Below are positions 1 through 64,000 of a DNA stretch of 64,000 bases, piece after piece. The notes under the pieces were generated by a model. The model was given only the letters and a program-made list of their open reading frames with translations, did no database searches and was not told the origin of the DNA. The stretch lies in the NCBI RefSeq assembly GCF_003790525.1, contig NZ_CP033635.1. One strand, given 5' to 3'. Source of the DNA: Escherichia coli (lineage in GTDB: Bacteria; Pseudomonadota; Gammaproteobacteria; Enterobacterales; Enterobacteriaceae). How positions within the stretch are numbered: the stretch's first letter is position 1; every line of letters begins with the position of its first letter. Made by a program: the position numbers and the translations under genes.

Positions 1-36
1 TTCCCTGGAAAGTTGCAGATACCACGAAGGCAAACG

Positions 37-507
37 ATGACCGAAATACAACGCCTGCTGACCGAAACGATTGAGTCTCTGAATACCCGCGAAAAACGCG
101 ACAACAAACCCCGCTTTAGTATCAGTTTTATCCGTAAACATCCGGGGCTATTTATCGGTATGTATGTTGCTTTTTTTGCCACCCTGGCGGTGATGTTGCA
201 GTCCGAAACGCTTTCAGGCTCTGTCTGGCTACTGGTGGTATTATTTATCCTGCTAAATGGTTTCTTCTTTTTCGATGTCTACCCACGCTACCGCTATGAA
301 GATATCGACGTGCTGGATTTCCGCGTTTGCTATAACGGCGAATGGTACAACACGCGCTTTGTACCTGCCGCGCTGGTTGAAGCCATCTTGAACTCTCCGC
401 GTGTCGCGGATGTTCATAAAGAACAACTGCAAAAAATGATCGTCCGTAAAGGTGAACTGTCTTTTTACGATATTTTTACCCTCGCTCGCGCCGAATCAAC
501 ATCTTAA
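37..507 (+). CDS. ylaC: inner membrane protein YlaC
   Basis: ORF 13..507; internal Met MTEIQRLL gives the ~156 aa protein I recall; hydrophobic segments; position next to pdeB. Confidence 0.85.
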
Positions 508-664
508 GTTAGGGTTACATACCAGGCGTAAAGCTCTGCGCCTGGTCAAATGACAACGTTCGTTTCCACCCATCACTTCATGAAATCCCGGCTCTACCTC
601 CTTATCTCCTGCCAGCCTTTTTCCACAATCAGATATACTTTCCCTACACTGTGTTAATAAGGAT

Positions 665-2221
665 ATGCTGGTGAGAACACGACATCTGGTCGGCCTTATT
701 TCGGGAGTACTGATTCTTTCAGTATTGCTGCCTGTCGGCTTAAGCATCTGGCTGGCCCATCAGCAGGTAGAAACATCATTTATTGAAGAGCTGAATACGT
801 ATTCCTCCCGCGTCGCTATTCGGGCCAATAAGGTGGCGACACAAGGGAAAGATGCGCTGCAAGAGCTGGAAAGATGGCAAGGCGCTGCCTGTAGCGAAGC
901 CCATCTCATGGAAATGCGTCGGGTATCTTACAGTTATCGCTATATTCAGGAAGTGGTTTATATCGATAACAACGTTCCCCAGTGTTCGTCTCTGGAGCAT
1001 GAAAGCCCGCCCGATACCTTCCCCGAGCCAGGTAAAATTTCGAAAGATGGTTATCGTGTCTGGTTAACATCGCATAACGATTTAGGCATTATCCGTTACA
1101 TGGTCGCCATGGGAACGGCACATTATGTCGTCATGATCGACCCCGCTTCCTTTATTGATGTCATTCCCTATAGCTCATGGCAAATTGATGCCGCCATTAT
1201 TGGCAATGCCCATAACGTTGTGATAACCAGCAGTGATGAAATTGCTCAGGGAATTATTACCAGACTACAAAAAACACCCGGTGAGCATATCGAAAATAAT
1301 GGAATCATTTACGATATCCTGCCCTTACCGGAGATGAATATTTCGATCATCACCTGGGCTTCAACGAAAATGTTGCAGAAAGGCTGGCATCGGCAAGTCT
1401 TTATTTGGTTACCGTTCGGGTTGGTGATTGGCCTGCTGGCAGCGATGTTTGTGCTGCGTATTTTGCGCCGTATCCAGTCACCGCATCATCGGCTGCAGGA
1501 TGCTATCGAAAATCGTGATATTTGCGTGCACTATCAGCCGATTGTCTCCTTAGCCAATGGCAAAATTGTCGGTGCTGAGGCACTGGCGCGCTGGCCGCAG
1601 ACAGACGGTAGTTGGTTGTCACCAGATAGTTTTATTCCGCTGGCACAGCAAACGGGGCTTTCTGAGCCGTTGACGCTACTGATTATAAAAAGTGTCTTTG
1701 AAGATATGGGCGACTGGCTGCGTCAGCATCCGCAGCAGCATATTTCGATCAATCTTGAATCCACCGTGCTCACCTCGGAAAAAATCCCGCAATTGCTGCG
1801 TGAAATGATCAATCACTATCAGGTTAATCCCAGACAGATCGCGCTTGAACTCACTGAACGCGAGTTTGCCGATCCGAAAACCAGCGCCCCGATAATTTCT
1901 CGCTACCGGGAGGCGGGCCATGAAATTTATCTCGATGATTTTGGTACGGGGTATTCAAGTTTAAGCTATTTACAGGATCTGGATGTCGACATTCTGAAGA
2001 TCGATAAATCTTTCGTTGATGCGCTGGAATATAAAAATGTCACGCCACATATCATCGAAATGGCAAAAACACTGAAACTGAAAATGGTAGCGGAGGGAAT
2101 CGAAACCAGTAAACAAGAAGAGTGGCTACGTCAGCATAGCGTGCACTACGGCCAGGGCTGGCTCTACAGCAAGGCATTACCGAAAGAGGATTTCTTACGC
2201 TGGGCCGAGCAACATTTGTGA
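665..2221 (+). CDS. pdeB: c-di-GMP phosphodiesterase PdeB (YlaB), membrane sensor plus EAL domain
   Basis: 518 aa ORF; N-terminal TM segment, second TM ~aa 240, C-terminal EAL-type domain (ELTERE, DDFGTGYSSL, KIDKSF motifs). Confidence 0.9.
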   Translation: MLVRTRHLVGLISGVLILSVLLPVGLSIWLAHQQVETSFIEELNTYSSRVAIRANKVATQGKDALQELERWQGAACSEAHLMEMRRVSYSYRYIQEVVYIDNNVPQCSSLEHESPPDTFPEPGKISKDGYRVWLTSHNDLGIIRYMVAMGTAHYVVMIDPASFIDVIPYSSWQIDAAIIGNAHNVVITSSDEIAQGIITRLQKTPGEHIENNGIIYDILPLPEMNISIITWASTKMLQKGWHRQVFIWLPFGLVIGLLAAMFVLRILRRIQSPHHRLQDAIENRDICVHYQPIVSLANGKIVGAEALARWPQTDGSWLSPDSFIPLAQQTGLSEPLTLLIIKSVFEDMGDWLRQHPQQHISINLESTVLTSEKIPQLLREMINHYQVNPRQIALELTEREFADPKTSAPIISRYREAGHEIYLDDFGTGYSSLSYLQDLDVDILKIDKSFVDALEYKNVTPHIIEMAKTLKLKMVAEGIETSKQEEWLRQHSVHYGQGWLYSKALPKEDFLRWAEQHL

Positions 2222-2261
2222 ATTTTAGGGCTGACGGCACGCCGCACAGCCCGTCCGCTAC

Positions 2262-2615
2262 CTACTCGTCGATGATTGATTCGAATCCACCATAGATCAT
2301 TCGCTTGCCGTCAAACGGCATGGACTCGCCGAACTCTTTCATCCGTGGGTCCGACATCATCTTTTGATTAGCAGCGTCGCGGACCTCTTTTGAAGGGTAT
2401 TCAATCCAGCTAAAGACAACCTCTTCATTCTCTTCAGCTTTTACCGCCATACGAAAATCGGTCACTTTGCCATCCGGTACATCGCTGGCCCAGCATTCGA
2501 CAATACGAAGCGCGCCAAACTCTTTAAACAATGGCGCGGCCTTAGCGGCCATTTCCCGATAGGCATCCTTTTTATCGGCAGGAACGGCAACAACAAAACC
2601 ATCAACATACTTCAT
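2262..2615 (-). CDS. ybaA: DUF1428 family protein YbaA
   Basis: 117 aa ORF, size and synteny match. Confidence 0.8.
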   Translation of the reverse strand: MKYVDGFVVAVPADKKDAYREMAAKAAPLFKEFGALRIVECWASDVPDGKVTDFRMAVKAEENEEVVFSWIEYPSKEVRDAANQKMMSDPRMKEFGESMPFDGKRMIYGGFESIIDE

Positions 2616-2915
2616 CAGACATACCTCCGAAGCGTACTGCGCAGCCAGACAATTCTTGCGACGTCAGTTGTGGTTAAAGTTTAGCCATGTTGGGATTTTT
2701 TGACGAAACGGTGGGAGGCAGAAATGGGTGGGGGCCCTGCCAGCTACATCCCGGCACACGCGTCATCTGCCTTGGCTGCTTCCTTCCGGACCTGACCTGG
2801 TAAACAGAGTAGCGTTGCGGGAGAACCAACAGAGCCCCCATTGAGAGCGTTGAGAACCAACGCGCAGGCGCATTATCACTGCTGCCCCAGCTAATTGCAA
2901 CCCATTGCGTGCCGG

Positions 2916-3305
2916 ATGCTGGTTTCTTGCGCAATGCGACTTCACTCGGGCGTTTTTCCAGATTATGCTGAAAAATTACCTCAGGAAGAAAAGATGGAAA
3001 AAGAAGATTCATTTCCCCAACGCGTCTGGCAAATCGTCGCCGCTATTCCCGAAGGCTATGTCACCACTTACGGTGATGTGGCGAAACTGGCAGGATCGCC
3101 CCGCGCCGCGCGCCAGGTGGGCGGTGTGTTAAAGCGTCTCCCTGAAGGCAGCACCTTGCCCTGGCACCGGGTGGTTAATCGCCACGGCACAATTTCGCTA
3201 ACCGGACCGGATTTACAGCGTCAACGACAGGCATTACTGGCAGAAGGTGTGATGGTATCGGGAAGCGGGCAAATCGACTTGCAGCGTTATCGCTGGAACT
3301 ACTAA
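2916..3305 (+). CDS. atl: alkyltransferase-like protein Atl (YbaZ)
   Basis: ORF 2895..3305; internal Met gives ~129 aa; MGMT-like C-terminal fold without the active-site Cys motif; synteny. Confidence 0.85.
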   Translation: MLVSCAMRLHSGVFPDYAEKLPQEEKMEKEDSFPQRVWQIVAAIPEGYVTTYGDVAKLAGSPRAARQVGGVLKRLPEGSTLPWHRVVNRHGTISLTGPDLQRQRQALLAEGVMVSGSGQIDLQRYRWNY

Positions 3306-3327
3306 CCCTCTCCGGGCGGAGAGGGTT
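3304..3327. terminator. bidirectional stem-loop between convergent atl and ybaY
   Basis: AACCCTCTCCG-GGC-GGAGAGGGTT perfect hairpin. Confidence 0.7.
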
Positions 3328-3335
3328 AACTGCGC

Positions 3336-3908
3336 TTAATATTGCGTAGGAGCTGGAACTGCCGAAGACGGATTCACCTGAGTTGGTGAAGTCGAAGGTA
3401 CGGTAGTCGTTGCGCCACCGCTGGCCTGAACCGGCACGGCGGTTTGCTGCACCGGCACCAATGTCAGGTCGGCTTTAGTTCCGCCCTGGTTGATCACCGG
3501 CTGAACGGTATCGGTAATAAATACCAGTTTGTCATTCACGGTAATCGCCGCACTCAACAGAATACGCGCATTCGGCTGAACATCTGCCGGGTTAAATGGC
3601 AGAACAAAGCTGAATGGTGACTGTTTACCTTCGGTACGCACCGCTTTCTGCGCCAGCACTTTTGACGGTGCATCGGCTAACGACGCGTCAGAAAGTGTCA
3701 CGGTCAGCACGGCATCAGGCGGCAGTGCGACTTTCTGACGGATCCAAACGGTACCGGAGACATTCGGTTGCTGGATAGCAGGTTGTTGTGTTGCTGAAAT
3801 AGACGTATTTGCAGCCGGTGCTGGCGTCTGAATATCCGCGCTTTTATCTGCGCAAGCCGCCAACGCAATCGCAACCGCTAAACCACTGGCCATGTGCACG
3901 AGTTTCAT
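3336..3908 (-). CDS. ybaY: lipoprotein YbaY
   Basis: 190 aa; signal peptide with lipobox LAACAD; synteny. Confidence 0.85.
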   Translation of the reverse strand: MKLVHMASGLAVAIALAACADKSADIQTPAPAANTSISATQQPAIQQPNVSGTVWIRQKVALPPDAVLTVTLSDASLADAPSKVLAQKAVRTEGKQSPFSFVLPFNPADVQPNARILLSAAITVNDKLVFITDTVQPVINQGGTKADLTLVPVQQTAVPVQASGGATTTVPSTSPTQVNPSSAVPAPTQY

Positions 3909-4125
3909 TCTCTTCTCCTTATTATCAATGCACCAGCGGGCTAACTTTCCTCGCCGGAAGAGTGGTTAACAAAATAGTAACGTCAACAAGTGTGGCACAC
4001 ATCACGCATTTCTGCCTGTAATTAGCCCGTAATTCAGACCATTGCACCCATCGGACCAGTGGCAAATTTGCGTTATACTCAACTCACTTTGGCTTGCTGC
4101 GGCAGCTTTGTTACTGGAGAGTTAT

Positions 4126-4986
4126 ATGAGTCAGGCGCTAAAAAATTTACTGACATTGTTAAATCTGGAAAAAATTGAGGAAGGACTCTTTCGCGGCCAG
4201 AGTGAAGATTTAGGTTTACGCCAGGTGTTTGGCGGCCAGGTCGTGGGTCAGGCCTTGTATGCTGCAAAAGAGACCGTCCCTGAAGAGCGGCTGGTACATT
4301 CGTTTCACAGCTACTTTCTTCGCCCAGGCGATAGTAAGAAACCGATTATTTATGATGTCGAAACGCTGCGTGACGGTAACAGCTTCAGCGCCCGCCGGGT
4401 TGCTGCTATTCAAAACGGCAAACCGATTTTTTATATGACGGCCTCTTTCCAGGCACCAGAAGCGGGTTTCGAACATCAAAAAACAATGCCGTCCGCGCCA
4501 GCGCCTGATGGCCTGCCTTCGGAAACGCAAATCGCCCAATCGCTGGCGCACCTGCTGCCGCCAGTGCTGAAAGATAAATTCATCTGCGATCGTCCGCTTG
4601 AAGTCCGTCCGGTGGAGTTTCATAACCCACTGAAAGGGCACGTCGCAGAACCGCATCGTCAGGTGTGGATCCGCGCAAATGGTAGCGTGCCGGATGATCT
4701 GCGCGTTCATCAGTATCTGCTCGGTTACGCTTCTGATCTTAACTTCCTGCCGGTAGCTCTACAGCCGCACGGCATCGGTTTTCTCGAACCAGGAATTCAG
4801 ATAGCGACCATCGACCATTCCATGTGGTTCCATCGCCCGTTTAATTTGAATGAATGGCTGCTGTATAGCGTGGAGAGCACCTCGGCGTCCAGCGCACGCG
4901 GCTTTGTGCGCGGTGAGTTTTATACTCAGGACGGCGTGCTGGTTGCCTCGACCGTTCAGGAAGGGGTAATGCGTAATCACAATTAA
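4126..4986 (+). CDS. tesB: acyl-CoA thioesterase II
   Basis: ORF 4042..4986; start at MSQALKNLL gives 286 aa; double hot-dog thioesterase. Confidence 0.9.
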
Positions 4987-4987
4987 A

Positions 4988-5026
4988 AAAATAGCCGGAG
5001 GTGAAAACCGTCCGGCTGTTTTTTGC
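4988..5026. terminator. bidirectional rho-independent terminator between tesB and amtB
   Basis: A-run, hairpin AGCCGGA...TCCGGCT, then T-run. Confidence 0.75.
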
Positions 5027-5034
5027 AGTGCTTG

Positions 5035-6321
5035 TTACGCGTTATAGGCATTCTCGCCGTGGCTGTTGACGTCCAGCCCTTCTCGCTCCTGTTCTTCCGG
5101 TACACGCAGACCAACCGTCAGATCCGCCAGTTTGTAGCCAATAAACGCCACCACACCGGACCAGACGATCGTAATGGCGATGCTTTCCAGCTGTACCAGC
5201 AACTGATGGCCCATCGTCACACCTTCAGCGAAGCCCACGCCGCCCAGCGAGCTGGCGGCAAAAATCCCGGTCATGATACAGCCGACAATGCCACAAACGC
5301 CGTGCACACCGAAAACATCGCAGGGATCATCCACCCGCAGCAAACGTTTGAGCATGGTAACGCCCCACAAGCCCGCCAGACCAGCTACCACGCCGATAAT
5401 CAACGCGCCGCCAACCCCAATGTAGCCACAGGCTGGCGTCACGCCGACCAGACCGGCAATCGCGCCAGAACACGCTCCCAGCAGTGAAGGCTTACCGCGC
5501 AGCGCCCATTCACCGAAGATCCAGCCAAGAATTGCTGCCGCCGTTGCGACCACAGTATTCACAAATGCCAGTGCTGCGATTTCATTCGCCGTGCCCGCTG
5601 ACCCGGCGTTAAAGCCAAACCAACCGATATAGAGAATGGCAGTCCCGGTGAAGACCATCGGCAGGTTGTGCGGTTTAAACGCCTCTTTGCCGAAGCCCAC
5701 GCGTTTGCCTATCAGATACGCGCCCACCAGACCGGCGATTGCGGCGTTAATGTGCACCACCGTGCCACCCGCGAAATCCAGTGCACCGTGAGAAGCCAGC
5801 AAACCGCCGCCCCAGACCATATGCGCAATCGGAATGTAGGAGAGCGTCAGCCATACCACCACGAAAATCAACACAGCTGAGAAGCGGATTCGTTCCGCCA
5901 GTGCTCCAACTATCAAGCCTACGGTAATGCAGGCAAACGATCCCTGAAACGCTACGTGGATATACTGATAAATGCTGCCCATCACCGCCGTCAGTTCGAT
6001 GTTTTTCAGCATCAACCAGTTAATGTTGCCGAAGAAGTTGTTTCCCTCACCAAACGCCAGCGAGTAACCGTAAACCACCCAGAGAATACAGACCAGTGCA
6101 AACGTCACCGTCACCTGCGTCAGCATCGACAGCACGTTTTTGCCGCGAATCAACCCACCGTAAAACAGGGCAATCCCCGGAATAGTCATAAACAGCACCA
6201 GCGCAGTACAAATCATCATAAACGCATTGTCGGCTTTATCGGCCACCGCAGGTGCAGCCATTACCAGTCCCGGCAGCATCGCCAGTGAAGCAAGCCCAGT
6301 TTTTATCGTCGCTATCTTCAT
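5035..6321 (-). CDS. amtB: ammonium transporter AmtB
   Basis: 428 aa polytopic membrane protein with signal peptide; glnK-amtB operon arrangement. Confidence 0.95.
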   Translation of the reverse strand: MKIATIKTGLASLAMLPGLVMAAPAVADKADNAFMMICTALVLFMTIPGIALFYGGLIRGKNVLSMLTQVTVTFALVCILWVVYGYSLAFGEGNNFFGNINWLMLKNIELTAVMGSIYQYIHVAFQGSFACITVGLIVGALAERIRFSAVLIFVVVWLTLSYIPIAHMVWGGGLLASHGALDFAGGTVVHINAAIAGLVGAYLIGKRVGFGKEAFKPHNLPMVFTGTAILYIGWFGFNAGSAGTANEIAALAFVNTVVATAAAILGWIFGEWALRGKPSLLGACSGAIAGLVGVTPACGYIGVGGALIIGVVAGLAGLWGVTMLKRLLRVDDPCDVFGVHGVCGIVGCIMTGIFAASSLGGVGFAEGVTMGHQLLVQLESIAITIVWSGVVAFIGYKLADLTVGLRVPEEQEREGLDVNSHGENAYNA

Positions 6322-6350
6322 TTTTCGTTCCTGTTGCTGTGTGCCAGAGA

Positions 6351-6689
6351 TTACAGCGCCGCTTCGTCGGCTTCGCCGGTACGAATACGAATGACGCGTT
6401 GCAATTCAGCGACGAAGATTTTGCCGTCGCCAATTTTTCCGGTGTAAGCCGCCTTACTGACGATATCAATCACTTCATCGAGTTGGTCATCAGCAATCGC
6501 CACATCAATTTTTACTTTTGGCAGGAAGTTGACGCTGTATTCCGCCCCCCGGTACAGCTCGGCATGCCCTTTCTGACGCCCGAAACCTTTCACTTCGGTG
6601 ACGGTCAGGCCCTGAATACCAATGGAAGATAACGCTTCACGAACGTCTTCCAGCTTGAATGGTTTGATTATCACGGTCACCAGCTTCAT
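6351..6689 (-). CDS. glnK: nitrogen regulatory PII protein GlnK
   Basis: ORF 6351..6827; Met at MKLVTVIIKPFKLEDV gives 112 aa PII protein (T-loop GAEYSVNF). Confidence 0.95.
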   Translation of the reverse strand: MKLVTVIIKPFKLEDVREALSSIGIQGLTVTEVKGFGRQKGHAELYRGAEYSVNFLPKVKIDVAIADDQLDEVIDIVSKAAYTGKIGDGKIFVAELQRVIRIRTGEADEAAL

Positions 6690-6740
6690 AGATCCCCTCC
6701 GGTCAGAATTCGGTAATGGTTCTGCTACACGAAGAAGGTA

Positions 6741-6758
6741 TTGCAAGCGGTGTGCCAG
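6741..6758 (-). promoter_or_regulatory. sigma54 (RpoN) promoter of glnK-amtB
   Basis: Minus strand reads CTGGCACACCGCTTGCAA = TGGCAC-N5-TTGCA, ~40-50 nt upstream of the glnK start. Confidence 0.8.
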
Positions 6759-6810
6759 AAATGAAAAACGAGAAAGAGAGCAGGAAGTTAAGAAGATTGA
6801 AAATGAAAAC

Positions 6811-6825
6811 GCACTATGACAGTGC
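6811..6825. promoter_or_regulatory. NtrC-type enhancer site upstream of glnK promoter
   Basis: Inverted repeat GCACtatgacaGTGC upstream of the sigma54 promoter; a second TGCACC-like element at ~6841. Confidence 0.55.
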
Positions 6826-6869
6826 ACAGTGCGTTACATTATTGCACCAACGATGAAATATTGCGCTAT

Positions 6870-10416
<3,547 letters not shown>

Positions 10417-10445
10417 GCGTTGTGTCCTGACCTGATTCTGGATAT

Positions 10446-10904
10446 TTATTCGATGGGTAAAGAAGTGGTGTATTTAATCTGTTCCATCGCGAAGCTGGAA
10501 GTGACGTCCGACAGCCCCGGCACGCTGTTTACCAGACGCTTATAAAACTCGTCGTAGCGTTTCATGTCGGCAACCTGGACGCGCATCAGATAATCGTATT
10601 CACCGGCCATGCGCCAGAACCCCAGCACTTCTGGCATTTCGGTAACCACCGTGACAAAGCGGCAATACCATTCGCTGCTGTGATGTTGCGTTTTTATCAG
10701 CACAAAGGCGGTCAGGCCGAGGCCTATTTTTTCCGGATCCAGCAGGGCGACTTTGCCGATAAGGATACCGTCGTCCTCCAGCCGTTTCAGACGCTTCCAG
10801 CAGGGGGTGGTTGTCAGATTAACGGCTTCAGCCAGTGCCTGCAAAGAGAGGGTGCAATCCTGCTGTAGCAAGGCCAGCAGCTTACGGTCAATTTTATCTA
10901 ACAT
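10446..10904 (-). CDS. decR: Lrp/AsnC family transcriptional regulator DecR (YbaO)
   Basis: ORF 10446..11132; internal Met [10 protein letters not shown] gives 152 aa HTH plus RAM domain. Confidence 0.85.
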
Positions 10905-11056
10905 AGCCCTTCCACAGAGAATTTTTTTCTCTTTTAATTCTATTTTAAAGGTGAAATCGCGACAATTTATTCTGTGCGGTTTAAGCACCACGGCACAAAA
11001 TGACAAATTCAACGCAAAAAAAACCGGGCAATTGCCCGGTGCTGGAAGGGATCTCG

Positions 11057-11875
11057 TTATTCGGGGGAATAAGGTAGATGTGGATAGTCCAGCCAGTGCG
11101 TCAAATAGTGAGAGACAGCCTGATTTCGGCAATGTCCAATCACCGGTAAATGCGGGAGCTCCGCGCGCAGTTGCGGCATCGCATTGCCCATAATAAATCC
11201 GCTACCGACACTGCCTAACATTTCGCGATCGTTCATCGCATCACCAAAGGCCATGCAATCGCGTAACGATAAACCTAAATGTTGGGTCAGCACCGTCAAT
11301 GCAGCGCCTTTATTGCAGCCCACCGGCAGCACTTCGAGGCAATCCGTGGCGGAAAAACATAAATGTGCACGCTCGCCTAATGCTTCGTATAGCTGGATCT
11401 GCAAGCGTGTAAGATCGTCGTGATCGCCACAGAAGCAGATCTTGGTGACGCTGCCGAGTGGCATTTTTTTGACATCGATTATCTGATAACGAAAACCGCT
11501 ATAGACAAATGCCTGCAACAACGCAGGGATCTCTTTCCCGGTAAACCAACCGTCGTCATTGAAGATATGCATGCTGGCTCGGGTATCCCATTGCTGATAC
11601 AGCACCAGCTCCGCGACATCCGCAGGTAAATCATCACGATGTAAAAGTTCACCTTCCAGAGAATGCACGCGCGTTCCGTTGCCAGTAATCAAATATGCAT
11701 CCAGCGATAGCGCCCCGAGAATATGCTGCATCTCCAGCGCATGACGCCCCGTGGCAAAAGTGAGGGTAATGTCGCGTTCACGCAGCCGCGCCAAAGTAGA
11801 GAGGGTTTTCTCACCTAAATGATGGTCAGGCATCAATAAAGTGCCATCCATATCAAATGCTGCCAGACGAGCCAT
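11057..11875 (-). CDS. cof: HAD-superfamily phosphatase Cof (HMP-PP phosphatase)
   Basis: ORF to 11887; HAD motif [10 protein letters not shown]; ~272 aa. Confidence 0.9.
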
Positions 11876-11974
11876 TTCTTTCTCCACTCTGTGACACGGT
11901 TAATTGTGATTGAGTATCACCTGATATATACGGAAGTAATAGTGAATAGTTAAATAATATTGTTCCGGGTTTAT

Positions 11975-13675
11975 ATGCGACTGCTCAACCGTCTTAACCA
12001 GTATCAACGTCTGTGGCAACCTTCCGCCGGAAAGCCGCAAACCGTCACCGTCAGCGAACTGGCCGAACGCTGTTTTTGCAGCGAACGCCATGTTCGTACG
12101 CTGTTGCGTCAGGCACAGGAGGCGGGATGGCTGGAGTGGCAGGCGCAGTCAGGACGCGGAAAGCGCGGACAATTACGCTTTCTGGTCACGCCAGAATCGC
12201 TACGCAATGCGATGATGGAACAGGCGCTGGAAACCGGAAAGCAGCAAGATGTGCTGGAGCTGGCGCAACTGGCCCCAGGTGAGCTGCGCACTCTGTTACA
12301 GCCGTTTATGGGCGGACAATGGCAAAACGATACGCCCACGTTGCGTATTCCCTACTATCGCCCGCTCGAACCGCTACAACCGGGCTTTTTGCCCGGCCGT
12401 GCCGAGCAGCATCTGGCCGGGCAGATATTTTCCGGCCTGACCCGCTTCGATAATAATACCCAGCGCCCGATTGGCGATTTAGCGCATCACTGGGAAACCT
12501 CTACTGACGGGTTACGCTGGGATTTTTATCTTCGCTCAACCTTACACTGGCATAACGGCGATGCAGTAAAAGCCTCCCACTTACACCAGCGGTTATTGAT
12601 GCTGTTACAACTGCCAGCACTGGATCAATTATTTATTAGCGTGAAGCGTATTGAAGTCACCCATCCGCAGTGTCTGACCTTCTTTTTACATCGCCCCGAT
12701 TACTGGCTTGCGCACCGGCTGGCGAGCTATTGCAGCCATCTGGCGCATCCGCAATTCCCCCTGATCGGCACGGGTCCTTTTCGCTTAACACAATTCACAG
12801 CGGAACTGGTGCGCCTGGAAAGCCATGATTATTACCATTTACGTCATCCGCTGCTTAAAGCGGTTGAGTACTGGATAACTCCGCCGCTTTTCGAAAAAGA
12901 TTTGGGAACCAGTTGTCGGCATCCCGTGCAAATCACCATCGGCAAACCGGAGGAGCTGCAACGGGTCAGCCAGGTCAGTAGTGGCATCAGTTTAGGTTTT
13001 TGCTATTTAACGTTGCGCAAAAGTCCCCGACTGTCCCTCTGGCAGGCGCGAAAAGTGATCTCCATTATTCATCAATCCGGTTTATTACAAACGTTAGAAG
13101 TCGGAGAAAACCTGATCACCGCCAGTCATGCATTACTGCCAGGCTGGACTATTCCGCAATGGCAAGTACCGGATGAGGTCAAACTACCGAAAACCTTGAC
13201 GCTGGTTTATCACCTACCGATAGAACTTCATACCATGGCAGAACGTCTACAGGCGACACTGGCAGCGGAAGGCTGTGAACTCACAATTATTTTTCATAAC
13301 GCAAAAAACTGGGACGACACGACCCTACTGGCACACGCAGACCTCATGATGGGCGACAGATTAATTGGCGAAGCACCGGAATATACCCTGGAGCAATGGC
13401 TGCGTTGCGATCCACTGTGGCCACATGTTTTCGACGCTCCAGCATATGCACATTTGCAATCGACACTGGACGCGGTGCAAGTAATGCCTGATGAGGAAAA
13501 CCGATTTAATGCCCTGAAAGCGGTTTTTAGCCAGTTAATGGCAGACGCGACGCTGACGCCGCTATTCAACTATCACTATCGCATTAGTGCCCCTCCCGGC
13601 GTGAACGGTGTGCGACTGACACCGCGCGGCTGGTTTGAATTTACCGAAGCCTGGCTTCCCGCGCCGTCGCAATGA
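11975..13675 (+). CDS. ybaE: uncharacterized solute-binding-like protein YbaE
   Basis: ORF 11960..13675; start MRLLNRLNQ gives 566 aa; synteny. Confidence 0.8.
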   Translation: MRLLNRLNQYQRLWQPSAGKPQTVTVSELAERCFCSERHVRTLLRQAQEAGWLEWQAQSGRGKRGQLRFLVTPESLRNAMMEQALETGKQQDVLELAQLAPGELRTLLQPFMGGQWQNDTPTLRIPYYRPLEPLQPGFLPGRAEQHLAGQIFSGLTRFDNNTQRPIGDLAHHWETSTDGLRWDFYLRSTLHWHNGDAVKASHLHQRLLMLLQLPALDQLFISVKRIEVTHPQCLTFFLHRPDYWLAHRLASYCSHLAHPQFPLIGTGPFRLTQFTAELVRLESHDYYHLRHPLLKAVEYWITPPLFEKDLGTSCRHPVQITIGKPEELQRVSQVSSGISLGFCYLTLRKSPRLSLWQARKVISIIHQSGLLQTLEVGENLITASHALLPGWTIPQWQVPDEVKLPKTLTLVYHLPIELHTMAERLQATLAAEGCELTIIFHNAKNWDDTTLLAHADLMMGDRLIGEAPEYTLEQWLRCDPLWPHVFDAPAYAHLQSTLDAVQVMPDEENRFNALKAVFSQLMADATLTPLFNYHYRISAPPGVNGVRLTPRGWFEFTEAWLPAPSQ

Positions 13676-13739
13676 ATAGCTGGTCCGGGTTAATCGCAGG
13701 CGTTACCATAACGCTTTTATTGTTCAAGCAGGATTATCT

Positions 13740-14435
13740 ATGAAACGTGCTGTCGTTGTGTTCAGTGGAGGCCAGGATTCCACCACCTGTCTGGTGCAGG
13801 CATTACAACAATATGATGAAGTCCATTGCGTGACGTTCGATTACGGTCAGCGACATCGCGCAGAAATCGACGTGGCACGCGAACTGGCGCTGAAACTGGG
13901 GGCACGCGCGCATAAGGTTCTTGATGTAACGCTGCTCAACGAGCTGGCGGTCAGCAGCCTGACGCGTGACAGCATTCCAGTGCCTGATTATGAACCTGAA
14001 GCTGATGGCATCCCGAATACGTTTGTCCCTGGGCGTAATATTTTGTTCCTGACACTGGCGGCAATATATGCGTATCAGGTAAAAGCAGAAGCGGTGATTA
14101 CCGGCGTCTGCGAAACGGATTTCTCCGGCTACCCGGATTGCCGCGATGAGTTTGTGAAAGCACTAAACCATGCCGTCAGTTTAGGCATGGCGAAAGATAT
14201 TCGTTTTGAAACGCCGCTGATGTGGATTGATAAAGCGGAAACCTGGGCGCTGGCAGATTATTACGGCAAGCTGGATTTAGTCCGTAACGAAACGCTGACC
14301 TGCTATAACGGCATTAAAGGCGACGGTTGCGGTCATTGTGCGGCATGTAATTTACGCGCCAACGGTTTGAATCATTATCTGGCCGATAAACCGACGGTGA
14401 TGGCAGCGATGAAGCAGAAAACCGGGTTGAATTAA
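13740..14435 (+). CDS. queC: 7-cyano-7-deazaguanine synthase QueC
   Basis: 231 aa; PP-loop SGGQDS and C-terminal Cys cluster CxxC. Confidence 0.95.
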
Positions 14436-14486
14436 TTATTCCGGGTGTCGCCGGATGCGGCTTGAGCATCCGGCACCACAAAACGT

Positions 14487-14885
14487 TTACTTAACCATCT
14501 GCTCCAGCTTTTCGCGCAATTCCCCTTCCAGAGCTAATGCTTTCTGCGTTTTAAGATCAATACAAACAAACGTAATAAGCGCATCCGCTACTACCTGCCC
14601 TTCCGGCTCCAGTGTAATGACCTGGCTTAAGATGCCACTTTTACCGTTTAATTGCTGCAACTGACTGGTAATAGTTAACAGGTCGCTTAATACCGCCGGG
14701 CGACGATAGTTAATATTGATATTGACCACGACGAAGGCGATGTTATGGGCCGTCATCCACTGAAAACTGTCGCTATTTTCCAACCCATCCCAGCGGGCTT
14801 CTTCGAGAAATTCAAGGTAGCGGGCGTTGTTTACGTGCTGGTAAACGTCGAGATGATATCCACGAACTTTGATTTGTGTTTGCAT
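14487..14885 (-). CDS. fadM: long-chain acyl-CoA thioesterase III FadM
   Basis: 132 aa hot-dog fold thioesterase; synteny. Confidence 0.9.
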   Translation of the reverse strand: MQTQIKVRGYHLDVYQHVNNARYLEFLEEARWDGLENSDSFQWMTAHNIAFVVVNININYRRPAVLSDLLTITSQLQQLNGKSGILSQVITLEPEGQVVADALITFVCIDLKTQKALALEGELREKLEQMVK

Positions 14886-14938
14886 AGCGCAATAACCTTA
14901 CGTTGTTTTTATAAAAACTGTTATAAGTACAGAGGTCA

Positions 14939-17384
<2,446 letters not shown>

Positions 17385-17575
17385 GGTGTAACAACACTCC
17401 GCTGTAGATGACTGTGTACCTCACGCAACGTATCGATGCGCGCAAAGGCCTATTGTGACAAGAAACGGGGGCAATTGTCAGCCCACAAGACGCAGAAAGT
17501 CACCGATTACAAATAAAAAAGGCACATCAGTAGATGCGCCCTTGAACTTCGTCACATCCCCACTGGGGACAACGC

Positions 17576-17848
17576 TTAGTTTACCGCGTCTTTCAGTGCT
17601 TTACCTGCACGGAAGCTCGGTACTTTAGCGGCAGCGATGGTGATCTCTTTACCGGTCTGCGGGTTGCGGCCAGTACGGGCAGCACGCTCTTTAACGGCAA
17701 AAGTACCAAAACCTACCAGTGCTACATCATCCCCTTCTTTCAGAGATTCAGTTACGGAAGCAATAATAGCATCTAACGCACGGCCAGCCGCAGCTTTAGA
17801 GATATCAGCCCCTGCAGCAATCTTGTCGATCAATTGAGATTTATTCAC
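17576..17848 (-). CDS. hupB: DNA-binding protein HU-beta
   Basis: 90 aa; [11 protein letters not shown]... classic HU sequence. Confidence 0.97.
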
Positions 17849-17987
17849 TCTTCTCTTCCTCTTTATAATTTATATCGCACTTGAATCCTTCAAGGTACGA
17901 ACGCGCAGCAGTTATATCAGGCCAGCCATCCCCTTACAACACCCCTTAATAAGGGCAAGCCCAATCCGCCATCTAACTTAGCGAGAC

Positions 17988-18035
17988 AAAAAAAGGCTGG
18001 CAAGTCCGAATTAGCCTGCCAGCCCTGTTTTTATT
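17988..18035 (-). terminator. rho-independent terminator downstream of lon
   Basis: GGCTGGCA...TGCCAGCC hairpin flanked by A7 and T5. Confidence 0.75.
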
Positions 18036-18056
18036 AGTGCATTTTGCGCGAGGTCA

Positions 18057-20411
18057 CTATTTTGCAGTCACAACCTGCATGCCAGACGGTTCATTTTGCA
18101 GCGCCAGAGTCAGAACTTCCTCAATGCGTTTCACAGGATGAATATCCAGATCGGCAATTACGTTGTCAGGAATCTCTTCCAGATCGCGTTTATTTTCGAA
18201 CGGAATTAACACTGTTTTAATCCCGCCGCGATGCGCTGCCAGTAGTTTTTCTTTCAAACCACCGATAGGCAGTACCTGACCACGCAGAGTGATCTCACCG
18301 GTCATTGCCACATCGGCACGAACCGGGTTACCGGTCAGGCAAGAAACCAGCGCGGTGCACATAGCAATACCGGCACTCGGACCATCTTTCGGCGTCGCAC
18401 CTTCCGGTACGTGGACGTGGATGTCGCGTTTTTCATAAAAATCAGGGTTGATCCCCAGTTTTTCCGCACGCGCACGAACCACCGTTAACGCCGCCTGAAT
18501 GGACTCCTGCATCACTTCGCCAAGCGATCCGGTATAGGTCAGTTTGCCTTTACCCGGAACGCACGCGGTTTCAATGGTCAGCAAGTCACCGCCCACTTCC
18601 GTCCACGCCAGACCAGTTACCTGACCGACACGGTTTTCGTTATCCGCGCGACCATAGTCGAAACGCTGAACACCGAGATAGTCATGCAGGTTATCGCCGT
18701 TAATTTCGATATGTTTTAATGACTTATCGAGCAGTAACTGCTTAACCGCTTTGCGACACAGTTTGGAGATTTCACGCTCCAGACCACGCACGCCCGCCTC
18801 ACGGGTGTAGTAACGAATAATGCCGATAATGGCGCTATCGTCGACGGTCAGCTCACCTTTTTTCAGTGCATTACGTTCAATCTGCTTCGGCAGCAGGTGA
18901 CGTTTGGCGATGTTCAGTTTTTCATCTTCGGTATAACCGGAGAGGCGAATCACTTCCATACGATCCAGCAGCGGTGCCGGAATGTTCATGGAGTTCGACG
19001 TCGCGACAAACATCACGTCGCTAAGGTCGTAATCCACTTCCAGGTAGTGGTCGCTGAACGCTACGTTCTGCTCTGGATCCAGCACTTCAAGCAGTGCGGA
19101 AGCCGGATCGCCTCGCATGTCAGAAGACATTTTGTCGATCTCATCGAGCAGGAACAGCGGGTTTTTCACGCCCACTTTCGCCATTTTCTGGATCAGTTTA
19201 CCCGGCATAGAACCGATGTAAGTACGGCGGTGACCACGGATTTCCGCTTCATCACGCACGCCGCCCAGCGCCATACGGACATATTTACGCCCGGTGGCTT
19301 TGGCGATGGACTGCCCCAGGGACGTTTTACCTACCCCCGGTGGCCCTACCAGGCAGAGGATCGGTCCCTTGATTTTGTTGACACGGCTTTGAACCGCAAG
19401 ATACTCAAGGATGCGATCTTTCACGCGCTCCAGACCATAATGGTCGGTATCAAGGATTTCCTGCGCCTGACGCAGGTCTTTTTTGACCTTGCTACGCGCA
19501 TTCCACGGTACCTGTACCATCCAGTCGATATAACCACGCACTACGGTCGCTTCTGCCGACATCGGAGACATCATTTTCAGCTTCTGCAACTCTGCTTCCG
19601 CTTTCTCTTTTGCCTCTTTCGGCATTTTCGCCGCGTCGATTTTGCGCTTCAGGGCTTCGTTTTCGTCCGGCGCGTCGTCCATTTCACCGAGTTCTTTCTG
19701 AATAGCTTTCATTTGCTCGTTCAGATAGTACTCACGCTGGGATTTCTCCATCTGCTTTTTAACACGGTTGCGAATGCGTTTCTCAACCTGCAGCAGATCG
19801 ATTTCCGATTCCATCATTGCCATCAGATATTCCAGACGTTCGTTAACGTCGGACATCTCCAGAACGGACTGTTTGTCAGCCAGTTTCAGCGGCATATGTG
19901 CAGCAATGGTATCCGCCAGACGCGCCGGATCGTCGATGCTATTCAGCGACGTCAGCACTTCTGGTGGAATTTTTTTGTTCAGCTTGATGTAGCCTTCGAA
20001 CTGGCTGATTGCAGTACGCACCAGCACTTCCTGTTCCCGCTCATCAATGGTCGGCGACTCCAGATACTCCGCCTTCGCAGAAAAGTGTTCGCCATTGTCA
20101 GAGAGCGCAGAAATACGCGCGCGCTGTAACCCCTCGACCAGCACTTTGACGGTGCCGTCAGGCAGTTTCAGCATCTGCAATATAGAGGCCACGGTCCCGA
20201 CGGTGAAAAGATCGTTTACACCCGGCTCATCCGTTGAAGCTTCTTTCTGCGCGACCAGCATAATTTTTTTATCATGGTCCATCGCCGCTTCCAGACAACG
20301 GATAGATTTTTCCCGCCCGACAAATAAGGGGATGACCATGTGCGGATAAACCACCACATCGCGCAGCGGCAATACGGGGATTTCAATGCGTTCAGAACGC
20401 TCAGGATTCAT
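18057..20411 (-). CDS. lon: ATP-dependent Lon protease
   Basis: ORF 18057..20456; start [16 protein letters not shown] gives 784 aa; Walker [10 protein letters not shown]; catalytic Ser in DGPSAG. Confidence 0.97.
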
Positions 20412-20495
20412 AGAGCTCTCTCTTAGTTTAATTTCCGCCAGGTAATCAGATGACACGACTGTGCTTCACGCCATCTATTAACATGTACGTCAGTA

Positions 20496-20521
20496 TATGG
20501 GGATGTTTCCCCCACATTCAA
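20496..20521 (-). promoter_or_regulatory. sigma32 heat-shock promoter of lon
   Basis: Minus strand reads TTGAA-N(13-14)-CCCCATAT upstream of lon. Confidence 0.75.
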
Positions 20522-20598
20522 CGCCGAGAATAGAGGAAAAATTAAAGGGGAGATAAAATCCCCCCTTTTTGGTTAACTAATTGTATGGGAATGGTTAA

Positions 20599-21873
20599 TT
20601 ATTCACCAGATGCCTGTTGCGCTTCCGGCTTGCCATAAATCAGCAACGGCTTGCTTTGACCATCAATTACCGATTCGTCGATAACCACTTTTTCGACGTC
20701 TTCCATGGACGGCAGATCGTACATGGTATCGAGCAGTGCGGCTTCTACGATGGAACGCAGGCCACGGGCACCGGTTTTACGCGCCATCGCTTTCTTAGCG
20801 ATAGCATCCAGCGCCTCGTCACGGAATTCCAGATCCACACCTTCCAGATTAAACAGCGCCTGATACTGCTTGGTCAGGGCGTTTTTCGGCTCTTTGAGGA
20901 TCTGAATCAGAGCTTCTTCGCTCAGTTCATTCAACGTTGCGACAACCGGCAGACGACCAATGAACTCAGGGATCAGACCAAACTTGATCAGATCTTCCGG
21001 TTCAACCTGCGCCAGCAGTTCACCTTCGCTTGCTTTGTCGGACTTCGCTTTTACCGTCGCGCCAAAACCAATGCCGGAACCGGTTTCTACTCGATGGGAA
21101 ATCACTTTATCCAGACCGGCAAACGCACCGCCACAGATAAACAGGATCTTAGAGGTATCAACCTGCAAGAATTCCTGCTGCGGATGTTTACGCCCACCTT
21201 GCGGCGGAACAGCAGCTACCGTACCTTCGATCAGTTTTAACAGTGCCTGCTGTACGCCTTCACCGGAAACGTCTCGGGTAATGGACGGGTTGTCTGACTT
21301 ACGAGAAATCTTGTCAATTTCATCGATGTAGACAATCCCGCGCTGCGCTTTCTGTACGTCGTAATCGCACTTCTGCAACAGCTTCTGAATGATGTTTTCA
21401 ACGTCTTCGCCCACATAACCGGCTTCGGTCAGCGTGGTTGCGTCAGCCATGGTGAACGGAACGTCCAGCAGGCGCGCCAGCGTTTCGGCCAGCAGCGTTT
21501 TACCGGAACCGGTCGGACCGATCAGCAGAATGTTACTTTTGCCCAACTCGACGCCATTGCTGGTATCTCCGTTGCGCAGACGTTTGTAGTGGTTGTATAC
21601 CGCGACCGCCAGCACTTTTTTCGCCTGTTCCTGACCGATAACGTAATCGTCCAGGTGGTTGCGAATTTCATGCGGCGTCGGTAGCGCACTGCGTTCACGA
21701 TGCGGTGCAACTTCTTTAATCTCTTCGCGAATGATGTCGTTACATAAATCAACACATTCGTCGCAGATATACACGGATGGACCGGCAATCAGCTTGCGCA
21801 CTTCATGCTGGCTTTTGCCGCAAAAAGAGCAATACAGCAATTTGCCTGAGCCATCTTTGCGTTTATCTGTCAT
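20599..21873 (-). CDS. clpX: ATP-dependent Clp protease ATPase subunit ClpX
   Basis: 424 aa; N-terminal zinc finger CSFCGK...CDEC; Walker A GPTGSGKT. Confidence 0.97.
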
Positions 21874-21998
21874 GGGTCAAAACCTCTTCTTTGTTCTTTG
21901 TGCCGCACACGACGACGCAAATGCCATTCTCAGGCGCAAGCCGCTTACAGCGTTGTGCCGCCCTGGATAAGTATAGCGGCACAGTTGCGCCTCTGGCA

Positions 21999-22622
21999 TC
22001 AATTACGATGGGTCAGAATCGAATCGACCAGACCGTATTCCACCGCTTCAGGGGCGGAAAGGAAGCGATCGCGCTCGGTATCACGTTCAATCTGTTCTAA
22101 TGATTGACCCGTATGAAGCGCCATAAGTTCATTCATGCGCCCTTTAACTTTCAGAATTTCACGGGCATGAATTTCGATATCGGTCGCCTGGCCCTGGTAG
22201 CCGCCCAACGGCTGGTGAATCATCACGCGCGAATTCGGCAGGCAGAAACGTTTACCTTTTGCCCCTGCAGTCAGCAAGAAAGCGCCCATCGAGGCCGCCT
22301 GGCCCATACAGATGGTGCTGACATCAGGCTTGATAAACTGCATGGTGTCATAGATAGACATCCCGGCAGTAATCACCCCGCCTGGAGAGTTAATGTACAG
22401 ATAGATATCTTTTTCTGGGTTTTCTGCTTCCAGGAACAGCATCTGCGCCACAATCAGGTTAGCCATGTGGTCTTCAACCTGGCCAGTCAGAAAAATGACG
22501 CGTTCCTTAAGTAGACGAGAATAGATATCAAAAGAGCGCTCACCTCGTGAGGTCTGTTCAATGACCATCGGCACCAGCGCCATATGGGGTGCAAAGTTAT
22601 CTCGTTCGCCGCTGTATGACAT
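21999..22622 (-). CDS. clpP: ATP-dependent Clp protease proteolytic subunit ClpP
   Basis: 207 aa; catalytic Ser motif GQAASMGA. Confidence 0.97.
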
Positions 22623-22800
22623 TTCCGTCTCCTGGATAAAATTGAAAAAACCTGCTGTACCGATTGTAACCTTATGGACGGATTATCAGCTAGTCCCTGT
22701 GTTATGGGTACGGCATCACCATATTTCAAGCATAACAATCTTTTGTTGTTACGCTAACACCGAAAGAGGCTTTTCGCACGGTTCCATGCAAAATTCATGA

Positions 22801-22840
22801 CAAAAAAAAGCCCACCACCTGGCGGTGACGGGCCTTTGTG
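22801..22840 (-). terminator. rho-independent terminator downstream of tig
   Basis: On minus strand a GC-rich hairpin followed by T8. Confidence 0.7.
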
Positions 22841-22867
22841 CGAATTTAGCGCGTTATGCTGCGTAAA

Positions 22868-24175
<1,308 letters not shown>

Positions 24176-24435
24176 TCAAAAAATCACAGTGCTCGGTCAA
24201 CTCTTACCCCGCAAGCACAGGTTGTTGGCTTCGCGGAACCGGGATGTTCTTATAATCAATCACATTCCCTGTTACCAGAATCATCCCGAAAGCATTCAAA
24301 TAGGACGCGGCATTATAGCGGCATCACTTTTATGAGTCGAGAACGGTTATTGCGCGCTGTCGCGTATTTTTTCACAATTCCCGGGCAATTTTCGTCTGAA
24401 TGCTGGGCAAAAAGCGCAAAATCCAGACAAAACAA

Positions 24436-24462
24436 AACGGCCCGCAGGCCGTTTTTCATAAA
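24436..24462 (-). terminator. terminator hairpin downstream of bolA
   Basis: ACGGCC-CGCA-GGCCGT hairpin with flanking T/A runs. Confidence 0.65.
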
Positions 24463-24509
24463 ATCTTTAGCAACATACTGGAAAAGCGCCGACAGTTGCA
24501 AATGCGTTT

Positions 24510-24827
24510 TTACGCGATGCTTCCTGCTCCACGACAGGGAGGAGAGGCAAAGACGGTGTCCTGCAACCCTTCCCACTCCTTAATAGTGTAAGTATGCAGA
24601 GCCAGCGCATGAACGGTAGTAGAGAGTTCCTCCGCTAAAGTACTGTAAATCATTCGATGACGATTCAGAAAACGTTCACCCGTAAAACGATCGCTGACCA
24701 GCACAACTTTAAAATGGCTTTCAGAGCCGGCTGGGACATTGTGACGATAGCTTTCATCCACTACTTCGAGGAATACGGGTTGGAACGCCGCCCTTAATTT
24801 TTCTTCTATCCGCTCACGTATCATCAT
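24510..24827 (-). CDS. bolA: transcriptional regulator BolA
   Basis: ORF 24510..24860; start [11 protein letters not shown] gives 105 aa. Confidence 0.9.
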
Positions 24828-25131
24828 GAAATATCTCCTCCGACAACGCTGAGATGTCATCCATCCCTTTAAATACTAGCCGCTTTTACCGTTTCCATTG
24901 CAGCTTAACAACAAATATTTAGGTTTCGTCCTGGTTTTTCCGTCAAGCGTATGAAGTTTACTGATTTAAAGATTGAAACACAGGCCTCGCATCAGCGTTT
25001 CTTTTACCAGGGGCGATTATTTCGTCAACATGATGAATTTACATGCCTTACCCACTTCCCCTCGCCGTTGGCAATGTTATGATGGCGGGAATTTTTACCA
25101 AACACGCTTAAGAGTCTCTGAGAGCCCGAAC

Positions 25132-25710
25132 ATGTTCAAAAAAATCCTCTTCCCGTTAGTTGCTCTGTTTATGCTTGCAGGATGCGCAAAACCGCCAACA
25201 ACTATTGAAGTTTCACCGACGATAACACTGCCACAGCAGGATCCAAGCCTGATGGGCGTCACCGTAAGCATTAATGGTGCCGATCAGCGTACCGATCAGG
25301 CGCTGGCAAAAGTCACCCGCGATAATCAAATCGTTACCCTGACCGCCTCCCGCGATCTGCGTTTCCTGCTGCAAGAAGTGCTGGAAAAACAGATGACCGC
25401 GCGTGGTTACATGGTTGGTCCGAATGGCCCGGTTAATCTGCAAATCATCGTTAGCCAACTGTATGCTGACGTGTCCCAGGGCAACGTGCGCTATAACATC
25501 GCCACCAAAGCGGATATCGCTATCATCGCTACCGCGCAGAATGGCAACAAAATGACCAAAAACTATCGTGCCAGCTACAACGTTGAAGGTGCGTTCCAGG
25601 CCTCCAACAAAAATATCGCCGATGCGGTTAACAGTGTGCTGACCGATACCATCGCTGATATGTCTCAGGACACCAGCATCCACGAATTCATCAAGCAGAA
25701 CGCGCGTTAA
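25132..25710 (+). CDS. yajG: lipoprotein YajG
   Basis: ORF 24973..25710; internal Met MFKKILFPLVALFMLAGC (lipobox) gives 192 aa. Confidence 0.85.
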   Translation: MFKKILFPLVALFMLAGCAKPPTTIEVSPTITLPQQDPSLMGVTVSINGADQRTDQALAKVTRDNQIVTLTASRDLRFLLQEVLEKQMTARGYMVGPNGPVNLQIIVSQLYADVSQGNVRYNIATKADIAIIATAQNGNKMTKNYRASYNVEGAFQASNKNIADAVNSVLTDTIADMSQDTSIHEFIKQNAR

Positions 25711-25753
25711 TTTCTGCCCTCTGGCCCGGTGCAAGTCGGGCCTGTAGACGCCC

Positions 25754-27229
25754 ATGTCCAGTCAATATTTACGTATTTTTCAACAGCCGCGTTCAGCCAT
25801 ATTGCTGATTCTGGGTTTTGCTTCCGGGCTACCGCTCGCCCTGACATCCGGCACCTTACAGGCCTGGATGACGGTCGAGAATATCGATCTTAAAACCATT
25901 GGTTTCTTCTCTCTGGTAGGCCAGGCTTACGTTTTTAAATTCCTCTGGTCACCACTGATGGACCGCTACACGCCCCCATTTTTCGGGCGGCGGCGCGGTT
26001 GGCTGCTCGCCACGCAAATTCTGTTATTAGTCGCCATTGCGGCGATGGGTTTTCTCGAACCAGGCACCCAGCTCCGCTGGATGGCGGCACTGGCGGTGGT
26101 GATCGCTTTTTGCTCTGCCTCCCAGGATATTGTCTTCGATGCGTGGAAAACCGATGTGCTCCCGGCAGAAGAACGTGGTGCGGGCGCGGCAATCAGCGTG
26201 CTGGGTTACCGTTTAGGGATGCTGGTTTCCGGCGGCTTAGCCCTGTGGCTGGCAGATAAATGGCTGGGCTGGCAGGGCATGTACTGGTTGATGGCGGCGC
26301 TGTTGATCCCCTGTATTATCGCGACGTTGCTTGCACCAGAACCCACCGACACCATTCCTGTGCCCAAAACGCTGGAACAAGCGGTTGTTGCACCTCTGCG
26401 CGATTTCTTTGGTCGCAATAATGCCTGGCTTATTTTGCTTCTTATCGTGCTGTATAAGCTGGGCGACGCATTCGCTATGAGCCTGACAACCACGTTTTTG
26501 ATTCGCGGCGTCGGGTTTGATGCGGGTGAAGTAGGCGTGGTTAACAAAACGCTTGGCTTACTGGCGACCATTGTTGGCGCATTGTACGGTGGGATTTTGA
26601 TGCAGCGCCTGTCGCTGTTCCGTGCACTGCTGATTTTCGGCATTTTACAAGGTGCATCTAACGCCGGTTACTGGCTGCTGTCGATTACTGATAAGCATCT
26701 CTACAGCATGGGTGCAGCCGTCTTTTTCGAAAACCTCTGTGGCGGGATGGGTACATCAGCCTTTGTCGCGCTGTTAATGACGCTGTGTAATAAGTCATTT
26801 TCCGCTACTCAATTTGCCCTGCTCTCAGCGCTTTCTGCTGTAGGGCGAGTTTATGTCGGCCCCGTGGCGGGTTGGTTTGTTGAAGCACACGGCTGGTCGA
26901 CATTCTATCTGTTCTCCGTCGCCGCTGCCGTACCAGGGCTTATTTTACTGCTGATTTGTCGCCAGACGCTTGAATATACACGAGTAAATGACAACTTTAT
27001 CTCCCGTACCGAATATCCGGCAGGTTATGCCTTTGCCATGTGGACACTGGCGGCGGGCGTCAGCCTGTTGGCCGTGTGGTTACTGCTGTTGACGATGGAC
27101 GCGCTGGATTTGACGCACTTCTCTTTCCTGCCTGCTCTGCTGGAAGTCGGGGTTTTAGTCGCCCTTTCTGGCGTCGTGCTTGGTGGTTTACTGGATTATC
27201 TGGCGCTACGAAAAACGCATCTGACGTAA
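25754..27229 (+). CDS. ampG: muropeptide permease AmpG (MFS)
   Basis: 491 aa polytopic MFS protein; synteny. Confidence 0.95.
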   Translation: MSSQYLRIFQQPRSAILLILGFASGLPLALTSGTLQAWMTVENIDLKTIGFFSLVGQAYVFKFLWSPLMDRYTPPFFGRRRGWLLATQILLLVAIAAMGFLEPGTQLRWMAALAVVIAFCSASQDIVFDAWKTDVLPAEERGAGAAISVLGYRLGMLVSGGLALWLADKWLGWQGMYWLMAALLIPCIIATLLAPEPTDTIPVPKTLEQAVVAPLRDFFGRNNAWLILLLIVLYKLGDAFAMSLTTTFLIRGVGFDAGEVGVVNKTLGLLATIVGALYGGILMQRLSLFRALLIFGILQGASNAGYWLLSITDKHLYSMGAAVFFENLCGGMGTSAFVALLMTLCNKSFSATQFALLSALSAVGRVYVGPVAGWFVEAHGWSTFYLFSVAAAVPGLILLLICRQTLEYTRVNDNFISRTEYPAGYAFAMWTLAAGVSLLAVWLLLLTMDALDLTHFSFLPALLEVGVLVALSGVVLGGLLDYLALRKTHLT

Positions 27230-27685
27230 TCTGTAAATATTATTTAGCTGTAGTAATCACTCGCCGTAATTATTACGGCTAAATAAACATCAGCATCGCT
27301 TATTAATATTTGTTCTTTTGTGCGGCTTAGCGTCTGGAAATTATTGACGCTATTTATGAATTCTATTTTTCTTACACGATTCAGCAAATGAGTCTTTATT
27401 TTCTCACTACCAAGTTGTCACCTTAATGATAATTATTTGTTAAATAATTGTTTTATTTCGCATTGGTTATACCAATTGCCCGCCCAGACTCCTTCTGCAC
27501 TCCCCTTTTGTTATAACGCCCTTTTGCAACAGCTTCTTAAAATCAATCCGATATGTTTTGCAACATATGTGACCTGGAAGCCAAATCCAAGTAACAGGAA
27601 TTTAATCATGTTTACAGTAATGTAACCTTCCCGTAAAATGCCCACACACTTTAAACGCCACCAGATCCCGTGGAATTGAGGTCGT

Positions 27686-28636
<951 letters not shown>

Positions 28637-28645
28637 AGGGGTTGA

Positions 28646-31582
<2,937 letters not shown>

Positions 31583-31593
31583 GAGCGGCGGTT

Positions 31594-32484
31594 ATGATGT
31601 TTAAGCAATACCTGCAAGTAACGAAACCAGGCATCATCTTTGGCAACCTGATCTCGGTGATTGGGGGATTCCTGCTGGCCTCAAAGGGCAGCATTGATTA
31701 TCCCCTGTTTATCTACACGCTGGTTGGGGTGTCACTGGTTGTGGCGTCGGGTTGTGTGTTTAACAACTACATCGACAGGGATATCGACAGAAAGATGGAA
31801 AGGACGAAGAATCGGGTGCTGGTTAAAGGCCTGATCTCTCCTGCTGTCTCGCTGGTGTACGCCACCTTGCTGGGTATTGCTGGCTTTATGCTGCTGTGGT
31901 TTGGCGCGAATCCGCTGGCCTGCTGGCTGGGGGTGATGGGCTTTGTGGTTTATGTCGGCGTCTACAGCCTGTACATGAAACGCCACTCGGTCTACGGCAC
32001 ATTGATTGGTTCGCTCTCCGGCGCAGCACCGCCAGTGATCGGCTACTGTGCGGTAACCGGCGAGTTCGATAGCGGCGCAGCAATCCTGCTGGCTATCTTC
32101 AGCCTGTGGCAGATGCCTCATTCTTATGCCATCGCCATTTTCCGCTTTAAGGATTATCAGGCCGCAAACATTCCGGTACTGCCGGTGGTGAAAGGCATTT
32201 CGGTGGCGAAGAATCACATCACGCTGTATATCATCGCCTTTGCCGTTGCCACGCTGATGCTCTCTCTTGGCGGTTACGCTGGGTATAAATATCTGGTGGT
32301 CGCCGCGGCGGTGAGCGTCTGGTGGTTAGGTATGGCCCTGCGCGGTTATAAAGTTGCTGATGATCGAATCTGGGCGCGCAAGCTGTTCGGCTTCTCTATC
32401 ATCGCCATCACTGCCCTCTCGGTGATGATGTCCGTTGATTTTATGGTGCCGGACTCGCATACGCTGCTGGCTGCTGTGTGGTAA
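31594..32484 (+). CDS. cyoE: heme O synthase (protoheme IX farnesyltransferase)
   Basis: ORF 31549..32484; start [14 protein letters not shown] gives 296 aa; UbiA-family prenyltransferase. Confidence 0.95.
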
Positions 32485-32498
32485 TACAACCTCTCTAT

Positions 32499-32527
32499 AA
32501 AAAAGGTGCTACGGCACCTTTTTTATT
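32499..32527 (+). terminator. rho-independent terminator of the cyo operon
   Basis: AAAAAAGGTGC-TACG-GCACCTTTTTTATT. Confidence 0.85.
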
Positions 32528-32537
32528 GTCTGAGATC

Positions 32538-32564
32538 AGAGATACGGCTAATAACCGTATCTCT
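32538..32564. promoter_or_regulatory. palindromic operator candidate 1 (AGAGATACGG-N7-CCGTATCTCT)
   Basis: Perfect 10-bp-arm inverted repeat just upstream of the -35 box. Confidence 0.5.
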
Positions 32565-32593
32565 TGACAGAGTGAGCATATGCACATAAATTA
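32565..32593 (+). promoter_or_regulatory. sigma70-like promoter of the DUF1778/GNAT operon
   Basis: TTGACA, ~16-17 nt spacer, TAAATT; sits between two related palindromes. Confidence 0.55.
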
Positions 32594-32598
32594 ATCAC

Positions 32599-32613
32599 AC
32601 GGTTGATAGCCGT
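32599..32613. promoter_or_regulatory. palindromic operator candidate 2 (ACGG-N7-CCGT, shares GCCGTAT half-site)
   Basis: Second related inverted repeat just downstream of the -10 box. Confidence 0.45.
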
Positions 32614-32668
32614 ATTATGCATGAGATCGACTCCCTACGATTTCATTCAGTTAATCAAAGAGGTCATA

Positions 32669-32980
32669 ATGCCTGGAAAAACAGTCGCTCTACCCGATAT
32701 CGATAAAACGCTGAAAAATGCGCGGGTTGAACTCAAAACCAGCCCCGACGCCAAAAACAAACTTCGTGAAGCTGCGCAAGCCGTTGGGGTAGATTTAAGC
32801 GCTTTTATTTTGAGCGCAGCTATGGAACGCGCCGAAAGTGTGCTTGATAACCAACGTCGCCGTGAGCTTTCGAATCAAAGCTGGGAACTGATGAACCAAC
32901 TCATCGCTGAACCTGCTCAACCGACGCTCGCCCTCAAGGCGTTAATGAAAAGGAAAAACAGCGATGGTCGACAAGCATGA
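32669..32980 (+). CDS. DUF1778 (TacA/AtaR-like, RHH) antitoxin of a GNAT toxin-antitoxin pair
   Basis: ORF 32603..32980; Met MPGKTVALPDID preceded by AAAGAGG Shine-Dalgarno; ~103 aa; 17-bp overlap with downstream GNAT gene; resembles TacA/AtaR-type antitoxins. Confidence 0.75.
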   Translation: MPGKTVALPDIDKTLKNARVELKTSPDAKNKLREAAQAVGVDLSAFILSAAMERAESVLDNQRRRELSNQSWELMNQLIAEPAQPTLALKALMKRKNSDGRQA

Positions 32981-33506
32981 AGAGATTACTCTGCCCATAG
33001 TCCTCTCCTGTAATTATCAGTCTGATATTACTTATCCTGGGCAAAAACAGTTTGATTGCGGTAACCCTGTTATCGATAAATTTGTACGCGCATCGCTAAA
33101 GAAAAGTGTGCGTAATAGCGACTGTGCTGCTAAAGCTCTTATTGACAGACAAAGTGGTGAACTGATTGGCATCTGTACTTTTACGGCATATTCGCTGGAA
33201 AAACAACGCGTTTCTGGCGTCCTTCAGGGTTCACAACCTTCAGAGATTGGTGTTGTCAGATTAGTCATGTTAGGGGTAGCGCGGAAATATCAAAAGCGGG
33301 GCTTTGGTCAGGACCTACTATGTGATTTTTTTGAACATGTAAAAATAATTCACCGGGCATTACCAATTAAAGGGGTTTATCTTGATGCTGACCCTGCCGC
33401 CATTAACTTTTATACTCGCCTCGGCTTTGTTCAGCTTTCAGCGAGGCCCAATGTTTTCGGTGCTGTACCGATGTTTTTAGCGATTCAGCATATTCTCGCG
33501 GCTTAG
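32964..33506 (+). CDS. GNAT-family acetyltransferase toxin (TacT/AtaT/ItaT-like, predicted aminoacyl-tRNA acetylating)
   Basis: 180 aa; N-terminal FDCG motif; acetyl-CoA binding loop RKYQKRGFGQDLL; C-terminal FYTRLGF as in AtaT-like toxins; translationally coupled to the antitoxin. Confidence 0.75.
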   Translation: MVDKHEEITLPIVLSCNYQSDITYPGQKQFDCGNPVIDKFVRASLKKSVRNSDCAAKALIDRQSGELIGICTFTAYSLEKQRVSGVLQGSQPSEIGVVRLVMLGVARKYQKRGFGQDLLCDFFEHVKIIHRALPIKGVYLDADPAAINFYTRLGFVQLSARPNVFGAVPMFLAIQHILAA

Positions 33507-33561
33507 ATTATTATCGCCTCCGGCCAGGGCTAGTTTTGCCTCAGCCGGGGACTGAGCAGCG

Positions 33562-34497
33562 TTACCACTTTTGTTCAATTGCCCCCGCTTTCAGCAACTC
33601 CACATCCTTGCCGTTAATGGTTGCCGTTGCGGCAACGATTGTGGTCCTTACAGTTGCACAAGATTTTCGCTCAAATTCCGGTTTATAAAGAATTAGAGAC
33701 GAATTACTGGTAAATGAATCAAATATGTAATCAGTAAAGCTAATATTCAGCCGGTTTAAACCGAAAGGCGCGAAGCCAACCGTTTGGTTAATCTCCTTAC
33801 CGGATGGGCTACGAATGCTGAATGTCACGCGAAGATTGGCCACTTCGCCTAATTTATTGGTGGTGGCGAAGAGGCTATCCATGCAGGAAAAACCTTTATC
33901 TAAAAAATTATCCCGCATCCCAGAACGGGTAACCGTGATCACGGGTAACGTATCGTCAACCGTTTTTCTGTCAATCATGTCTTTTCGACATGTAGCCAGA
34001 AAGTCTTCCGGACCACCATAAATGTGGACACCTTTATCAAGATATTCCTTCGCTTTCTTACAATCTACCTCAACATACTGACCATTGGCGTACATCATGC
34101 CCAACCTGGACCATGCTAAATTCACACCGTATTGCGCGGCCTGATTAAATAGTGCATACGCTTTGGCATAATCCACCCGCACCAGCTCACCGTCGTAGTA
34201 GATACTCCCCAGCGCTAACGGAGCTTCTCTATCACCGTGTTTAGCGGCTAACTCAAACCATTTAATCGCTTCCTGAACATCAGGTTTGGTATCAAAGCGA
34301 GGCTGATAATATTCCCAGCCTAACAGGCTCTGCGCGTCGACATCTCCCAATTCAGCCATTTTATGCAGTCTATTTATAACATCGGGCGCAGGTTGACCAC
34401 CGTATATGCTGTCATACAATTCATGCGCTTTCTCGCTTGCCACCACGCATGGTGAAACTATTAGCATTAAAGAAAATAATATTCTTTTAGTTAACAT
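33562..34497 (-). CDS. secreted Sel1-repeat (TPR-like) protein with uncharacterized C-terminal domain
   Basis: ORF 33562..34557; probable start MLTKRILFSLMLIVSPCVVA (signal peptide); several Sel1-like repeats (AAKHGDREAPLALGSIYYDG, AAQYGVNLAWSRLGMMYANGQ); low GC; no K-12 counterpart recalled here. Confidence 0.65.
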   Translation of the reverse strand: MLTKRILFSLMLIVSPCVVASEKAHELYDSIYGGQPAPDVINRLHKMAELGDVDAQSLLGWEYYQPRFDTKPDVQEAIKWFELAAKHGDREAPLALGSIYYDGELVRVDYAKAYALFNQAAQYGVNLAWSRLGMMYANGQYVEVDCKKAKEYLDKGVHIYGGPEDFLATCRKDMIDRKTVDDTLPVITVTRSGMRDNFLDKGFSCMDSLFATTNKLGEVANLRVTFSIRSPSGKEINQTVGFAPFGLNRLNISFTDYIFDSFTSNSSLILYKPEFERKSCATVRTTIVAATATINGKDVELLKAGAIEQKW

Positions 34498-34903
34498 GTA
34501 TACCTTTATGTTCTCTCTGTCATATATTTCCATAATAATTAACCACCAAACATCCATTTAATGAATAAATACAGTACCATAAAGGCCCAAGTAATAAGCA
34601 CACATTTAACCTGAAACATTATCATCGATGTCACCAAATCGTTTATTTAGTGAGATAAAAATAGCATGTTCGCAAGATAAAAAATGCACATAGCAATCAA
34701 GAAATAATATTATTACTTTTGATGTAAAACTATTTAGCTTTAAGAATAATTTTTTCAACATATAGAGCATTCATTTTATGAATGCAAAATAAACATACCT
34801 GACACACAAACTATTCTCCTCTGTAATATTTTCTCATTAACACTCTGTTTACCCAACATGCGCTCCGCACTACACTATGTGGGCATTTTTTTAAGAGGTG
34901 GTA

Positions 34904-36268
34904 ATGAACGATTATAAAATGACGCCAGGTGAGCGGCGCGCGACCTGGGGTTTAGGCACCGTTTTCTCGTTGCGCATGCTGGGCATGTTCATGGTTCTGC
35001 CGGTTCTGACCACGTACGGCATGGCTCTGCAAGGTGCCAGCGAAGCATTAATCGGTATTGCCATTGGTATTTATGGTCTGACTCAGGCCGTTTTTCAGAT
35101 TCCGTTTGGCCTGCTTTCAGACCGCATTGGTCGCAAACCATTAATTGTCGGTGGGCTGGCGGTGTTTGCCGCCGGTAGCGTTATCGCTGCGCTCTCTGAC
35201 TCCATCTGGGGAATTATTCTGGGCCGGGCGCTACAAGGCTCCGGTGCGATTGCCGCTGCCGTTATGGCGCTGCTTTCCGATCTTACGCGCGAACAAAACC
35301 GCACCAAAGCGATGGCGTTTATCGGCGTGAGCTTTGGCATTACCTTTGCCATTGCGATGGTGCTTGGCCCGATCATCACTCACAAACTTGGGCTGCACGC
35401 GCTGTTCTGGATGATCGCTATTCTGGCAACAACCGGCATTGCGTTGACCATTTGGGTTGTGCCCAACAGTAGCACTCACGTACTTAATCGTGAGTCCGGA
35501 ATGGTGAAAGGCAGTTTCAGTAAAGTGCTGGCGGAACCGCGGTTGCTGAAACTCAACTTTGGCATTATGTGTCTACACATGCTTCTGATGTCTACGTTTG
35601 TTGCCCTGCCCGGACAGCTGGCTGATGCGGGGTTCCCGGCGGCTGAACACTGGAAGGTCTATCTGGCGACGATGCTAATCGCCTTTGGCTCGGTCGTGCC
35701 TTTCATTATCTACGCTGAAGTTAAGCGCAAAATGAAGCAAGTCTTTGTCTTCTGCGTCGGATTGATCGTGGTTGCGGAAATTGTGTTGTGGAACGCACAA
35801 ACGCAGTTCTGGCAACTGGTGGTCGGCGTGCAGCTTTTCTTTGTAGCGTTTAATTTGATGGAAGCCCTTCTGCCTTCACTTATCAGTAAAGAGTCGCCTG
35901 CAGGTTACAAAGGTACGGCGATGGGTGTTTACTCCACCAGCCAGTTTCTTGGCGTGGCGATTGGCGGTTCGCTGGGCGGCTGGATTGACGGCATGTTTGA
36001 CGGTCAGGGCGTATTTCTCGCTGGCGCAATGCTGGCCGCAGTGTGGCTGGCAGTCGCCAGTACCATGAAAGAACCGCCGTATGTCAGCAGCTTGCGCATT
36101 GAAATCCCGGCGGACATTGCCGCAAACGAAGCGTTAAAAGTACGTTTGCTGGAAACTGAAGGCGTCAAAGAAGTGTTGATTGCAGAAGAAGAACATTCAG
36201 CGTATGTGAAAATCGACAGCAAAGTGACGAATCGCTTTGAGGTTGAACAGGCAATTCGCCAGGCATAA
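34904..36268 (+). CDS. yajR: MFS transporter YajR
   Basis: ORF 34898..36268; start MNDYKMTPGERRATW gives 454 aa; MFS with C-terminal cytoplasmic domain. Confidence 0.9.
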   Translation: MNDYKMTPGERRATWGLGTVFSLRMLGMFMVLPVLTTYGMALQGASEALIGIAIGIYGLTQAVFQIPFGLLSDRIGRKPLIVGGLAVFAAGSVIAALSDSIWGIILGRALQGSGAIAAAVMALLSDLTREQNRTKAMAFIGVSFGITFAIAMVLGPIITHKLGLHALFWMIAILATTGIALTIWVVPNSSTHVLNRESGMVKGSFSKVLAEPRLLKLNFGIMCLHMLLMSTFVALPGQLADAGFPAAEHWKVYLATMLIAFGSVVPFIIYAEVKRKMKQVFVFCVGLIVVAEIVLWNAQTQFWQLVVGVQLFFVAFNLMEALLPSLISKESPAGYKGTAMGVYSTSQFLGVAIGGSLGGWIDGMFDGQGVFLAGAMLAAVWLAVASTMKEPPYVSSLRIEIPADIAANEALKVRLLETEGVKEVLIAEEEHSAYVKIDSKVTNRFEVEQAIRQA

Positions 36269-36283
36269 AAGCGAGGCGAAATT

Positions 36284-36373
36284 GCCTGCTGCGCTACGCT
36301 TACCAGGCCTACAAAGTTCCTGAGTTATAAACCTTTGTAGGCCAAATCAGGCGTTCATGCCGCATCTGACATG
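36284..36373. repeat. BIME: two REP units in inverted orientation between yajR and yajQ
   Basis: GCCTGCTGCGCTACGCTTACCAGGCCTAC and, inverted, GTAGGCCAAATCAGGCGTTCATGCCGCATCTGAC. Confidence 0.75.
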
Positions 36374-36395
36374 AACAAAGCGCAGGTTGTCGCGA

Positions 36396-36887
36396 TTAAT
36401 CGCGGAAGTTTTTGAACTGGAACGGCTGACCGAGATCGCCCCCACGTACCATCGCCATAACAGCCTGCAAATCATCACGAGATTTACCCGTTACACGGAT
36501 CTCATCGCCCTGAATTTGCGCCTGCACTTTCAGTTTGCTGTCTTTAATCATCTTGACGATTTTCTTCTGGGTCGCGCTCTCAATGCCCTGTTTCAGTTTC
36601 GCTTCCACAAACCAGGTTTTACCGCTATGAACGATATTTTCCGGTACATCCAGTGAACTGCCTTCAATGCCGCGCTTCAGCAGCTTGGCACGCAGAATAT
36701 CCAGCAACTGATTGACCTGGAAATCGGACTCGCTCAACACTTTGATGGTTTTGCTGGCGTCGTTCAGCTCAAATGAGGCTTCAACATTACGGAAGTCAAA
36801 ACGGGACTCCACTTCGCGGCTCGCGTTATCGACCGCGTTACGTGCTTCCTGAAGATCAACTTCAGAGACAATATCGAAAGATGGCAT
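36396..36887 (-). CDS. yajQ: nucleotide-binding protein YajQ
   Basis: ORF 36396..37055; start [14 protein letters not shown] gives 163 aa. Confidence 0.9.
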
Positions 36888-37054
36888 CTTTTCCTCTCCC
36901 TTCATTTTTGATGCGAAGCATAATACCTGCAAAGTTAAATAACCAACAGTCCTGCACCAGGACGTATCCCTTAATTGTGCATAGTCGCAACAGCATGCAC
37001 AATTAAGAGATAGCCTTATTGAACACCCGGAGTGGTTGCGGGTGAGGAGGAACA

Positions 37055-38519
<1,465 letters not shown>

Positions 38520-38521
38520 TG

Positions 38522-38561
38522 TCGGATGCGGTAAACGTCGCATCTGACCAGATGCGACGTT
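38522..38561. repeat. REP-like palindromic unit between convergent yajL and thiI
   Basis: CGGATGCGGTAAACGTCGCATCTGACCAGATGCGACG. Confidence 0.5.
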
Positions 38562-38572
38562 ACAACCACATA

Positions 38573-40021
38573 TTACGGGCGATACACCTTCACATTGTTA
38601 AAGCCCTGCTCGCGCAGATAGAGCGCCTGCAGGCGGCTCATCACCCCGCGCTCACACCACAACAGCCAGGTTTTGCTCTGGTCGAGATCGCCAAATTTGG
38701 TGCTCAGTTTATAGAACGGCAGAGAAACCACATCAATCCCTTCGACTTTCAGTGGCTTATCTTCCTGTTCATCGATAGAACGGATATCGAGGATCACGTC
38801 GTTCGGGCCGAAGCCATTGACGGTTTCCACTTCCACCACTTCCTGCTCGGTCTGCTGGGCGATTTCGCGGATATCAACGTTATTCGCTTCCTCAACCACT
38901 TTATCGAGAATGCTGAAGTCAAACTTCTCTTCTTCCGCTTCAATCTTCGATTTAACCGCTTTCACCGTCGGGCTTTTGGAAATCACGCCGCAATATTCCG
39001 GCATCGTGCGGGCAAAGTCTTCGGTGCCAATCTGGCGAGCCAGGTTGATGATGTGCTCTTTGTCGTAAGAGATCAGCGGACGCAGGATCAACGTATCGGA
39101 GACGTTATCAATCAGGCGCAGGTTGGTCAGCGTCTGGCTGGACACCTGGCCGAGCGCTTCACCGGTAACCAGCGCCTGAACGCCGTAACGTTCTGCCACT
39201 TTGGACGCGGCACGCACCATCATACGTTTGAGGATAACGCCCATCTGACCGTCGTCGATTTTCTCGAGAATTTCCCCGACGACCGGTTCGAAATTAATAG
39301 CGACAAAACGCACGCGGTGGGAGCTGCCAAAGCGGTTCCACAGATAATGCGCTACCTGACGCACGCCAATTTCATGCGCCGCGCCGCCAAGGTTAAAGAA
39401 GCAGTAATGCACACGACATCCGCGACGCATCAACATATAACTGGAAACGCCGGAGTCGAAACCACCAGAAATGAGCGACAGCACATCTTCCTGGGTACCA
39501 ATCGGGAAACCGCCAATACCTTCGTAGCGGCCTTTAATCAGCAGAAGACGATCGTCTTCCACTTCCAGATGGACAGTCACATCCGGATTGGTCAACTTCA
39601 CGCGCGCGGATTCAATATGCTGATTTAAACCGCCGCCGACGTAACGCTCCACATCAATCGAGCTAAAATCATGTTTGCCACGGCGCTTCACGCGCACGCA
39701 GAAGGTTTTGCCTTCCAACTGATCGCGATACTGAACCAACGCTTTCTCGAAAATATCGTGCATGTCGGTAAACGGCACGTCTTCGACTTCGAGAATATGG
39801 TGGATACCCGGAATACGGGTCAAGGCGTCGCGAATGGCCAGACGCTGGTTTTCATCTTTTGCGCGAACTTCGATGTTATCCCAGTGGCGGACGACAGCGA
39901 GCGTCTCATCATAGTGCTTTAAAACGTTACGAATGTTCCCGGTAAGGATTTTTATAAAGCGCAAGCGCACAGATTGGCTTTTGATGGTGATTTCCGGGAA
40001 CAATTTAATGATAAACTTCAT
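38573..40021 (-). CDS. thiI: tRNA 4-thiouridine synthase / thiamine biosynthesis protein ThiI
   Basis: 482 aa; THUMP, PP-loop SGGFDS, C-terminal rhodanese domain. Confidence 0.95.
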
Positions 40022-40226
40022 GGCGGCAATGGTTCGTTGGCAAGCCTTAAGCGACTTGTATAGGGAAAAATACAGCAGCCCACACCTGCGGCTGCATCCA
40101 GGCGCGGAAGTATACCACTAACATCGCTTTGCTGCGCACATCACCTTACCATTGCGCGTTATTTGCTATTTGCCCTGAGTCCGTTACCATGACGGGGCGA
40201 AAAATATTGAGAGTCAGACATTCATT

Positions 40227-40469
40227 ATGCCGAAGAAAAATGAGGCGCCCGCCAGCTTTGAAAAGGCGCTGAGCGAGCTGGAACAGATTGTAACCCGTCT
40301 GGAAAGTGGCGACCTGCCGCTGGAAGAGGCGCTGAACGAGTTCGAACGCGGCGTGCAACTGGCACGTCAGGGGCAGGCCAAATTACAACAAGCCGAACAG
40401 CGCGTGCAAATTCTGCTGTCTGACAATGAAGACGCCTCTCTAACCCCTTTTACACCGGACAATGAGTAA
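40227..40469 (+). CDS. xseB: exodeoxyribonuclease VII small subunit
   Basis: 80 aa; [22 protein letters not shown]. Confidence 0.95.
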
Positions 40470-41368
40470 TGGACTTTCCGCAGCAACTCGAAGCCTGCGT
40501 TAAGCAGGCCAACCAGGCGCTGAGCCGTTTTATCGCCCCACTGCCCTTTCAGAACACTCCCGTGGTCGAAACCATGCAGTATGGCGCATTATTAGGTGGT
40601 AAGCGCCTGCGACCTTTCCTGGTTTATGCCACTGGTCATATGTTCGGCGTTAGCACAAACACACTGGACGCACCCGCTGCCGCCGTAGAGTGTATCCACG
40701 CTTACTCATTAATTCATGATGATTTACCGGCGATGGATGATGACGATCTGCGTCGCGGTTTGCCGACCTGCCATGTGAAGTTTGGCGAAGCAAACGCGAT
40801 TCTCGCTGGTGACGCTTTACAAACGCTGGCGTTCTCGATTCTAAGCGATGCCGATATGCCGGAAGTGTCAGATCGCGACAGAATTTCGATGATTTCTGAG
40901 CTGGCGAGCGCCAGCGGTATTGCCGGAATGTGCGGTGGTCAGGCATTAGATTTAGACGCTGAAGGCAAACACGTACCTCTGGACGCGCTTGAGCGTATTC
41001 ATCGTCATAAAACCGGCGCATTGATTCGCGCCGCCGTTCGCCTTGGTGCATTAAGCGCCGGAGATAAAGGACGTCGTGCTCTGCCAGTACTCGACAAGTA
41101 CGCAGAGAGCATCGGCCTTGCCTTCCAGGTTCAGGATGACATCCTGGATGTGGTAGGAGATACTGCAACGTTGGGAAAACGCCAGGGTGCTGACCAGCAA
41201 CTTGGTAAAAGTACCTACCCTGCACTTCTGGGTCTTGAGCAAGCCCGGAAGAAAGCCCGGGATCTGATCGACGATGCCCGTCAGTCGCTGAAACAACTGG
41301 CTGAACAGTCACTCGATACCTCGGCACTGGAAGCGCTAGCGGACTACATCATCCAGCGTAATAAATAA
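40469..41368 (+). CDS. ispA: farnesyl diphosphate synthase
   Basis: 299 aa; first DDxxD motif (IHDDLPAMDDDDLRRG) and second (QVQDDILD). Confidence 0.95.
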   Translation: MDFPQQLEACVKQANQALSRFIAPLPFQNTPVVETMQYGALLGGKRLRPFLVYATGHMFGVSTNTLDAPAAAVECIHAYSLIHDDLPAMDDDDLRRGLPTCHVKFGEANAILAGDALQTLAFSILSDADMPEVSDRDRISMISELASASGIAGMCGGQALDLDAEGKHVPLDALERIHRHKTGALIRAAVRLGALSAGDKGRRALPVLDKYAESIGLAFQVQDDILDVVGDTATLGKRQGADQQLGKSTYPALLGLEQARKKARDLIDDARQSLKQLAEQSLDTSALEALADYIIQRNK

Positions 41369-41392
41369 ACAATAAGTATTAATAGGCCCCTG

Positions 41393-43255
<1,863 letters not shown>

Positions 43256-43309
43256 TCCCTACTCCACTCCTGCTATGCTTAAGAAATTATTCATGGCAGG
43301 AGTGGCAGC

Positions 43310-44284
43310 ATGCAATACAACCCCTTAGGAAAAACCGACCTTCGCGTTTCCCGACTTTGCCTCGGCTGTATGACCTTTGGCGAGCCAGATCGCGGTAATC
43401 ACGCATGGACACTGCCGGAAGAAAGCAGCCGTCCCATCATTAAACGCGCGCTGGAAGGCGGCATAAATTTCTTTGATACCGCCAATAGCTATTCCGATGG
43501 CAGCAGCGAAGAGATCGTCGGTCGCGCACTGCGGGATTTCGCCCGTCGTGAAGACGTGGTCGTTGCGACCAAAGTGTTCCATCGCGTTGGTGATTTACCG
43601 GAAGGATTATCCCGTGCACAAATTTTGCGCTCTATCGACGACAGCCTGCGCCGTCTCGGCATGGATTATGTCGATATCCTGCAAATTCATCGCTGGGATT
43701 ACAACACGCCGATCGAAGAGACGCTGGAAGCCCTCAACGACGTGGTAAAAGCCGGGAAAGCGCGTTATATCGGCGCGTCATCCATGCACGCTTCGCAGTT
43801 TGCTCAAGCACTGGAACTACAAAAACAGCACGGCTGGGCGCAGTTTGTCAGTATGCAGGATCACTACAATCTGATTTATCGTGAAGAAGAGCGCGAGATG
43901 CTGCCGCTGTGTTATCAGGAAGGCGTGGCGGTGATTCCATGGAGCCCGCTGGCGCGGGGCCGTCTGACGCGTCCTTGGGGAGAAACCACCGCACGGCTGG
44001 TGTCGGATGAAGTGGGGAAAAATCTCTACCAAGAAAGCGATGAAAATGACGCACAAATTGCAGAACGCTTAACGGGCGTCAGTGAAGAACTTGGTGCAAC
44101 ACGAGCACAAGTTGCGCTGGCCTGGTTGTTGAGTAAACCGGGCATTGCCGCACCGATTATCGGAACTTCGCGGGAAGAACAGCTTGATGAGCTGCTGAAC
44201 GCGGTGGATATCACTTTAAAGCCGGAACAGATTGCTGAACTGGAAACGCCGTATAAACCGCATCCGGTAGTAGGATTTAAATAG
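43310..44284 (+). CDS. yajO: aldo-keto reductase YajO
   Basis: 324 aa AKR family. Confidence 0.9.
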   Translation: MQYNPLGKTDLRVSRLCLGCMTFGEPDRGNHAWTLPEESSRPIIKRALEGGINFFDTANSYSDGSSEEIVGRALRDFARREDVVVATKVFHRVGDLPEGLSRAQILRSIDDSLRRLGMDYVDILQIHRWDYNTPIEETLEALNDVVKAGKARYIGASSMHASQFAQALELQKQHGWAQFVSMQDHYNLIYREEEREMLPLCYQEGVAVIPWSPLARGRLTRPWGETTARLVSDEVGKNLYQESDENDAQIAERLTGVSEELGATRAQVALAWLLSKPGIAAPIIGTSREEQLDELLNAVDITLKPEQIAELETPYKPHPVVGFK

Positions 44285-44290
44285 GTATGC

Positions 44291-44327
44291 AGGCCTGATG
44301 AGACGTGACAAGCGTCACATCAGGCAT
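44291..44327. repeat. REP-like palindromic unit between yajO and pgpA
   Basis: GGCCTGATGAGACGTGACAAGCGTCACATCAGGC imperfect palindrome. Confidence 0.55.
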
Positions 44328-44337
44328 CGGTGCACAA

Positions 44338-44856
44338 CTACGACAGAATACCCAGCGGCCAGTGATGTCCAATAAAGTACAGGATGCCTGCGGAAATCAC
44401 CCCGGCGACAATATCGTCAATCATGATCCCCATGCCGCCATGTACATTGCGATCAAACCAACGGATCGGCCACGGCTTCCACATATCCAGAATACGGAAA
44501 ATCACAAACCCGGCGGCAACCCACTGCCAGTCATTGGTCGGCAGCGCCATGAGCGTGATCCACATACCGATAAATTCGTCCCAGACAATGCTGCCGTGAT
44601 CGTGCACACCCATGTCTTTCGCCGTTTGATGACAAAGATACACGCCGATACAGATCCCCAGCATCACCACCAGCGAATAGAGCTGCCAGGGCAAAAAAGT
44701 CATCAGATACCAGAACGGAATCGCTGCCAGCGATCCCATCGTGCCAGGAACGATTGGGCTTAATCCACTTCCGAATCCGACAGCAAGCAGATGCCACGGA
44801 TTACTCATCTTCAGGCGACTTTTCGCGACATCTTTATGGCGTGGCAAAATGGTCAT
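44338..44856 (-). CDS. pgpA: phosphatidylglycerophosphatase A
   Basis: 172 aa membrane protein; 23-bp overlap with thiL. Confidence 0.9.
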
Positions 44857-45811
44857 ATCCTTTCCAGTCTAACGTGACAGGTTCGCCGTCACGAATAAAA
44901 CAAAGCCCTTCGATATCGGCGGTCATTTGCCCGATACAGGTAAACGGTACGCCCAGGTGTCCGAGAGCCACATCCAGCGCGCCACGGTTCAGTTCCGGCA
45001 CAGTGAAACACAACTCGTAATCTTCACCGCCAGAGAGCGCCCAGCGCAACGCCTGTTCAGGTTCAACATGGCGAGAAAGCGCATCAGAAAACGGCAGCAA
45101 TGCCAGGTCAATACGTGCGCCGCAGTCGCTGGCTTTCACGATATGCCCGAGATCGGAAATCAGACCGTCAGAGAGATCGATAGCTGAATTTGCCAGATCG
45201 CGCAGTGCCTGCCCCTGTAAAATACGCGGCGATGGACGGAGATGACGTTTGATCAAGTAGTCCGCATCTTTAGCATCGGCAACCTGCAAACGGTTTTGCA
45301 AAATCGCCAGCCCGGCGGCGCTATCGCCCGGTGTACCGGTCACATAGATCCAGTCACCCGGTTTCGCCCCAGCGCGCGTTAAGGCTCGTCCCATCGGAAC
45401 AAAGCCGTGGATACCCAGCGTCATTGATAATGGCCCACGCGTGGTATCGCCGCCAATGAGTTGCATATCGTAATAATTGAGAAGATCAAACAAACTGTCG
45501 CTGAAGGACTCAAGCCACGCTTCGTCGACGTCCGGTAAGGTTAATGCCAGCGTCAGCCAGGCTGGATCGGCCCCCATCGCTGCCAGATCGCTTAGGTTCA
45601 CCGCCAGTGCTTTATACGCCAGATCAGCAGGATCGATATCAGGGAGGAAGTGGTTGCCCGCCACCAGCGTATCAGTGCTGATCGCCAGGGTCTGCTTCTC
45701 GGGGATATTGAGAAGTGCGCAATCGTCGCCGATGCCCAGTTCGACATCAAGACGAGAACTTCTTACACGGTCAAAATAACGGGCAATCAGGGAGAACTCG
45801 CCACATGCCAT
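44834..45811 (-). CDS. thiL: thiamine-monophosphate kinase
   Basis: 325 aa AIR-synthase-like fold. Confidence 0.95.
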
Positions 45812-45888
45812 ACGTTATGCCTCAGCAGGTAAAAAAGAAAAGGCCGGCGATCGCGGAACGGTCTTCCGTGAATCTACCGGCCTGGATA

Positions 45889-46308
45889 TCACTTTTTGTT
45901 AGGGCGAATCACAGGTGCTGCTTTATCGAGTACGCCGTTGACGAACTTATGGCTGTCTTCTGCGCCGAACGATTTCGCCAGTTCGATCGCTTCGTTAATG
46001 GCCACTTTGTATGGCACATCGCTACGTTTAGACAGCTCGTACAGCGCAATGCGCAGTACTGCTTTTTCTACCTGGCCCAGTTCTTCCAGCAGGCGGGACA
46101 GGTATGGCTTCATCAGTCCGTCGAGGTATGCGGTGTTAGTCGCCACCCCGGCCAGCAGCTCACGGAAGTACAGGACGTCAACGTCTTTTACATCCTGTTC
46201 AGCCAGGAACTGGTATTCAACATCAGCGATGTCGTTCTGGGACAACTGCCAGGAGTAGAGCGCCTGGACGGCACACTCACGAGCGCGGCGACGAGCAGCA
46301 GGTTTCAC
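45889..46308 (-). CDS. nusB: transcription antitermination factor NusB
   Basis: 139 aa; [20 protein letters not shown]. Confidence 0.97.
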
Positions 46309-46327
46309 GGATTTCCCCTTACTAATT

Positions 46328-46798
46328 TCAGGCCTTGATGGCTTTCAATACATTAATCATTTCAAGCGCAGTCAGTGCAGCTTCTGCACCTTTGTTGCCA
46401 GCTTTGGTGCCAGCACGTTCGATCGCTTGTTCAATGCTTTCAGTGGTCAGAACACCAAAAGCAACCGGAATTTCGCTGTCCTGGGCAACATGCGCCAGGC
46501 CGTTGCTTGCACCACCAGCGACATATTCAAAGTGGGCAGTGCCACCACGAATAACCGTACCCAGCGCAATCACCGCGTCGTATTTACCGGTTTTAGCCAG
46601 TGCACCCGCCGCCAGCGGCAGCTCATAGGCACCAGGCACCCAAACAACGGTAATGTTTTCATCTTTTACCTGACCGATACGTTTCAGTGCGTCAATTGCA
46701 CCTTCCAGCAGGCTGTCATTGATAAAGTTGTTGAAACGCGCGATGGTGATGGCGACGCGAGCGTCCGGGGTAGCAACGTTAGCTTCAATAATGTTCAT
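46328..46798 (-). CDS. ribE: 6,7-dimethyl-8-ribityllumazine synthase
   Basis: ORF 46328..46894; start [15 protein letters not shown] gives 156 aa (gene also called ribH). Confidence 0.95.
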
Positions 46799-46886
46799 TT
46801 TCTTCCTTCGGGTTCGAGTATGGCCCCGCAGGGGGGCGGATTTTAGCATAATATTTCGTGCTCTGCTTCCCTTTCGAGCCGGGAGA

Positions 46887-47990
46887 TCATGCACCCACTA
46901 AATGCAGGCAAACATCCGGGCCTACATGACGTATCTCTTTGAATTTAAATTGGGGGGCGTCGGCTAATTTCTCAAGCCCTGGCAGCGAGCATAATCCACG
47001 GGCGTCGCTGCCTAATAGTTTAGGTGCGATATAGACAATCAGCTCATCGACTAACCCCGCCTGTAGCAATGCGCCAGCGAGCGTTGGCCCCGCTTCCACC
47101 CAGATGCTGTTAATTTGCTGTTTACCCAGTTGCATCATCAGTACAACCAGATCCAGATGACCTTTATGCTCTGGAATCAGCAAGGTACGCACCGTTTCCG
47201 GCCACTCACGAGAATCATCCTGAGTACGCGCGAACCAAGTTTCGCCGGGCTGCTGCACAATGCGATGTTCCGGCGTCACGCGATTTTGGCTATCAATCAC
47301 AATACGTATCGGCTGACGGAGATTTTGTTGCGGATAGAGCGCCTGAGTTTGTTCATCCAGTTCAGACCAACGCACTGTTAAGGCTGGATCATCCGCCAGC
47401 ACCGTGGCGCTGCTGGTTAAAATGGCATGACTTTGTGCGCGCAGTCGTTGTACGTCGCGCCGCGCCTGAGGCGAAGTGATCCACTGGCTTTCGCCGCTCG
47501 CCATCGCCGTGCGGCCATCAAGCGATGCGCCAAGTTTTAACTGAATATAAGGAAAGCCGGTGCGCATCCGCTTGAGAAAGCCTTTATTCAATTGCTCGGC
47601 TTCACTCATCATCAACCCGTGGCTGACGTCAATACCAGCCTGTTGTAGACGGTAAAGTCCACGCCCAGCGACCTGCGGATTGGGGTCTTGCATTGCAGCA
47701 ACCACGCGCGCCACGCCCGCAGCAATTAATGCATCACAACACGGTGGCGTACGACCATGATGGCTACAGGGTTCGAGTGTGACATACGCCGTTGCGCCTT
47801 TGGCTTTTTCGCCGGCCATGCGCAACGCGTGTACCTCGGCATGCGGTTCACCCGCTCGTTGATGGTAACCTTCACCGACAGTTTCGCCATCTTTGACAAT
47901 GACGCACCCGACATTCGGGTTGGGATGCGTGGTAAAACGTCCTCGTTGCGCCAGCTTTAGCGCCCGCGCCATGTAATACTCGTCCTGCAC
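46887..47990 (-). CDS. ribD: bifunctional riboflavin biosynthesis deaminase/reductase RibD
   Basis: 367 aa; CMP/dCMP-type deaminase zinc motif HAE...PCxxC. Confidence 0.95.
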
Positions 47991-47993
47991 GGC

Positions 47994-48479
<486 letters not shown>

Positions 48480-48593
48480 TTACCCTGAACTGACGATACA
48501 ACAAAGGCGCAACGCTTTTGAGATAAAGGATCGATGCTTTCACTGCTTTTACCCTCTACCATTAGGCTAATTGCGACGAGAAAGGGACGACCT

Positions 48594-48724
48594 ATGAATA
48601 CTAACGTTTTTCGACTGCTCCTGCTGGGAAGCCTGTTCAGCCTTAGCGCCTGTGTGCAGCAAAGCGAAGTGCGGCAGATGAAACACAGCGTCAGCACACT
48701 GAACCAGGAGATGACGCAACTCAT
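48594..48724 (+). pseudogene. yajI: yajI lipoprotein gene, 5' fragment interrupted by an IS insertion
   Basis: MNTNVFRLLLLGSLFSLSAC (lipobox) ... EMTQL then the reading frame runs into IS-derived sequence and stops; the remaining ~134 codons resume at ~50473. Confidence 0.75.
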
Positions 48725-48766
48725 TGACATCCTCCACGCCCTGAAGGACGTGGATCCCTGCTACGT

Positions 48767-49975
48767 TCAGGCTGTCGCCTGAATCATTTCGGTGGGTTCC
48801 TGCTTCAACGGGCGGCCTGACTGCACCATCCCTCCACAGGCAAGAACGGCGTGCCCCGCCGCTAAAATGTTACGAGCGCCATTTACATCGGCGTTCGCTG
48901 TATATCCACATACCTGGCATCTGAATTGACTTTGTGACAGGCGATTTTCTTTCGCTGTATGACCACAGCACGTGCAACGCTGGCTTGTGTACGCTGGCGG
49001 AACAGCAAGCACCTGACCGCCACGCCAGAGCTGCTTGTACTCAAGCTGGCGGCGCATTTCATACCAGCCCTGATCCAGTACCGAACGGTTTAAACCTGAT
49101 TTTGCCCGGACATTGCGTCCCGGCTGGCTGACCGTACCCGCTGCTGACTTTGACATGTTGCTGACCTTCAAATCCTCAATGACTATCATTGCGTGGTTTT
49201 TGCTGACGGTCGTTGTGACTTTGTGAAGGTAGTCCCTGCGGATATTTGCGATACGGGAATGCAGTCGCTGTATTTTGCGTTTCTGCTTCTGCCAGTTATT
49301 GCTGAATTCGACCTTGCGGCTTAACTGTCGCTGAAGTCTCGCCAGCGTCTTCTGGTTTTTCTGAAAACTGTTTACAGGCTCAAAGACTGTGCCATCTGAC
49401 AGCGTGGCGAGTTTAGCCACGCCAGCATCCAGCCCGACCATTGATGCTGAAGGGTGAACCGGAGTGGATACTTCACTTTCTGTCTGAATACTGATGTACC
49501 ACTTACCGCAGGACTGGCTGACAGTGACATTTTTCACAACACCCGTGACCTGGCGGCTGTTCCGGTAGCGCATCCAGCCCAGTTTCGGCAGAAAAATACG
49601 GCTGTTTTCCTGATCGAGCTTAACGCCCTGCGGGTAGCGGAATGCATCATTCTGTCCCCGCTTTTTGAATCGGGGAAAAGCAGCCCGCTTCTGGAAGAAG
49701 TTTTTGTAAGCCCGCTCAAGGTCTTTCAGTGACTGTTGCAATGGCTGTGAGGGCGAATCTTTAAGCCATTGCGTTCCAGTGGCGTTTTTCCACTCAACCA
49801 GCCAGGAAGCCATTTTCCCGTAAGGGATGTATTTATTACCGGCCTCATGATTCTCATTCTGAAGCGCCAGAGCACGATTGAAAACGAAACGACATGCGCC
49901 TGCGAAGCGCCTCATTTCATGCTCCTGTTGACCACCGGGTCTTAACTGGAATTTAAATGCCTGTAGTCGTTTCAC
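48767..49975 (-). CDS. tnpB: IS605-family TnpB (OrfB; RuvC-like RNA-guided endonuclease family)
   Basis: 402 aa uninterrupted; N-terminal [13 protein letters not shown]...RFVFN; RuvC-I LDAGV, RuvC-II IEDL, zinc finger CTCCGH...CQVCG, Ruv[12 protein letters not shown]. Confidence 0.85.
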
Positions 49976-49997
49976 AGGTCAAATTATATTTTGGTCT

Positions 49998-50470
49998 GTG
50001 AAAAAAGAAACCGATATCCGGCGTGGAAGGCATTGTGTTTTCCTGATGCATGTTCACCTGGTCTTTGTCCCAAATACCGACGCCAGATTTTTGACCATGA
50101 CGCGACAGAAAAACTACGCACTTACTTTTCAAATGTATGTGCTGATTTTGAAGCTGAACGGGTTGAAATGGATGGCGAACCAGATCACGTCCATTTGTTA
50201 ATTAACTATCCTCCCAAACTGGCGATATCCAGTCTGGTAAACAGCCTCAAAGGTGTATCGGGTAGGTGACTGCGACGAGATCGACCAGATATTGCAGTCA
50301 GGTATTACTACAAAGGCGTTTTGTGGAGTCCTGGCTATTTTGCCAGTAGCTGCGGAGGTGCGCCAATATCCGTCATCCGCCAATACATTGAACAACAGCA
50401 AACACCTGGTCAGGTGGAAAACCGCGCCTTATATCCCCGCCCTGAAGGACGGGGTTTTACGGCGCACCGG
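49998..50470 (+). pseudogene. tnpA: IS200-type Y1 (HUH) transposase TnpA, disrupted by multiple frameshifts
   Basis: TnpA-like segments spread over three frames: HVHLVFVP / PKYRRQIF...HVHLLINYPPKLAISSLVNSLKG / WSPGYFASSCGGAPISVIRQYIEQQ. Confidence 0.7.
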
Positions 50471-50472
50471 AT

Positions 50473-50880
50473 AAAGAAACCGTCAAAATCACTCAGCAAA
50501 ACAGGCTGAATGCAAAATCCAGCAGTGGGGTTTACCTTCTGCCTGGAGCGAAAACACCGGCAAGACTGGAAAGCCAGATCGGTACTTTACGTATGTCGCT
50601 AGTGAATATTACGCATGATACAGATGGCACCACCCTGACGCTACGTATTCAGGGCGAGTCGAATGACCCCTTGCCCGCATTCAGCGGAACTGTTGAATAT
50701 GGGCAAATTCAGGGAACAATAGACAACTTTCAGGAAATCAATTTGCAGAATCAATTGATTAATGCCCCTGCCAGCGTCCTCGTCCCCAGCGATGTTGATA
50801 TTCCGTTACAGTTAAAGGGGATTTCTGTAGAACAGTTAGACTTTGTACGTATCCACGACATTCAACCTGTTATGCAGTAA
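50473..50880 (+). pseudogene. yajI: yajI lipoprotein gene, 3' fragment downstream of the IS insertion
   Basis: In-frame ETVKITQQNRLNAKSS...DIQPVMQ continues the YajI sequence; ORF-track Met at 50593 is internal. Confidence 0.75.
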
Positions 50881-51178
50881 ACGTATAGCGGGGCGATTTT
50901 GTGCGTCCCGCAACATCTTTTCCCGTCATTTTGTTACTCCGCTTACATCACCTGGATTGATAGTAAAAGTTTGCAACAAGGGTGAAAGTCAGTACAATCC
51001 CCGCCCGAATGTGTGTAAACGTGAACGCAATCGATTACGTAAATGATAGAACTGTGAAACGAAACATATTTTTGTGAGCAATGATTTTTATAATAGGCTC
51101 CTCTGTATACGAAATATTTAGAAACGCAATTTGCGCCTTTTTCACTCCCGCAAGGGATTTTCAAACAGTGGCATACAT

Positions 51179-52063
51179 ATGAAAAAAACATTACTGGCAG
51201 CCGGTGCGGTACTGGCGCTCTCTTCGTCTTTTACTGTCAACGCAGCTGAAAACGACAAACCGCAGTATCTTTCCGACTGGTGGCACCAGAGCGTTAACGT
51301 TGTCGGAAGCTATCACACCCGTTTCGGACCGCAGATCCGCAACGATACCTACCTTGAGTACGAAGCATTCGCTAAAAAAGACTGGTTCGACTTCTATGGT
51401 TATGCGGATGCGCCGGTATTCTTCGGCGGTAACTCCGATGCAAAAGGTATCTGGAACCACGGTTCTCCGCTGTTTATGGAAATCGAACCGCGTTTCTCCA
51501 TCGACAAACTGACCAATACTGACCTTAGCTTCGGTCCGTTCAAAGAGTGGTACTTCGCGAACAACTACATTTACGACATGGGTCGTAATAAAGATGGTCG
51601 CCAGAGCACCTGGTACATGGGTCTGGGTACCGACATCGATACTGGTCTGCCGATGAGCCTGTCCATGAACGTCTATGCGAAATACCAGTGGCAGAACTAT
51701 GGCGCAGCGAACGAAAACGAGTGGGACGGTTACCGTTTCAAAATTAAATACTTTGTGCCGATTACCGATCTGTGGGGCGGTCAGCTGAGCTACATCGGCT
51801 TCACCAACTTCGACTGGGGTTCCGATTTAGGGGATGACAGCGGTAACGCAATCAACGGTATTAAGACCCGTACTAATAACTCTATCGCTTCCAGCCATAT
51901 TCTGGCTCTGAACTACGATCATTGGCACTACTCTGTCGTAGCTCGTTACTGGCACGACGGTGGTCAGTGGAACGACGATGCAGAACTGAACTTCGGCAAC
52001 GGCAACTTCAACGTTCGCTCTACCGGCTGGGGTGGTTACCTGGTAGTAGGTTACAACTTCTAA
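51179..52063 (+). CDS. tsx: nucleoside-specific outer membrane channel Tsx
   Basis: ORF 51131..52063; start [22 protein letters not shown] (signal peptide) gives 294 aa; C-terminal beta-barrel ending in F. Confidence 0.95.
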
Positions 52064-52071
52064 TTGTGAGA

Positions 52072-52099
52072 ATGCCGGATTTCATATCCGGCATTTTTT
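52072..52099. terminator. rho-independent terminator downstream of tsx (shared with convergent yajD)
   Basis: GCCGGAT-TTCAT-ATCCGGC followed by TTTTTTA. Confidence 0.85.
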
Positions 52100-52100
52100 A

Positions 52101-52448
52101 TCACTTCTTCTTGTTCATCATCGCTTTCAGGTCAGCGAATGGGTTGTACTTCGCTTCACCGACATCTTTCTGCGCATCTTCCCCTGCGATAACGGTCGTA
52201 CCATACTGATCCGCTTCGGTATATTTCGAATGCTCATGATCGTGGCAATAGAGACAAAGCAATTCCCAGTTACTGCCATCTTCCGGGTTATTGGTATGGT
52301 CGTGATCAATGTGGTGAACGGTAAGTTCACGCAGGTTGGAATAAACAAACTCACGGGAACAGCGACCGCAGACCCACGGATAGATTTTTAATGCTTTTTC
52401 GCGATAGCCGCTTTCTAACCGCGCATAGTTTTTTGGGATGATAGCCAT
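52101..52448 (-). CDS. yajD: HNH nuclease family protein YajD
   Basis: 115 aa; HNH/zinc motif CxxC...HH...C..CH. Confidence 0.9.
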   Translation of the reverse strand: MAIIPKNYARLESGYREKALKIYPWVCGRCSREFVYSNLRELTVHHIDHDHTNNPEDGSNWELLCLYCHDHEHSKYTEADQYGTTVIAGEDAQKDVGEAKYNPFADLKAMMNKKK

Positions 52449-52535
52449 GAAAAGTTACCTGGATGAAATGTAGGGTTACGCGCAGTTTCCCAAGATGCGG
52501 GGATTTTCGCAATCCTGAGTCAAGAAATTCTCACA

Positions 52536-52817
52536 TTACCAGTGACGGCGAGGTTCCATCAGCTGATGAAGAATGCGCGCAATGAGAATGTCATCGACTC
52601 TTATAACGTAATAAACAGTGTGAAACCTAAATGCGATCTTCTTTACCTCTGGAATCGCATCATAGTCTTGCCCTATCTCGGGCATTTGAGAGAGTGTATC
52701 CAGAAAAATGCCGAGAGAGTCGGTATAGCGATCCGCCTGCTCCTCACCAAACTTTCCCAGCGTGTAGTCATAGATCCCTCTGAAATCTTCAACAGCTTTT
52801 CCGCTAAGCTTATACAC
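52536..52817 (-). CDS. ParE/RelE-superfamily toxin of a type II toxin-antitoxin pair
   Basis: ORF 52536..52850; likely GTG start whose GTGTATAA overlaps the antitoxin stop, giving ~93 aa; ParE-like core. Confidence 0.7.
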   Translation of the reverse strand: MYKLSGKAVEDFRGIYDYTLGKFGEEQADRYTDSLGIFLDTLSQMPEIGQDYDAIPEVKKIAFRFHTVYYVIRVDDILIARILHQLMEPRRHW

Positions 52818-53052
52818 GATGTTTTTGCTTCCTTTCTGCTGCGATATCACGAAGCGTCATCGAACTTTCACCGCTCTCAAGACCTTCAATAACAGCATTT
52901 CTGACAGCTTCATCCCTGGATTCTTGTTGTTCCAATAGACGAAGCGCTGAACGCATTACTTCACTGGCCGAGCCATAACGACCAGACTGGACCATCCGTG
53001 TAATAAAACTATCTAATTGTTCGCCAACGCTTACTGAGGTAATTTTGCGCAT
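52810..53052 (-). CDS. ParD-family (RHH/CopG-like) antitoxin
   Basis: 80 aa; ...SGRYGSASEVMRSALRLLEQQE...GLESGES... typical of ParD/COG3609 antitoxins; directly upstream of and overlapping the toxin. Confidence 0.75.
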   Translation of the reverse strand: MRKITSVSVGEQLDSFITRMVQSGRYGSASEVMRSALRLLEQQESRDEAVRNAVIEGLESGESSMTLRDIAAERKQKHRV

Positions 53053-53065
53053 AAGCGATCTCCAT

Positions 53066-53082
53066 GTATTAACTATTAATAC
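53066..53082. promoter_or_regulatory. palindromic operator candidate upstream of ParD antitoxin gene
   Basis: GTATTAA-CTA-TTAATAC perfect 7-bp-arm inverted repeat 15-30 nt upstream of the parD-like start, overlapping a -10-like TATTAAT. Confidence 0.5.
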
Positions 53083-53142
53083 AAAGTATATGTCAGAACT
53101 CTTTCTACAACCAAACCGTATTCAGTTGCATGTGAAACAGGC

Positions 53143-53180
53143 AAAAAAAACCGCAGCGCAAATACGCCACGGTTTTTTTA
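53143..53180 (-). terminator. terminator downstream of secF
   Basis: On minus strand ACCGTGGCG...CGCTGCGGT imperfect hairpin followed by T8. Confidence 0.6.
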
Positions 53181-53202
53181 ACAGAACGGATTTAAAACAC
53201 CC

Positions 53203-54174
53203 TTAAGGCAGAATTGACGGCTGATCCGCCCCTTCTTTTTCCACTTTCTGCTGCAGCATGTGTTCGCGCTTCATACCCAGTTTCAGAGCCAGCGCCGATG
53301 CTACGTAGATGGAAGATGCAGTACCGATGGAAACACCGATAAGCATGGTCAGCGAGAAGCCTTCCAGTACCGGACCACCGAAGAGGTACAGCATCAGGAT
53401 AACCATCAAGGTAGTACCGGATGTGATCAAGGTACGGTGCAGCGTCTGGGTCAAGGACACGTTAAAGATTTCGTAAGGCGTACCGCGACGGATCTTGCGG
53501 AAGTTTTCACGAATACGGTCCGATACCACGATACTGTCGTTAAGCGAGTAACCGATAACTGACATCAACGATGCCACAATGGTCAGGTCAATCTCGATAT
53601 GGAATAACGACAAAATACCCAGCGTAATGATAACGTCGTGCGCCAGCGCAATAACAACCCCTGCCGCCAGTCGCCACTCAAAGCGGAAACCTACGTACAC
53701 GAGGATAGACAGCAGCGCCGCCATCAACGCCATCGCACCGGTTTGCGCAAGGTCTGCCCCCACGCTCGGCCCGACGAACTCAATACGCTTCACTGCCGCA
53801 TTCTGATTGGTGGATTCGTTAATCACCTTCAGAACCTGGCTGCCCAGCACCTGACCGCCGGTTTCGCCTTCAGCAGGCGGCATACGGACCATGATGTCGT
53901 GGCTGCTACCAAAGTTTTGCAGCATCGGCTCTTCAAAACCGGCTTTTTGCAATGCATCACGCATTACGTCAATTTCAGCCGGTTTTTCGAGCGTAATTTC
54001 AATAACCGTACCACCGGTGAAATCCAGCCCCCAGTTAAAGCCGCGCACGCCCATAATAACGATAGCGGCGATTAACAGCAGACCAGAGATGCCGAAAGCC
54101 CAGTAGTCCCAGCGCATAAAGTCATAGACTTTACGGCCGTGGTTTAGTTGTTCAACAGTATATTCCTGTGCCAC
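53203..54174 (-). CDS. secF: protein translocase subunit SecF
   Basis: ORF 53203..54219; GTG start at ..[18 protein letters not shown] gives 323 aa. Confidence 0.95.
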
Positions 54175-54184
54175 ATCGCACTCC

Positions 54185-56032
54185 TCAGATTGACAGCTTC
54201 TTGACGCGCTTGCCGCCATATAGCAGGTTTACGATGGCACGCGTACCGACAATCGCGGTAAACATCGACGTCGCCACACCGATACCGGTAGTAATCGCGA
54301 ACCCTTTAATTGCCCCGGTACCCACTGCGTACAGGATGATGACTTTAATCAGCGTGGTGATGTTCGCATCGAAGATGGAACTGAATGCGCCACGATAACC
54401 TTCATCAATTGCCTGTTGAACAGTACGTCCGTTGCTCAACTCTTCTTTAATACGTTCGTTGATCAGTACGTTCGCGTCGACCGCTACCGCAAGGGTTAAG
54501 ACGATACCCGCGATACCTGGCATACTCAGCGTTGCGCCTGGCAACAGCGACATAATACCGACGATCAAGATCAAGTTGGCAATCAGAGCACTGGTCGCAA
54601 TCAGACCAAACTTCTTATAGAAGATGATCATGAACAGAATAGAAACCAGCAGACCGGCAAGGCAAGCCTCCAGCCCCTGCTCAATGTTCTGCATACCCAG
54701 GGTCGGGCCAATTGTACGTTCTTCAACAATCTGAATCGGCGCGATCAACGCACCGGCACGCAGCAGCAGTGACAGCTGACGGGCTTCGTTCGGGTTGTTG
54801 ATGCCGGTGATACGGAAGCTGTTACCCAGACGAGACTGGATGTTAGCGATGTTAATCACCTCTTCCTGTTTCACCAGAACCGCACGACCGTTAGCATCTT
54901 TCTTGCCGCTGTCTTTGTACTCCACAAACAGGGTCGCCATCGGTTTGCCGATGTTGTCCTTGGTGAAGTTAGACATAATGTTGCCACCTGCGCTGTCGAG
55001 CGAGATGTTAACCTGCGGCTGGTTGTATTCGTCCTGGCTGGAAGTGGAGTCGGTGATATGGTCACCGGTCAGAATTACGCGTTTGTACAGCACAACCGGC
55101 TGACCTTCGCGGGTCTGTTTCACTTCAGAGTCGCCCGGTACGCGGCCGGATGCCGCAGCGGCCTGATCAACGTTGGTGTTTACCAGACGGAATTCCAGCG
55201 TTGCCGTCGCACCCAGAATCTCTTTCGCACGCGCGGTGTCCTGAATACCTGGCAGTTCAACAACGATACGGTCAGCACCCTGACGCTGAACCACCGGCTC
55301 CGCCACGCCAAGTTGGTTTACACGGTTACGCAGGATATTAATGTTCTGCTGCACCGCATATTCACGCGCTTCACTCAGACGAGCATCGCTCATTACCGCA
55401 CGCAGCTGGTTGCTGCCCTGGCTGCTAATCACCAGGTCCGGATGGCGCTTGCTCAGATACGCAATGGCTTCATCACGAGCTTTAGCATCGCGGAAAGTGA
55501 TGCTCAGGCCGTAGTTGTTTTCTTTACGAACGGTGGTATACGGGATGCCCTTTTCACGCAGGTCGCTGCGCAGGCTATCGATATTTTGTTCCTGGAGTTT
55601 GCCAAGCGCGGTGTCCATATCCACTTCCATCAGGAAGTGAACGCCGCCACGCAGGTCAAGGCCGAGCTTCATCGGCTCAGCGTGAATAGCTGCCAGCCAG
55701 CGCGGCGTTGCCGGGGCAAGGTTAAGCGCCACGACGTATTTGTCACCCATAACGCCCATTAATGCTTCACGAGCGCGCAGCTGGGTGTCAGTGGAGTCGA
55801 AGCGCGCAAGAATAGCGCCCTCTTCCAGTGCCACAGACTTAGCAGTTATTTTTTCTTCTTGTAACGTTTTCTGGACCTGGATCAGCGTTTGCTCACTGGC
55901 GGCGACTCCGCGCGCACCAGTGATCTGAACAGCCGGATCCTCACCAAACAGGTTGGGAAGCGCATACAGCAGACCGATGACAATCACCACGATCAGCATG
56001 ACGTACTTCCACAAAGGATAACGGTTTAACAC
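54185..56032 (-). CDS. secD: protein translocase subunit SecD
   Basis: 615 aa; [31 protein letters not shown]. Confidence 0.97.
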
Positions 56033-56059
56033 GGCAATTCCCTTAGGGAAAAATTTTAA

Positions 56060-56392
56060 TTACAGCGCCTTCATGGTGCCTTTCGGCAGGACGGCAGCTA
56101 CGAAGTCACGTTTAATAACTACTTCAGTGGTGTCATTCAGCGCGATAGCAATGTAGCCGTTTTCCGCTACTTTGGTTACGCGACCAACCAGGCCACCGTT
56201 CGTCAGAACTTCATCACCTTTGGCAATGGAGTCCATCAGCTTTTTGTGTTCTTTGGTGCGCTTCTGCTGTGGACGCAGGATCATGAAATAGAAAATCAGA
56301 CCGAATACCACCAGCATCAAAATCAAAGACATCGGGCTACCTTGCGCCGGTGCACCCGTTGCCGCTACCGCATCAGAAATAAAAAAGCTCAT
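56060..56392 (-). CDS. yajC: Sec translocon accessory protein YajC
   Basis: ORF to 56422; start MSFFISDAVAAT gives 110 aa. Confidence 0.95.
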   Translation of the reverse strand: MSFFISDAVAATGAPAQGSPMSLILMLVVFGLIFYFMILRPQQKRTKEHKKLMDSIAKGDEVLTNGGLVGRVTKVAENGYIAIALNDTTEVVIKRDFVAAVLPKGTMKAL

Positions 56393-56414
56393 TAAATTTC
56401 CCTCATTATTAATA

Positions 56415-57557
<1,143 letters not shown>

Positions 57558-57596
57558 TCAGAAAAACAGTCCAACGTTTAAACCAGCGCCGCGGAA

Positions 57597-58667
57597 TTAC
57601 TCCCCAACGCGCTCATTAATTGCCTGCGGATTGTACGTGATAAACATCGCATCACCGTAACTAAAAAAGCGATATTTCTCTTCTACCGCTGCTTTATAGG
57701 CATTCATGGTGTGTTGGTAACCGGCAAAGGCCGAAACCAGCATAATCAACGTCGATTCCGGCAGGTGGAAGTTAGTCACCAGCGCATCGACCACTTTGTA
57801 CTGGAAGCCGGGATAGATAAAGATTTGGGTATCGTCAAAGAACGGTTCGATGAGATCGTTTTTCGCCGCCTGGGCCGCGCTTTCCAGCGAACGTACCGAG
57901 GTGGTGCCAACCGCAATCACCCGATTTCCACGCGCTTTCGCCGCCAGTACCGCGTCAACCACATCCTGCGGCACTTCTGCATATTCCGAGTGCATGATGT
58001 GGTCTTCAATGGTGTCGACGCGCACCGGCTGGAAGGTGCCCGCACCAACGTGCAGGGTGACAAACGCCATCTCCACGCCTTTGGCGCGTAATTTTTCCAG
58101 CAAAGGTTCGTCAAAATGCAGACCAGCGGTCGGGGCTGCAACCGCGCCCGGTTTTTCGCTATAAACGGTTTGATAAAGTTCGCGGTCAGCGTCTTCGTCC
58201 GGACGGTCGATATACGGCGGCAGCGGCATATGGCCGATGCTGTTGAGGATATCCAGTACCGAACGATCATCATTAAATTCGACTTCAAACAGTGCGCCGT
58301 GGCGCGCGGTCATTGTTGCGTTAATACTTTCGTCATCGCCCAGCAACAGTTCTGCGCCAGGTTTTGGCGCTTTCGAGGCGCGAATATGCGCAAGAATGCG
58401 TTTGTCGTCGAGCATCCGCTCAACCAGCACTTCAATCTTGCCGCCGCTGGCTTTACGCCCAAACAGACGCGCCGGGATCACGCGGGTATTATTAAAAACC
58501 AGAAGATCGCCGGGGTTGAGCTTATCGAGTAAATCGGTGAAAGTACCGTGCGTCAGCGCGCCCGTCGGCCCGTCCAGCGACAGTAAACGACAGCTACTGC
58601 GTTCAGGCATGGGATAGTGGGCAATCAGGGATTCGGGCAATTCAAAGGAGAAATCGGTAACGCGCAT
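57597..58667 (-). CDS. queA: S-adenosylmethionine:tRNA ribosyltransferase-isomerase QueA
   Basis: 356 aa; [19 protein letters not shown]. Confidence 0.97.
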
Positions 58668-58759
58668 GACACTGACTCAGACTAAAATAAGAGGCGGGTA
58701 GTCTAGTGCCGGGGCGCTCTCCCTGCAACCTTTACCCCCCTTTGGATAGAATATAATCG

Positions 58760-59341
58760 ATGAATTTTTTAGCTCACCTGCATTTAGCCCATCTCGCGGA
58801 AAGCTCGCTTTCCGGCAATTTGCTGGCTGATTTCGTACGCGGAAATCCTGAAGAAAGTTTTCCGCCCGACGTCGTGGCTGGCATTCATATGCATCGGCGT
58901 ATCGACGTACTAACCGACAATCTGCCGGAAGTCCGCGAAGCACGGGAATGGTTTCGTAGTGAAACTCGCCGCGTTGCGCCTATTACGCTGGATGTCATGT
59001 GGGATCACTTTCTTTCCCGCCACTGGTCGCAGCTGTCGCCGGACTTTCCGCTACAGGAATTTGTCTGTTATGCCCGCGAGCAAGTGATGACGATTTTGCC
59101 GGACTCACCGCCACGTTTTATCAATCTGAACAATTACTTGTGGTCAGAGCAGTGGCTGGTGCGCTATCGCGATATGGATTTCATCCAGAACGTGTTAAAC
59201 GGCATGGCAAGCCGTCGCCCACGTCTGGATGCCCTGCGTGACTCCTGGTACGATTTAGACGCCCATTACGATGCTCTCGAAACCCGCTTCTGGCAGTTTT
59301 ATCCGCGGATGATGGCGCAGGCGTCACGCAAGGCGCTCTGA
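58760..59341 (+). CDS. acpH: acyl carrier protein phosphodiesterase AcpH (YajB)
   Basis: 193 aa; [17 protein letters not shown]. Confidence 0.95.
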
Positions 59342-59361
59342 AACTTCAAGCTCCGGCGTCA

Positions 59362-64000: not shown

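Follow-up and report, generated by a model that had tools for sequence, protein, structure and literature searches.

The question raised by this locus is whether the short region between mdlB and glnK carries the nitrogen-regulated control of glnK-amtB that has been described for Escherichia coli K-12, and what further functions the same DNA may have. The first part can be answered with high confidence: the element upstream of glnK is the control region that E. coli natively uses for glnK-amtB, a sigma-54 promoter dependent on an enhancer. The presence of the motif, its uniqueness, its identity to K-12 and its conservation across species come from the present analysis; sigma-54 and NtrC occupancy and the dependence on rpoN and glnG come from the literature on K-12 and Salmonella, which are the source of all the functional data used here, none being from this strain. 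The second part concerns features that lie over and beside the promoter, namely a pair of NtrC-type sites, a terminator-like hairpin and a CT-rich stretch, and here the answers are more tentative.

The mdlB-glnK region and its sigma-54 promoter

The window, by which is meant the whole 64-kb stretch of DNA that was analysed, is part of an E. coli chromosome and is near-identical to that of strain SMS-3-5; positions 3300-10300 are identical to SMS-3-5 and positions 14001-64000 differ at 2 of 50,000 bases. On the minus strand the order is mdlA, mdlB, a 180-bp intergenic region, glnK and amtB. The ABC transporter gene mdlB (6870..8651, minus strand, stop codon TGA at 6872..6870) is co-oriented with and upstream of glnK, which encodes a PII-family nitrogen regulator (6351..6689, minus strand, from the open reading frame list and the RefSeq annotation of the identical SMS-3-5 sequence). 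The ammonium transporter gene amtB (5035..6321, minus strand, from the same list and annotation) lies 29 nt 3' of glnK within the same operon, and a Shine-Dalgarno sequence for glnK, GGAGGGG, can be read off the sequence at 6694..6700 on the minus strand. Of 5426 complete E. coli genomes searched with the 180-bp intergenic region, 5423 carry it once, at 95% identity or more.

In a 201-bp alignment the mdlB-glnK intergenic region is identical to that of K-12 MG1655 except for two SNPs, at 6841 and 6796, both of which fall outside the core motifs (the -24/-12 element and NtrC site 1, described below). At each of them the window has T where K-12 has A, the first being inside a weak second NtrC-type site and the second in the spacer between enhancer and promoter. 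As A is also found at 6841 in E. albertii, Citrobacter and Enterobacter, the T of the window looks derived. Both SNPs are neutral-looking, and a functional difference is not expected.

An earlier note on this DNA had reported a TGGCAC-N5-TTGCA promoter on the minus strand, and this is found at 6757..6742 as the only exact match on both strands of the 64 kb; shuffles that preserve dinucleotides gave an expectation of 0.09, with at least one match in 9 of 100. The -24/-12 element, TGGCAC-ACCGC-TTGCA (TGGCACACCGCTTGCA, 6742..6757, minus strand), has TGGCAC at 6757..6752 and TTGCA at 6746..6742, is preceded by TTTC and followed by ATACCTTCTTCGTG, and is a perfect match to TGGCAC-N5-TTGCW, with the GG (6756/6755) and GC (6744/6743) doublets exactly 10 bp apart. 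It is intergenic, on the same strand as glnK, and begins 68 nt before the glnK ATG. With one mismatch allowed there is one match more, which brings the number found to 2 against 2.2 expected; this additional match (TGGCACGTTGTTTGAA, 42109-42124, plus strand) lies in the sense orientation inside dxs, is without the -12 GC and was rejected as being at chance level.

Judged by where the -12 GC lies and by the rule of PMC4591121, which places the start 19 bp downstream of the motif centre and 42 bp from glnK, transcription is predicted to start at 6731 +/- 2 nt on the minus strand, giving a 5' UTR of 42 nt. The interval 6735-6850 that had been proposed for the regulatory region does hold the promoter, the dyad and a second NtrC-type site that had gone unmentioned, but it just misses this predicted start. 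No experimentally mapped glnK 5' end or NtrC footprint was found in the accessible literature. A promoter scan of 6300-7000 found no sigma-70-like promoter, and a second promoter for glnK was rejected for this reason; a search of 5000-9000 at a permissive threshold found no Rfam RNA family.

Bonocora et al. assigned the K-12 17-mer CTGGCACACCGCTTGCA to sigma-54 ChIP-seq peak OS03, with a FAT score of 18 and a predicted start 42 bp from glnK, and recorded that EcoCyc in 2015 classed the glnK promoter as predicted and not experimentally confirmed (PMC4591121). Shimada et al. give the same 17-mer and report gSELEX peaks of both the RpoN holoenzyme and NtrC in the mdlB>glnK spacer (PMC8743547). 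In Zhao et al. the promoter is given as -68..-51 relative to the start codon, exactly the position of the element in the window, and glnK was down 18.8-fold in an rpoN deletion (PMC2831329). Brown et al. found an NtrC ChIP-seq peak of 39.7-fold at glnK-amtB, and in a glnG deletion they could not readily detect glnK mRNA (PMC4066584). By coordinate conversion the interval of this peak (471741-471821) corresponds to about 6690-6770 of the window, with its centre ~90 bp downstream of NtrC site 1, an offset that is within the resolution of ChIP-seq and is not a precise confirmation of the site. Furthermore, the NtrC-specific activity at the glnK promoter has been reported to be 400-fold higher under ammonium starvation, the promoter has been noted as a perfect match to the -24/-12 consensus (PMC7045595), and the glnK-amtB promoter of Salmonella is bound by sigma-54 and gave a reporter activity of 1.1 Miller units, rising to 1778 when nitrogen was limiting (PMC3844500). 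Together with the K-12-identical element, the published binding of sigma-54 and NtrC and the dependence on rpoN and glnG uphold the claim that glnK-amtB is under nitrogen-regulated control.

NtrC-type sites and their conservation in Enterobacterales

A GCAC...GTGC dyad had also been claimed upstream of the promoter, and it is present as GCAC-N7-GTGC at 6811-6825. The bare pattern is not above chance, with 2 found in the window against 1.89 expected, and the dyad alone is therefore not convincing. The fuller pattern TGCACY-N5-RGTGCR has its sole match without mismatch in the window at 6810-6826, and from the counts of the sigma-54 motif and of the bare dyad in the window the chance that a dyad would lie no more than ~100 bp upstream of the one sigma-54 element was estimated at roughly 0.003. 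The stronger candidate, site 1 (TGCACTGTCATAGTGCG, 6810..6826, minus strand), is centred at 6818, or -87 from the predicted start, and agrees with the NtrC box TGCACCAnnnTGGTGCA, a consensus taken from PMC8743547, at 10 of 14 specified positions, with the GCAC and GTGC cores both intact. A literal sequence search of the literature found the promoter string printed in two papers and the dyad string TGCACTGTCATAGTGCG in none of the papers searched.

A weaker candidate, site 2 (TGCAATAATGTAACGCA, 6830..6846, minus strand), is centred at 6838, or -107, some two helical turns (20 bp) further upstream than site 1; it agrees with the NtrC consensus at 9 of 14 positions and contains the SNP at 6841. 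A possible third NtrC-like 17-mer, AGCGCCTGAATAGCGCA at 6878..6862, also agrees at 9 of 14 positions, but it overlaps the mdlB stop codon, is constrained by coding and is not conserved in E. albertii.

The conservation of these elements was followed in a sample that began with a scan for GlnK, taking one genome per species, which gave 79 loci; the 15 Enterobacterales-like loci were used, and the loci of Pseudomonas and other distant groups, most of which are without the strict promoter pattern within 400 bp, were left out. All 15 loci have TGGCAY-N5-YTGCW at 59-104 nt before the glnK ATG, and 14 of them have NGCAC-N7-GTGCG upstream of glnK, with centres from -87 to -142. The gene upstream is mdlB in all 14 site-bearing loci, the exception being an Orbaceae genome in which the upstream gene is different. 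The half-sites are fixed as (T/C)GCAC...(G/A)GTGCG whilst the central bases vary freely and the flanks cannot be aligned between genera; fixed half-sites around a free spacer are the pattern expected of a protein-binding site, and this one fits the NtrC box. Furthermore, in seven genera (Escherichia, Citrobacter, Enterobacter, Superficieibacter, Yersinia, Rahnella and Acerihabitans) a TGCA[A/C]-N7-NCGCA element precedes site 1 by exactly 20 bp, and it is this fixed offset that makes the enhancer probably a tandem one. Natural NtrC "tandems" are mentioned by Levy et al. as well. The single NtrC site of the earlier note thus stands as regards its fit to the NtrC box and its conservation in Enterobacterales, and needs amending as regards number, there being on the evidence of conserved spacing probably two sites and not one.

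The distance between enhancer and promoter is not constant. Escherichia has the centre of site 1 at -87 from the predicted start, Citrobacter at -97 and Superficieibacter at -118; one Klebsiella and Photorhabdus have it at -130/-131, and three Enterobacter, two Yersinia, Acerihabitans and Rahnella at -140 to -142. Helical phase is preserved across these five classes of spacing: at 10.5 bp per turn the resultant length R is 0.85 (P ~0.016 against random spacing), and for assumed repeats of 10.3-11.0 bp P ranges from 0.003 to 0.06. In the window the spacer from site 1 to the -24 element (6758..6809, minus strand) is 52 bp long and 85% pyrimidine on the sense strand, and a search of it for WATCAANNNNTTR with up to one mismatch found no IHF-like site. 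Spacing by near-integral turns is what face-of-helix-dependent looping without IHF would predict.

Possible insulation of glnK from mdlAB read-through

Two features of the region may bear on transcripts that enter it from mdlAB. The first is a CT-rich motif, CCTTCTTC (6731..6738, minus strand, -7..+1), a candidate anti-Shine-Dalgarno "insulator". In the work of Levy et al. a 50-bp glnKp fragment was shown to silence a downstream reporter when it is transcribed from upstream; the silencing depends on orientation and not on rpoN, and most of it was traced to a 7-nt CT block with its centre at -4, which acts as an anti-Shine-Dalgarno sequence and the mutation of which relieves the effect (bioRxiv 10.1101/086108). 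In the window this block is CCTTCTT at 6738..6732 (-7..-1). In predicted folds of the sigma-54 transcript (+1 = 6731) the glnK Shine-Dalgarno sequence has a probability of being unpaired of 0.37-0.40, against 0.006-0.01 in read-through RNA, where it pairs with 6737..6731. Only 0.5% of random upstream 60-mers gave a value as low as the native one, and mutation of CCTTCTT raised it to 0.54; as 15.5% of the shuffles that preserve composition match the native sequence in this, the sequestering effect is largely one of CT-richness. Across species the read-through value is below the sigma-54 value in 15 of 16 sequences, with a marked difference only in Escherichia, Enterobacter Ag1 and Photorhabdus. 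By these folds the published mechanism is predicted to extend to the native glnK leader. The sequence is the same as the founding example of Levy et al., with the CT block centred at -4 and, in the native leader, predicted to pair with GGAGGGG; it differs in that their constructs had a synthetic ribosome-binding site, mCherry or GST reporters and the CT block within 25 nt of the Shine-Dalgarno sequence, whereas the native motif is ~31 nt away and the effect described here is a predicted one.

The second feature is a terminator-like hairpin, AACGCACTGTG-CACTGT-CATAGTGCGTT (6835..6808, minus strand), found in a terminator scan, with a stem of 11 bp and a loop of 6 nt, and followed by the T-tract TTTTCATTTT (6809..6800, minus strand, same scan). 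It begins 35 nt past the mdlB stop codon and overlaps both candidate NtrC sites. The RNA fold has a predicted energy of -16.4 kcal/mol (z = -4.44), and none of 200 shuffles was as stable. Across nine Enterobacteriaceae 91.9% of the cells of the stem alignment are paired, and one stem position is compensatory, being C-G in five species and U-A in four and never broken, which may represent a single evolutionary event. All Enterobacteriaceae examined have the T-tract, with 6-8 T in the first 8 positions. The Term-seq supplements searched make no mention of mdlB or glnK.

It could be argued that the T-rich tract and the pyrimidine-rich spacer have to do with DNA and not with RNA, serving to bend the DNA for a short loop formed without IHF and neither to terminate transcription nor to insulate by anti-Shine-Dalgarno pairing. 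The composition of the 52-bp spacer, which has several T-runs and no IHF-like site, would be in keeping with this, as would the conserved helical phase, which implies that looping geometry matters, and the A5 run that Yersinia has where the T-tract would be. However, no obvious phasing is seen in the T-runs, the corresponding position in Rahnella, Acerihabitans and Photorhabdus is without an A- or a T-tract, and for the CT motif an activity at the level of RNA, dependent on orientation and independent of rpoN, is already published (bioRxiv 10.1101/086108). We regard such a role for bending as improbable; it bears in any case only on the added layers and is compatible with the identification of the region as a sigma-54 promoter with an NtrC enhancer.

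Another proposal would be that the dyad is only the stem of the mdlAB terminator, and that NtrC binds elsewhere or acts from solution. The stable hairpin followed by TTTTCATTTT so soon after the mdlB stop codon, the pairing of the stem with its compensatory change and the chance frequency of the bare dyad could all be cited in its favour. Against this, NGCAC-N7-GTGCG is retained by Yersinia, Rahnella, Acerihabitans and Photorhabdus, which have no T-tract after it; in the first three of these genera the dyad is roughly 130-180 nt from the mdlB stop codon (it is ~15 nt from it in Photorhabdus). The conserved half-sites with their free spacer match the NtrC box, the spacing to the promoter keeps a helical phase that would be irrelevant to a terminator, and NtrC binds the mdlB-glnK spacer both in vivo and in vitro (PMC4066584, PMC8743547). 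It would therefore seem very unlikely that the dyad is a terminator and nothing else. We conclude that the primary and ancestral function of the dyad is the binding of NtrC, and in Enterobacteriaceae the same DNA plausibly doubles as a terminator of mdlB. This dual role in Enterobacteriaceae is the preferred reading, and it qualifies the earlier description of the dyad as an NtrC site, since the dyad also overlaps a terminator-like hairpin after mdlB.

Least credible of all is the suggestion that the sigma-54 motif is bound but unproductive, with glnK-amtB expressed by read-through from mdlAB or by a sigma-70 promoter. In its favour, the 135 sites found for sigma-54 by ChIP-seq in K-12 are for the most part not classical promoters (PMC4591121), mdlB runs in the same direction as glnK and stops only 180 nt short of it, and no mapped start for glnK was found in the accessible literature. 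The expression data already contradict it, through the 18.8-fold drop of glnK without rpoN (PMC2831329), the glnK mRNA that is not readily detected without glnG (PMC4066584) and the ~1600-fold nitrogen induction of the Salmonella promoter fragment alone (PMC3844500), to which may be added the negative result of the sigma-70 promoter scan, the translational silencing of read-through RNA (shown in reporters, bioRxiv 10.1101/086108, and predicted for the native transcript) and the terminator-like hairpin that stands between mdlB and glnK.

Proposed mode of action and comparison with known promoters

Taken with the published data, these features can be put together as follows. Sigma-54 RNA polymerase would bind at 6757..6742 and form a closed complex that is unable to initiate alone. 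Under nitrogen limitation NtrB would phosphorylate NtrC, and NtrC~P would assemble on the tandem sites at about -87 (strong) and about -107 (weak), the bases contacted and the part played by site 2 being putative. From there it would loop over the short pyrimidine-rich spacer to the polymerase, with a geometry suggested by the conserved phase, and ATP hydrolysis would open the promoter. Transcription would then proceed from near 6731, the predicted start, into a 42-nt leader, glnK and amtB, and the ribosome-binding site would be accessible. Two added layers probably prevent expression of the operon by read-through from mdlAB: the hairpin and T-tract that lie over the NtrC sites may terminate mdlB transcripts, and the CT-rich stretch would pair with the glnK ribosome-binding site only in RNA initiated upstream, an effect published for reporters and predicted for the native transcript.

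This can be taken a step further. The glnK enhancer of Enterobacteriaceae may be bifunctional, the same 36 bp acting as NtrC-binding DNA and, as RNA, as the mdlAB terminator; with the CT-rich anti-Shine-Dalgarno stretch it would form a two-layer insulator, and the indels by which the enhancer went from about -141, as in most Enterobacterales, to -87 in Escherichia would have come in near-integral helical turns. We put this forward tentatively, as a possibility that has somewhat less than an even chance of being right. The overlap of enhancer and hairpin, the native anti-Shine-Dalgarno pairing and the phase-preserving repositioning are incremental and unproven, and a bifunctional enhancer and terminator combined with an anti-Shine-Dalgarno sequence as a double insulator would, if true, be a modest refinement. 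These side observations may be of interest to those who use glnKp as a synthetic-biology part and to students of operon insulation.

With regard to K-12, the nearest known system, the -24/-12 element, site 1, the 5' UTR and the Shine-Dalgarno sequence are the same base for base and the spacer is the same except at 6796; the promoter is at -68..-51 from the ATG in both, and the gene order mdlB-glnK-amtB is shared. As the glnKp of the window is that of K-12 with two neutral-looking SNPs, it is already known. The element being base-for-base K-12 glnKp, the earlier judgement that the regulatory layer is intact, and is a positive control and not a novelty, is borne out. The nitrogen-stress control of glnK-amtB is among the best-studied of sigma-54/NtrC promoters, and its being intact in an SMS-3-5-like strain allows it to serve as a positive control and calibration point. 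The promoter of STM0462 in Salmonella Typhimurium is an orthologous sigma-54 promoter, TGGCACATCCTTTGCAAT, which is likewise bound by sigma-54 and strongly induced by nitrogen limitation, and differs in the sequence of its N5 spacer.

A more distant comparison can be made with glnAp2 of the glnALG operon, which is also a sigma-54 promoter served by NtrC~P on tandem upstream sites and for which IHF is not needed. The NtrC sites of glnAp2 are centred at -108 and -140 (PMC1865078), whereas the candidate sites of glnKp are nearer (-87 and -107) and are 20 bp apart instead of 32 bp; in addition, no sigma-70 promoter overlaps the enhancer at glnKp. The literature refers to glnKp as "simpler" and as a reporter of NtrC~P, and it has been proposed to fire only above a threshold level of NtrC. 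In one respect the likeness to glnAp2 is closer outside Escherichia, since site 1 of most other Enterobacterales lies at about -141, as does site 1 of glnAp2.

An enhancer overlapping a terminator-like hairpin

In the same region as the stronger NtrC dyad upstream of glnK (site 1) there is a terminator-like hairpin with a T-tract, found on the minus strand at 6800-6835, with a folding energy of -16.4 kcal/mol (z = -4.44); it begins 35 nt past the mdlB stop, and its T-tract reads TTTTCATTTT. Both hairpin and T-tract have been kept in the Enterobacteriaceae, with one base pair being compensatory, and the T-tract is missing from Yersinia, Rahnella, Acerihabitans and Photorhabdus. The stretch 6800-6835 may act as both enhancer and terminator.

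The mdlB-glnK intergenic region differs from that of K-12 at only two positions, 6841 and 6796. At 6841, within the weak NtrC site 2, the window has a T where K-12 and related genera have an A, and at 6796, in the spacer immediately after the T-tract, it again has a T where K-12 has an A.

Spacing and number of NtrC sites

Comparison of window 6810-6826 with the glnK loci L003-L014, L016 and L019 revealed five classes of spacing between site 1 and the promoter within the Enterobacterales, at -87, -97, -118, ~-130 and ~-141, and the gaps between these classes are close to integral helical turns (P ~0.016). The shortest loop among the Enterobacterales loci compared is that of Escherichia; most genera compared have the ~-141 spacing, which is similar to that of site 1 at glnAp2, the glnALG promoter of E. 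coli.

At loci L004-L007 and L010-L013, from species with the long architecture, site 1 is preceded by a third conserved NtrC-like element, for example TGCACCAAAATCAGGCG, 61-62 bp farther upstream. This third element is absent from E. coli, where the corresponding position falls within mdlB. There is also a weak NtrC-like candidate, AGCGCCTGAATAGCGCA, at 6878..6862, which overlaps the mdlB stop.

Other features of the window

The window has a second published sigma-54 ChIP-seq site besides the one at glnK: OS02 (TTGTCATGAATTTTGCA), which lies upstream of clpP in K-12 and is found unchanged at 22787-22803 on the minus strand; it departs from consensus at -24, with GT and not GG. Three strain-variable insertions, with approximate coordinates transferred from the SMS-3-5 annotation, are unrelated to the glnK promoter finding: an IS200/IS605 tnpA pseudogene with a TnpB/InsQ gene, interrupting a DUF3251 gene (~48767-50407), a ParD/ParE toxin-antitoxin pair in the secF-yajD interval (~52536-53052) and a GNAT/DUF1778 pair close to cyoE (~32669-33506).

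The CT-rich motif and the glnK Shine-Dalgarno

Folding predicts base pairing between the CT-rich motif CCTTCTTC (6731-6738, minus strand, -7 to +1) and GGAGGGG, the glnK Shine-Dalgarno (6694-6700, minus strand), only in RNAs begun upstream of the sigma-54 start; the predicted probability of the Shine-Dalgarno being unpaired is ~0.4 in the sigma-54 transcript compared with 0.006 in RNAs started upstream. This predicted pairing agrees with the published "insulator" effect of glnKp, which was shown in reporter constructs, whereas here it concerns the native glnK leader.

Follow-up and report, generated by a model that had tools for sequence, protein, structure and literature searches.

The heat-shock promoter of the Escherichia coli lon protease gene, very probably located in the clpX-lon gap

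The main promoter of the Escherichia coli lon protease gene very probably lies at positions 20495-20521, on the minus strand, of the 64,000-nucleotide stretch of DNA analysed here (the window), where it takes the form of a sigma-32 (RpoH) heat-shock promoter; we put the probability of this reading at roughly 0.93. Knowledge of the lon promoter goes back to the 1980s; its heat inducibility and direct dependence on sigma-32 are established, and heat and misfolded protein raise sigma-32 and hence Lon. The primary papers on the lon (capR) heat-shock promoter are said to be those of Gayda in 1985, Cowing in 1985 and Chin in 1988. The preliminary description of this DNA had already proposed a heat-shock (sigma-32) promoter of lon, and the proposal fits the motif, its spacing and position, the mapped transcription start, the sigma-32 ChIP data and the conservation that we describe below.

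A comparison over 39 kb shows 97.6-98.3% identity between the window and MG1655, in reverse orientation, so that the window comes from an E. coli strain other than MG1655. The 261 nt around the site are identical to those of E. coli K-12 MG1655, and are present in 5424 of 5426 complete E. coli genomes, in each case with clpX on one side and lon on the other. The element is therefore the same as the published E. coli lon promoter (that of MG1655), and nothing differs within the promoter itself. The intergenic gap is 187 nt long on the minus strand of the window, from the clpX stop codon (TAA, 20601-20599) to the lon ATG (20411), and the clpX terminator is followed on that strand by tctcggcgTTGAAtgtgggggaaacatCCCCATATactgacgtAcatg, which contains both promoter elements. 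The gap and the gene that follows it are made up as follows.

20534-20568, minus strand: intrinsic terminator of clpX from a terminator scan, with a G+C-rich stem of 11 pairs (20568-20544) and a T-tract (20543-20534)
20517-20521, minus strand: -35 element TTGAA (TTGAAT when read on to 20516), an exact match to the sigma-32 -35
20503-20516, minus strand: spacer TGTGGGGGAAACAT, 14 nt, inside the 13-15 nt range of sigma-32 promoters
20495-20502, minus strand: -10 element CCCCATAT of the sigma-32 promoter, which fits CCCCATnT
20486, minus strand: transcription start site (an A), which is TSS 458037 of Cho et al. (2014) converted with a 776-bp offset between genome versions
20412-20485, minus strand: 5' leader of lon (75 nt counting +1), which holds a hairpin (20447-20477) and an invariant block (20412-20442)
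18057-20411, minus strand: lon coding sequence, 784 aa plus stop (2355 nt), 'lon: endopeptidase La' in RefSeq, with an N-terminus conserved in 120 loci

A longer reading frame for lon, of 799 aa from GTG 20456, was rejected as a mechanical extension only, the 784-aa frame being the one that fits RefSeq lon and the conserved N-terminus.

The consensus for sigma-32 promoters is reportedly TTGAA, 13-15 nt, CCCCATnT, as given by Cowing in 1985 and Nonaka in 2006. The -10 element CCCCATAT lies 84 nt upstream of the lon ATG, and the CCCC within it is dyad-symmetric with a run of G in the spacer. The sigma-32 motif had been placed at 20490-20525 in the preliminary description, with TTGAA on the minus strand, and both elements and the 14-nt spacer do fall inside that range. 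The pattern TTGAA-N12-16-CCCCATNT occurs a single time in the 64-kb window, both strands included, against a mean of 0.04 after shuffling, and 3 of 100 shuffled windows contained at least one match. When mismatches were tolerated, the 64-kb window held no second site with 11 or 12 of the 12 specified bases, the runners-up reaching 10/12. Taken by itself, the motif is only moderately unlikely to arise by chance; the argument is carried by its position, by the mapping data and by conservation.

Compared with the sigma-32 promoters of dnaK (P1), groE and clpP, the lon site shares both core elements perfectly, has a spacer of 14 nt and initiates about 7 nt beyond CCCCATATA. It is distinguished by TTGAAT in place of TTGAAA, and by a G-rich spacer that makes it a target of IS186 (see below). 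It also matches the consensus better than does the neighbouring clpP site in the window, TTGAA-15-ACCCATAA, which scores 10/12. This second sigma-32-like site lies upstream of clpP at 22702-22729 on the minus strand, and the clpP start at 455829 (Cho et al., 2014) converts to window position 22694, 8 nt downstream of it. A text search of the literature for the literal string AACATCCCCATAT returned only unrelated lists of bovine primers.

The start of lon transcription has been mapped by Cho et al. (2014, BMC Biol 12:4), whose Table S6 derives from sequenced 5' ends enriched for 5' triphosphates under four conditions, including heat shock. The table gives a lon start at 458037 on the + strand, with 1744 reads and assigned to the transcription unit lon; two far weaker starts, with 82 and 166 reads, lie inside clpX (Cho et al., 2014). 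For the start at 458037 the same source lists 'DH' (sigma-70 plus sigma-32) as the bound sigma factors, from ChIP-chip with a resolution of hundreds of bases and a signal that includes sigma-70, together with 'DNHF' for the motifs and 'DH' for the combined call. The conversion of such coordinates to the window was checked internally on dnaK and clpP. We take the coordinates of Table S6 to be those of U00096.2, 776 bp lower than U00096.3/NC_000913.3. As a cross-check, the clpP start at 455829 is sensible only with clpP at 455901, 776 bp below its position in NC_000913.3, and the length of the NC_000913.3 record is also consistent. Given the 776-bp offset, 458037 becomes 458813 in NC_000913.3 and 20486 in the window. 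The published start is thus mapped to the promoter that the preliminary description had proposed, and not elsewhere. A20486 lies 9 nt after the last T of CCCCATAT and 7 nt after CCCCATATA. A start at this spacing is reportedly the geometry expected of sigma-32 promoters under the Cowing 1985 consensus.

Conservation was followed in lon loci that were collected from species-representative genomes by a degenerate-pattern scan with a conserved stretch of the Lon N-terminus. The scan gave 120 loci, 119 of them usable, which span the Enterobacteriaceae, Erwiniaceae, Yersiniaceae, Pectobacteriaceae, Hafniaceae, Morganellaceae, Vibrionaceae, Aeromonadaceae and a few other groups. A perfect TTGAA-N13-15-CCCCATNT is present in 105 of the 119, and in 104 of these no more than 300 nt separate it from the ATG; 103 of the 104 have a 14-nt spacer, and 8 further loci match at 11 of the 12 bases. 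The sequence of the spacer varies freely by family, being TGTGGGGGAAACAT in Escherichia, TGTAAGACATTCGT in Yersinia and TCCAACCAATTAGC in Vibrio. An alignment of the loci on their -10 element gives an information content of about 2 bits per position in the hexamers, against about 0-0.5 bits in the spacer and flanks; for the hexamers the measure is circular, as those columns were selected by the anchoring pattern. TTGAA is invariant in the 109 anchored loci, and the T that follows it, which was not selected, is 94% conserved; CCCCATATAnT is 94-100% conserved, with its unselected A, A and T at 97%, 94% and 95%. When tested in this comparison, the promoter elements upstream of orthologous lon behave as sequences under purifying selection would.

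Some loci have a longer leader. In Enterobacter sp. R1 the motif lies at -301, with about 215 nt inserted in the leader. Like that locus, those of Xenorhabdus mauleonii and of a metagenome-assembled member of the Enterobacteriaceae have extra sequence (about 60-215 nt in the three) between promoter and ATG, so that the promoter lies 142-301 nt upstream. The exceptions to the motif are confined to certain lineages, namely the Vibrio halioticoli group, Proteus penneri and the insect symbionts Pantoea sp. Nvir and Westeberhardia. The three loci of the Vibrio halioticoli group have a degraded site, TTGAT...CCTTATAT. In the six loci concerned, the lon -10 element has a degraded CCCC and reads CCTTATAT, CACTATAT or GCCCTTAT, or the motif is absent, which suggests that sigma-32 control of lon may there have been lost or replaced. 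Since some lineages without the CCCC still have lon, this part of the -10 element is not indispensable everywhere.

Sigma-32 need not be the only user of the site, as a sigma-70-like -10 hexamer overlaps the sigma-32 -10 element.

20492-20497, minus strand: sigma-70-like -10 hexamer TATACT, 18 nt from TTGAAT, found by a consensus scan (9/12)

The site could then be essentially a sigma-70 promoter, TTGAAT-18 nt-TATACT, with only a secondary likeness to sigma-32 promoters. The scan does find this pair, sigma-70 is bound at the same start (Cho et al., 2014), and two key bases of TATACT, A20496 and T20492, are 97% and 95% conserved although both lie outside the anchoring pattern. The pair is weak, however, with 4/6 and 5/6 matches and an over-long 18-nt spacer, and it stands at chance level, one such pair being found in the region against 0.9 expected. 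Moreover, CCCC has no role in recognition by sigma-70 and is nevertheless kept in 112 of the 119 loci, at a fixed 14 nt from TTGAA, and sigma-32 is bound at the site too (Cho et al., 2014). We consider a promoter for sigma-70 alone improbable, and dual use by sigma-32 and sigma-70 the most likely arrangement of the two. The ChIP signal and the sequence together indicate that the lon promoter is probably dual, with sigma-32 serving induction and sigma-70 providing part of the basal level through TTGAAT-18-TATACT.

How much of the conservation could instead reflect an RNA encoded on the opposite strand? A scan of the whole window at Rfam gathering thresholds gave two matches, one of which lies on the strand opposite the lon promoter and the terminator of clpX.

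20483-20578, plus strand: match to Rfam RF02029, the sRNA family sraA, at 106.7 bits against a gathering threshold of 56, over model positions 1-95 (full length)
2735-2831, minus strand: ffs, the gene for 4.5S RNA (signal recognition particle), Rfam RF00169

SraA was reportedly first described by Argaman et al. in 2001. A passage of PMC3384567 lists it as an sRNA between clpX and lon, PMC11251521 in the relevant part treats it as overlapping lon sequence, and a passage of PMC12266141 has it detected by RNA-seq at a constant level in all conditions tested there. It could thus be argued that what is conserved here is above all the SraA gene (plus strand, 20483-20578), and that the hexamers are kept as parts of the structure of the sRNA. 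Besides these listings and the RNA-seq detection, the strength and full length of the RF02029 match speak for such an explanation, as does the occurrence of the family in 11 of 12 other Enterobacterales loci tested (Providencia being the exception).

The alignment shows where the parts of the model come from. In stem 1, UGGGG...CCCCA, the strand opposite the lon -10 element pairs with the strand opposite the spacer G-run; the outer pairs link the complement of ACT, which follows the -10, to that of AAT, which belongs to TTGAAT; and the second stem corresponds to the clpX terminator in reverse. Although the match is full length, the columns that are conserved in the model mirror, on the opposite strand, the -10 and -35 elements of lon and the terminator of clpX. 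A pair count on the Rfam structure in a 55-species alignment found compensatory changes in 0 of the 9 pairs of stem 1, two of which are unpaired in 19 and 29 of the 55 species; only the terminator stem covaries, in 4 pairs. The 5' arm of stem 1 is invariant because it is the complement of CCCCA in the lon -10 element. RNAalifold, run on the alignment in the sraA sense, recovered neither stem and returned only a spurious long-range helix of 4 pairs. The hexamers and their spacing persist in Vibrio and Aeromonas, whereas the sraA model gave no match at the Vibrio or Aeromonas locus tested. In addition, no sigma-70-like promoter was found on the plus strand within 20300-20700, either by scan or by eye, Table S6 of Cho et al. 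(2014) holds no antisense (minus-strand) start at sraA, and sraA is missing from the annotation of the NC_000913.3 copy analysed, in which ffs is listed. That the sequence is conserved for the sake of SraA is thus highly improbable. These points concern only the reason for the conservation, and a plus-strand transcript may exist.

If it does, the lon promoter might be read on both strands: SraA would start beside the lon start, pass through both promoter elements (-10, then -35) and stop at the terminator that it shares with clpX, and it would either modulate initiation at lon by transcriptional interference or report on occupancy of the promoter. We regard this as unlikely, and find it easier to believe that the sraA family is conserved only as a mirror of the promoter and the terminator.

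Independent evidence for the sigma-32 promoter comes from insertion sequences. In the window, the G-run and the C-run, 6-7 nt apart (GGGGG-AAACAT-CCCC) across the spacer and the -10 element, form the IS186 target GGGGGAAACATCCCC at 20512-20499.

20500-20512, no strand assigned: IS186 insertion site, with the overlap GGGGAAACATCCC duplicated at both junctions in BL21, as read from the junction sequences

The target consensus of IS186 is reportedly that given by saiSree in 2001. BL21(DE3) carries a 1.3-kb element with an IS186 transposase between the bases that correspond to window positions 20500 and 20512, and TTGAA is thereby moved 1.3 kb away from CCCCATAT. Among the 5426 complete E. coli genomes, IS186 occupies this junction in 56 (about 1%), in the BL21 orientation in 49 and in the opposite one in 7. 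The carriers account for virtually all of the 55 genomes in which the region is not intact, and include every E. coli B derivative, a number of K-12 laboratory strains and several isolates of clinical or water origin. The window shares the sequence of the hot spot, but its site is empty and its promoter intact.

The consequences of these insertions are described in passages of several papers that cite saiSree et al. 2001: PMC7377907, PMC4618355, PMC11251521 and PMC3045373 refer to the hot spot, to which PMC7377907 and PMC4618355 trace the Lon deficiency of E. coli B; PMC3045373 describes insertions that are spontaneous, occur in either orientation and use a single site; PMC11251521 states that IS186 insertions inhibit lon expression; and PMC3861542 states that they can excise precisely. 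As IS186 stands between the two elements in strains reported to be Lon-deficient, these strains provide independent evidence that lon expression needs the elements to be adjacent. The G-run of the Escherichia spacer and the CCCC of the -10 element would together supply a GGGG-N6/7-CCCC target and so create a frequent and reversible off-switch for Lon.

One further record bears the trace of such an element. In NZ_CP137697.1 the match to the window breaks at 20512, and the junction, which runs ...GCGCTTATG and then GGGAAACATCCCCATAT, is the end of an IS186-type element. The record is 128.8 kb long and is called plasmid pEcFELIX533.1; its chromosomal genes run ybdK-hokE-IS186-lon-hupB-ppiD, and the end of IS186 directly adjoins the -10 element of lon. 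This arrangement looks like an IS186-mediated rearrangement or excision, and is possibly an assembly artefact.

There is, finally, the notion that the site is a chance match to a short consensus and has no function; with only 12 specified bases such matches do turn up in a few shuffled windows (see above), but this one has the gap, the strand and the distance from a mapped start that a lon promoter should have, its exact spacing is conserved in 105 of 119 species and its splitting is reported to abolish Lon, so that chance can be dismissed.

Two neighbouring elements complete the picture of the sigma-32 promoter. The clpX terminator was called on the plus strand as well (20547-20563, plus CCTTTTTGGT), with T-runs flanking the stem on both sides (20534-20578), and from its sequence it looks bidirectional. 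Downstream, the leader block CCTGGCGGAAATTAAACTAAGAGAGAGCTCT (20442-20412) is almost invariant across the Enterobacterales and the purine-rich AAGAGAGAG before the lon ATG is kept even in Vibrio; the hairpin at 20447-20477 is variable in sequence. The lon leader matched no Rfam family, and its folding in 25 species gave a mean z-score of -0.1 against shuffled sequences, which is not significant; for this reason we make no claim of a structured leader beyond the hairpin and the invariant block.

Together, these elements suggest how the region would work. The sigma-32 holoenzyme would contact TTGAA at -35 and CCCCATAT at -10, 14 nt apart, and the DNA would open around ATATACT. Initiation at A20486 would produce the 75-nt leader followed by lon, and the rise of sigma-32 after heat or protein-folding stress would lead to more initiation at this promoter. 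Lying 22 nt upstream of the -35 element, the clpX terminator should largely insulate lon from read-through out of clpPX, to judge from its position and sequence.

Elsewhere in the window, about 2.4 kb lies between cyoE and yajR (32528-34893), where MG1655 has only about 95 bp. This stretch encodes a TacA-like antitoxin (PF08681), a GNAT acetyltransferase as a toxin-like partner and, on the other strand, a Sel1-repeat protein.

The heat-shock promoter of lon was already known, and biology gains little from meeting it again. What the analysis does provide is an example of a textbook sigma-32 promoter that can be recognised from raw sequence alone. It also holds a caution for those who annotate sRNAs, in that the sraA model seems to score the lon promoter together with the clpX terminator, and not an independently supported RNA structure. 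Both elements of the promoter and the 14-nt spacing between them have stayed nearly unchanged from Escherichia to Vibrio and Aeromonas.

Follow-up and report, generated by a model that had tools for sequence, protein, structure and literature searches.

A conserved AT-rich stem-loop between ampG and cyoA, best read as a transcript-end structure of Enterobacteriaceae

Introduction

The closest described relatives of the element that we present here are the protective 3' stem-loops of Rho-dependent transcripts (Dar & Sorek 2018, NAR 46:6797). In those transcripts, a stable stem-loop stands just upstream of a precise steady-state 3' end, in a 3' UTR directly past the stop codon, with neither a U-rich tail nor an upstream A-tract. 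The hairpin that follows ampG in Escherichia coli shares all of these features. It differs from the described cases in that its stem is unusually long (~20 bp) and AT-rich, in that its sequence is conserved across genera far more than is usual, and in that no enrichment of C over G (rut) is seen downstream; for ampG, Rho dependence is putative, and so is trimming by exonucleases. Canonical intrinsic terminators also resemble it, since they too consist of a hairpin at the end of a transcription unit, with a 3' end located 6-7 nt after the stem. In the ampG hairpin, however, the 5' flank is rich in U and the 3' flank in A, which is the reverse of the usual A-tract/U-tract arrangement, the stem is AT-rich, and there is no U-tract in Escherichia, Salmonella and Citrobacter.

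Two other types of elements have to be considered. REP/BIME hairpins are likewise intergenic imperfect palindromes placed after a gene, which could block 3' exonucleases, but the ampG hairpin is single-copy, AT-rich and unrelated to REP in sequence. The operators of the cyoA region (ArcA, PdhR, Cra, Fur, FNR) lie in the same conserved 459-bp spacer and are equally conserved; the hairpin differs from them in that it is 130 bp away from even the farthest of the mapped ArcA sites, matches no consensus and displays covariation in its outer stem.

We propose, with a probability of roughly two in three, that this element is a single ~45-nt AT-rich RNA stem-loop which sets the 3' end of the ampG mRNA and protects it. 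It is best read as an ordinary though well-conserved transcript-end structure, and not as a mapped regulator site of cytochrome bo, and the overall biological surprise is modest. This reading gives a testable role to the conserved block that lies furthest upstream in the ampG-cyoA spacer, that of an ampG transcript end and not that of a cyo operator. It would also add a well-documented case, with unusually deep conservation and clear compensatory changes, to the 3'-end stem-loops that lack a U-tract, and the hairpin would be a convenient model in which to ask what such stem-loops need besides stability. As ampG governs the import of muropeptides and, in relatives of E. coli, the induction of beta-lactamase, an element involved in the stability of its mRNA would be of some practical interest. 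In the searchable literature, we found no description of an ampG-cyoA element, the 3' end itself being already present in a published supplementary table.

The ampG-cyoA locus

The window, that is, the whole 64-kb stretch of DNA that was analysed, corresponds to E. coli SMS-3-5 with 100% identity. A window position p translates into K-12 coordinate 479299 - p in NC_000913.3, and into 478523 - p in the older U00096.2 numbering. In NC_000913.3, ampG and cyoA are both on the minus strand, at 452070..453545 and 450663..451610, respectively. The spacer that separates them measures 459 bp and is AT-rich, and the palindromic region begins 12 nt past the ampG stop codon (Table 1). Two open reading frames overlap the hairpin, one on the minus strand (27244-27387) and one on the plus strand (27040-27282).

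Table 1. Features of the ampG-cyoA region, in window coordinates.
Feature	Position	Strand	Remarks
ampG coding sequence (muropeptide MFS transporter)	25754-27229	+	transcript ends at hairpin
ampG stop codon	27227-27229	+	
ampG 3' UTR	27230-27292	+	64 nt in K-12 according to the TRS table (PMC10687069)
Long imperfect hairpin in the ampG 3' UTR	27241-27285	+	left arm ~27241-27260, loop TCGCC 27261-27265, right arm ~27266-27285
Perfect 17-nt palindrome GCCGTAATTATTACGGC	27263-27279	.	right arm paired instead with bases near the loop; E. coli-specific
Equivalent of the ampG mRNA steady-state 3' terminus	27285-27297	+	K-12 452002-452014; dominant position 452007 = window 27292
ArcA site, distal	27415-27457		mapped from Park et al. 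2013
PdhR box, perfect, ATTGGTTATACCAAT	27462-27476		matches the published cyoABCDE PdhR site AATTGGTataACCAATg
ArcA ChIP peak	~27523		about -123; peak without predicted site; mapped from Park et al. 2013
ArcA site, promoter-proximal	27608-27639		mapped from Park et al. 2013
cyoA	27689-28636	+	

Geometry and fold of the hairpin

The sequence-only reading from which this work started had described a nested palindrome just after ampG, in the AT-rich region upstream of cyoA. All of the strings that it quoted are indeed present between 27241 and 27285, and they are non-random, but they are not nested. The inner palindrome (GCCGTAAT/T/ATTACGGC) has two 8-nt arms that are 100% complementary and separated by 1 nt. 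The outer arms, TATTTAGC (27241-27248) and GCTAAATA (27278-27285), are not concentric with it: the right one shares 2 nt with the inner palindrome, and the left one lies 14 nt away from it. The actual symmetry, as returned by a repeat finder, is that of two 21-nt arms (27240-27260 and 27266-27286) which are 86% complementary and which enclose a 5-nt loop, TCGCC. Both outer arms belong to this one imperfect hairpin, and so does the right half of the inner palindrome. Its non-Watson-Crick positions are two G.U (27249.27277 and 27253.27273) and a C.A mismatch (27258/27268), meaning that two of the three mismatches seen in the DNA are G.U pairs in the ampG-sense RNA.

Folded as ampG-sense RNA, the 47-nt segment reaches a minimum free energy of -19.8 kcal/mol, against -5.2 +/- 1.9 kcal/mol for its shuffled versions (z = -7.5), none of the 200 shuffles being as good. 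This places it in the best 0.85% of all the 47-nt segments of both strands of the 64-kb window, and no other segment with a GC content of 35% or less matches its energy. The surrounding 61-nt region contains 31% GC, and the 20 pairs of the E. coli stem comprise 4 G-C/C-G pairs and 2 G.U wobbles. The 17-nt inner palindrome alone folds at only -7.6 kcal/mol; it competes for the right arm and is mutually exclusive with the long hairpin.

Conservation within E. coli

The 60-nt stretch that carries the hairpin is present in 5365 of the 5426 complete E. coli genomes, in a single place per genome, and it is at least 99% identical in 4986 of the 5426. The K-12 sequence is identical over the whole hairpin. 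Strain M7424 carries three substitutions, two of which preserve the pairing (U.G to C-G and U-A to U.G) while the third breaks a pair. In 1 of the ~5400 E. coli assemblies, the chromosomal ampG-cyoA region is found on a record labelled as a plasmid.

The hairpin occurs only once in the 64-kb window, and 400 kb of related loci likewise contain one per locus and no further copy. A repeated extragenic palindrome or a mobile family was rejected on the basis of these counts (one place in each of the 5365 E. coli genomes, one copy per window or related locus).

E. coli departs from the consensus of the family in two places: at 27252/27274, U-A is replaced by A-U in a compensatory exchange, and at 27249, C-G is replaced by U.G. 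It is because of this compensatory exchange that the 17-nt inner palindrome is perfect in E. coli. The other genera, which read GTAATTATAACGG at this place, do not have it, and the inner palindrome is, judging from the sequences compared, a lineage-specific by-product of a more deeply conserved hairpin.

Conservation and covariation across genera

A scan for AmpG provided 80 species-level loci of Enterobacteriaceae, and the hairpin is found downstream of ampG in 58 of them, with carriers that include Salmonella, Citrobacter, Klebsiella/Raoultella, Enterobacter, Leclercia, Kluyvera, Trabulsiella, Yokenella, Pluralibacter and Atlantibacter. Within this set, no recognisable hairpin is found in Buttiauxella, Pseudescherichia and Cedecea, nor in the loci that do not have cyoA after ampG. 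In two loci of the latter kind (L062 and L073), a canonical GC-rich terminator with a T-run is found after ampG instead. The two genes are also not adjacent in Phytobacter ursingii, Enterobacter sp. Ag1, RIT693 and kpr-6. The consensus is CCGTTGTAATCAC-N5-GTAATTATAACGG, with a nearly invariant inner stem and a free loop. The outer stem varies from one genus to another yet stays complementary, as in the combinations UUAUUUAGC/GCUAAAUAA, CUAAUAAGCCG/CGGCUUAUUAG and GGUUAUUUCCCG/CGGCGAAAUAACC.

We quantified this by counting pairs in an ungapped alignment of 59 sequences. Standard pairs account for 79.2% of the cells, a share that drops to 29-54% once the 3' partners are shifted by 1-3 columns, and 12 of the 20 pairs show double-sided changes. 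The covariation score is 0.199, against at most 0.107 in the controls, and it was reached by none of 500 shuffles, with the consideration that the shuffle control ignores phylogeny and that the slid-partner control is the more meaningful one. Among the non-Watson-Crick cells, G.U on the plus strand largely outnumbers A.C (112 against 39). One G.U in particular, at columns 20-40 (G20.U40, corresponding to 27253.27273), is found in 52 of the 59 sequences and is never replaced by G-C or A-U. The pairs are kept by compensatory changes across species, which is what characterizes a conserved RNA motif.

RNAalifold returned an empty consensus structure on the ungapped alignment, and we relied on the explicit pair counting instead; a further alignment (A3), which mixes both strands, was left out of the analysis. 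A covariance model (R1) recovered only its own training sites and their reverse strands, with nothing new in the window or in the genera devoid of the hairpin. A search of Rfam at E <= 10 over 26900-27900 gave no relevant family, only a spurious snoRNA match.

Kluyvera and its relatives deserve a separate mention (L019, L021, L023, L024, L034, L038 and L061). In these loci, the core TGTAATCAC-N5-GTAATAATAAC is kept while the outer pairing is swapped for another helix, for instance TACGCTGTA/TGCAGCGTA, with weak predicted hairpins. In these loci, the core sequence is thus retained while the structure changes.

Position between ampG and cyoA

An exact-pattern scan of metagenome contigs yielded 46 sites, and wherever the flanks extend far enough to show it, the order is ampG, hairpin, cyoA. 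Between the core and the cyoA ATG there are 438-456 nt, with a median of 447 nt and a sole outlier, L066, at 571 nt. The distance from the ampG stop codon to the hairpin is variable (11-286 nt), because insertions fall between the stop codon and the hairpin. Such insertions, which are probably repeat or mobile elements, were seen in L013 and L029 (286 nt), in L017 (145 nt) and in L046 and L080 (~40 nt, GC-rich). The species that bear them belong to some Citrobacter, Enterobacter and Raoultella, and none of the insertions splits the hairpin from the cyoA side.

The mapped 3' end of ampG

In K-12 grown in LB, a study of RNA termini by RNAtag-seq (TRS, PMC10687069) lists a 'Primary' 3' terminus of ampG on the minus strand, as a peak at 452002-452014 with 452007 as its dominant position and adjusted p values of 1e-32, 2e-35 and 1e-38 in three libraries. 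The fold predicted at this terminus in the same study is exactly this hairpin, with an energy of -18.2 kcal/mol and a longest U-run of 3. In the window, the dominant position is 6-7 nt past the last stem pair (27285/6). The read-start density reported there is 0.80-1.06 in the ampG 3' UTR, about twice that of the coding sequence (0.41-0.49), and there is no TSS within 150 nt upstream (PMC10687069). Therefore, the signal is that of the ampG transcript and not that of an independent small RNA.

This end at 452007 comes from a single dataset. The Term-seq data of Adams et al. 2021 contain no 3' end in the ampG-cyoA spacer, the ends that they report for ampG being internal to the gene (452393, and a BCM-sensitive one at 453334). 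The supplements of SMRT-Cappable-seq mention neither ampG nor cyoA. Comparison with 3'-end data, which the sequence-only reading had put forward to verify its proposal, gives an end at the expected place in one study and none in the spacer in the other. Its suggestion that the palindrome could be the ampG terminator holds in the broad sense that the primary terminus of K-12 lies just past the hairpin, but not in the sense of a canonical terminator, given the AT-rich stem, the missing U-tract and the empty scan.

A strong 3' end internal to the ampG reading frame is also found at about 26906-26909 of the window (K-12 452390-452393), ~320 nt upstream of the stop codon. It was reported independently by Adams et al. 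2021, as 'ampG int', flagged as an sRNA and probed by northern blot, and by TRS (PMC10687069).

A stem-loop at the end of the ampG mRNA

These observations can be brought together in the following manner. The hairpin would be transcribed with ampG as part of its 3' UTR, and the RNA polymerase would most likely halt at the hairpin or past it, with no canonical U-tract terminator. The 3'-to-5' exonucleases (PNPase, RNase II) would then trim the transcript back and stall a few nt 3' of the stem. This stalled trimming would produce the observed 3' end, and ampG transcription would be kept out of the regulated cyoA promoter region. The block to exonucleases, as well as the nature of the upstream termination, Rho-dependent or not, are elements that we infer. 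A stable stem before a precise 3' end that is not followed by a U-rich tail is as expected of protective stem-loops. The downstream base composition is not, as no clear excess of C over G is seen there, and this weighs against the proposal: there are 8 C and 7 G in the 40 nt at 27287-27326, means of 11.1 C and 13.1 G over 80 nt downstream in 55 species, and the first C-rich stretch only comes at 27447-27526.

The main rival explanation is that the hairpin itself terminates transcription in a non-canonical way, either independently of any factor or with the assistance of NusA/NusG, in which case the mapped end would be the true release point and not the product of trimming. The lack of a rut-like bias downstream goes in this direction, as does the distance of 6-7 nt between stem and 3' end, a spacing typical of intrinsic termination, and U-rich tails (UUAUUAACGAUUUUAU or CAUUUUUUAUUUUUU) follow the inner stem in Klebsiella/Raoultella, Yokenella and Superficieibacter. 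We nevertheless hold this explanation to be rather unlikely, considering that in Escherichia, Salmonella and Citrobacter the stem is followed by A-rich sequence (AAAUAAACAUCA) in which no U-run exceeds 3, that G-C pairs are few in the AT-rich stem, and that the terminator scan gave 0 sites. As for the canonical intrinsic terminator, it was rejected: the RNA does end a few nt after the stem (452007 = 27292), but the stem is not G+C-rich, the 3' flank (AAACAUCAGCAUCGC) has a maximal U-run of 3 and thus no U-tract, and the scan found 0 sites.

Coming back to the stem-loop that would protect the ampG 3' end, its near-invariant inner stem and its never-repaired G.U are constrained beyond what blocking exonucleases should by itself demand. 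This counts against the proposal, as do the empty RNAalifold consensus and the nearly constant distance to cyoA next to a variable one to the ampG stop codon. In sequence conservation, the inner stem equals the transcription-factor boxes of the spacer. Strong purifying selection may be enough to account for this invariance, the helix being AU-rich and marginally stable. The invariant inner stem (CCGUUGUAAUCAC...GUAAUUAUAACGG), the unrepaired G.U and the conserved C/A mismatch could also constitute a putative site of sequence-specific recognition, going beyond a passive block, a suggestion that we make tentatively and with more doubt than conviction. If it were true, a protein or an RNase would bind the RNA, or a factor would bind the extruded or duplex DNA, and such binding would link how the ampG 3' end is formed or stabilised to how the promoter region of cytochrome bo is insulated or controlled. 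The hairpin would then represent a cis-regulatory motif that has not been described, is not in Rfam and is restricted to Enterobacteriaceae.

Relation to the regulator sites of cyoA

The ArcA sites of the cyoA region were placed by Park et al. 2013 at U00096.2 450884-450915 (-38..-7) and 451066-451108 (-231..-189); their third ChIP peak is at ~451000. These coordinates put the cyoA start site at position 27646 of the window, and the hairpin at -405..-361 from it, so that the hairpin precedes the ArcA sites, the PdhR site and the cyoA promoter by 130-400 bp. None of the mapped ArcA and PdhR sites, and none of the ArcA ChIP peaks, overlaps the hairpin. The other proposal of the sequence-only reading, that of a regulator site for the cyo promoter, is not borne out by this comparison, as ArcA is found at -231..-189, at about -123 and at -38..-7, away from the hairpin.

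Consensus strings are available in the literature for Fur, FNR, ArcA, CRP, PdhR, Cra, IHF and HprR, and for all of these regulators the best match in the spacer falls outside the hairpin. Inside it, the best matches are 10/19 for Fur, 6/10 for FNR, 9/15 for ArcA and 5/10 for CRP, all weaker than elsewhere in the spacer. A scan for promoters and terminators found no terminator, and its sole promoter-like site is the core promoter of cyoA (27611-27639).

A DNA operator would suppose either that a dimeric protein binds CCGTTGTAAT-N11-ATTATAACGG, at a large distance from the cyoA promoter on its upstream side, or that the palindrome serves as an architectural or cruciform site, with modulation of cyo expression in both cases. 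The position of the hairpin relative to the cyoA start, where no ArcA ChIP peak is found, and the location of the best consensus matches elsewhere in the spacer make this improbable, and so does the covariation of the outer stem, which together with the tolerated G.U favors base-pairing over base identity. Furthermore, the half-sites show a fixed asymmetry (G vs A, C vs T) that is unexpected in the site of a homodimer. What speaks for an operator is the near-invariance of the inner arms across genera, like that of the known transcription-factor boxes of the spacer, the near-constant distance to cyoA, with insertions on the ampG side only, and the fact that Kluyvera keeps the core sequence while its outer pairing differs.

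Several described DNA sites were also compared and rejected. The Tus/Ter core (GTTGTAAC) has one core mismatch, with unmatched flanks, a deviating sequence in E. coli and a wrong chromosomal location. The HprR/CusR box has half-sites in another orientation, and a likelier site exists in the cyoA promoter region. The direct repeats of CpxR/OmpR type would have a spacing of 10-11 bp, and here it is 13 bp. NagC/Mlc, ArgR, the DnaA box, IHF and a sigma-54 promoter were rejected likewise.

An antisense promoter has also been considered, in which the minus strand of the right arm, reading TATAAT in most genera and AATAAT in E. coli, would drive an RNA antisense to the ampG 3' end. This -10-like hexamer is conserved (columns 41-36 of alignment A2), and the T40 that keeps the G.U pair corresponds to the critical A at hexamer position 2. 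However, there is neither a conserved -35 nor a TG extension, the columns of the would-be -35 are variable, the promoter scan is empty here, the hexamer is weakened in E. coli, and both the conservation of the left arm and the covariation would be left unexplained, all of which makes this promoter very improbable indeed. Finally, a functionless chance palindrome, which the abundance of short palindromes in AT-rich spacers (10 inverted pairs within 600 bp according to the repeat finder) could have suggested, is effectively refuted by the comparative data. Against it stand the z of -7.5, the 58 species with compensatory changes, the identical or nearly identical sequence in 4986 of 5426 E. coli genomes and the coincidence with the mapped 3' end.

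Other conserved blocks of the spacer

The spacer contains other conserved blocks. The first of them, AATATTTGTTCTTTTGTGCGGCTTAGCGTCTGGAAATTATTG (27305-27346), is ~20 nt downstream of the hairpin; it is 80-100% conserved in ~49 species of Enterobacteriaceae and matches none of the regulator sites mapped here. Further downstream, a Cra-like match, GCTGAATCGTGTAAGA, is found on the minus strand at 27370-27385, with 12 of 16 positions fitting the consensus, within a strongly conserved block (27366-27385). The ArcA peak at ~27523 is close to conserved repeats TTTTGCAACA (27521-27531 and 27555-27565) and to a palindrome, ATATGTT..AACATAT (27551-27568). In one locus, that of E. coli EC529 (L006), a copy of ISApl1 (IS30 family; IS CDS at 2018-2992) is inserted in the ampG-cyoA spacer. 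Its right junction is at about position 27439 of the window, apparently inside the distal ArcA site, and the element is located between the hairpin, together with the upstream blocks, and the cyoA promoter.

Follow-up and report, generated by a model that had tools for sequence, protein, structure and literature searches.

Between cyoE and yajR, this Escherichia coli chromosome carries two overlapping open reading frames on the + strand, which raises the question of whether the junction harbors a toxin-antitoxin (TA) system that has already been described, a relative of such a system, or an acetyltransferase gene of another kind. A previous reading of the DNA letters (the sequence-only reading) attributed the two genes to a DUF1778 antitoxin and a GNAT toxin of the TacT, AtaT, and ItaT type, and described cyoE and yajR as neighbors in K-12. 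Adjacency was confirmed in MG1655, in which the two genes are separated by a gap of 148 nt. The stretch of DNA analyzed here, referred to below as the window, consists of 64,000 nucleotides.

The segment of the window extending from 32490 to 33560 (1071 nt queried) matched the E. coli SMS-3-5 chromosome (NC_010498.1) with 100% identity. Comparison of the acetyltransferase with AtaT, ItaT, TacT, and KacT, which had been proposed as a check, identified ItaT as the best match. In the PDB, the protein was matched over its full length by entry 7BYY (E = 1.3e-115), which is ItaT(G115D) (PMC7367177). Residue 115 is Asp in this structure, owing to the engineered inactivating mutation, and the native Gly is encoded in the window. 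ItaRT was first described in E. coli HS (PMC6125619; Wilcox et al., 2018). The acetyltransferase of the window is identical to ItaT from HS at 176 of 180 positions (97.8%), and the product of the upstream gene is identical to ItaR from HS at 100 of 103 positions. Near-identity of both proteins at a syntenic locus indicates that the pair is the SMS-3-5 allele of itaRT rather than just an 'ItaT-like' system. All the features of ItaRT that can be assessed in the sequence were present, including orthology, location, the acetyl-CoA motif, the catalytic Tyr, the residues of the aminoacyl pocket, and an overlapping upstream gene encoding an RHH/DUF1778 partner. We estimate at about 0.93 the probability that the two genes form an itaR-itaT (ItaRT) type II TA operon corresponding to the SMS-3-5 allele. 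The pair is therefore already known, and the sequence-only reading was correct both in its observation and in its interpretation.

The itaR gene (32669 to 32980, + strand) encodes a 103-residue RHH/DUF1778 antitoxin of the TacA family, in agreement with the size and family originally proposed. Pfam assigned the protein to TacA1/DUF1778 (PF08681; 1.3e-17), and its structural relatives in the PDB were KacA (3.5e-11) and AtaR (8.6e-09). The computed mass of 11.4 kDa is equal to the published value. The ATG initiation codon at position 32669 is preceded by an AGAGG Shine-Dalgarno sequence. An alternative TTG initiation codon at position 32603, leading to a 125-residue protein, was rejected since the ATG codon is associated with the AGAGG sequence, yields a product of the published mass (11.4 kDa), and was retained as the start by RefSeq. 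The three differences between the alleles are clustered at the N-terminus (from HS to the window, A6V, T7A, and V11I), residues 12 to 103 being identical.

The itaT gene (32964 to 33506, + strand) starts with an ATG codon located within itaR, the two genes sharing the 17 nt (ATGGTCGACAAGCATGA) that had been noted as a translational overlap. The deduced protein of 180 residues has a computed mass of 19.9 kDa, versus a published mass of 19.8 kDa, and is predicted to be a GNAT acetyltransferase acting on aminoacyl-tRNA. The two motifs that had drawn attention to the protein were located at residues 30 to 33 (FDCG) and 107 to 117 (RKYQKRGFGQD, the acetyl-CoA loop). Pfam detected three GNAT families (Acetyltransf_7, Acetyltransf_10, and Acetyltransf_1; best value of 1.6e-07). 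NCBIfam returned only generic matches below threshold for ItaR, ItaT, and the product of the neighboring Sel1-repeat gene described below, the GNAT protein being directed to MshD and PaiA. PADLOC returned no match for ItaR or ItaT and a single weak and meaningless match for the Sel1-repeat protein, indicating no connection to a catalogued defence system.

Mutagenesis guided by the structure of ItaT from HS has assigned roles to G115 in the acetyl-CoA loop, to Y150 as the general acid, to V36, I37, F40, and M102 in the aminoacyl pocket, and to L133 at the dimer interface (PMC7367177). All these residues are present in the protein encoded by the window. In particular, the acetyl-CoA motif QKRGFG is intact at positions 110 to 115, including G115, and the catalytic Tyr150 is retained, as are the four hydrophobic residues of the pocket and L133. 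Mutation of K46/K47 or K80, on the basic surface proposed to bind tRNA, slightly reduces toxicity; K39, R42, R50, and R82 also belong to this surface, although no mutants were made at these positions (PMC7367177). All seven of these basic residues (K46, K47, K80, K39, R42, R50, and R82) are retained in the window. The four substitutions that distinguish the alleles (Q131R, A151T, T161R, and an Ala/Val change at residue 164) do not affect any residue tested by mutagenesis.

The function of the system has been established with the HS allele. Induction of itaT halts growth and protein synthesis, and co-expression of itaR rescues growth (PMC6125619, PMC7367177, PMC9177977). ItaT is toxic, is neutralised by ItaR, and acetylates Ile-tRNAIle; it also acetylates Val- and Met-tRNA, both in vivo and in vitro (PMC6125619, PMC7367177, PMC9177977). 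The substitutions Y150A and Y150F abolish toxicity (PMC6125619, PMC7367177, PMC9177977), as does G115D (PMC7367177). In ribosome profiling, ItaT made ribosomes pause at codons for Ile, predominantly AUU and AUC, and peptidyl-tRNA hydrolase (Pth) was found to counteract toxicity (PMC6125619, PMC7367177, PMC9177977), observations indicating that the block occurs at elongation. ItaR and ItaT co-purify, apparently in stoichiometric amounts (PMC6125619, PMC7367177, PMC9177977). The ItaR-ItaT complex, but not ItaR alone, represses about 40-fold a promoter carried by a 172-bp upstream fragment, and ItaR is not acetylated by ItaT (PMC6125619).

Considering the close similarity between the two alleles, the SMS-3-5 allele is expected to be active and to operate in the same manner. 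ItaT would be a dimeric GNAT enzyme mainly targeting Ile-tRNAIle, with Val- and Met-tRNA as weaker substrates. Once blocked in this way, the tRNAs could not be used in elongation, a defect that would lead to ribosome stalling at Ile codons and to growth arrest. ItaR would tightly bind and neutralise ItaT, the ItaR-ItaT complex would repress the promoter of its own operon, and peptidyl-tRNA hydrolase could offset the damage caused by the toxin.

Chromosomal TA modules frequently decay, raising the possibility that the window contains an attenuated allele, a harmless remnant whose toxicity would be weakened or abolished by the four ItaT substitutions, A151T among them. Two of the four differences from the HS toxin that has been tested are indeed located near functional residues, since A151T adjoins the catalytic Tyr150 and Q131R is two residues away from L133 at the dimer interface. 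However, the position following the catalytic Tyr is variable in active relatives, being occupied by Leu in KacT and by Glu in the acetyltransferase of PDB entry 9ILR, and every residue of ItaT tested by mutagenesis is retained. Both open reading frames are also full length, with intact initiation codons, Shine-Dalgarno sequences, and overlap. Comparison of the itaT codons of the window and of HS revealed 13 synonymous and 4 non-synonymous differences, an excess that fits with purifying selection acting on the gene. Finally, the class of alleles at least 99% identical to that of the window is present in 101 genomes. Together, these observations make a decayed module very unlikely, and favor a functional itaRT allele.

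The sequence upstream from itaR provided additional information on the operon. The start of the pair had been placed at 32530, a position that includes the promoter region, the coding part beginning only at 32669. A sigma-70 promoter of itaRT is predicted at positions 32564 to 32592 (+ strand), with a TTGACA hexamer separated by 17 nt from a TAAATT hexamer. This is the joint-best promoter-like site of the region (10 of 12 matches), and it falls inside the 172-bp upstream fragment that displays ItaRT-repressible activity in HS (PMC6125619). Two palindromes bracket the predicted promoter. Palindrome 1 (ATACGG-N7-CCGTAT; 32542 to 32560, + strand), located just upstream from the –35 hexamer, has perfect arms and is a candidate operator half. 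Palindrome 2 (ACACGG-N7-CCGTAT; 32597 to 32615, + strand), located just downstream from the –10 hexamer, contains one mismatch and is the other candidate half. The two palindromes are separated by 55 nt from start to start. Searching the 64-kb window for ATACGG-N7-CCGTAT with one mismatch allowed returned these 2 matches, versus 0.09 expected by chance. In the HS allele, the arms of both palindromes are perfect.

The same layout was found on a Citrobacter freundii plasmid (NZ_CP145667.1) that encodes a DUF1778/GNAT pair, the toxin of which shares 77% protein identity with ItaT. Upstream from this pair, a palindrome, a TTGAC(G) hexamer, a –10 hexamer, and a second palindrome occur in this order, and the spacing of the palindromes is also 55 nt. 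In a three-way alignment of the window, HS, and Citrobacter sequences, the palindromes and both hexamers were conserved; the spacer and the flanking regions had diverged. Preservation of the palindrome layout upstream from such a divergent pair designates the palindromes as candidate ItaRT operators, and they are probably the sites bound by the ItaR-ItaT complex. The papers on ItaT that were consulted contain no mapping of the ItaRT operators. The palindromes bracketing the –35 and –10 hexamers constitute a testable operator prediction for ItaRT.

To the left of the promoter, a hairpin (32497 to 32526, + strand) forms the terminator of cyoE; it comprises an inverted repeat of 13 nt, without mismatch, and a downstream T run. 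Sequence in common with K-12 stops at this hairpin, and the variable block starts beyond it. In the alignment with K-12, homology ends at about 32524-32527 and resumes, in a diverged form, at about 34807 in the region upstream from yajR. The variable block (32528 to 34806) spans about 2.28 kb and contains itaR, itaT, and a gene encoding a Sel1-repeat protein. Its counterpart in K-12 consists of about 11 nt. Location of the pair between cyoE and yajR was accordingly confirmed, but the pair was not inserted alone, since the Sel1-repeat gene shares the variable block. The GC content of the wider non-matching span (32525-34893) is 42.5% versus 51% for the window. Between positions 34807 and 34897, upstream from yajR, the window is about 70% identical to K-12, versus 97-99% in the flanking genes, and the promoter sequences of yajR may therefore differ between the haplotypes.

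The annotation did not reveal any integrase, IS element, or tRNA gene beside the block, Rfam and tRNA scans detected no RNA gene in or beside the itaRT locus, and no target-site duplication was seen at the boundaries of the block on reading by eye. In the RefSeq annotation of SMS-3-5, cyoABCDE is followed by the DUF1778 gene, the GNAT gene, an oppositely oriented gene for a 'tetratricopeptide repeat protein', and yajR. The gene order is the same in HS (cyoE, the DUF1778 gene itaR, the GNAT gene itaT, the TPR/Sel1 gene, and yajR). The blocks of SMS-3-5 and HS are 96.5% identical over 2371 nt; identity in the flanking cyo and yajR genes is about 98-98.6%. Greater divergence of the block than of its flanks suggests long residence at this site rather than a recent gain by SMS-3-5.

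The distribution of the pair was determined in complete E. coli genomes. itaRT was present in 1371 of 5426 genomes, nearly always as a single chromosomal copy, and an intact K-12-type empty junction was present in 4053. The claim that the pair is strain-variable was thus borne out. The two counts sum to 5424, which is the total number of genomes matching the junction query, indicating a presence/absence polymorphism in which a single site has two states and is occupied in about 25% of the genomes. Two classes of alleles were distinguished, identity to the window being 99% or more in 101 genomes and 95-99% in 1270 genomes (HS/BL21 type). Searching PLSDB with the whole block returned three matching records (CP061270.1, CP099174.1, and NZ_OL790696.1) of 1.2-4.8 Mb. 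These records are evidently chromosomal sequences, indicating that the E. coli block is not plasmid-borne. More generally, PLSDB counts obtained for chromosomal genes have to be read with caution, since megabase chromosomal records are filed in this database as E. coli 'plasmids'.

The Sel1-repeat gene (33562 to 34497, – strand) is convergent with itaT, from which it is separated by a 55-nt gap. The N-terminus of the protein (311 aa as annotated) resembles a signal peptide, and Pfam placed Sel1 repeats at residues 54-155 of the protein; its C-terminal half (about 150 aa) had no Pfam match. Its best relative in the PDB is 4BWR, corresponding to c5321 of E. coli CFT073 (3.9e-39). The gene was found in 1369 of the 5426 complete genomes, versus 1371 for itaRT. 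Such near-perfect co-inheritance, within one low-GC indel, could indicate that the three genes form a single functional unit, for example one in which the TA pair stabilises or regulates a secreted Sel1 protein. Yet genes with only 55 nt between them, carried by the same indel, are expected to be inherited together through linkage alone, and the position of the Sel1-repeat gene on the opposite strand implies that it is transcribed separately from itaRT. In addition, ItaRT functions as a two-gene TA system when cloned alone, and the closest plasmid-borne homologue, that of Citrobacter, has no Sel1 neighbor. A functional three-gene unit is on these grounds highly improbable. Even the broader proposal that either such an accessory unit exists or the SMS-3-5 ItaT, with its A151T substitution, differs from that of HS in aminoacyl-tRNA specificity is quite unlikely. 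A two-gene TA operon, ItaRT, remains the preferred reading.

That the GNAT could instead have a housekeeping role, with a small molecule or a protein as its substrate, next to an unrelated small open reading frame, has a negligible probability, since the generic Pfam GNAT matches and the sub-threshold NCBIfam matches to MshD and PaiA are outweighed by a partner belonging to the TacA antitoxin family and, decisively, by 97.8% identity to a toxin demonstrated to acetylate tRNA and by the lack of the gene in about 75% of E. coli genomes, the latter contradicting the presence in all strains that the sequence-only reading had considered as a counter-indication.

Other features were noted elsewhere in the window. 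Another small TA-like pair, comprising an antitoxin of the ParD family (80 aa) and a toxin of the RelE/ParE family according to the annotation, is located at positions 52536-53052 (– strand), between secF and yajD. In E. coli HS, secF is adjacent to yajD, and the ParD/RelE-ParE pair therefore also looks strain-variable. At positions ~48594-50880, the DUF3251 lipoprotein gene yajI is interrupted by an IS200/IS605 element; the RefSeq annotation of this region comprises a tnpA pseudogene with a frameshift and an intact gene for a TnpB/InsQ RNA-guided endonuclease. An open reading frame encoding a hypothetical protein of 481 residues with a Lys/Glu-rich middle is located at positions 59362-60807 (– strand), between malZ and acpH, which in E. 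coli HS directly adjoin each other.

ItaRT is among the best-characterised systems based on a tRNA-acetylating GNAT toxin, and the pair present in the window, a 98%-identical allele, brings little that is new in this respect. The experiments advocated by the sequence-only reading, namely assessment of toxicity, rescue by the antitoxin, and mass spectrometry of acetylated aminoacyl-tRNA, are already in print for the HS allele. The by-products of our analysis are modest and comprise the presence of the pair in ~25% of the genomes, the extent of the three-gene block, and the operator prediction.

Among known systems, the closest is ItaR-ItaT of E. coli HS and BL21(DE3), with which the pair of the window shares the genes, the locus, the overlap, the promoter, and the functional residues (PMC6125619; PMC7367177, Zhang et al., 2020; PMC9177977, Nucleic Acids Res. 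2022). The alleles of the window and of HS differ by a nucleotide divergence of ~3.5% across the block and by one base in an arm of palindrome 2. The Citrobacter homologue occupies a different setting, as it is located at positions 3465-4546 of the extracted locus, between genes annotated as encoding baseplate and phage tail proteins, on a plasmid of 97 kb that is phage-plasmid-like. KacA-KacT of Klebsiella pneumoniae (5ZGN, 5XUN) has the same type II architecture combining DUF1778 and GNAT proteins. Among the named relatives of ItaR for which a structure is available, KacA is the closest, and KacT is the closest named relative of the toxin after ItaT itself (1.7e-06), the unnamed N-acetyltransferase 9ILR giving a better match (4.9e-09). 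Sequence similarity between KacA-KacT and ItaRT is nevertheless distant, indicating a separate member of the family and not an orthologue. In AtaR-AtaT of E. coli O157:H7 (6AJM, 6GTS), as in ItaRT, a DUF1778 antitoxin is paired with an aminoacyl-tRNA-acetylating GNAT toxin, and a Gly-to-Asp substitution in the acetyl-CoA loop inactivates AtaT and ItaT alike. However, AtaT is distant from ItaT (E of about 1e-05), belongs to clade A rather than to clade B, and, unlike ItaT, is biased to Gly-tRNA and Met-tRNA. TacA-TacT of Salmonella Typhimurium (5FVJ) includes the founding tRNA-acetylating GNAT toxin, and TacA has given its name to the Pfam family that contains ItaR. TacT is only a weak sequence match to ItaT (8e-04), and the two toxins differ in their action on their partners, since TacA is a substrate of TacT, but ItaR is not acetylated by ItaT.

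Follow-up and report, generated by a model that had tools for sequence, protein, structure and literature searches.

Two palindromes bracket the promoter of the itaR-itaT operon of Escherichia coli, and it is very likely that they are the operators through which this GNAT/RHH type II toxin-antitoxin system regulates its own transcription. Both lie within a 64,000-nucleotide stretch of E. coli DNA that was analysed at its full length (the window). The original prediction, made from the sequence of this stretch, had placed two related palindromes around a toxin-antitoxin promoter, and the coordinates and layout are borne out, with conservation of the arrangement across genera. A role as operators is supported by this conservation, by a core that equals that of the KacAT operator, and by published repression of the promoter by ItaR together with ItaT. 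Autoregulation by ItaR-ItaT is already known; as far as the searchable literature shows, it is apparently the exact sites that are new. The kind of regulation is ordinary, being that of GNAT/RHH toxin-antitoxin operators of the KacAT/AtaRT type, with the modest twist that a second conserved operator adjoins the -35 box. None of this alters the general picture of type II toxin-antitoxin autoregulation; what is gained is a set of base-level operator predictions, together with the family consensus rTACGGCT-N3-AGCCGTAy, for an experimentally studied system. With these, operator mutants, EMSA probes and structural studies can be aimed at defined bases.

The itaRT operon and its published autoregulation

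The cyoE gene ends at 32484 and is followed by its own rho-independent terminator on the plus strand (32497-32526; a 13-bp perfect stem and then a T run, with an RNA fold of -17.2 kcal/mol), which lies outside the itaRT island. This island of ~2.3 kb (about 32528 to 34810) sits between cyoE and yajR and is found in 1,368 of 5,426 complete E. coli genomes. Where itaRT is missing from an E. coli genome, the match to the window stops at the cyoE terminator (about 32527), and both palindromes are therefore part of the island rather than of the cyo DNA. Over 32440-33560 (1,121 bases compared) the window is 100% identical to strain SMS-3-5 and others. The remainder of the cyoE-yajR island consists of a minus-strand Sel1-repeat gene of 331 aa, convergent with itaT (33562-34557; PF08238, E = 2e-17), and an AT-rich tail at about 34560-34810. 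An itaRT orthologue with an ItaR 86% identical to that of the window also stands directly 3' of a terminator in a Pseudocitrobacter MAG (L003, 2840-3003), and this terminator ends in the same TTTTTTATTGTCTG junction as is found 3' of E. coli cyoE, so the sequences suggest that the island appears at the same insertion point in another genus.

The operon that carries both palindromes in its promoter comprises a DUF1778 RHH antitoxin gene and then a GNAT toxin gene, both on the plus strand. itaR (32669-32980) encodes a 103-aa ribbon-helix-helix antitoxin of the DUF1778/TacA family, matching Pfam PF08681 with E = 1e-17, and its closest solved relative is KacA (5zgn; E = 3.5e-11, 36% identity). itaT (32964-33506) overlaps itaR by 17 nt and encodes a 180-aa toxin in which a GNAT domain is detected with Pfam; it shares 97% identity along the whole protein with PDB 7byy, a toxin that the itaRT literature identifies as ItaT of E. 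coli HS (PMC6125619, PMC7367177). A Shine-Dalgarno element, GAGGT, lies on the plus strand at 32660-32664 and is invariant across 10 genera, standing 4-8 nt 5' of the ATG, and on the strength of this conserved element we take the ATG at 32669 as the start of itaR. An upstream TTG start at 32603, which gives the 125-aa annotation in some genomes, was rejected; it falls inside O2, at the predicted +1.

Transcription from this promoter has been studied by Wilcox et al. 2018 (PMC6125619), who placed the 172-bp itaRT upstream region before galK and obtained about 40-fold more expression than with a promoterless control. ItaR and ItaT together repressed this fragment almost to background, and ItaR with a catalytically dead ItaT also brought the reporter to near background, but ItaR alone had no effect in vivo (PMC6125619). 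The reporter fragment is described as '-183 to -11', and it holds O2 if numbered from the start codon, whereas a literal reading would have it contain O1 without O2. No operator, palindrome, inverted repeat, footprint or EMSA is mentioned by Wilcox et al. 2018, Zhang et al. 2020 contains no discussion of the itaRT promoter (PMC7367177), and a full-text literature search for ItaR with 'operator' returned nothing relevant. Since ItaR alone did not repress in vivo, binding by the antitoxin on its own may be very weak.

The two palindromes and their conservation among genera

O1 (IR1), a predicted operator at 32538-32564, is a 27-bp palindrome, AGAGATACGG-CTAATAA-CCGTATCTCT, whose perfect 10-bp arms (32538-32547 and 32555-32564) are separated by the 7-nt spacer ctaataa. 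Its core, ATACGGCT-N3-AACCGTAT, is centred about -49 from the predicted transcription start, and its last T (32564) is also the first T of a perfect TTGACA -35 hexamer on the plus strand (32564-32569). A promoter scan joins this hexamer to a plus-strand TAAATT -10 hexamer (32587-32592) across a 17-nt spacer, with 10 of 12 matches, and so agrees with the -35 and -10 regions originally assigned, which are also conserved across genera; transcription is predicted to start at about 32599-32600. O2 (IR2), the second predicted operator, occupies 32593-32619 (core 32597-32615) and reads AATCACACGG-TTGATAG-CCGTATTATG. Its inner arms are ACGG (32599-32602), which begins 6 nt past the predicted -10 box, and CCGT (32610-32613), with ttgatag between them and AT following (to 32615). 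In the window strain the perfect arms of O2 are only 4 bp long, with 6 of 8 positions matching on extension. Relative to the predicted start site, O1 would span about -61 to -35 and O2 about -6 to +20, so that O1 overlaps the predicted -35 box and O2 the predicted +1.

Both palindromes have (T)ACGG arms whose midpoints are 11 bp apart, an AT-rich centre and an overall extent of ~27 bp. A half-site of the form GCCGTAT/ATACGGC had been described as common to the two, and each does contain one perfect and one imperfect copy of this 7-mer. We would refine this view by analogy with related systems, in that each palindrome would by itself be a full operator, accommodating two RHH dimers (one heterohexamer), rather than one half of a site. 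An exact 7-nt direct repeat, TGAGATC, which includes a Dam GATC, flanks the operator-promoter region at 32531-32537 and 32622-32628. Another E. coli allele has lost this repeat and other genera do not have it, so we have treated it as chance.

A perfect 10-bp inverted repeat is, on its own, weak evidence; six loci in the window carry one, compared with 0.7 expected from simulation. The other perfect inverted repeats of at least 10 bp in the window (14931-14955, AGAGGTCATAACTGGTATGACCTCT; 3303-3328; 38534-38561; 52071-52095) are probably terminators or REP-like elements. A more discriminating measure is a weight matrix derived exclusively from 29 unique sites at orthologous loci outside E. coli, the consensus of which is the family consensus given above. 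When the 64 kb of the window were scanned with this matrix, O1 scored 29.2 bits and O2 21.7 bits, and the next best position scored 6.4 bits.

Homologues of ItaR with 56-96% identity to the window protein occur in many Enterobacterales genera. A scan of one genome per species gave 22 orthologous loci outside E. coli, from Pseudocitrobacter, Edaphovirga, Phytobacter, Rahnella, Buttiauxella, Chimaeribacter, Trabulsiella, Serratia, Kluyvera, Superficieibacter and Xenorhabdus, and in all 22 an exact ACGG-N7-CCGT stands no more than 260 bp upstream of the antitoxin match. The density of this motif is correspondingly uneven, with 29 sites in 5.7 kb of upstream DNA versus 4 in the remaining 133 kb, and three of those four outlying sites are partner sites a few bases past the 260-bp cut-off. 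On the protein side, the ItaR beta-strand KNARVELKTS varies little or not at all across 29 homologues (at least 90% conserved), and within it K16, R19, V20, E21, K23 and S25 are strictly invariant.

An alignment of 10 genera locates the conserved bases precisely. The invariant columns are TACGG..T...A.CCGTA in O1, TTGAC of the -35 and TA...T of the -10 in the promoter, CGG.T...AGCCGTA in O2, and the GAGGT and ATG of itaR; there are no other invariant columns. Twelve orthologous loci share a two-site layout, measured by script except at locus L010, which was read by eye from the alignment. In this layout O1 is followed by 5-6 nt, TTGAC, 17 nt, TAnAnT, 5-11 nt and then O2, and the 17-nt spacer between the -35 and -10 boxes is kept in 12 of 12. 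The spacing between O1 and O2 varies from 54 to 60 bp among these loci, which speaks against the sites being strictly phased on the helix or joined by looping, and a model of that kind found no support.

Two sites are not obligatory, since Xenorhabdus and some other loci have a single good site. In Xenorhabdus (L013, L016-L022 and L024, at about 2860-2960) there is one perfect extended palindrome, ATGTACGGCT-N3-AGCCGTACAT, with KacAT-like outer bases, which overlaps a -35-like TTGCAT hexamer; at the second position there is only a degenerate remnant (AATGctat..CCAT/CCGT). Complementarity of the outer arms is slightly above chance as far as 5 positions outside ACGG, and this raised palindromy may be partly due to the related Xenorhabdus loci. 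Conservation does not extend to the full 10-bp perfect arms seen in E. coli O1. The paired operators and promoter stand about 215-285 bp 5' of the antitoxin in three loci, namely those of Edaphovirga, one Rahnella rivi copy and Serratia sp. PL17 (L004, 2716-3000; L006, 2719-3000; L012, 2726-3000). Between promoter and antitoxin these three loci have a short ORF (MKFTANVFNLNRFRCIF, MRNQSKALNFSRFIKLS and MSLKKIQNLNNFKGIPFTGKR) with a common N-[LF]-[NS]-[RN]-F motif; this ORF could encode a leader peptide or represent a third gene.

Comparison with related systems and a proposed mode of repression

The closest comparison is with kacAT of Klebsiella pneumoniae, for which a complex of composition KacA4-KacT2 (KacT-KacA2-KacA2-KacT) has been crystallised on the DNA AAATGTACGGTTATTAACCGTACATGA, the core of which is ATGTACGG-N7-CCGTACAT (PDB 5ZGN; PMC6698736). 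O1 resembles this operator in its TACGG-N7-CCGTA core, its 27-bp extent and its AT-rich centre. In the KacAT structure a single RHH dimer makes the contacts at each arm, with two R8 side chains binding the guanines of the CG step, D10 binding C8 and C18', and R12 binding G5, the purine two bases outside ACGG (PMC6698736). In a HMMER alignment these three residues correspond to R19, E21 and K23 of ItaR, all invariant in the 29 homologues, and the substitutions from KacA to ItaR at base-contacting positions are conservative, D becoming E and R becoming K. The common ACGG core can thus be linked to the arginine and acidic residues that ItaR and KacA share, and the replacement of R12 by K23 is paralleled by a looser purine requirement two bases outside ACGG, where A or G is found and A preferred. 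The operators of the ItaR clade are unlike that of kacAT in this preference for A over G outside the core and in having CT...AG added inside the spacer (ACGGCT-N3-AGCCGT).

The two systems can also be compared in the placing of their sites. The kacAT palindrome is reported to span the transcription start (PMC6698736), and O2, just past the -10 and over the predicted start, has the same position. Four KacA/AtaR-type loci have a single GTACGG-N7-CCGTAC directly 3' of a -10-like element, and no equivalent of O1 was found in the four examined. The second palindrome abutting the -35 box therefore distinguishes itaRT from kacAT-type loci, and more widely the ItaR clade usually has two operators sandwiching the core promoter, whereas the crystallised KacAT-type loci have one. 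A precedent for a two-site layout is provided by the tacAT promoter of Salmonella enterica, where EMSA resolves two separable sites for the TA complex at -81 to -46 and -46 to -6 (PMC5449658); to that extent tacAT and itaRT are alike. They differ in the part played by catalysis, since TacT is described as acetylating TacA and altering its binding (PMC5449658), whereas ItaR was not found to be acetylated and repression of itaRT is independent of ItaT catalysis (PMC6125619).

For ataRT of E. coli O157:H7, an AtaT-AtaR4-AtaT complex on a palindromic operator has been described (Jurenas 2019 and Yashiro 2019, as cited in PMC8138530 and PMC6698736). According to these sources, AtaRT forms a heterohexameric repressor only with the toxin, and the antitoxin alone binds weakly, which parallels the failure of ItaR alone to repress. 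The AtaRT side of our operator comparison consists of AtaR-like plasmid loci, which have one GTACGG-N7-CCGTAC site. More distant systems such as relBE and phd-doc embody the same concept, with the toxin acting as co-repressor at a low T:A ratio and excess toxin breaking the repressor. Their toxins are unrelated, and they fill adjacent sites cooperatively, as opposed to the one preformed hexamer per palindrome that is envisaged for ItaRT.

Taken together, these comparisons make ItaR the predicted reader of both operators. By homology with KacAT and AtaRT, one ItaT-ItaR2-ItaR2-ItaT heterohexamer would occupy each palindrome, with one ItaR RHH dimer per arm inserting its beta-sheet (R19, E21 and K23) into the major groove, and we infer both this direct contact between ItaR and the bases of O1 and O2 and the 4:2 stoichiometry. 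Occupancy of O1 would block the -35 and the UP-element region, occupancy of O2 would block the start site, which is itself a prediction, and with both sites filled RNA polymerase may be kept off the promoter or trapped there. The toxin would serve as a co-repressor by fixing two ItaR dimers 11 bp apart, in the right geometry, an idea that fits the lack of repression by ItaR alone. The original prediction had also proposed conditional cooperativity. One part of that proposal stands, in that the toxin is needed as a co-repressor (PMC6125619). The other part, de-repression when the toxin is in excess over the antitoxin, comes only from the homologues KacAT and AtaRT, for which it is reported in PMC6698736 and PMC8138530, and by analogy with them it would be expected for itaRT. 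The distinction between the systems is that binding and conditional cooperativity have been measured for KacAT, whereas binding by ItaRT is predicted.

The motif ACGG-N7-CCGT is common to ItaR and to KacA/AtaR (36% identity), so co-resident modules could cross-regulate one another's promoters, and the question of cross-talk is thereby raised for GNAT/RHH modules that share a cell. As an example, chromosomal itaRT could be found in one E. coli cell with plasmid kacAT-like or ataRT modules. Under such cross-regulation, only the inner CT..AG bases and the extra, -35-proximal O1 would confer specificity. A further possibility is that hexamers on O1 and O2 are bridged by toxin dimerisation, so that the two operators together would act as a ratio sensor, unlike the single-site mechanism of KacAT. 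That one or other of these two schemes, cross-regulation or bridging, operates here is a speculative suggestion that we consider unlikely.

Other explanations and variation within E. coli

The observation that ItaR needs ItaT for repression bears directly on whether the palindromes might instead be operators for ItaR alone or for a host regulator, with no role for the toxin at the DNA. DNA binding by the antitoxin on its own is seen in many type II systems, and KacA alone shifts its own operator, albeit weakly (PMC6698736). However, ItaR alone was without effect in vivo under conditions in which ItaR with ItaT repressed to near background (PMC6125619), and the arm spacing and 27-bp extent of the sites match the DNA bound by hexameric KacAT. 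A host factor would not explain why all 22 loci, from different genera and genomic contexts, have the sites together with an ItaR homologue, and overall we hold a toxin-free reading to be improbable. It is rather less probable that the palindromes act as structural hairpins, with IR1 serving as a second terminator, an insulator or a 3'-end stabiliser for cyoE read-through and IR2 as a hairpin in the itaRT leader. IR1 does sit 11 nt past the cyoE terminator and folds at -14.9 kcal/mol (z = -6.5), and the outer-arm complementarity described above would be in keeping with a stem. Yet IR1 is not called by a terminator scan, having TGACAGAG directly 3' and no U tract, and it is borne by the island rather than by cyo and conserved beside unrelated upstream genes. 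The fold of IR2 is weak (-5.4 kcal/mol, z = -1.7), and a scan of 32400-32800 against Rfam gave nothing above threshold, the best scores being no higher than 22 bits against thresholds of 40-55. Moreover, what is conserved is the sequence rather than the pairing. ACGG/CCGT (fixed by the search itself) and the T/A just outside them never vary, so that covariation is absent; at the innermost spacer pair, where the base 3' of ACGG faces the base 5' of CCGT, only 21 of 31 sites have complementary bases, without compensating changes, and outer palindromy amounts to just 1-2 bp in half of the O1 sites.

The position of O1 within the island invites a different reading, in which the palindromes would be recombination or integration sequences of the cyoE-yajR island and O1 would mark its end. 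O1 begins 10 bp inside the left island junction, and in strain TR01 the island has been lost whilst an exact O1 survives, the deletion ending at the right arm of this palindrome. Against this, the junction in TR01 has the appearance of a microhomology deletion (TC), O2 lies in the interior of the island, and the right island end has no matching repeat, the next best matrix score in the window being only 6.4 bits. In other genera the distance of the sites is fixed to the -35 and -10 boxes and not to an island border. Such an account thus fits O1 alone and E. coli alone, and we consider it very improbable. Chance similarity without function is the least probable explanation of all. ACGG-N7-CCGT occurs twice in the 64 kb of the window, and two occurrences were reached in 26 of 100 shuffles, so the count alone is unremarkable; but both copies fall in one promoter, 55 bp apart, a gap of 15 bits separates them from the next best site, and they are conserved across genera. 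Autoregulatory operators bound by ItaR with ItaT remain the reading that we prefer, and the variation seen among E. coli genomes is described below with this in mind.

The allele in the window, which is of the SMS-3-5 type and is represented by 86 genomes at 99% identity or above, has a C at position 32598 of O2 (CACACGG). The commoner E. coli allele, which 1,283 genomes of the 95-99% identity band carry (E. coli W among them), has a T here, which gives O2 arms of ATACGG/CCGTAT. A T is found at the equivalent position in 32 of 32 exact sites of the 22 orthologous loci, and the C at this otherwise invariant T leads us to predict that O2 may be a weaker site in the window strain, as judged from its bases.

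The 'O157:H7' strain TR01 mentioned above (L025, 590-650) is a different case, in which the island is absent apart from its first 34 bp, with O1 complete. The retained stretch corresponds to 32528-32561 of the window and directly abuts the right end of the island (about 34837), giving the junction ATTAACACTCTGTTTACCC. From its sequence this junction looks like a deletion scar that has left an orphan operator behind. The typical O157:H7 strain EC4115 (L028) has a K-12-type empty site.

Follow-up and report, generated by a model that had tools for sequence, protein, structure and literature searches.

Gene content of the cyoE–yajR interval

The stretch of Escherichia coli DNA analysed here (the window, 64,000 nucleotides of contig NZ_CP033635.1) carries, between cyoE and yajR, a type II toxin-antitoxin pair and, facing it, a gene for a predicted exported protein with Sel1 repeats and an IrmA-like C-terminal domain. 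We refer to the latter as the Sel1 gene. The following features lie in this interval.

32525–34807, no strand: presence/absence block of about 2.28 kb relative to K-12-type genomes, spanning itaR and itaT together with the Sel1 gene and the greater part of the region upstream of it (from alignment with the empty site)
32669–33506, plus strand: type II toxin-antitoxin pair, ItaR (32669–32980) and ItaT (32964–33506) (PGAP DUF1778 and GNAT annotations)
33562–34497, minus strand: coding sequence of the exported Sel1/IrmA-like protein, 311 aa, with its stop codon at 33562–33564 (RefSeq WP_012311701.1, 'tetratricopeptide repeat protein')
34498–34893, minus strand: AT-rich upstream region shared with the divergent yajR, presumably holding the promoter of the Sel1 gene or array (composition)
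34506–34523, minus strand: deletion scar, a vestigial ribosome-binding site and ATG of a missing long paralogue, heading a 5-codon mini-ORF (ATGACAGAGAGAACATAA) a short way upstream of the Sel1 gene (sequence comparison with related loci)

The original prediction had drawn the Sel1 gene as a box from 33562 to 34557. Its lower end holds, and its upper end extends 60 nt too far, since the true start is the ATG at 34497: this start is called by RefSeq and in the PGAP annotation of a 100% identical genome, it agrees with the N-terminus of all homologues (MLTKR or MLPKR), it is preceded by an AAGG Shine-Dalgarno sequence 5 nt upstream, and it is exactly here that the DNA again becomes homologous to the two-gene version of the locus. 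The first in-frame ATG, at 34557, would yield 331 aa and has no ribosome-binding site. Translation from 34497 gives 311 aa, so the size first estimated, about 310 aa, was right. The orientation had also been read correctly, with the toxin-antitoxin pair ending at 33506 on the plus strand and a 55-bp spacer separating it from the convergent Sel1 gene. A hairpin in this spacer was rejected as a bidirectional terminator because its fold is not better than that of shuffled sequences (z −1.35) and it has no T-run. Rfam gave zero matches in 32400–35000.

Comparison with homologues identifies the reading frame as a real gene and not a chance ORF: dN/dS was 0.2–0.46 for both domains in four comparisons, with 0.2–0.34 for part of them, against 0.02–0.05 for the flanking genes, which shows purifying selection on the protein. 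No experiment or paper on the protein was found in the literature. The gene is AT-rich relative to the backbone, as had been noted from its composition, with a GC content of 44.4% (GC3 44.6%) compared with 54.0% for cyoE (GC3 68.4%) and 52.9% for yajR (GC3 59.3%). The presence/absence block as a whole has 42.5% GC in a window of 51.0%, and the upstream intergenic region only 29.8%. A promoter scan of 34498–34893 found sites no more commonly than in shuffled sequence. With its low GC content and very AT-rich promoter region, the Sel1 gene may be largely silent under laboratory conditions.

Domain architecture of the Sel1/IrmA-like protein

The 311-aa protein divides into four parts, all encoded on the minus strand.

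34438–34497, minus strand: predicted signal peptide, residues 1–20, MLTKRILFSLMLIVSPCVVA followed by SEK, Sec/SPase I type (rule-based n/h/c analysis and model pLDDT)
34018–34437, minus strand: Sel1-repeat solenoid, residues ~21–160, N-terminal capping helices and three canonical repeats (Pfam, PDB phmmer, AlphaFold2)
33943–34017, minus strand: linker helix, residues ~161–185, with the conserved Cys170 (homologue alignment; helix 166–178 in the model)
33565–33942, minus strand: predicted IrmA-like FNIII/Ig beta-sandwich, residues ~186–311, with the conserved Cys205 and Cys280 and the motifs TNKLGEVANLRV, PFGxN and AATATINGK

The signal peptide claimed from the first inspection was borne out by a rule-based check of n-, h- and c-regions, and it looks functional. 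The n-region MLTKR (charge +2) is followed by a 16-residue uncharged stretch with a mean Kyte-Doolittle value of 2.4, and the rules place cleavage after residue 20, between VVA and SEK. This three-part layout is kept in 15 of the 15 homologues checked despite their differing sequences, and the AlphaFold model has pLDDT <50 for residues 1–19. A lipoprotein processed by SPase II was rejected: the allele in the window reads V-S-P-C, with Pro at −1 of the sole Cys of the signal region and no lipobox, and this Cys gives way to Ser or Gly in the allele of O104 and in most of those from Escherichia. The mature protein has four conserved cysteines (Cys146, Cys170, Cys205 and Cys280), as is expected of proteins in an oxidising compartment. 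These features suggest that the protein is exported via the Sec pathway.

The Sel1/TPR-like repeats reported for the N-terminal half were recovered by independent searches. There are three hits to Pfam PF08238 (E 2.6e-6, 2.2e-3 and 4.6e-3), and phmmer against solved Sel1 proteins gives EsiB/C5321 (4bwr) as its best match (E 3.9e-39), with all PDB matches confined to residues 26–173. The AlphaFold2 model predicts paired helices throughout this region (mean pLDDT 86), with pairs at 53–64/74–86, 92–102/110–122 and 126–138/146–155 (block pLDDT ~84–98), consistent with an SLR-type alpha/alpha solenoid of antiparallel helix pairs. Solenoids of Sel1 repeats commonly serve to bind proteins or peptides. 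EsiB/C5321, HcpC (1ouv), LpnE-like proteins, ExoR, MotX and AlgK likewise combine a signal peptide with a following alpha/alpha solenoid of Sel1 repeats; however, EsiB/C5321 is a 467-residue chain of Sel1 repeats whereas the protein described here has three, and none of the matched Sel1 structures covers the additional C-terminal beta-sandwich, their matches ending by residue 173. NCBIfam scores of the protein fall far under every curated cut-off (MerG, for example, 29.8 bits versus 350). Cys146 sits in the last repeat and, like Cys170 in the linker, is conserved in most aligned homologues and invariant in a 7-sequence subset; the two probably form a disulfide.

The C-terminal domain (~126–150 aa), put at about 150 aa and left unrecognised by the original prediction, has no significant sequence match in Pfam, NCBIfam, PADLOC or the PDB when the E. 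coli protein is the query. No catalytic family was matched in Pfam, NCBIfam or PADLOC, and the protein is likely to be non-enzymatic. The predicted model of the domain has an FNIII/Ig-like beta-sandwich fold as in IrmA (C1275, PF18673; PDB 5ek5), a secreted UPEC protein known as an 'interleukin receptor mimic', and a Foldseek search of the PDB returned two IrmA chains as its sole matches at E<=1e-3. Profile-profile alignment of the domain family with the IrmA profile (hhalign E 0.0041, probability 8%) pairs Cys205 and Cys280 with Cys21 and Cys80 of mature IrmA, which are Cys46 and Cys105 of its precursor. Of the 17 family members, two are matched by the Pfam IrmA profile at E<=1e-3 (best 6.2e-5), and the E. 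coli domain itself only at an i-E of 1.6. Given this weak support at the sequence level, the relationship rests mainly on predicted structure, which points to the domain being a distant relative of IrmA.

Cys205 and Cys280 are nearly invariant in 17 sequences and probably form a disulfide like that of IrmA, where the Cys21–Cys80 bond is described in PMC4807369 as unusual for FNIII folds. Both proteins carry a Sec signal, both families are largely confined to Enterobacterales, and the FG and ATxxxNG motifs are weakly shared. The differences are also considerable. IrmA is a stand-alone protein of ~13 kDa (~150 aa), while in the protein described here the domain follows Sel1 repeats in one chain; the two sequences are only 15–20% identical; and the acidic surface of IrmA (pI 4.7 for the mature protein) contrasts with a basic C-terminal domain of pI 9.0. 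With charges so opposed, the ligands of the two probably differ.

Distribution and history of the locus

The block occurs in ~1367 of 5426 complete E. coli genomes (~25%), always between cyoE and yajR, and its gene is thus far from being present in all E. coli. Carriers include T7 Express (B-type) and O104:H4; the CRE clinical isolate MNCRE44 lacks it. Beyond E. coli, the same locus holds members of the gene family in Salmonella enterica, with no toxin-antitoxin pair, in E. albertii, with a different neighbour and again no pair, and in Pseudocitrobacter, together with the pair; it is also occupied in an enteric metagenome bin. The genome scan for the domain used a 7-sequence alignment, and its two peptide patterns missed Salmonella, whose members were found by a Foldseek search of AFDB.

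The gene had been viewed as possible independent cargo of the same island as the toxin-antitoxin pair. Its low GC content and patchy distribution stand, but recent import as an island does not. The block contains three ORFs only, with no integrase, transposase or IS element, tRNA gene or flanking direct repeats. Synonymous divergence of the gene is comparable to that of its flanks, both within E. coli (dS 0.071 versus 0.09–0.10) and to E. albertii (0.39 versus 0.25). The absence of mobility hallmarks, the occupation of one locus across genera and a dS matching that of cyoE and yajR argue together for an old chromosomal resident, one that most E. coli have lost. A recent horizontal arrival was rejected on the same evidence. 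Carriage on plasmids was likewise dismissed, the full-length plasmid hits being records of 1.2–4.8 Mb that are probably mislabelled chromosomes, as was carriage by phage, for which the lone hit is an UNVERIFIED 2-kb fragment. The island view thus gives way to that of an ancestral locus lost by K-12 and most other E. coli.

Given that the Sel1 gene and itaRT lie so close together, the gene could be a third component or accessory of the ItaRT module. ItaRT is a characterised toxin-antitoxin system in which ItaT targets cytoplasmic aminoacyl-tRNA (PMC6125619); in the window, structure 7byy matches ItaT over all 180 residues (E 1.3e-115). Within E. coli the gene and the pair, 55 bp apart, behave as one presence/absence block (1367 versus 1369 genomes) and are gained or lost together. 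However, the two are convergent and therefore not co-transcribed, the Sel1 protein is predicted to be exported while its supposed partner acts in the cytoplasm, and no PADLOC defence model matches the Sel1 protein convincingly. E. albertii and Salmonella largely settle the matter, as both keep the Sel1 gene at the locus without the pair; we rejected the accessory role as extremely improbable. Across genera the toxin-antitoxin pair is a separable element, and ItaRT is not functionally tied to the Sel1 gene.

Longer paralogues occupy the locus in related genomes: Salmonella has forms of 503 aa and 489 aa, Pseudocitrobacter one of 484 aa, and a minority E. coli haplotype (CP057686) carries an extra long paralogue of 499 aa. 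STM0438, a candidate tag for one of the Salmonella paralogues, is listed among Salmonella virulence genes, an entry that we did not count as evidence. The long forms occupy the same yajR–cyoE locus as the 311-aa protein and resemble it in the signal peptide, the final Sel1 repeats, all four cysteines and the C-terminal domain, which hmmsearch recovers at E 1e-40 to 1e-59. They differ in having ~180 more N-terminal residues, which form a helical region and additional Sel1 repeats. The 311-aa protein, the short form, is an N-terminally truncated paralogue that matches residues 222–484 of the long-B form (41–45% identity). Its upstream region is 78% identical to that 5' of the long paralogue in CP057686; tblastn found no coding remnant of a long paralogue in 34498–34893, where only the ribosome-binding site and ATG survive.

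These comparisons raise the possibility of a gene in decay, a truncated paralogue that outlived the deletion of the long gene and is now functionless. It lacks the N-terminal extension of the long forms, it has been lost by ~75% of E. coli, Shigella sonnei carries gene fragments of 130–193 aa, and its dN/dS exceeds that of its housekeeping neighbours. Yet dN/dS stays well below 1 in both domains in all four comparisons, 1363 of 1369 carrier genomes have an intact, full-length ORF, and Escherichia, E. albertii, Pseudocitrobacter and another enteric bin all keep the short form as a lineage of its own (57–67% identity). Since this lineage is conserved, the truncation must be old and maintained, and we judge a functionless remnant to be improbable.

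Candidate functions

Achromobacter has relatives of the protein too, as do two plant pathogens, Pectobacterium and Affinibrenneria. The gene neighbourhoods from Affinibrenneria, from Achromobacter and from two metagenome contigs have nothing in common, and no gene partner other than the family's own paralogues is conserved across genera; genomic context therefore gives no functional clue, and the proposals below draw on the domains.

The reading we prefer, and regard as reasonably probable, is that of a soluble, non-enzymatic, two-domain exported protein with a binding or adaptor function, encoded by an old member of a gene array. Sec would export the protein and signal peptidase I would cut it behind Ala20, giving a mature form of ~32.6 kDa. 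Its N-terminal half, the three-repeat Sel1 solenoid with its caps, would hold one partner, and its C-terminal half, a disulfide-bonded FNIII/Ig-like beta-sandwich, would supply a second binding surface or form a strand-swapped dimer as IrmA does by way of its C-terminal strand. It would thus serve as an adaptor in the periplasm, and possibly also be released to the medium like IrmA. An array of one or two Sel1/IrmA-like genes would have occupied the yajR–cyoE gap since before the Salmonella–Escherichia split and been deleted by most E. coli, its survivors there travelling with ItaRT yet not depending on the pair. A role in host interaction or in the envelope is plausible.

Among Sel1 proteins, EsiB binds secretory IgA; IrmA, for its part, binds IL-2, IL-4 and IL-10 in vitro. 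By analogy, the protein could be a released host-interaction or immune-modulating factor that binds a host protein, an alternative that we consider unlikely. EsiB/C5321 is the closest solved sequence relative of the Sel1 half and IrmA the closest structural relative of the C-terminal half, but the former match reflects generic repeat similarity in five overlapping stretches, and the protein and IrmA carry opposite surface charges. The protein evolves fast, as is typical of exposed proteins: its dN/dS is well above that of its flanks, and it is 58% identical between Pseudocitrobacter and E. coli where ItaT is 89% identical. The AT-rich promoter region is as expected of a gene under H-NS/Hha control, as irmA is (PMC9431211), and IrmA, whose sole export signal is that for Sec, occurs in culture supernatant (PMC4807369).

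Against such a factor, no secretion system is encoded nearby, and the relatives in Pectobacterium, Affinibrenneria and Achromobacter argue against a mammal-specific ligand. Its distribution among pathotypes, a check suggested at the outset, is equally unhelpful to this view. The gene is present in environmental isolates and in commensal and laboratory strains, among them T7 Express and, by adjacency to the ItaRT pair reported there (PMC6125619), BL21(DE3) and E. coli HS; it is absent from MNCRE44, as from the ~75% of genomes that lack the block. Carriage by commensals, T7 Express and environmental isolates together with this absence from a clinical isolate indicates no tie to a pathotype.

IrmA is regarded as a UPEC vaccine antigen of unique structure and as a 'cytokine receptor mimic'. 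Its gene belongs to a mobile flu-yeeR-irmA cluster, in contrast to the chromosomal yajR–cyoE setting of the family described here. We can envisage, as a speculative and rather unlikely extension, that the yajR–cyoE family is a chromosomal relative of mobile IrmA, perhaps its source, and that its members form strand-swapped dimers, possibly heterodimers of long and short forms, that bind a ligand of the host or the envelope. Were this so, the IrmA fold would gain a defined role beyond cytokine binding in vitro. The practical importance of the preferred binding or adaptor protein would be modest, with no phenotype, no pathotype link and a mechanism suggested by its domains. If the IrmA fold and disulfide do recur in a chromosomal Sel1 family, its members in Salmonella, Escherichia, Pseudocitrobacter and Pectobacterium would provide relatives in which to study the ligand and origin of IrmA. 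Given that the gene is carried by B-type strains such as T7 Express and, by adjacency to ItaRT, by HS and BL21(DE3), experiments would be easy to set up.

A Sel1-repeat gene between cyoE and yajR

The Sel1 gene of the window lies on the minus strand and is, as predicted, convergent to a toxin-antitoxin pair on the plus strand. The features of the locus are:

31594-32484 (+), cyoE (PGAP coordinates)
32669-33506 (+), ItaR/ItaT toxin-antitoxin pair; ItaT matches PDB 7byy
33562-34497 (-), Sel1 gene; ORF end 33562, start ATG 34497, 311 aa
34506-34523 (-), relic ribosome-binding site and start codon (ATG) left by a deleted long paralogue (~499 aa), from comparison with CP057686
34904-36268 (+), yajR (PGAP coordinates)

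The original prediction is confirmed apart from its upper coordinate: it extended the gene to 34557, the first in-frame ATG of the minus-strand ORF in the ORF listing, which would give 331 aa and is 60 nt too far. The true start is ATG 34497, giving 311 aa (about 310 had been predicted), because RefSeq uses this start for WP_012311701.1 ('tetratricopeptide repeat protein') in a genome with 100% identity, the equivalent Met is the start in all homologues, an AAGG Shine-Dalgarno sequence lies 5 nt upstream, and DNA homology between the window and the two-gene form of the locus picks up again exactly at 34497. A Shine-Dalgarno sequence was looked for upstream of ATG 34557 and none was found. The claimed AT-richness is evident in the gene (GC 44.4%, GC3 44.6%) when set against cyoE (54.0%, 68.4%), yajR (52.9%, 59.3%) and the whole window (GC 51.0%); the 396-bp upstream region has a GC content of 29.8%.

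The predicted signal peptide is borne out by sequence features: residues 1-20 have the three-part Sec layout (MLTKR, +2; 16 uncharged hydrophobic residues; VVA/SEK), which recurs in 15 of 15 homologues examined despite their diverged sequences. A lipobox was ruled out, as the only Cys follows a Pro and is replaced by Ser in the common E. coli allele. Three Sel1 repeats ('several' had been proposed) occupy residues ~21-160 (Pfam PF08238, E 2.6e-6, 2.2e-3 and 4.6e-3). The best solved-structure match by phmmer was EsiB/C5321 (4bwr; E 3.9e-39), with many other Sel1 proteins also matched, and every such match stops by residue 173; no NCBIfam model approached its curated cut-off. The full-length AlphaFold2 model, computed from 16 homologues (mean pLDDT 86, pTM 0.83), has three helix pairs and capping helices, followed by a linker helix (166-178) and then by a roughly eight-stranded beta-sandwich. 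Cysteines 146, 170, 205 and 280 of the mature protein are kept across most of the family, which fits an oxidising compartment.

UniProt labels the orthologues A0A0H3MM38 (E. coli IAI39, entered with the upstream start at 331 aa) and A0A376ZPS8 'putative zinc-dependent hydrolase'. This label appears unfounded, because no search of the Sel1 protein recovered a hydrolase domain or metal-binding motif.

Relationship of the C-terminal domain to IrmA

The C-terminal domain had been described as unrecognised, and at the sequence level it is: Pfam and PDB-sequence profile searches with the E. coli protein returned nothing, and when 1.84 billion cluster representatives were scanned in full with HMMER, 23 clusters passed E≤1e-3, of which two are repetitive false positives. 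Structure prediction had originally been proposed as a check. Residues 161-311 were modelled on their own with AlphaFold2 from 17 diverse homologues (pLDDT 82), the model was compared with the PDB by Foldseek, and the only matches at E≤1e-3 were two IrmA chains (8.7e-5). Using IrmA from CFT073 and an alignment of its family, hhalign gave a weak profile-profile match (E 0.0041 over 95 columns) that places the domain's two conserved cysteines on Cys46 and Cys105 of the IrmA precursor. These correspond to the mature Cys21-Cys80 disulfide, described as unusual for FNIII folds (PMC4807369). The Pfam IrmA model matched 2 of 17 family members at E≤1e-3. We conclude that the domain has an IrmA-like fold and is probably a distant IrmA homologue.

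The domain differs from IrmA in being fused to Sel1 repeats, in being basic (pI 9.0 compared with 4.7) and in its yajR-cyoE setting. The Sel1 protein combines known kinds of component, an exported Sel1-repeat protein and an IrmA-like domain; what is new here is that the previously unrecognised domain is IrmA-like and that the locus is old and holds paralogues. In CFT073, one pathogenicity-island region encodes agn43, irmA and a separate SEL1-like repeat protein, WP_000516335.1 (39724-40860 of the retrieved region), ~10 kb upstream of irmA.

History of the locus

The adjoining GNAT toxin matches the ItaT structure 7byy over all 180 residues (E 1.3e-115), which identifies the pair, by homology, as the ItaRT system. 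ItaT is a GNAT toxin that acetylates Ile-tRNAIle. ItaRT has been characterised in E. coli HS and BL21(DE3) (PMC6125619). Relative to a K-12-type empty site, the window carries a block of ~2.28 kb (32525-34807). Integrases, IS elements and tRNA genes are absent from the block, and no repeats flank it. The 86 bp next to yajR (34808-34893) are homologous but ~70% identical between block carriers and K-12-type genomes without it, whereas the yajR and cyoE coding sequences are ~96-98% identical, a pattern suggesting that the yajR regulatory region exists as two old haplotypes. Just past the cyoE terminator and upstream of itaR lies a 17-nt inverted repeat (32542-32558 and 32599-32615; 88% complementary, with a 40-nt gap), possibly an operator for ItaR or else a structured leader.

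Gene order at related loci

Salmonella enterica: yajR, 343-aa protein, Sel1 503 aa, Sel1 489 aa, cyoE; without toxin-antitoxin pair
E. albertii: yajR, short 311 aa, 325-aa predicted exported protein, cyoE; without toxin-antitoxin pair
Pseudocitrobacter: IclR, long 484 aa, short 308 aa, ItaT, ItaR, cyoE
Other enteric metagenome bin: yajR, long 478 aa, short 308 aa, TacA-like only, cyoE
Minority E. coli haplotype CP057686: yajR, long 499 aa, short 310 aa, ItaT, ItaR, cyoE

By hmmsearch, the C-terminal domain is present in all Sel1 proteins of these five loci (E 1e-40 to 1e-64), and by pairwise identity these proteins fall into three lineages (long-A, long-B and short). Long-B is nearest to the short form (41-45% identity), which aligns with long-B residues 222-484; the E. 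coli protein is therefore an N-terminally truncated paralogue. Compared with CP057686, precisely the long gene is missing from the window, which retains that gene's upstream region (78% identical). The scar ATG (34523-34521) now begins a 5-codon mini-ORF (MTERT-stop) immediately upstream of the short gene, and this scar is also present in E. albertii.

Synonymous divergence of the Sel1 gene runs parallel to that of its flanks (dS against O104:H4, 0.071, with cyoE 0.101 and yajR 0.089; against E. albertii, 0.39, 0.26 and 0.25). Since relatives occupy the same locus in other genera and dS tracks the flanking genes, we read the locus as ancestral and lost repeatedly or anciently, and not as recent cargo; the suggestion of island cargo is only partly right. 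Outside the Enterobacteriaceae (Pectobacterium, Affinibrenneria, Achromobacter) the gene is found at other loci, with no constant gene partner.

The 325-aa gene that replaces ItaRT in E. albertii (5048-6025 of that locus) and the 343-aa gene of Salmonella (4483-5514) are unannotated, and both products have signal-peptide-like N-termini; neither matched Pfam, and they are not related to one another. The cyoE-yajR gap seems to gather low-GC genes for predicted exported proteins.

Distribution, selection and possible function

Among 5426 complete E. coli genomes, the whole block occurs in 1367, in every case between cyoE and yajR, and the Sel1 gene in 1369 (1363 at ≥80% of its length); the gene is thus not conserved in all E. 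coli. Alleles are ≥99% identical to the window in 106 genomes, 95-99% in 1244 (~97% in listed rows) and 80-90% in 19. Among the carriers are O104:H4, the B-type laboratory strain T7 Express and many STEC, bovine, avian and environmental strains, and the IAI39 orthologue is 100% identical over the C-terminal domain; the block is absent from AML003_ev01 (K-12-type) and the CRE isolate MNCRE44. Given this mixture, the gene is not restricted to a pathotype, a distribution that the original prediction had left to be checked. In Shigella sonnei, represented together with others in clusters P0012, P0014, P0180 and P0188, only gene fragments of 130-193 aa occur, consistent with pseudogenisation in Shigella.

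The dN/dS of the Sel1 gene is 0.34 against O104:H4, 0.22 against CP057686 and 0.27 against E. albertii (0.2-0.46 for both domains), compared with 0.00-0.05 for cyoE and yajR. Between the window and Pseudocitrobacter, identity is 58% for the Sel1 protein, 89% for ItaT and 78-86% for ItaR, depending on the alignment. These values point to a functional but fast-evolving gene, in a manner resembling many exposed or exported binding proteins, and such purifying selection disfavours its being a remnant. That the protein is an accessory of the toxin-antitoxin pair is likewise disfavoured by the Sel1 loci without one.

A literature search found no publication on the Sel1 protein. The best-supported reading is of a non-enzymatic binding or adaptor protein, predicted to be exported via Sec and disulfide-stabilised, which would present one binding surface on its short Sel1 solenoid and a second surface, for binding or dimerisation, on its IrmA-like Ig domain. 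A periplasmic role would be like that of ExoR, MotX or EnhC-type Sel1 proteins, and an extracellular one like that of IrmA and EsiB. We favour a general envelope/adaptor role over a mammal-specific immune role because the family also occurs in plant pathogens, commensal and laboratory strains carry the gene, and IrmA has the opposite surface charge.

The only PLSDB 'plasmids' with the full gene (CP061270.1, NZ_OL790696.1 and CP099174.1; 1.2-4.8 Mb) are probably mislabelled chromosomes or chromosome fragments. The record OR851378.1 ('Salmonella phage S.Kent 1-2-1', UNVERIFIED_ORG, 1993 bp) is almost entirely one 503-aa Sel1 gene and is probably host DNA, not phage, because this gene shares 94% identity with the chromosomal paralogue of Salmonella.

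Follow-up and report, generated by a model that had tools for sequence, protein, structure and literature searches.

Whether the strongly AT-rich DNA that separates a Sel1-repeat gene from yajR in this Escherichia coli genome marks the boundary of a genomic island, nucleates H-NS on acquired genes, or carries the native yajR promoter is the question raised by this locus. The original prediction entertained all three roles. It was followed up here within a 64-kb stretch of DNA (64,000 nucleotides of one strand, hereafter the window) by comparison with other genomes, and its reading of the tract as a whole proved partly supported. The compositional anomaly itself is real: GC content over 34560-34890 is 0.302, the minimum of the window, compared with 0.510 for the window as a whole. 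Only 0.26% of 331-bp windows are equally low or lower in GC, all of them overlapping 34384-34944, and the sole other low-GC stretch of the window (60120-60917) has a minimum of 0.314. Nine runs of at least four A or T bases lie in 34560-34890, and TpA steps and A/T tracts are, respectively, 2.6 and 2.2 times denser in the tract than the window average. The RefSeq gene starts at 34497 and 34904 confirm that the Sel1 gene and yajR diverge from the tract, which lies upstream of both; the predicted size of about 300 bp did not hold, as the intergenic region measures 406 bp. The features concerned are as follows.

34498-34903, 406 bp: Sel1-yajR divergent intergenic region, from the Sel1 ATG at 34497 (minus strand) to the yajR ATG at 34904 (plus strand).
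34498-34807: distal AT-rich tract, ~28% GC, specific to an accessory segment; located upstream of the Sel1 gene, with homology to the DNA between yajR and sel499 in cryptic Escherichia clades.
34808-34903, plus strand: proximal part, the native yajR upstream module, ~39% GC, homologous to the K-12 cyoE-yajR spacer and to the DNA upstream of yajR in other genera.
33562-34497, minus strand: Sel1/TPR gene, 311 amino acids, with a signal peptide, Sel1 repeats and a C-terminal beta-sandwich (Pfam Sel1, E=1e-17).
34904-36268, plus strand: yajR, MFS transporter, with the Shine-Dalgarno sequence GAGGTGG at 34895-34901.

The DNA of 32300-35100 is 100% identical to that of E. coli strain 2D, and the tract is 100% identical to that of SMS-3-5. 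The comparison with K-12, which had been proposed as a means of delimiting an insertion, revealed that ~310 bp of the tract is absent from K-12 and belongs to an accessory segment with a GC content of 42.5% (over 32485-34903, versus 51% for the window). This segment is present in 1,367-1,369 of 5,426 complete E. coli genomes (~25%), including BL21 and other B strains, HS, IAI1, SMS-3-5 and strains labelled O111; the remaining genomes have a spacer of ~148 bp, the cyoE-yajR spacer of K-12 being 148 bp. The gene order is cyoE (ending at 32484), its terminator, itaR, itaT, the Sel1 gene on the minus strand, the tract and yajR.

32499-32524, plus strand: cyoE intrinsic terminator (A6-GGTGC-TACG-GCACC-T6), read from the sequence; the last K-12-shared sequence on the left.
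32525-34807: accessory segment of ~2.28 kb carrying itaR-itaT and the Sel1 gene, absent from K-12-type genomes.
32564-32592, plus strand: itaRT promoter-like site TTGACA-17-TAAATT, directly past an inverted repeat with a 9-bp stem (32541-32565).
32669-32980, plus strand: itaR, TacA/DUF1778 antitoxin (Pfam PF08681, E=1e-17; RefSeq annotation).
32964-33506, plus strand: itaT, GNAT toxin acetylating aminoacyl-tRNA (PDB 7byy, E=1.3e-115 over all 180 residues; PMC6125619 and PMC7367177).

The toxin-antitoxin pair is the ItaRT module published for E. coli HS (Wilcox et al., 2018; PMC6125619). It fills the left half of the segment, and its genes share 17 nt, with the antitoxin gene upstream, as in an ItaRT type II toxin-antitoxin system. 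According to that paper, the DNA upstream of itaRT has promoter activity, which is repressed by the ItaR-ItaT complex; the passages searched contain no mention of cyoE or yajR. Unlike the itaRT promoter at 32564-32592, the AT-rich tract lies on the Sel1/yajR side of the segment and is separate from it.

The Sel1 protein, for which the AlphaFold2 model has a pLDDT of 86, resembles secreted Sel1 proteins from host-associated bacteria and IrmA at the level of the predicted fold. It has a signal peptide and Sel1 repeats in common with EsiB/c5321 (4bwr), LpnE (6deh) and HcpC (1ouv), and its modeled C-terminal beta-sandwich is similar in fold to IrmA (5ek5), but sequence identity to these proteins is only 14-33%. 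Homologues of the 311-residue protein are almost all found within Escherichia. A longer reading frame of 331 residues starting at 34557 was rejected, given the RefSeq start at 34497 and a stop codon within the extension in E. albertii.

The limits of the segment can be placed closely. On the left, the K-12 alignment puts the junction at 32525, directly past the T-run of the cyoE terminator. On the right, the K-12 alignment is limited to ~34808-34903, at ~63-70% identity, compared with 97-98% for the flanking genes; identity of the tract with the K-12 yajR upstream region, the finding that would have told against the original prediction, is thus not seen, as the distal part is missing from K-12 and the proximal part is diverged. 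Two genomes with rare natural arrangements fix the junctions. In O157:H7 strain TR01, 32525-32560 is fused to 34835-34903 by a clean 2,274-bp deletion (32561-34834) that leaves both segment ends in place, an arrangement that no other complete genome shows. In E. coli BS-04 the site is empty, with a cyoE-proximal half that is K-12-like and a yajR-proximal half of the type found with the segment (island-type), which places the structural junction at ~34805-34808, inside the tract. The extent of the K-12 alignment and the TR01 and BS-04 junctions together divide the tract into a distal, segment-specific part and a proximal part native to yajR. Because the island-type proximal allele occurs in only 1,373 genomes, namely the segment carriers, TR01 and BS-04, the diverged haplotype block in the population extends beyond the structural junction as far as the yajR ribosome-binding site. 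A 19-nt direct repeat (34515 and 34819, 79% identical) that flanks the distal tract was also noted and set aside as likely to be due to chance in AT-rich DNA.

Presence in about 25% of complete genomes together with low GC content is what an attachment site or the edge of a mobile genomic island might look like, and the tract had been read as having a composition typical of island boundaries. Nevertheless, that reading is scarcely credible, the least probable of those considered here. There are no tRNA genes in 28-40 kb, no direct k-mer of at least 9 nt is common to 32490-32620 and 34760-34860, and neither an integrase nor a transposase gene accompanies the segment, the only genes being cyoE, itaR, itaT, the Sel1 gene and yajR. 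Matches to the tract in a plasmid collection were confined to records of 1.2-4.8 Mb that are evidently mislabelled chromosomes rather than genuine plasmid copies, and the position and orientation of the segment are unchanged in several Escherichia species. Nor is the segment a recent insertion; it is an old haplotype common to E. albertii and cryptic Escherichia clades. It would not be self-mobile, its gain, loss and exchange proceeding instead by homologous recombination in cyoE and yajR, which would explain why the island-type yajR module travels with it.

The E. coli pan-genome is known to collect accessory genes between core genes at chromosomal hot spots, where they are swapped by homologous recombination in the flanking DNA. 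The locus described here has the same fixed place, cyoE-yajR, and the same property of alternative contents: the site may be empty, or filled by itaRT plus the Sel1 gene, by the Sel1 gene plus a gene for 325 amino acids (E. albertii), or by two Sel1 genes (cryptic clades). Also in keeping with such hot spots, a diverged flanking allele co-segregates with the insert. It differs from them in that the segment is very small (2.3 kb) and devoid of mobility genes, and in that the linked yajR promoter allele is nearer to that of Pseudocitrobacter (84%) than to that of K-12 (63%).

The relatives of the segment attest to its age. In E. albertii, the order is yajR, a 410-bp tract (84% identical), the Sel1 gene, the unrelated gene for 325 amino acids and cyoE, with no itaRT. 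Escherichia sp. E4694, E4385 and CP057686 have yajR, a 393-bp tract, a Sel1 gene of 499 codons (sel499), the 311-residue Sel1 gene, itaT, itaR and cyoE; Escherichia sp. E4930 has the same order without itaRT. The DNA of 34535-34960 aligns at 77% identity with the DNA between yajR and sel499, and 34440-34497 matches the beginning of the 311-residue gene, so that the E. coli tract corresponds to the upstream DNA of a two-gene Sel1 operon elsewhere. Because sel499 is missing from E. coli (absent from all 5,426 complete genomes), the tract here abuts the 311-residue gene directly. Loss of sel499 from E. coli is favored over its gain elsewhere because sel499 is also carried by L011, a metagenomic contig that shares the architecture of these Escherichia sp. 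genomes, a Sel1 protein of 59% identity and a yajR module nearest to that of Pseudocitrobacter.

Two deep lineages of the tract can be distinguished: an A-type, comprising the window, the common E. coli allele (TK3889, B strains), E. albertii and MOD1-EC7003, and a B-type, comprising E. coli MFDS1019527 with about 18 others and the cryptic clades. A- and B-type tracts are only ~68% identical, yet itaRT is 97-99.7% identical between them. The length of the intergenic region is steady at ~390-420 bp in E. coli, E. albertii and the cryptic clades. Outside Escherichia, cyoE and yajR are neighbors in most genera, with a spacer of 150-190 bp; their spacing is ~8.9 kb in Kluyvera intermedia, and at the other Kluyvera and the Pseudocitrobacter loci no cyoE was found beside yajR in the sequence examined. 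These differing contents across genera identify the cyoE-yajR spacer as a recurrent site for accessory DNA. The island-type yajR module is 84% identical to that of Pseudocitrobacter faecalis and 63% identical to that of K-12, and the K-12-type module also occurs in E. whittamii (95%) and in Escherichia sp. E1V33 (99%); it follows that both yajR haplotypes are old or have been exchanged between species.

The suggestion that the tract may also carry the native yajR promoter was borne out by the discovery of a promoter-like module at its right edge (34822-34876) that is kept across genera. A sliding conservation profile is high over 34820-34903 and drops sharply at 34808-34820. Within this region, when the K-12 and island alleles were aligned with E. 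albertii, a cryptic clade and L011, three invariant blocks stood out from otherwise diverged DNA, at 34822-34841 (GTAATATTT..ATTAAC), 34846-34853 (TGTTTACC) and 34865-34877 (CCGC..TACACTA). They contribute to the following elements.

34822-34841, plus strand: A/T-rich block TGTAATATTTnCTnATTAAC, located where the putative promoter could have an UP element or activator site.
34848-34876, plus strand: putative yajR core promoter, with a -35 hexamer TTTACC (34848-34853), a 17-nt spacer and a -10 hexamer TACACT (34871-34876).

The last two invariant blocks, with their 19 fixed bases, were used as a search pattern (TGTTTACC-N11-CCGC-NN-TACACTA), and 23 species genomes, representing at least nine genera, contained a match; in each of them it lies 57-58 bp ahead of the yajR start codon. 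The matched taxa include Kosakonia, Pseudocitrobacter, Kluyvera, Pluralibacter, Superficieibacter, Trabulsiella, Leclercia, Escherichia and other Enterobacteriaceae. By our own arithmetic, ~2 matches would be expected by chance for 19 fixed bases in ~6e11 positions. Because these loci were selected by the pattern, the invariance of the hexamers in all 23 arises by construction; the number of matches, their fixed position and the conserved A/T block upstream are free of this selection, and for K-12, E. albertii and the cryptic clades the module had been identified without use of the pattern.

Comparison across these genomes identifies the proximal part of the tract as the ancestral control module of yajR, consisting of the A/T block, a putative weak sigma-70-type promoter and the Shine-Dalgarno sequence. 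The putative promoter is considered weak because only 8 of its 12 hexamer positions agree with the consensus. The transcript would begin near 34883 with a leader of ~20 nt, and the A/T block would then fall at about -43 to -62, a location that fits an UP element or an activator site. A literature search on the yajR promoter, and on yajR, cyoE and H-NS, found nothing on this locus or on the yajR transcription start.

The distal tract presents a different picture. Comparison with relatives shows it to be the right-hand end of the old accessory segment and the upstream region of the Sel1 gene, which would be transcribed leftwards from it. In the cryptic clades, the corresponding DNA lies ahead of a compact series made up of the candidate small ORF described below, sel499 and the 311-residue gene. 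Overall constraint is weak. The distal tract is 83.5% identical to that of E. albertii, for which identity at four-fold degenerate sites is 79-80% in yajR and cyoE but 73% in the Sel1 gene, and it is 65-70% identical to B-type haplotypes, for which the corresponding values are 77-82%. Because it is diverging about as fast as synonymous sites, most of it may be unconstrained. The conservation profile is mostly low, with a single peak at ~34540-34627; identity between A- and B-types is 76% in this block and 49-54% elsewhere in the distal tract.

Candidates for Sel1 promoter elements are modest. A position weight matrix scan of seven haplotypes found no strong conserved sigma-70 promoter in the Sel1 sense, the best sites scoring low and differing among haplotypes, and promoter-like matches in 32400-35000 (7) were not above the expectation from shuffled sequences (5.5 +/- 2.1). 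The only Sel1-sense candidate that is partly kept across haplotypes, and a palindrome upstream of it, are listed below.

34729-34758, minus strand: weak sigma-70-like site TTGAAA-18-AATAGT, upstream of a candidate small ORF and the Sel1 gene; low confidence.
34767-34785: perfect palindrome GCATTCAT-TTT-ATGAATGC, with a related half-palindrome 217 bp away at 34551-34566.

The palindrome is kept in E. albertii and takes the form GTATT...AATAC in the B-type, differing by one double change that preserves pairing. When the palindrome (ATTCAT-N3-ATGAAT) and the conserved blocks were compared by eye with the consensus sequences for Fur, ArgR, OmpR, PhoP, RcsB, IHF and sigma-54, no convincing fit was found.

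Divergence that is near-neutral or faster, the low identity of A- and B-types outside a single block, junction indels such as a 9-bp duplication in B strains, and loss of the segment without obvious consequence (TR01, and the 75% of strains that lack the segment) would all be expected if the distal tract were mostly functionless spacer, a leftover of rearrangement (e.g., the loss of sel499) that has drifted to high A+T, leaving the yajR module and a minimal Sel1 promoter as the only parts of importance. This explanation is nonetheless judged unlikely: in the clades with two Sel1 genes, the tract is homologous to intergenic rather than coding DNA, its length stays within ~390-420 bp whether in E. 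coli, in E. albertii or in the cryptic clades, and it contains the conserved block and the palindrome.

The same two elements, the conserved block and a palindrome capable of forming a hairpin, in an intergenic region of this length could indicate that a small regulatory RNA or a structured leader is transcribed from the tract. This is very improbable, though somewhat less so than the mobile-island reading. Rfam gave no match at E<=1 over 32300-35100, no T-run follows the palindrome on either strand, and a consensus fold of the Sel1-proximal 160 nt from six haplotypes yielded an RNAalifold covariation term of only -0.13 kcal/mol, with a double change in just 2 of 32 pairs.

A further explanation for the conserved block is that the distal tract is partly coding, the first gene of the Sel1 operon being one for a hydrophobic peptide of 28 residues.

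34539-34625, minus strand: candidate unannotated small ORF of 28 codons plus stop (MIMFQVKCVLITWAFMVLYLFIKWMFGG), coinciding with the sole conserved block of the distal tract.

Small hydrophobic peptides encoded first in an operon, such as KdpF, and type I toxins are known. The candidate is likewise small, with one predicted membrane-spanning stretch, and is separated by 19-41 nt from the gene that follows it on that strand; it could be a small membrane protein or a leader peptide, either of which would be compatible with the best explanation of the tract given below. Besides its location in the only well-conserved distal block (76% between A- and B-types), several observations argue for translation. 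A frame of 35 open codons is kept in the window, TK3889, E. albertii, E4694, E4930, E4385 and CP057686, and the position of the stop is constant although the codon is TAA, TGA or TAG depending on lineage. In B-type genomes carrying sel499, GGAGG precedes the ATG by 8 nt, and the stop lies 19 nt before the ATG of sel499. Between the window and E4694, on the deep branch separating A- and B-types, an intact frame with equally conservative replacements arose in only 0.13% of 20,000 neutral simulations.

The frame is intact in four of six distinct lineages. Against translation, a 1-nt insertion disrupts it in MFDS1019527 and in contigs L041 and L046, and in MOD1-EC7003 it is interrupted by a stop codon. 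Shorter branches carry no coding signal (p 0.3-0.9), changes within the A-type are almost all non-synonymous with no third-position excess in the differences, and the A-type Shine-Dalgarno sequence is weak (GGTGA). Pfam and NCBIfam gave no match, a profile search of 1.84 billion representative proteins recovered only the candidate's own frameshifted alleles, and the ORF is not annotated in the RefSeq records compared. In contrast to KdpF and the type I toxins, the candidate has no family match, is broken in some lineages, and was found without an antisense RNA. A metagenome scan with the island-type yajR module yielded 14 loci, all of them shallow variants from which the coding test gains no power. 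On balance, a coding function for this block is possible but doubtful. A separate ORF of 54 codons at 34606-34770 (minus strand) was rejected, as it has no Pfam match and a 2-nt indel shifts its frame in the common E. coli allele.

The candidate ORF also enters a broader and similarly tentative proposal, in which the conserved block is a real gene for a 28-residue membrane peptide heading an Escherichia-specific operon for secreted Sel1/IrmA-like proteins, and the whole cyoE-yajR segment with its own yajR promoter is an old haplotype kept or exchanged across Escherichia and a Pseudocitrobacter-like lineage.

The last of the three predicted roles, silencing by H-NS, is plausible for the distal tract on the basis of composition. 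Xenogeneic silencing of AT-rich acquired DNA by H-NS is well established for Salmonella islands and for bgl, proU and LEE in E. coli. Like these regions, the tract is far above the genome average in A+T and located upstream of accessory genes of below-average GC content, and it has dense TpA steps, A/T runs and many weak promoter-like sites. An A+T content far above average over at least ~200 bp, as expected of H-NS-bound regions, is found at 34498-34819 (72%, versus 49% for the window). In contrast to the established cases, the tract lacks the high-affinity motif and phased A-tracts, and the segment is no recent acquisition, being old and in a syntenic position in several species. The high-affinity H-NS nucleation motif (TCGATAAATT) had no match in the tract at up to two mismatches, compared with 1.36 per kb in the window, which is a weak test; phasing of AA/TT at 10-11.25 bp was not significant, the observed power being reached by 106 of 500 shuffles, and this test is also weak. 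H-NS/StpA would coat the distal tract (72% A+T, dense TpA) and thereby quiet the Sel1 gene and incidental promoters, adjoining the yajR promoter without replacing it. Enteroaggregative strain EAEC 042 has an empty cyoE-yajR site; hns-mutant transcriptomes have reportedly been published for it. The carrier strains BL21, HS, IAI1 and SMS-3-5 offer a small, well-delimited accessory locus for the study of H-NS silencing.

Taken together, the explanation considered probable is that the tract is a two-part divergent regulatory region, of which the distal part may be coated by H-NS and the accessory segment would spread by recombination. In essence, the tract is AT-rich control DNA of an ordinary kind between divergent genes, accessory in one part and core in the other, at a hot spot exchanged by recombination. 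The importance of these findings is mainly for annotation, and they contain nothing to surprise the specialist; the possible small ORF is the sole new item and provides a concrete target for small-protein validation. A supposed island boundary resolves into two adjoining control regions, with the junction between accessory and core DNA placed within a few bases. Furthermore, the yajR promoter regions of segment carriers and non-carriers are only ~63% identical, and with such different promoter versions, E. coli lineages may not express this core transporter alike.

Within E. coli, comparison of the window with E. coli MFDS1019527 indicates that the accessory segment (itaR-itaT and the Sel1 gene in the cyoE-yajR spacer) is a sharp mosaic. 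Both itaR and itaT are 99.6-99.7% identical between the two, while identity is 87% across the Sel1 gene, 65% across the AT-rich distal tract upstream of it (34498-34807), and 96% in the native yajR module. The Sel1 gene together with its own upstream region (33562-34807) behaves as a hypervariable cassette. In MFDS1019527, the Sel1 gene is a pseudogene.

The product of the Sel1 gene (33562-34497, minus strand) is predicted with confidence to have a signal peptide and four to five Sel1 repeats and to fold into a beta-sandwich at its C-terminus (model pLDDT 86). The top solved-structure match of the beta-sandwich was E. coli IrmA (5ek5; E=3e-5, 14% identity). Cryptic Escherichia clades encode a 499-aa paralogue, which has the C-terminal part in common with the Sel1 product at ~33% identity.

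Variants were observed at the junctions and at empty sites. In B strains, including C41(DE3), a 9-bp tandem duplication (TCTGTAATA) is present at window position ~34820, on the native yajR module side, 12-15 bp from the accessory-tract junction and directly upstream of a conserved A/T block. Two rare variants of the empty site were also observed. O157:H7 TR01 retains both ends of the segment (36 bp on the left and 69 bp on the right), a deletion scar found in only 1 of 5,426 genomes. At the empty site of BS-04, the left half resembles K-12 and the yajR module is of the island type.

The distal tract contains two copies of an imperfect palindrome, and an inverted repeat lies by the itaRT promoter-like site:

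34767-34785, ATTCAT-N3-ATGAAT, copy on the junction side
34551-34566, ATTCAT-N3-ATGAAT, copy within a candidate small ORF (34539-34625, minus strand)
32541-32565, inverted repeat with a 9-bp stem, GAGATACGG-CTAATAA-CCGTATCTC

The palindrome copies are separated by 217 bp, and, on comparison by eye, they fitted none of the known binding-site consensus sequences. The inverted repeat adjoins the -35 element of the promoter-like site and may be an operator of the ItaR-ItaT complex, by which itaRT is described as being autoregulated (PMC6125619).

A second low-GC stretch of the window (60120-60917, 34% GC) spans the 5' part of a hypothetical gene:

59362-60807, minus strand, hypothetical gene of 481 aa between acpH and malZ

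In E. coli, ~1,126 of the 5,426 complete genomes carry this region, EAEC 042 among them; in the remainder, the match is limited to the malZ flank.

Outside Escherichia, no cyoE was found adjoining yajR in the DNA examined around yajR in Kluyvera and Pseudocitrobacter, including P. faecalis, and in Kluyvera intermedia the two genes lie ~8.9 kb apart. On this basis, the spacer may be an insertion hot spot beyond Escherichia as well.

Follow-up and report, generated by a model that had tools for sequence, protein, structure and literature searches.

The hairpin that separates dxs from yajO in Escherichia coli probably gates yajO translation according to the type of transcript, while also marking the end of the dxs operon and nesting a σS-type promoter between its arms. 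We analysed this junction within a stretch of 64,000 nucleotides of E. coli DNA (hereafter the window). The helix pairs the yajO Shine-Dalgarno (SD) sequence and is kept across 80 Enterobacteriaceae species through compensatory changes, the promoter motif embedded in it is invariant, and opening the yajO start region costs far more energy on an RNA that carries both arms than on one that begins between them.

Structure of the dxs-yajO junction

The spacer between dxs and yajO, the latter annotated as encoding an alternative DXP-forming enzyme, is 54 nt long. The junction is composed of the following features (window coordinates):

43253-43255, plus strand: dxs stop codon TAA, 6-8 nt before the first paired bases of the hairpin
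43256-43263, plus strand: pyrimidine-rich, G-poor spacer from the dxs stop to the helix, its composition kept across species, its sequence and length not
43262-43308, plus strand: whole hairpin, with outermost pairs 43262-63/43307-08 and a bulged C at 43306
43264-43277, plus strand: 5' arm CCACUCCUGCUAUG, including the anti-SD CUCCU at 43267-43271
43278-43291, plus strand: apical region, with a 3-bp stem (43280-82/43287-89) and a GAAA loop
43292-43305, plus strand: 3' arm CAUGGCAGGAGUGG, including the yajO SD AGGAG at 43298-43302
43310-43312, plus strand: yajO start codon
43310-44284, plus strand: yajO coding sequence, 324 aa

In the MFE fold of 43256-43312, the segments 43264-43277 and 43292-43305 form a contiguous 14-bp helix with one U-G pair, and the total helix including this core amounts to 16 bp. 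The predicted free energy is -28.1 kcal/mol, as compared to -11.4 +/- 2.7 kcal/mol for 200 dinucleotide shuffles (z = -6.1), none of which matched the stability of the hairpin; when folded in a 101-nt context, z is -3.15. A repeat search returned inverted-repeat arms at 43264-43282 and 43287-43305 (19 nt, 84% complementary, 4 nt apart), the only inverted repeat within a 400-nt region around the hairpin. The SD, located 7 nt before the ATG, is paired with CUCCU at 43267-43271. The hairpin is an SD-sequestering structure, in which the SD is bound to an upstream anti-SD within a stable helix.

The original prediction had described a stem of 9-10 bp between the dxs stop codon and the yajO ATG, its 3' arm overlapping the yajO ribosome-binding region. 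The gene surroundings and the overlap match this account, with AGGAG sitting inside the 3' arm, and the folding that had been suggested as a check yields the stable hairpin reported above. The stem is real and positioned as claimed, its actual length being 14-16 bp. The prediction also carried a doubt of 1 nt about its own indexing, which proved immaterial: its interval, 43262-43308, coincides exactly with the outermost pairs of the fold.

Conservation and covariation

For the comparative analysis, we took the 80 best Enterobacteriaceae loci, one per species, from a YajO search of genome contigs, and aligned 76 sequences, each from a different species. The hairpin is present in 80 of the 80 species at these best loci. 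An identifiable AGGAG is paired in the MFE fold at 79 of them, and the exception (L008) carries GGGAG within the same helix. For the helix as given above, 83.5% of the alignment cells are paired, whereas slid registers reach only 33-50%. Changes on both sides were found at five pairs (25 cells), a level attained by none of 500 shuffles, and the same holds for the covariation score. RNAalifold independently recovered a 9-bp core with three covarying pairs. Among the compensatory changes are CG to UA and GC to AU, and one pair shows 27 G-U states.

The eight central pairs of the helix are invariant and the outer stem covaries; because the core is invariant on both sides, support from covariation comes from only three to five outer pairs. 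The CTCC of the 5' arm is invariant in the 76 aligned sequences, though it lies outside the -10 block described below. The flanking spacer and the loop vary freely, the loop measuring from 4 to about 30 nt between species and the distance from the dxs stop to the helix from about 6 to more than 16 nt. The hairpin is a conserved, structured cis-regulatory RNA, its pairing being kept via compensatory changes. The original prediction had named a lack of conserved pairing across species as the outcome that would count against it; the pairing is conserved, with covariation.

A σS-type promoter nested in the hairpin

Two further features lie between the outer ends of the arms:

43271-43282, plus strand: TGCTATGCTTAA, an invariant σS-type extended -10 element reaching from the inner part of the 5' arm into the 5' side of the loop
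43284-43285, plus strand: start site of the nested promoter, as placed from the class I start mapped in K-12 (U00096.2 437509-437510, minus strand)

The element is laid out as a TG, the -13C position, TATGCT at 43274-79 and then TAA. It is invariant in all 80 species at the best loci, even where its pairing partner varies. Roughly half of the sequences, no more, retain the pairs joining 22-24 to 50-52, and pairing does not explain the invariance of TGCTATGCTTAA. The segment 43272-82 (GCTATGCTTAA) is an exact instance of KCTAYRCTTAA, the σS -10 consensus (Weber et al., 2005, quoted in PMC5650638), and the sole match in the 64-kb window, where 0.24 are expected. The σS determinants listed by Peano (2015), namely -13C, -8C, -6T and an A/T-rich discriminator, are all present in the nested promoter, and no -35 element is recognisable. 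Judged by the consensus match together with -13C, the element is a predicted σS-dependent promoter. The identical 12-mer serves as the promoter of ynfD, for which a start site has been mapped. A promoter scanner called nothing in the dxs-yajO intergenic region; it requires two hexamers for a call and is thus blind to an extended -10 promoter without a -35 element.

Publications on K-12 place transcription at this site. A class I primary start has been mapped to 437509-10 on the minus strand (Romero 2014 supplement; coordinates converted as v3 = v2 + 776), which lies 5-6 nt past TATGCT, compared to the canonical 7. A K-12 σS ChIP-seq peak has been attributed to yajO. In the K-12 data of Cho (2014), σ70 and σS ChIP-chip signals span the region; yajO is listed as a separate transcription unit, and units that comprise dxs but not yajO are listed as well. 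In the same study, the log2 level of yajO mRNA was 12.1 in the wild type versus 10.6 in the rpoS mutant, a modest dependence in K-12 (a drop of ~1.46 log2, ~2.8-fold), and dxs mRNA shifted in the opposite direction. The yajO mRNA was far more abundant in stationary phase (log2 12.1 vs 6.8; Cho 2014).

A Rho-dependent RNA 3' end next to the helix in K-12

Term-seq data from K-12 reveal a 3' end at NC_000913.3 438135 (minus strand, score 38352), having a significant Rho score of 2.89 and an intrinsic-terminator score of 1.03, where the threshold is 3 (Adams 2021, PMC7815308). This position corresponds to 43310 in the window, 2 nt past the last helix pair. The K-12 Rho termination region at 438058 (Adams 2021) falls at ~43387. 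In the same study, a yajO 5'UTR+ORF-lacZ fusion starting at the 5' arm was among 14 fusions expressed more than twofold higher in the K-12 rhoR66S background. The first 100 nt of yajO have a C/G ratio of 1.3, as compared to 0.88 for the whole gene. No terminator-like site was called by a scan of the dxs-yajO intergenic region. After the stem, the species carry either GGCAGCAUG or GGAACCAUG, the tail in the window being CAGCAUGCAAUACA, and a U-run occurs in none of the 76 aligned species. The hairpin is not an intrinsic terminator, as the original prediction had suggested, noting the missing U-tract; both the sequence and the K-12 intrinsic score bear this out.

Given the strong K-12 3' end just past the helix, Rho-dependent rather than intrinsic, the hairpin might purely protect the 3' end of the dxs operon mRNA from exonucleases after Rho termination, its overlap with SD and promoter being incidental packing. 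The very stable stem and the lack of any other terminator between dxs and yajO fit this reading as well. For such a purpose any sequence would do, yet the arms are SD and anti-SD in 80 of 80 species, with the SD always paired, and if translation were not blocked it would be hard to see why Rho should act right where yajO begins. End protection is largely a subset of the gating model and not an alternative to it, and as a complete explanation we regard it as unlikely.

A proposed gate on yajO translation

Opening the region from SD to AUG requires 22-24 kcal/mol when the 5' arm is present and 4.9 kcal/mol on an RNA starting at 43284. The corresponding medians over the 76 species without a long insertion amount to 20.3 and 5.1 kcal/mol; in no species do the two forms differ by less than 9.6 kcal/mol. 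The junction has a fold-back arrangement, as the gene's own transcript starts between the arms (a start mapped in K-12 only) and lacks the 5' arm. With the yajO-specific transcript devoid of the 5' arm, the hairpin would act only on transcripts arriving from upstream.

We propose that upstream RNA, derived from xseB-ispA-dxs read-through or, in E. coli, possibly from a start at the hairpin foot, would carry both arms, allowing the anti-SD CUCCU(GC) and the SD (GC)AGGAG to come together in a helix with a free energy near -28 kcal/mol. With the SD locked in this helix, 30S subunits would be unable to bind, and the untranslated start of yajO would be exposed to Rho, which would terminate transcription within the first ~100 nt of the gene. 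3'-to-5' exonucleases would then trim the RNA back to the hairpin, which would be left to protect the 3' terminus of the dxs-operon mRNA. Indirect support for a block on read-through RNA comes from the Rho sensitivity of the K-12 fusion starting at the 5' arm. Holoenzyme, mainly with σS but also with σ70, would recognise TGCTATGCTTAA and start in the loop at 43284-85, yielding a transcript with a ~25-nt 5' UTR that lacks the 5' arm, such that the SD would be free and YajO could be made. As a net effect, YajO would follow its own stationary-phase/stress promoter, insulated from the housekeeping transcription of the dxs operon. Translational control of yajO and a part in RNA stability or processing, which the original prediction offered as alternatives, seem to belong to a single mechanism.

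Instead of blocking translation, the hairpin could couple it: a ribosome ending at the dxs stop would melt the 5' arm, making YajO synthesis proportional to Dxs translation. SD-occluding hairpins mediate translational coupling in phage and operon systems, and since the dxs stop in E. coli lies 6-8 nt from the first pairs, a terminating ribosome would reach the outer pairs. However, at most the outer 0-5 pairs of the 14-20-bp helix would be opened, leaving CUCCUGC/GCAGGAG intact, and the distance from stop to helix is not fixed among species (~6 to >16 nt). Coupling is also difficult to reconcile with the opposite response of yajO and dxs mRNAs to rpoS deletion, with the stationary-phase abundance of yajO (12.1 vs 6.8 log2), with the dxs transcription units that lack yajO (Cho 2014) and with Rho termination just inside yajO. 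We thus hold translational coupling to be quite improbable.

Start sites and the ERIC insertion

Two additional features concern the ends and the interior of the hairpin:

43247-43255, plus strand: TGGCATAAT, candidate second extended -10 element, from which transcription would start at ~43263, the hairpin foot
43294-43295, no strand: empty target site of the ERIC (IRU) MITE, boundary ambiguous by 1-2 nt

The published start sites for K-12 yajO do not agree with one another. The 5' ends given by Cho (2014) are 437400 and 437453, both of which lie within the ERIC, and 437509 is not among them. The cloning primer for the 'yajO 5' UTR' in Adams (2021) opens with TCCACTCCTGC, implying a K-12 start at 438307, upstream of the hairpin. 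If yajO in E. coli were transcribed chiefly from 438307, its principal mRNA would carry the inhibitory hairpin, and a factor that opens it would be needed. The upstream element TGGCATAAT is limited to the Escherichia/Citrobacter/Salmonella group, many genera having GCCTGAT. None of the coordinate prefixes searched near the predicted yajO starts appears in the tables of Ettwiller (2016), and the hairpin sequence CTCCTGCTATG had no match in the Klebsiella start-site table of Kim (2012), so that no yajO start could be located there.

Of 5426 complete E. coli genomes, 2844 carry an ERIC at the hairpin site, as does K-12; the window represents the empty allele. In K-12, the 127-bp insert interrupts the hairpin, and an outer helix of 17 bp is predicted to form despite it. 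The insert is multi-copy (median of six places per genome). Across 5424 E. coli genomes, the hairpin locus is present in a single copy (median of one place per genome), and no second copy of the hairpin sequence was found in the 64-kb window; the hairpin is not a dispersed repeat family. Several K-12 RNAs map to the interrupted locus: a putative sRNA, ecr0419, at 437352-437510 and an antisense start at 437386 on the plus strand, inside the ERIC (Romero 2014). In a stationary-phase dataset, RNase III-derived duplexes from the K-12 intergenic region rank fourth in abundance among those of protein-coding loci.

All wet-lab evidence on the junction comes from K-12, that is, from the ERIC-interrupted allele. 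Roughly half of E. coli have the structure uninterrupted, and findings from K-12 may therefore not hold for them.

These K-12 RNAs raise the question whether the hairpin is a discrete sRNA body (e.g. a sponge or an RNase III substrate) or a 5' stabiliser against RNase E. An RNA from ~43263 to ~43310 would be a stable 48-nt hairpin, or 173 nt with the ERIC in K-12, in line with the start at 438307 implied by the Adams primer, the abundant 3' end at 438135, ecr0419 and the high rank of the region among RNase III duplexes. Against this stands the restriction of the upstream -10 to Escherichia, Citrobacter and Salmonella, with the hairpin conserved beyond them. Moreover, the ERIC and its internal antisense start, both absent from the window, account for the K-12 RNAs and the dsRNA cluster, a start at 43284 leaves only ~27 nt in ERIC-free strains, and there is no known trans target. 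A role as sRNA or stabiliser is, in our view, very unlikely.

As the promoter -10 lies inside an inverted repeat and σS promoters are sensitive to supercoiling, the repeat might act at the DNA level, either as the operator of a dimeric regulator or as a supercoil-responsive cruciform occluding the nested -10. The G-U-compatible states (27 at one pair) and compensatory changes fit RNA, however, and would not be expected of cruciforms or of the half-sites of a protein, G-T being a mismatch in DNA, and with a loop length ranging from 4 to ~30 nt, such an element is highly improbable. That the hairpin is an intrinsic terminator of the dxs operon or a repeat-family relic (REP/BIME or MITE end) is barely credible, despite a G+C-rich stable stem directly after a gene and a MITE inserted at this site in many strains, as a U-tract is missing in E. 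coli and the other species, the K-12 intrinsic score is only 1.03, and the sequence is single-copy, without Rfam match and orthologous in 80 species at the best loci. The Rfam scan of 42800-43800 at permissive E-values gave chance matches only, the best being an L31-Firmicutes leader (19.1 bits vs a threshold of 33.3, E = 0.28).

Comparison with known systems

A literature search retrieved no existing description of the dxs-yajO intergenic region. The closest analogue of the yajO element appears to be the 'fold-back inhibition' of IS10/Tn10, reportedly described by Davis, Simons and Kleckner in 1985 (Cell 43:379), in which transcripts from outside are said to have their translation start signals sequestered. 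IS10 is also said to have its own promoter between the inverted-repeat arms, producing a native transcript that lacks the 5' arm and is translatable, and thereby to be insulated from external promoters. The same fold-back logic applies to IS50 and other insertion sequences. A passage of the IS10 literature states that the translation signals are sequestered. As in IS10, the yajO inverted repeat would sequester the SD only on outside transcripts, with the promoter placed between the arms. In contrast to IS10 with its transposase, yajO is a metabolic gene of the chromosome, located at an operon junction, and the element is vertically conserved in the family. It further differs by its σS-type promoter and by the proposed coupling of the block to Rho and to a protected upstream 3' end, and the antisense RNA component of IS10 has no known counterpart in the ERIC-free yajO allele.

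The SD-sequestering 5'-UTR stem-loop of IS200 tnpA acts in cis and blocks 30S binding (Ellis et al., 2015, PMC4513863), thus resembling the yajO junction in combining an anti-SD/SD helix in cis with protection from impinging transcription. The IS200 stem-loop resides in the gene's own mRNA, which it represses constitutively, whereas transcription from outside is dealt with by a bidirectional terminator distinct from the stem-loop. Unlike in IS200, a single yajO hairpin would do both jobs, and yajO's own transcript would escape it. The position of the 3' end at the stem foot is reminiscent of Rho-dependent leader termination followed by trimming to a stem (Adams et al., 2021; Dar & Sorek, 2018), and, as in that class, the K-12 end is bicyclomycin-sensitive and not an intrinsic terminator. 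Adams et al. (2021) describe attenuation in the yajO 5' UTR; the SD/anti-SD hairpin, the nested promoter, the link to dxs and the ERIC polymorphism are not part of their account. With its exact consensus, -13C and TAA extension, the nested promoter is like other σS extended -10 promoters (Weber et al., 2005), as it is in its K-12 σS binding and partial rpoS dependence. Unlike the usual members of this class, its -10 is embedded in an RNA-level hairpin.

Whether a stress-sigma promoter inside the terminator/insulator hairpin of the preceding operon constitutes a general, so far unnamed design, a switch that is retuned by ERIC, is a tentative thought and more likely wrong than right by a wide measure. 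If true, a 45-nt element would combine three tasks, ending housekeeping transcription, keeping leak-through RNA from being translated and starting a stress-specific mRNA, and the ERIC in its loop, carried by half of E. coli, would retune it, in K-12 by adding an antisense promoter, RNase III substrates and a longer outer helix. The locus would then be a natural experiment in which a mobile element rewires a conserved riboregulator. Under the gating model, the locus is a clean, deeply conserved chromosomal instance of the insulation logic of insertion sequences, testable by a handful of point mutations, and a single architecture unites entries so far unexplained: the Rho-dependent "internal" 3' end, ecr0419, the RNase III dsRNA cluster and the conflicting starts. 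Since dxs encodes the flux-controlling first enzyme of the MEP isoprenoid pathway, co-expression versus insulation of dxs and yajO matters for engineering; on this model, anyone who cloned "dxs-yajO" as one operon would also bring in the block of yajO translation.

Other candidates in the region

An RNA thermometer was ruled out, a nearly perfect 14-bp helix of -28 kcal/mol at 37 °C being far too stable. An antisense promoter in the conserved block was likewise rejected, as there is no plausible minus-strand -10 and the K-12 antisense start at 437386 lies inside the ERIC. A dxs product extended by read-through as far as the in-frame TAA at 43280 was discarded because the frame is not kept, the spacer varying in length. 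Finally, a small ORF at 43275-43328 (MLKKLFMAGVAACNTTP), which overlaps the yajO start, was set aside as well: it has no SD, its ATG lies upstream of the mapped transcription start, and its length and stop vary between species, ranging from 4 to ~20 codons.

A conserved hairpin occludes the yajO ribosome-binding site

The dxs-yajO spacer comprises 54 nt in the window and contains one inverted repeat (43264-43282 with 43287-43305). RNA folding of 43256-43312 revealed a hairpin of -28.1 kcal/mol, compared to -11.4 +/- 2.7 kcal/mol in shuffles (z = -6.1), bearing out the stem-loop postulated between the two genes. The original prediction of a stem of about 9-10 bp underestimated its length, as the actual helix is half as long again.

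Features of the dxs-yajO junction (window coordinates; hairpin elements from the RNA fold of 43256-43312)
43255: dxs end
43262-63 with 43307-08: outer pairs of the hairpin, 2 bp
43264-77 (CCACUCCUGCUAUG) with 43292-305 (CAUGGCAGGAGUGG): contiguous 14-bp helix
Directly above the 14-bp helix: 2x2 internal loop
Hairpin tip: 3-bp apical stem with GAAA loop
C43306: bulge
43294-43295: ERIC insertion site, empty (filled in K-12, at 2650-2776 of locus L001)
43310: yajO start

The 3' arm had been suspected to overlap the ribosome-binding region of yajO, and in the fold the SD sequence AGGAG (43298-302), located 7 nt from the AUG, is wholly paired to CUCCU (43267-71). As likewise anticipated, the hairpin is not followed by a U-tract, and neither a terminator scan nor an Rfam search returned a hit at the hairpin. 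In this E. coli window, 43100-43500 matches SMS-3-5 and further strains at 100% identity, and of 5426 complete genomes 5424 contain the region in single copy.

A scan with YajO yielded 80 loci, one per species, spanning Escherichia, Citrobacter, Salmonella, Enterobacter, Klebsiella, Raoultella, Kosakonia, Kluyvera, Atlantibacter, Pluralibacter and others, with dxs immediately 5' of yajO in every case. The loci have two near-invariant spacer blocks in common, CTCCTGCTATGCTTAA and, directly ahead of the start codon, (A/G)GCAGGAG, separated by sequence that is hypervariable in length and composition. An SD-occluding hairpin was predicted alike in each species folded. Its outer stem adopts compensatory states, namely CCAC/GUGG in E. 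coli, UCGC/GCGA in Citrobacter, CUCU/AGAG in Atlantibacter, CGGC/GCUG in Kluyvera, and CCGC paired with GCGG or GUGG in many genera. In a 76-sequence alignment, the 16-bp helix is 83.5% paired and exhibits both-side changes at five pairs (25 cells), a pattern matched by none of 500 shuffles, whereas sliding the register by 1-3 columns leaves just 33-50% paired. RNAalifold independently recovered a 9-bp core. The pairing, on whose conservation across species the original prediction had been staked, is thus retained. Within E. coli, the sole 5'-arm polymorphism noticed, C43265U, converts a C-G into a U-G pair.

At five loci (L026, L047, L050, L060 and L070; position 2501), belonging to several species of Enterobacter, Lelliottia, Pseudescherichia and Pluralibacter, yajO has the start codon GTG in place of ATG, with hairpin and SD unchanged. 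The stretch from the dxs stop to the hairpin (window 43256-43263; L002-L081), variable in length and sequence between species, is rich in pyrimidines and has hardly any G in nearly every one of them (e.g. TCCCTCCCCTTTCC); it could serve as an extra anti-SD reservoir or as part of a Rho loading site.

A promoter nested in the hairpin

Within the 5' block, the columns ATGCTTAA are invariant, while their 3' partners vary, so that these pairs (22-24 with 50-52) form in roughly half of the species only; something besides the helix must therefore hold the columns constant. Judged by its sequence, TGCTATGCTTAA (43271-82) reads as an extended -10 element. The fit to KCTAYRCTTAA, the -10 consensus for sigma-S (Weber et al., 2005; given in PMC5650638), is exact, and neither strand of the 64-kb window holds another match. 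Also present are -13C, -8C, -6T and an A/T-rich discriminator, all named as sigma-S determinants by Peano et al. (2015). The CTCC of the 5' arm is invariant though outside the -10 block, as would be expected were it kept by base-pairing with the SD, a sequence under constraint of its own.

In K-12, a class I start, that is, one TAP-enriched and at the leading edge of transcription, has been mapped on the yajO strand at U00096.2 437509-437510 (Romero et al., 2014). Coordinate conversion (NC_000913.3 = U00096.2 + 776, checked against printed sequences) places it at window 43284-85, within the loop and 5-6 nt past TATGCT. Published K-12 data further include a sigma-S ChIP-seq peak assigned to yajO (Peano et al., 2015), as well as binding of sigma-70 and sigma-S and a separate yajO transcription unit (Cho et al., 2014). 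In stationary phase, yajO mRNA (log2) amounted to 12.1 in wild type vs 10.6 in the rpoS mutant, in which dxs mRNA shifted in the opposite direction (Cho et al., 2014). The identical 12-mer TGCTATGCTTAA is present in the K-12 ynfD promoter, whose mapped start (U00096.2 1655563, +) lies 7 nt 3' of the hexamer; ynfD is an independent case of the 12-mer working as a promoter.

A 17-codon ORF (43275-43328, +; MLKKLFMAGVAACNTTP) opens with the ATG of TATGCT and runs across the yajO start. Lacking an SD, not conserved in length and lying upstream of the mapped start, it is probably not a gene.

Start-site datasets disagree at yajO. The K-12 5' ends 437400 and 437453 (Cho et al., 2014) both fall within the ERIC, lack credible -10 elements and may be processed ends. 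A primer used by Adams et al. (2021) implies a K-12 start at 438307, corresponding to window 43263 at the hairpin foot. If this start were strong in E. coli, a substantial fraction of yajO mRNA would begin with the inhibitory hairpin. About 8 nt 5' of it, TGGCATAAT (43247-43255, +) overlaps the dxs stop and resembles an extended -10. Only Escherichia, Citrobacter, Salmonella and a few further genera possess this motif; since most lack it, it cannot explain the conserved architecture.

Two kinds of transcript differ in predicted yajO accessibility

RNA starting at 43284 lacks the 5' arm, whereas RNA from dxs contains both arms. The computed cost of opening the region from SD to AUG drops from 22-24 kcal/mol in the presence of the 5' arm to 4.9 kcal/mol in its absence. 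The corresponding medians over 76 species free of a long insertion are 20.3 and 5.1 kcal/mol, with a minimum difference of 9.6 kcal/mol.

In K-12, yajO has been listed among genes with Rho-dependent premature termination (Adams et al., 2021). In that study, a strong Term-seq 3' end (NC_000913.3 438135, score 38352) has a significant Rho score of 2.89 and an intrinsic-terminator score of 1.03, below the threshold of 3; it coincides with the A of the yajO AUG, 2 nt beyond the last helix pair. A Rho termination region was assigned to 438058, 77 nt inside yajO, and a yajO 5'UTR+ORF-lacZ fusion rose more than 2-fold in rhoR66S (Adams et al., 2021). The forward primer of this fusion begins at TCCACTCCTGC, such that the 5' arm is included. 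This 3'-end pattern is typical of RNA that Rho terminates while untranslated and that exonucleases then trim back to the stable stem. Over its first 100 nt, yajO contains more C than G (C/G 1.3, vs 0.88 across the whole gene).

We propose that the hairpin acts as a transcript-selective gate, a mechanism that we consider moderately probable as a whole. On RNA arriving from upstream, the hairpin would keep yajO translationally silent, and this silent RNA would therefore be terminated by Rho; the hairpin would be left as the shielded 3' terminus of the dxs-operon mRNA. A short-leader, translatable yajO mRNA would come from the nested sigma-S-type promoter, which starts in the loop. Were the hairpin purely a protective 3' stem, it would be left unexplained why its arms are exactly SD and anti-SD in 80 species. 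Three observations weaken the case for coupling of yajO translation to dxs termination: the stop-to-helix distance is variable (~6 to >16 nt), the two mRNAs are regulated in opposite directions, and Rho terminates shortly after the start of yajO. The many G-U-compatible states speak against a DNA cruciform or operator. Intrinsic terminator, repeat-family relic, Rfam family and RNA thermometer each fail one defining test.

The yajO hairpin is a solid and testable finding. In function, its closest counterpart is the "fold-back inhibition" of IS10/Tn10, reportedly described by Davis, Simons and Kleckner in 1985 as shielding the transposase from external promoters; IS200 has related SD-sequestering leaders. 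The yajO start site and a putative RNA, ecr0419, were already recorded (Romero et al., 2014), and our literature search found no paper on the hairpin and its conservation, on the SD/anti-SD pairing, on the promoter nested in it or on the insulation logic. Practically, the gate bears on MEP-pathway engineering and on carrying K-12 results over to ERIC-free E. coli.

K-12 carries an ERIC-interrupted allele

The published experiments were all performed on the K-12 allele, in which the spacer extends to 179 nt owing to a 125-127-bp insert with TA flanks inside the 3' arm. The insert, found at a median of 6 places per genome, contains the sequences of primers ERIC1R and ERIC2, each with a single mismatch, and its size and flanks agree with ERIC, described as a miniature transposable element of ~127 bp. 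Of 5426 complete E. coli genomes, 2844, among them K-12, are filled at this site, which is empty in the window, O157:H7-type strains and EcN; every empty allele inspected reads TTCATGGCAGG. In K-12, the outer helix is still predicted and is longer (17 bp).

An antisense class I start (U00096.2 437386, +) lies inside the K-12 ERIC (Romero et al., 2014), and the K-12 spacer ranks fourth in abundance among protein-coding loci as a source of RNase III-derived duplexes in a stationary-phase dataset. The coordinates listed for this antisense feature also include U00096.2 437393-437579, and antisense 3' ends are located ~60 nt into dxs (NC_000913.3 438373/438376, +). The abundant dsRNA cluster over the K-12 spacer is best explained by the ERIC and the antisense start within it, and does not concern the window. 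The ERIC thus seems to have added antisense RNA to the K-12 locus that the window allele lacks.

The loci listed for ERIC polymorphism are L001 (K-12), L003, L027, L029, L034, L035 and L082. ERIC copies also occupy the same spacer in Phytobacter and Kosakonia, an 85-nt remnant is present in one Enterobacteriaceae MAG, and E. albertii and E. coli CT265 harbor a composite ERIC with a ~78-nt internal insert, resulting in a 257-nt spacer.
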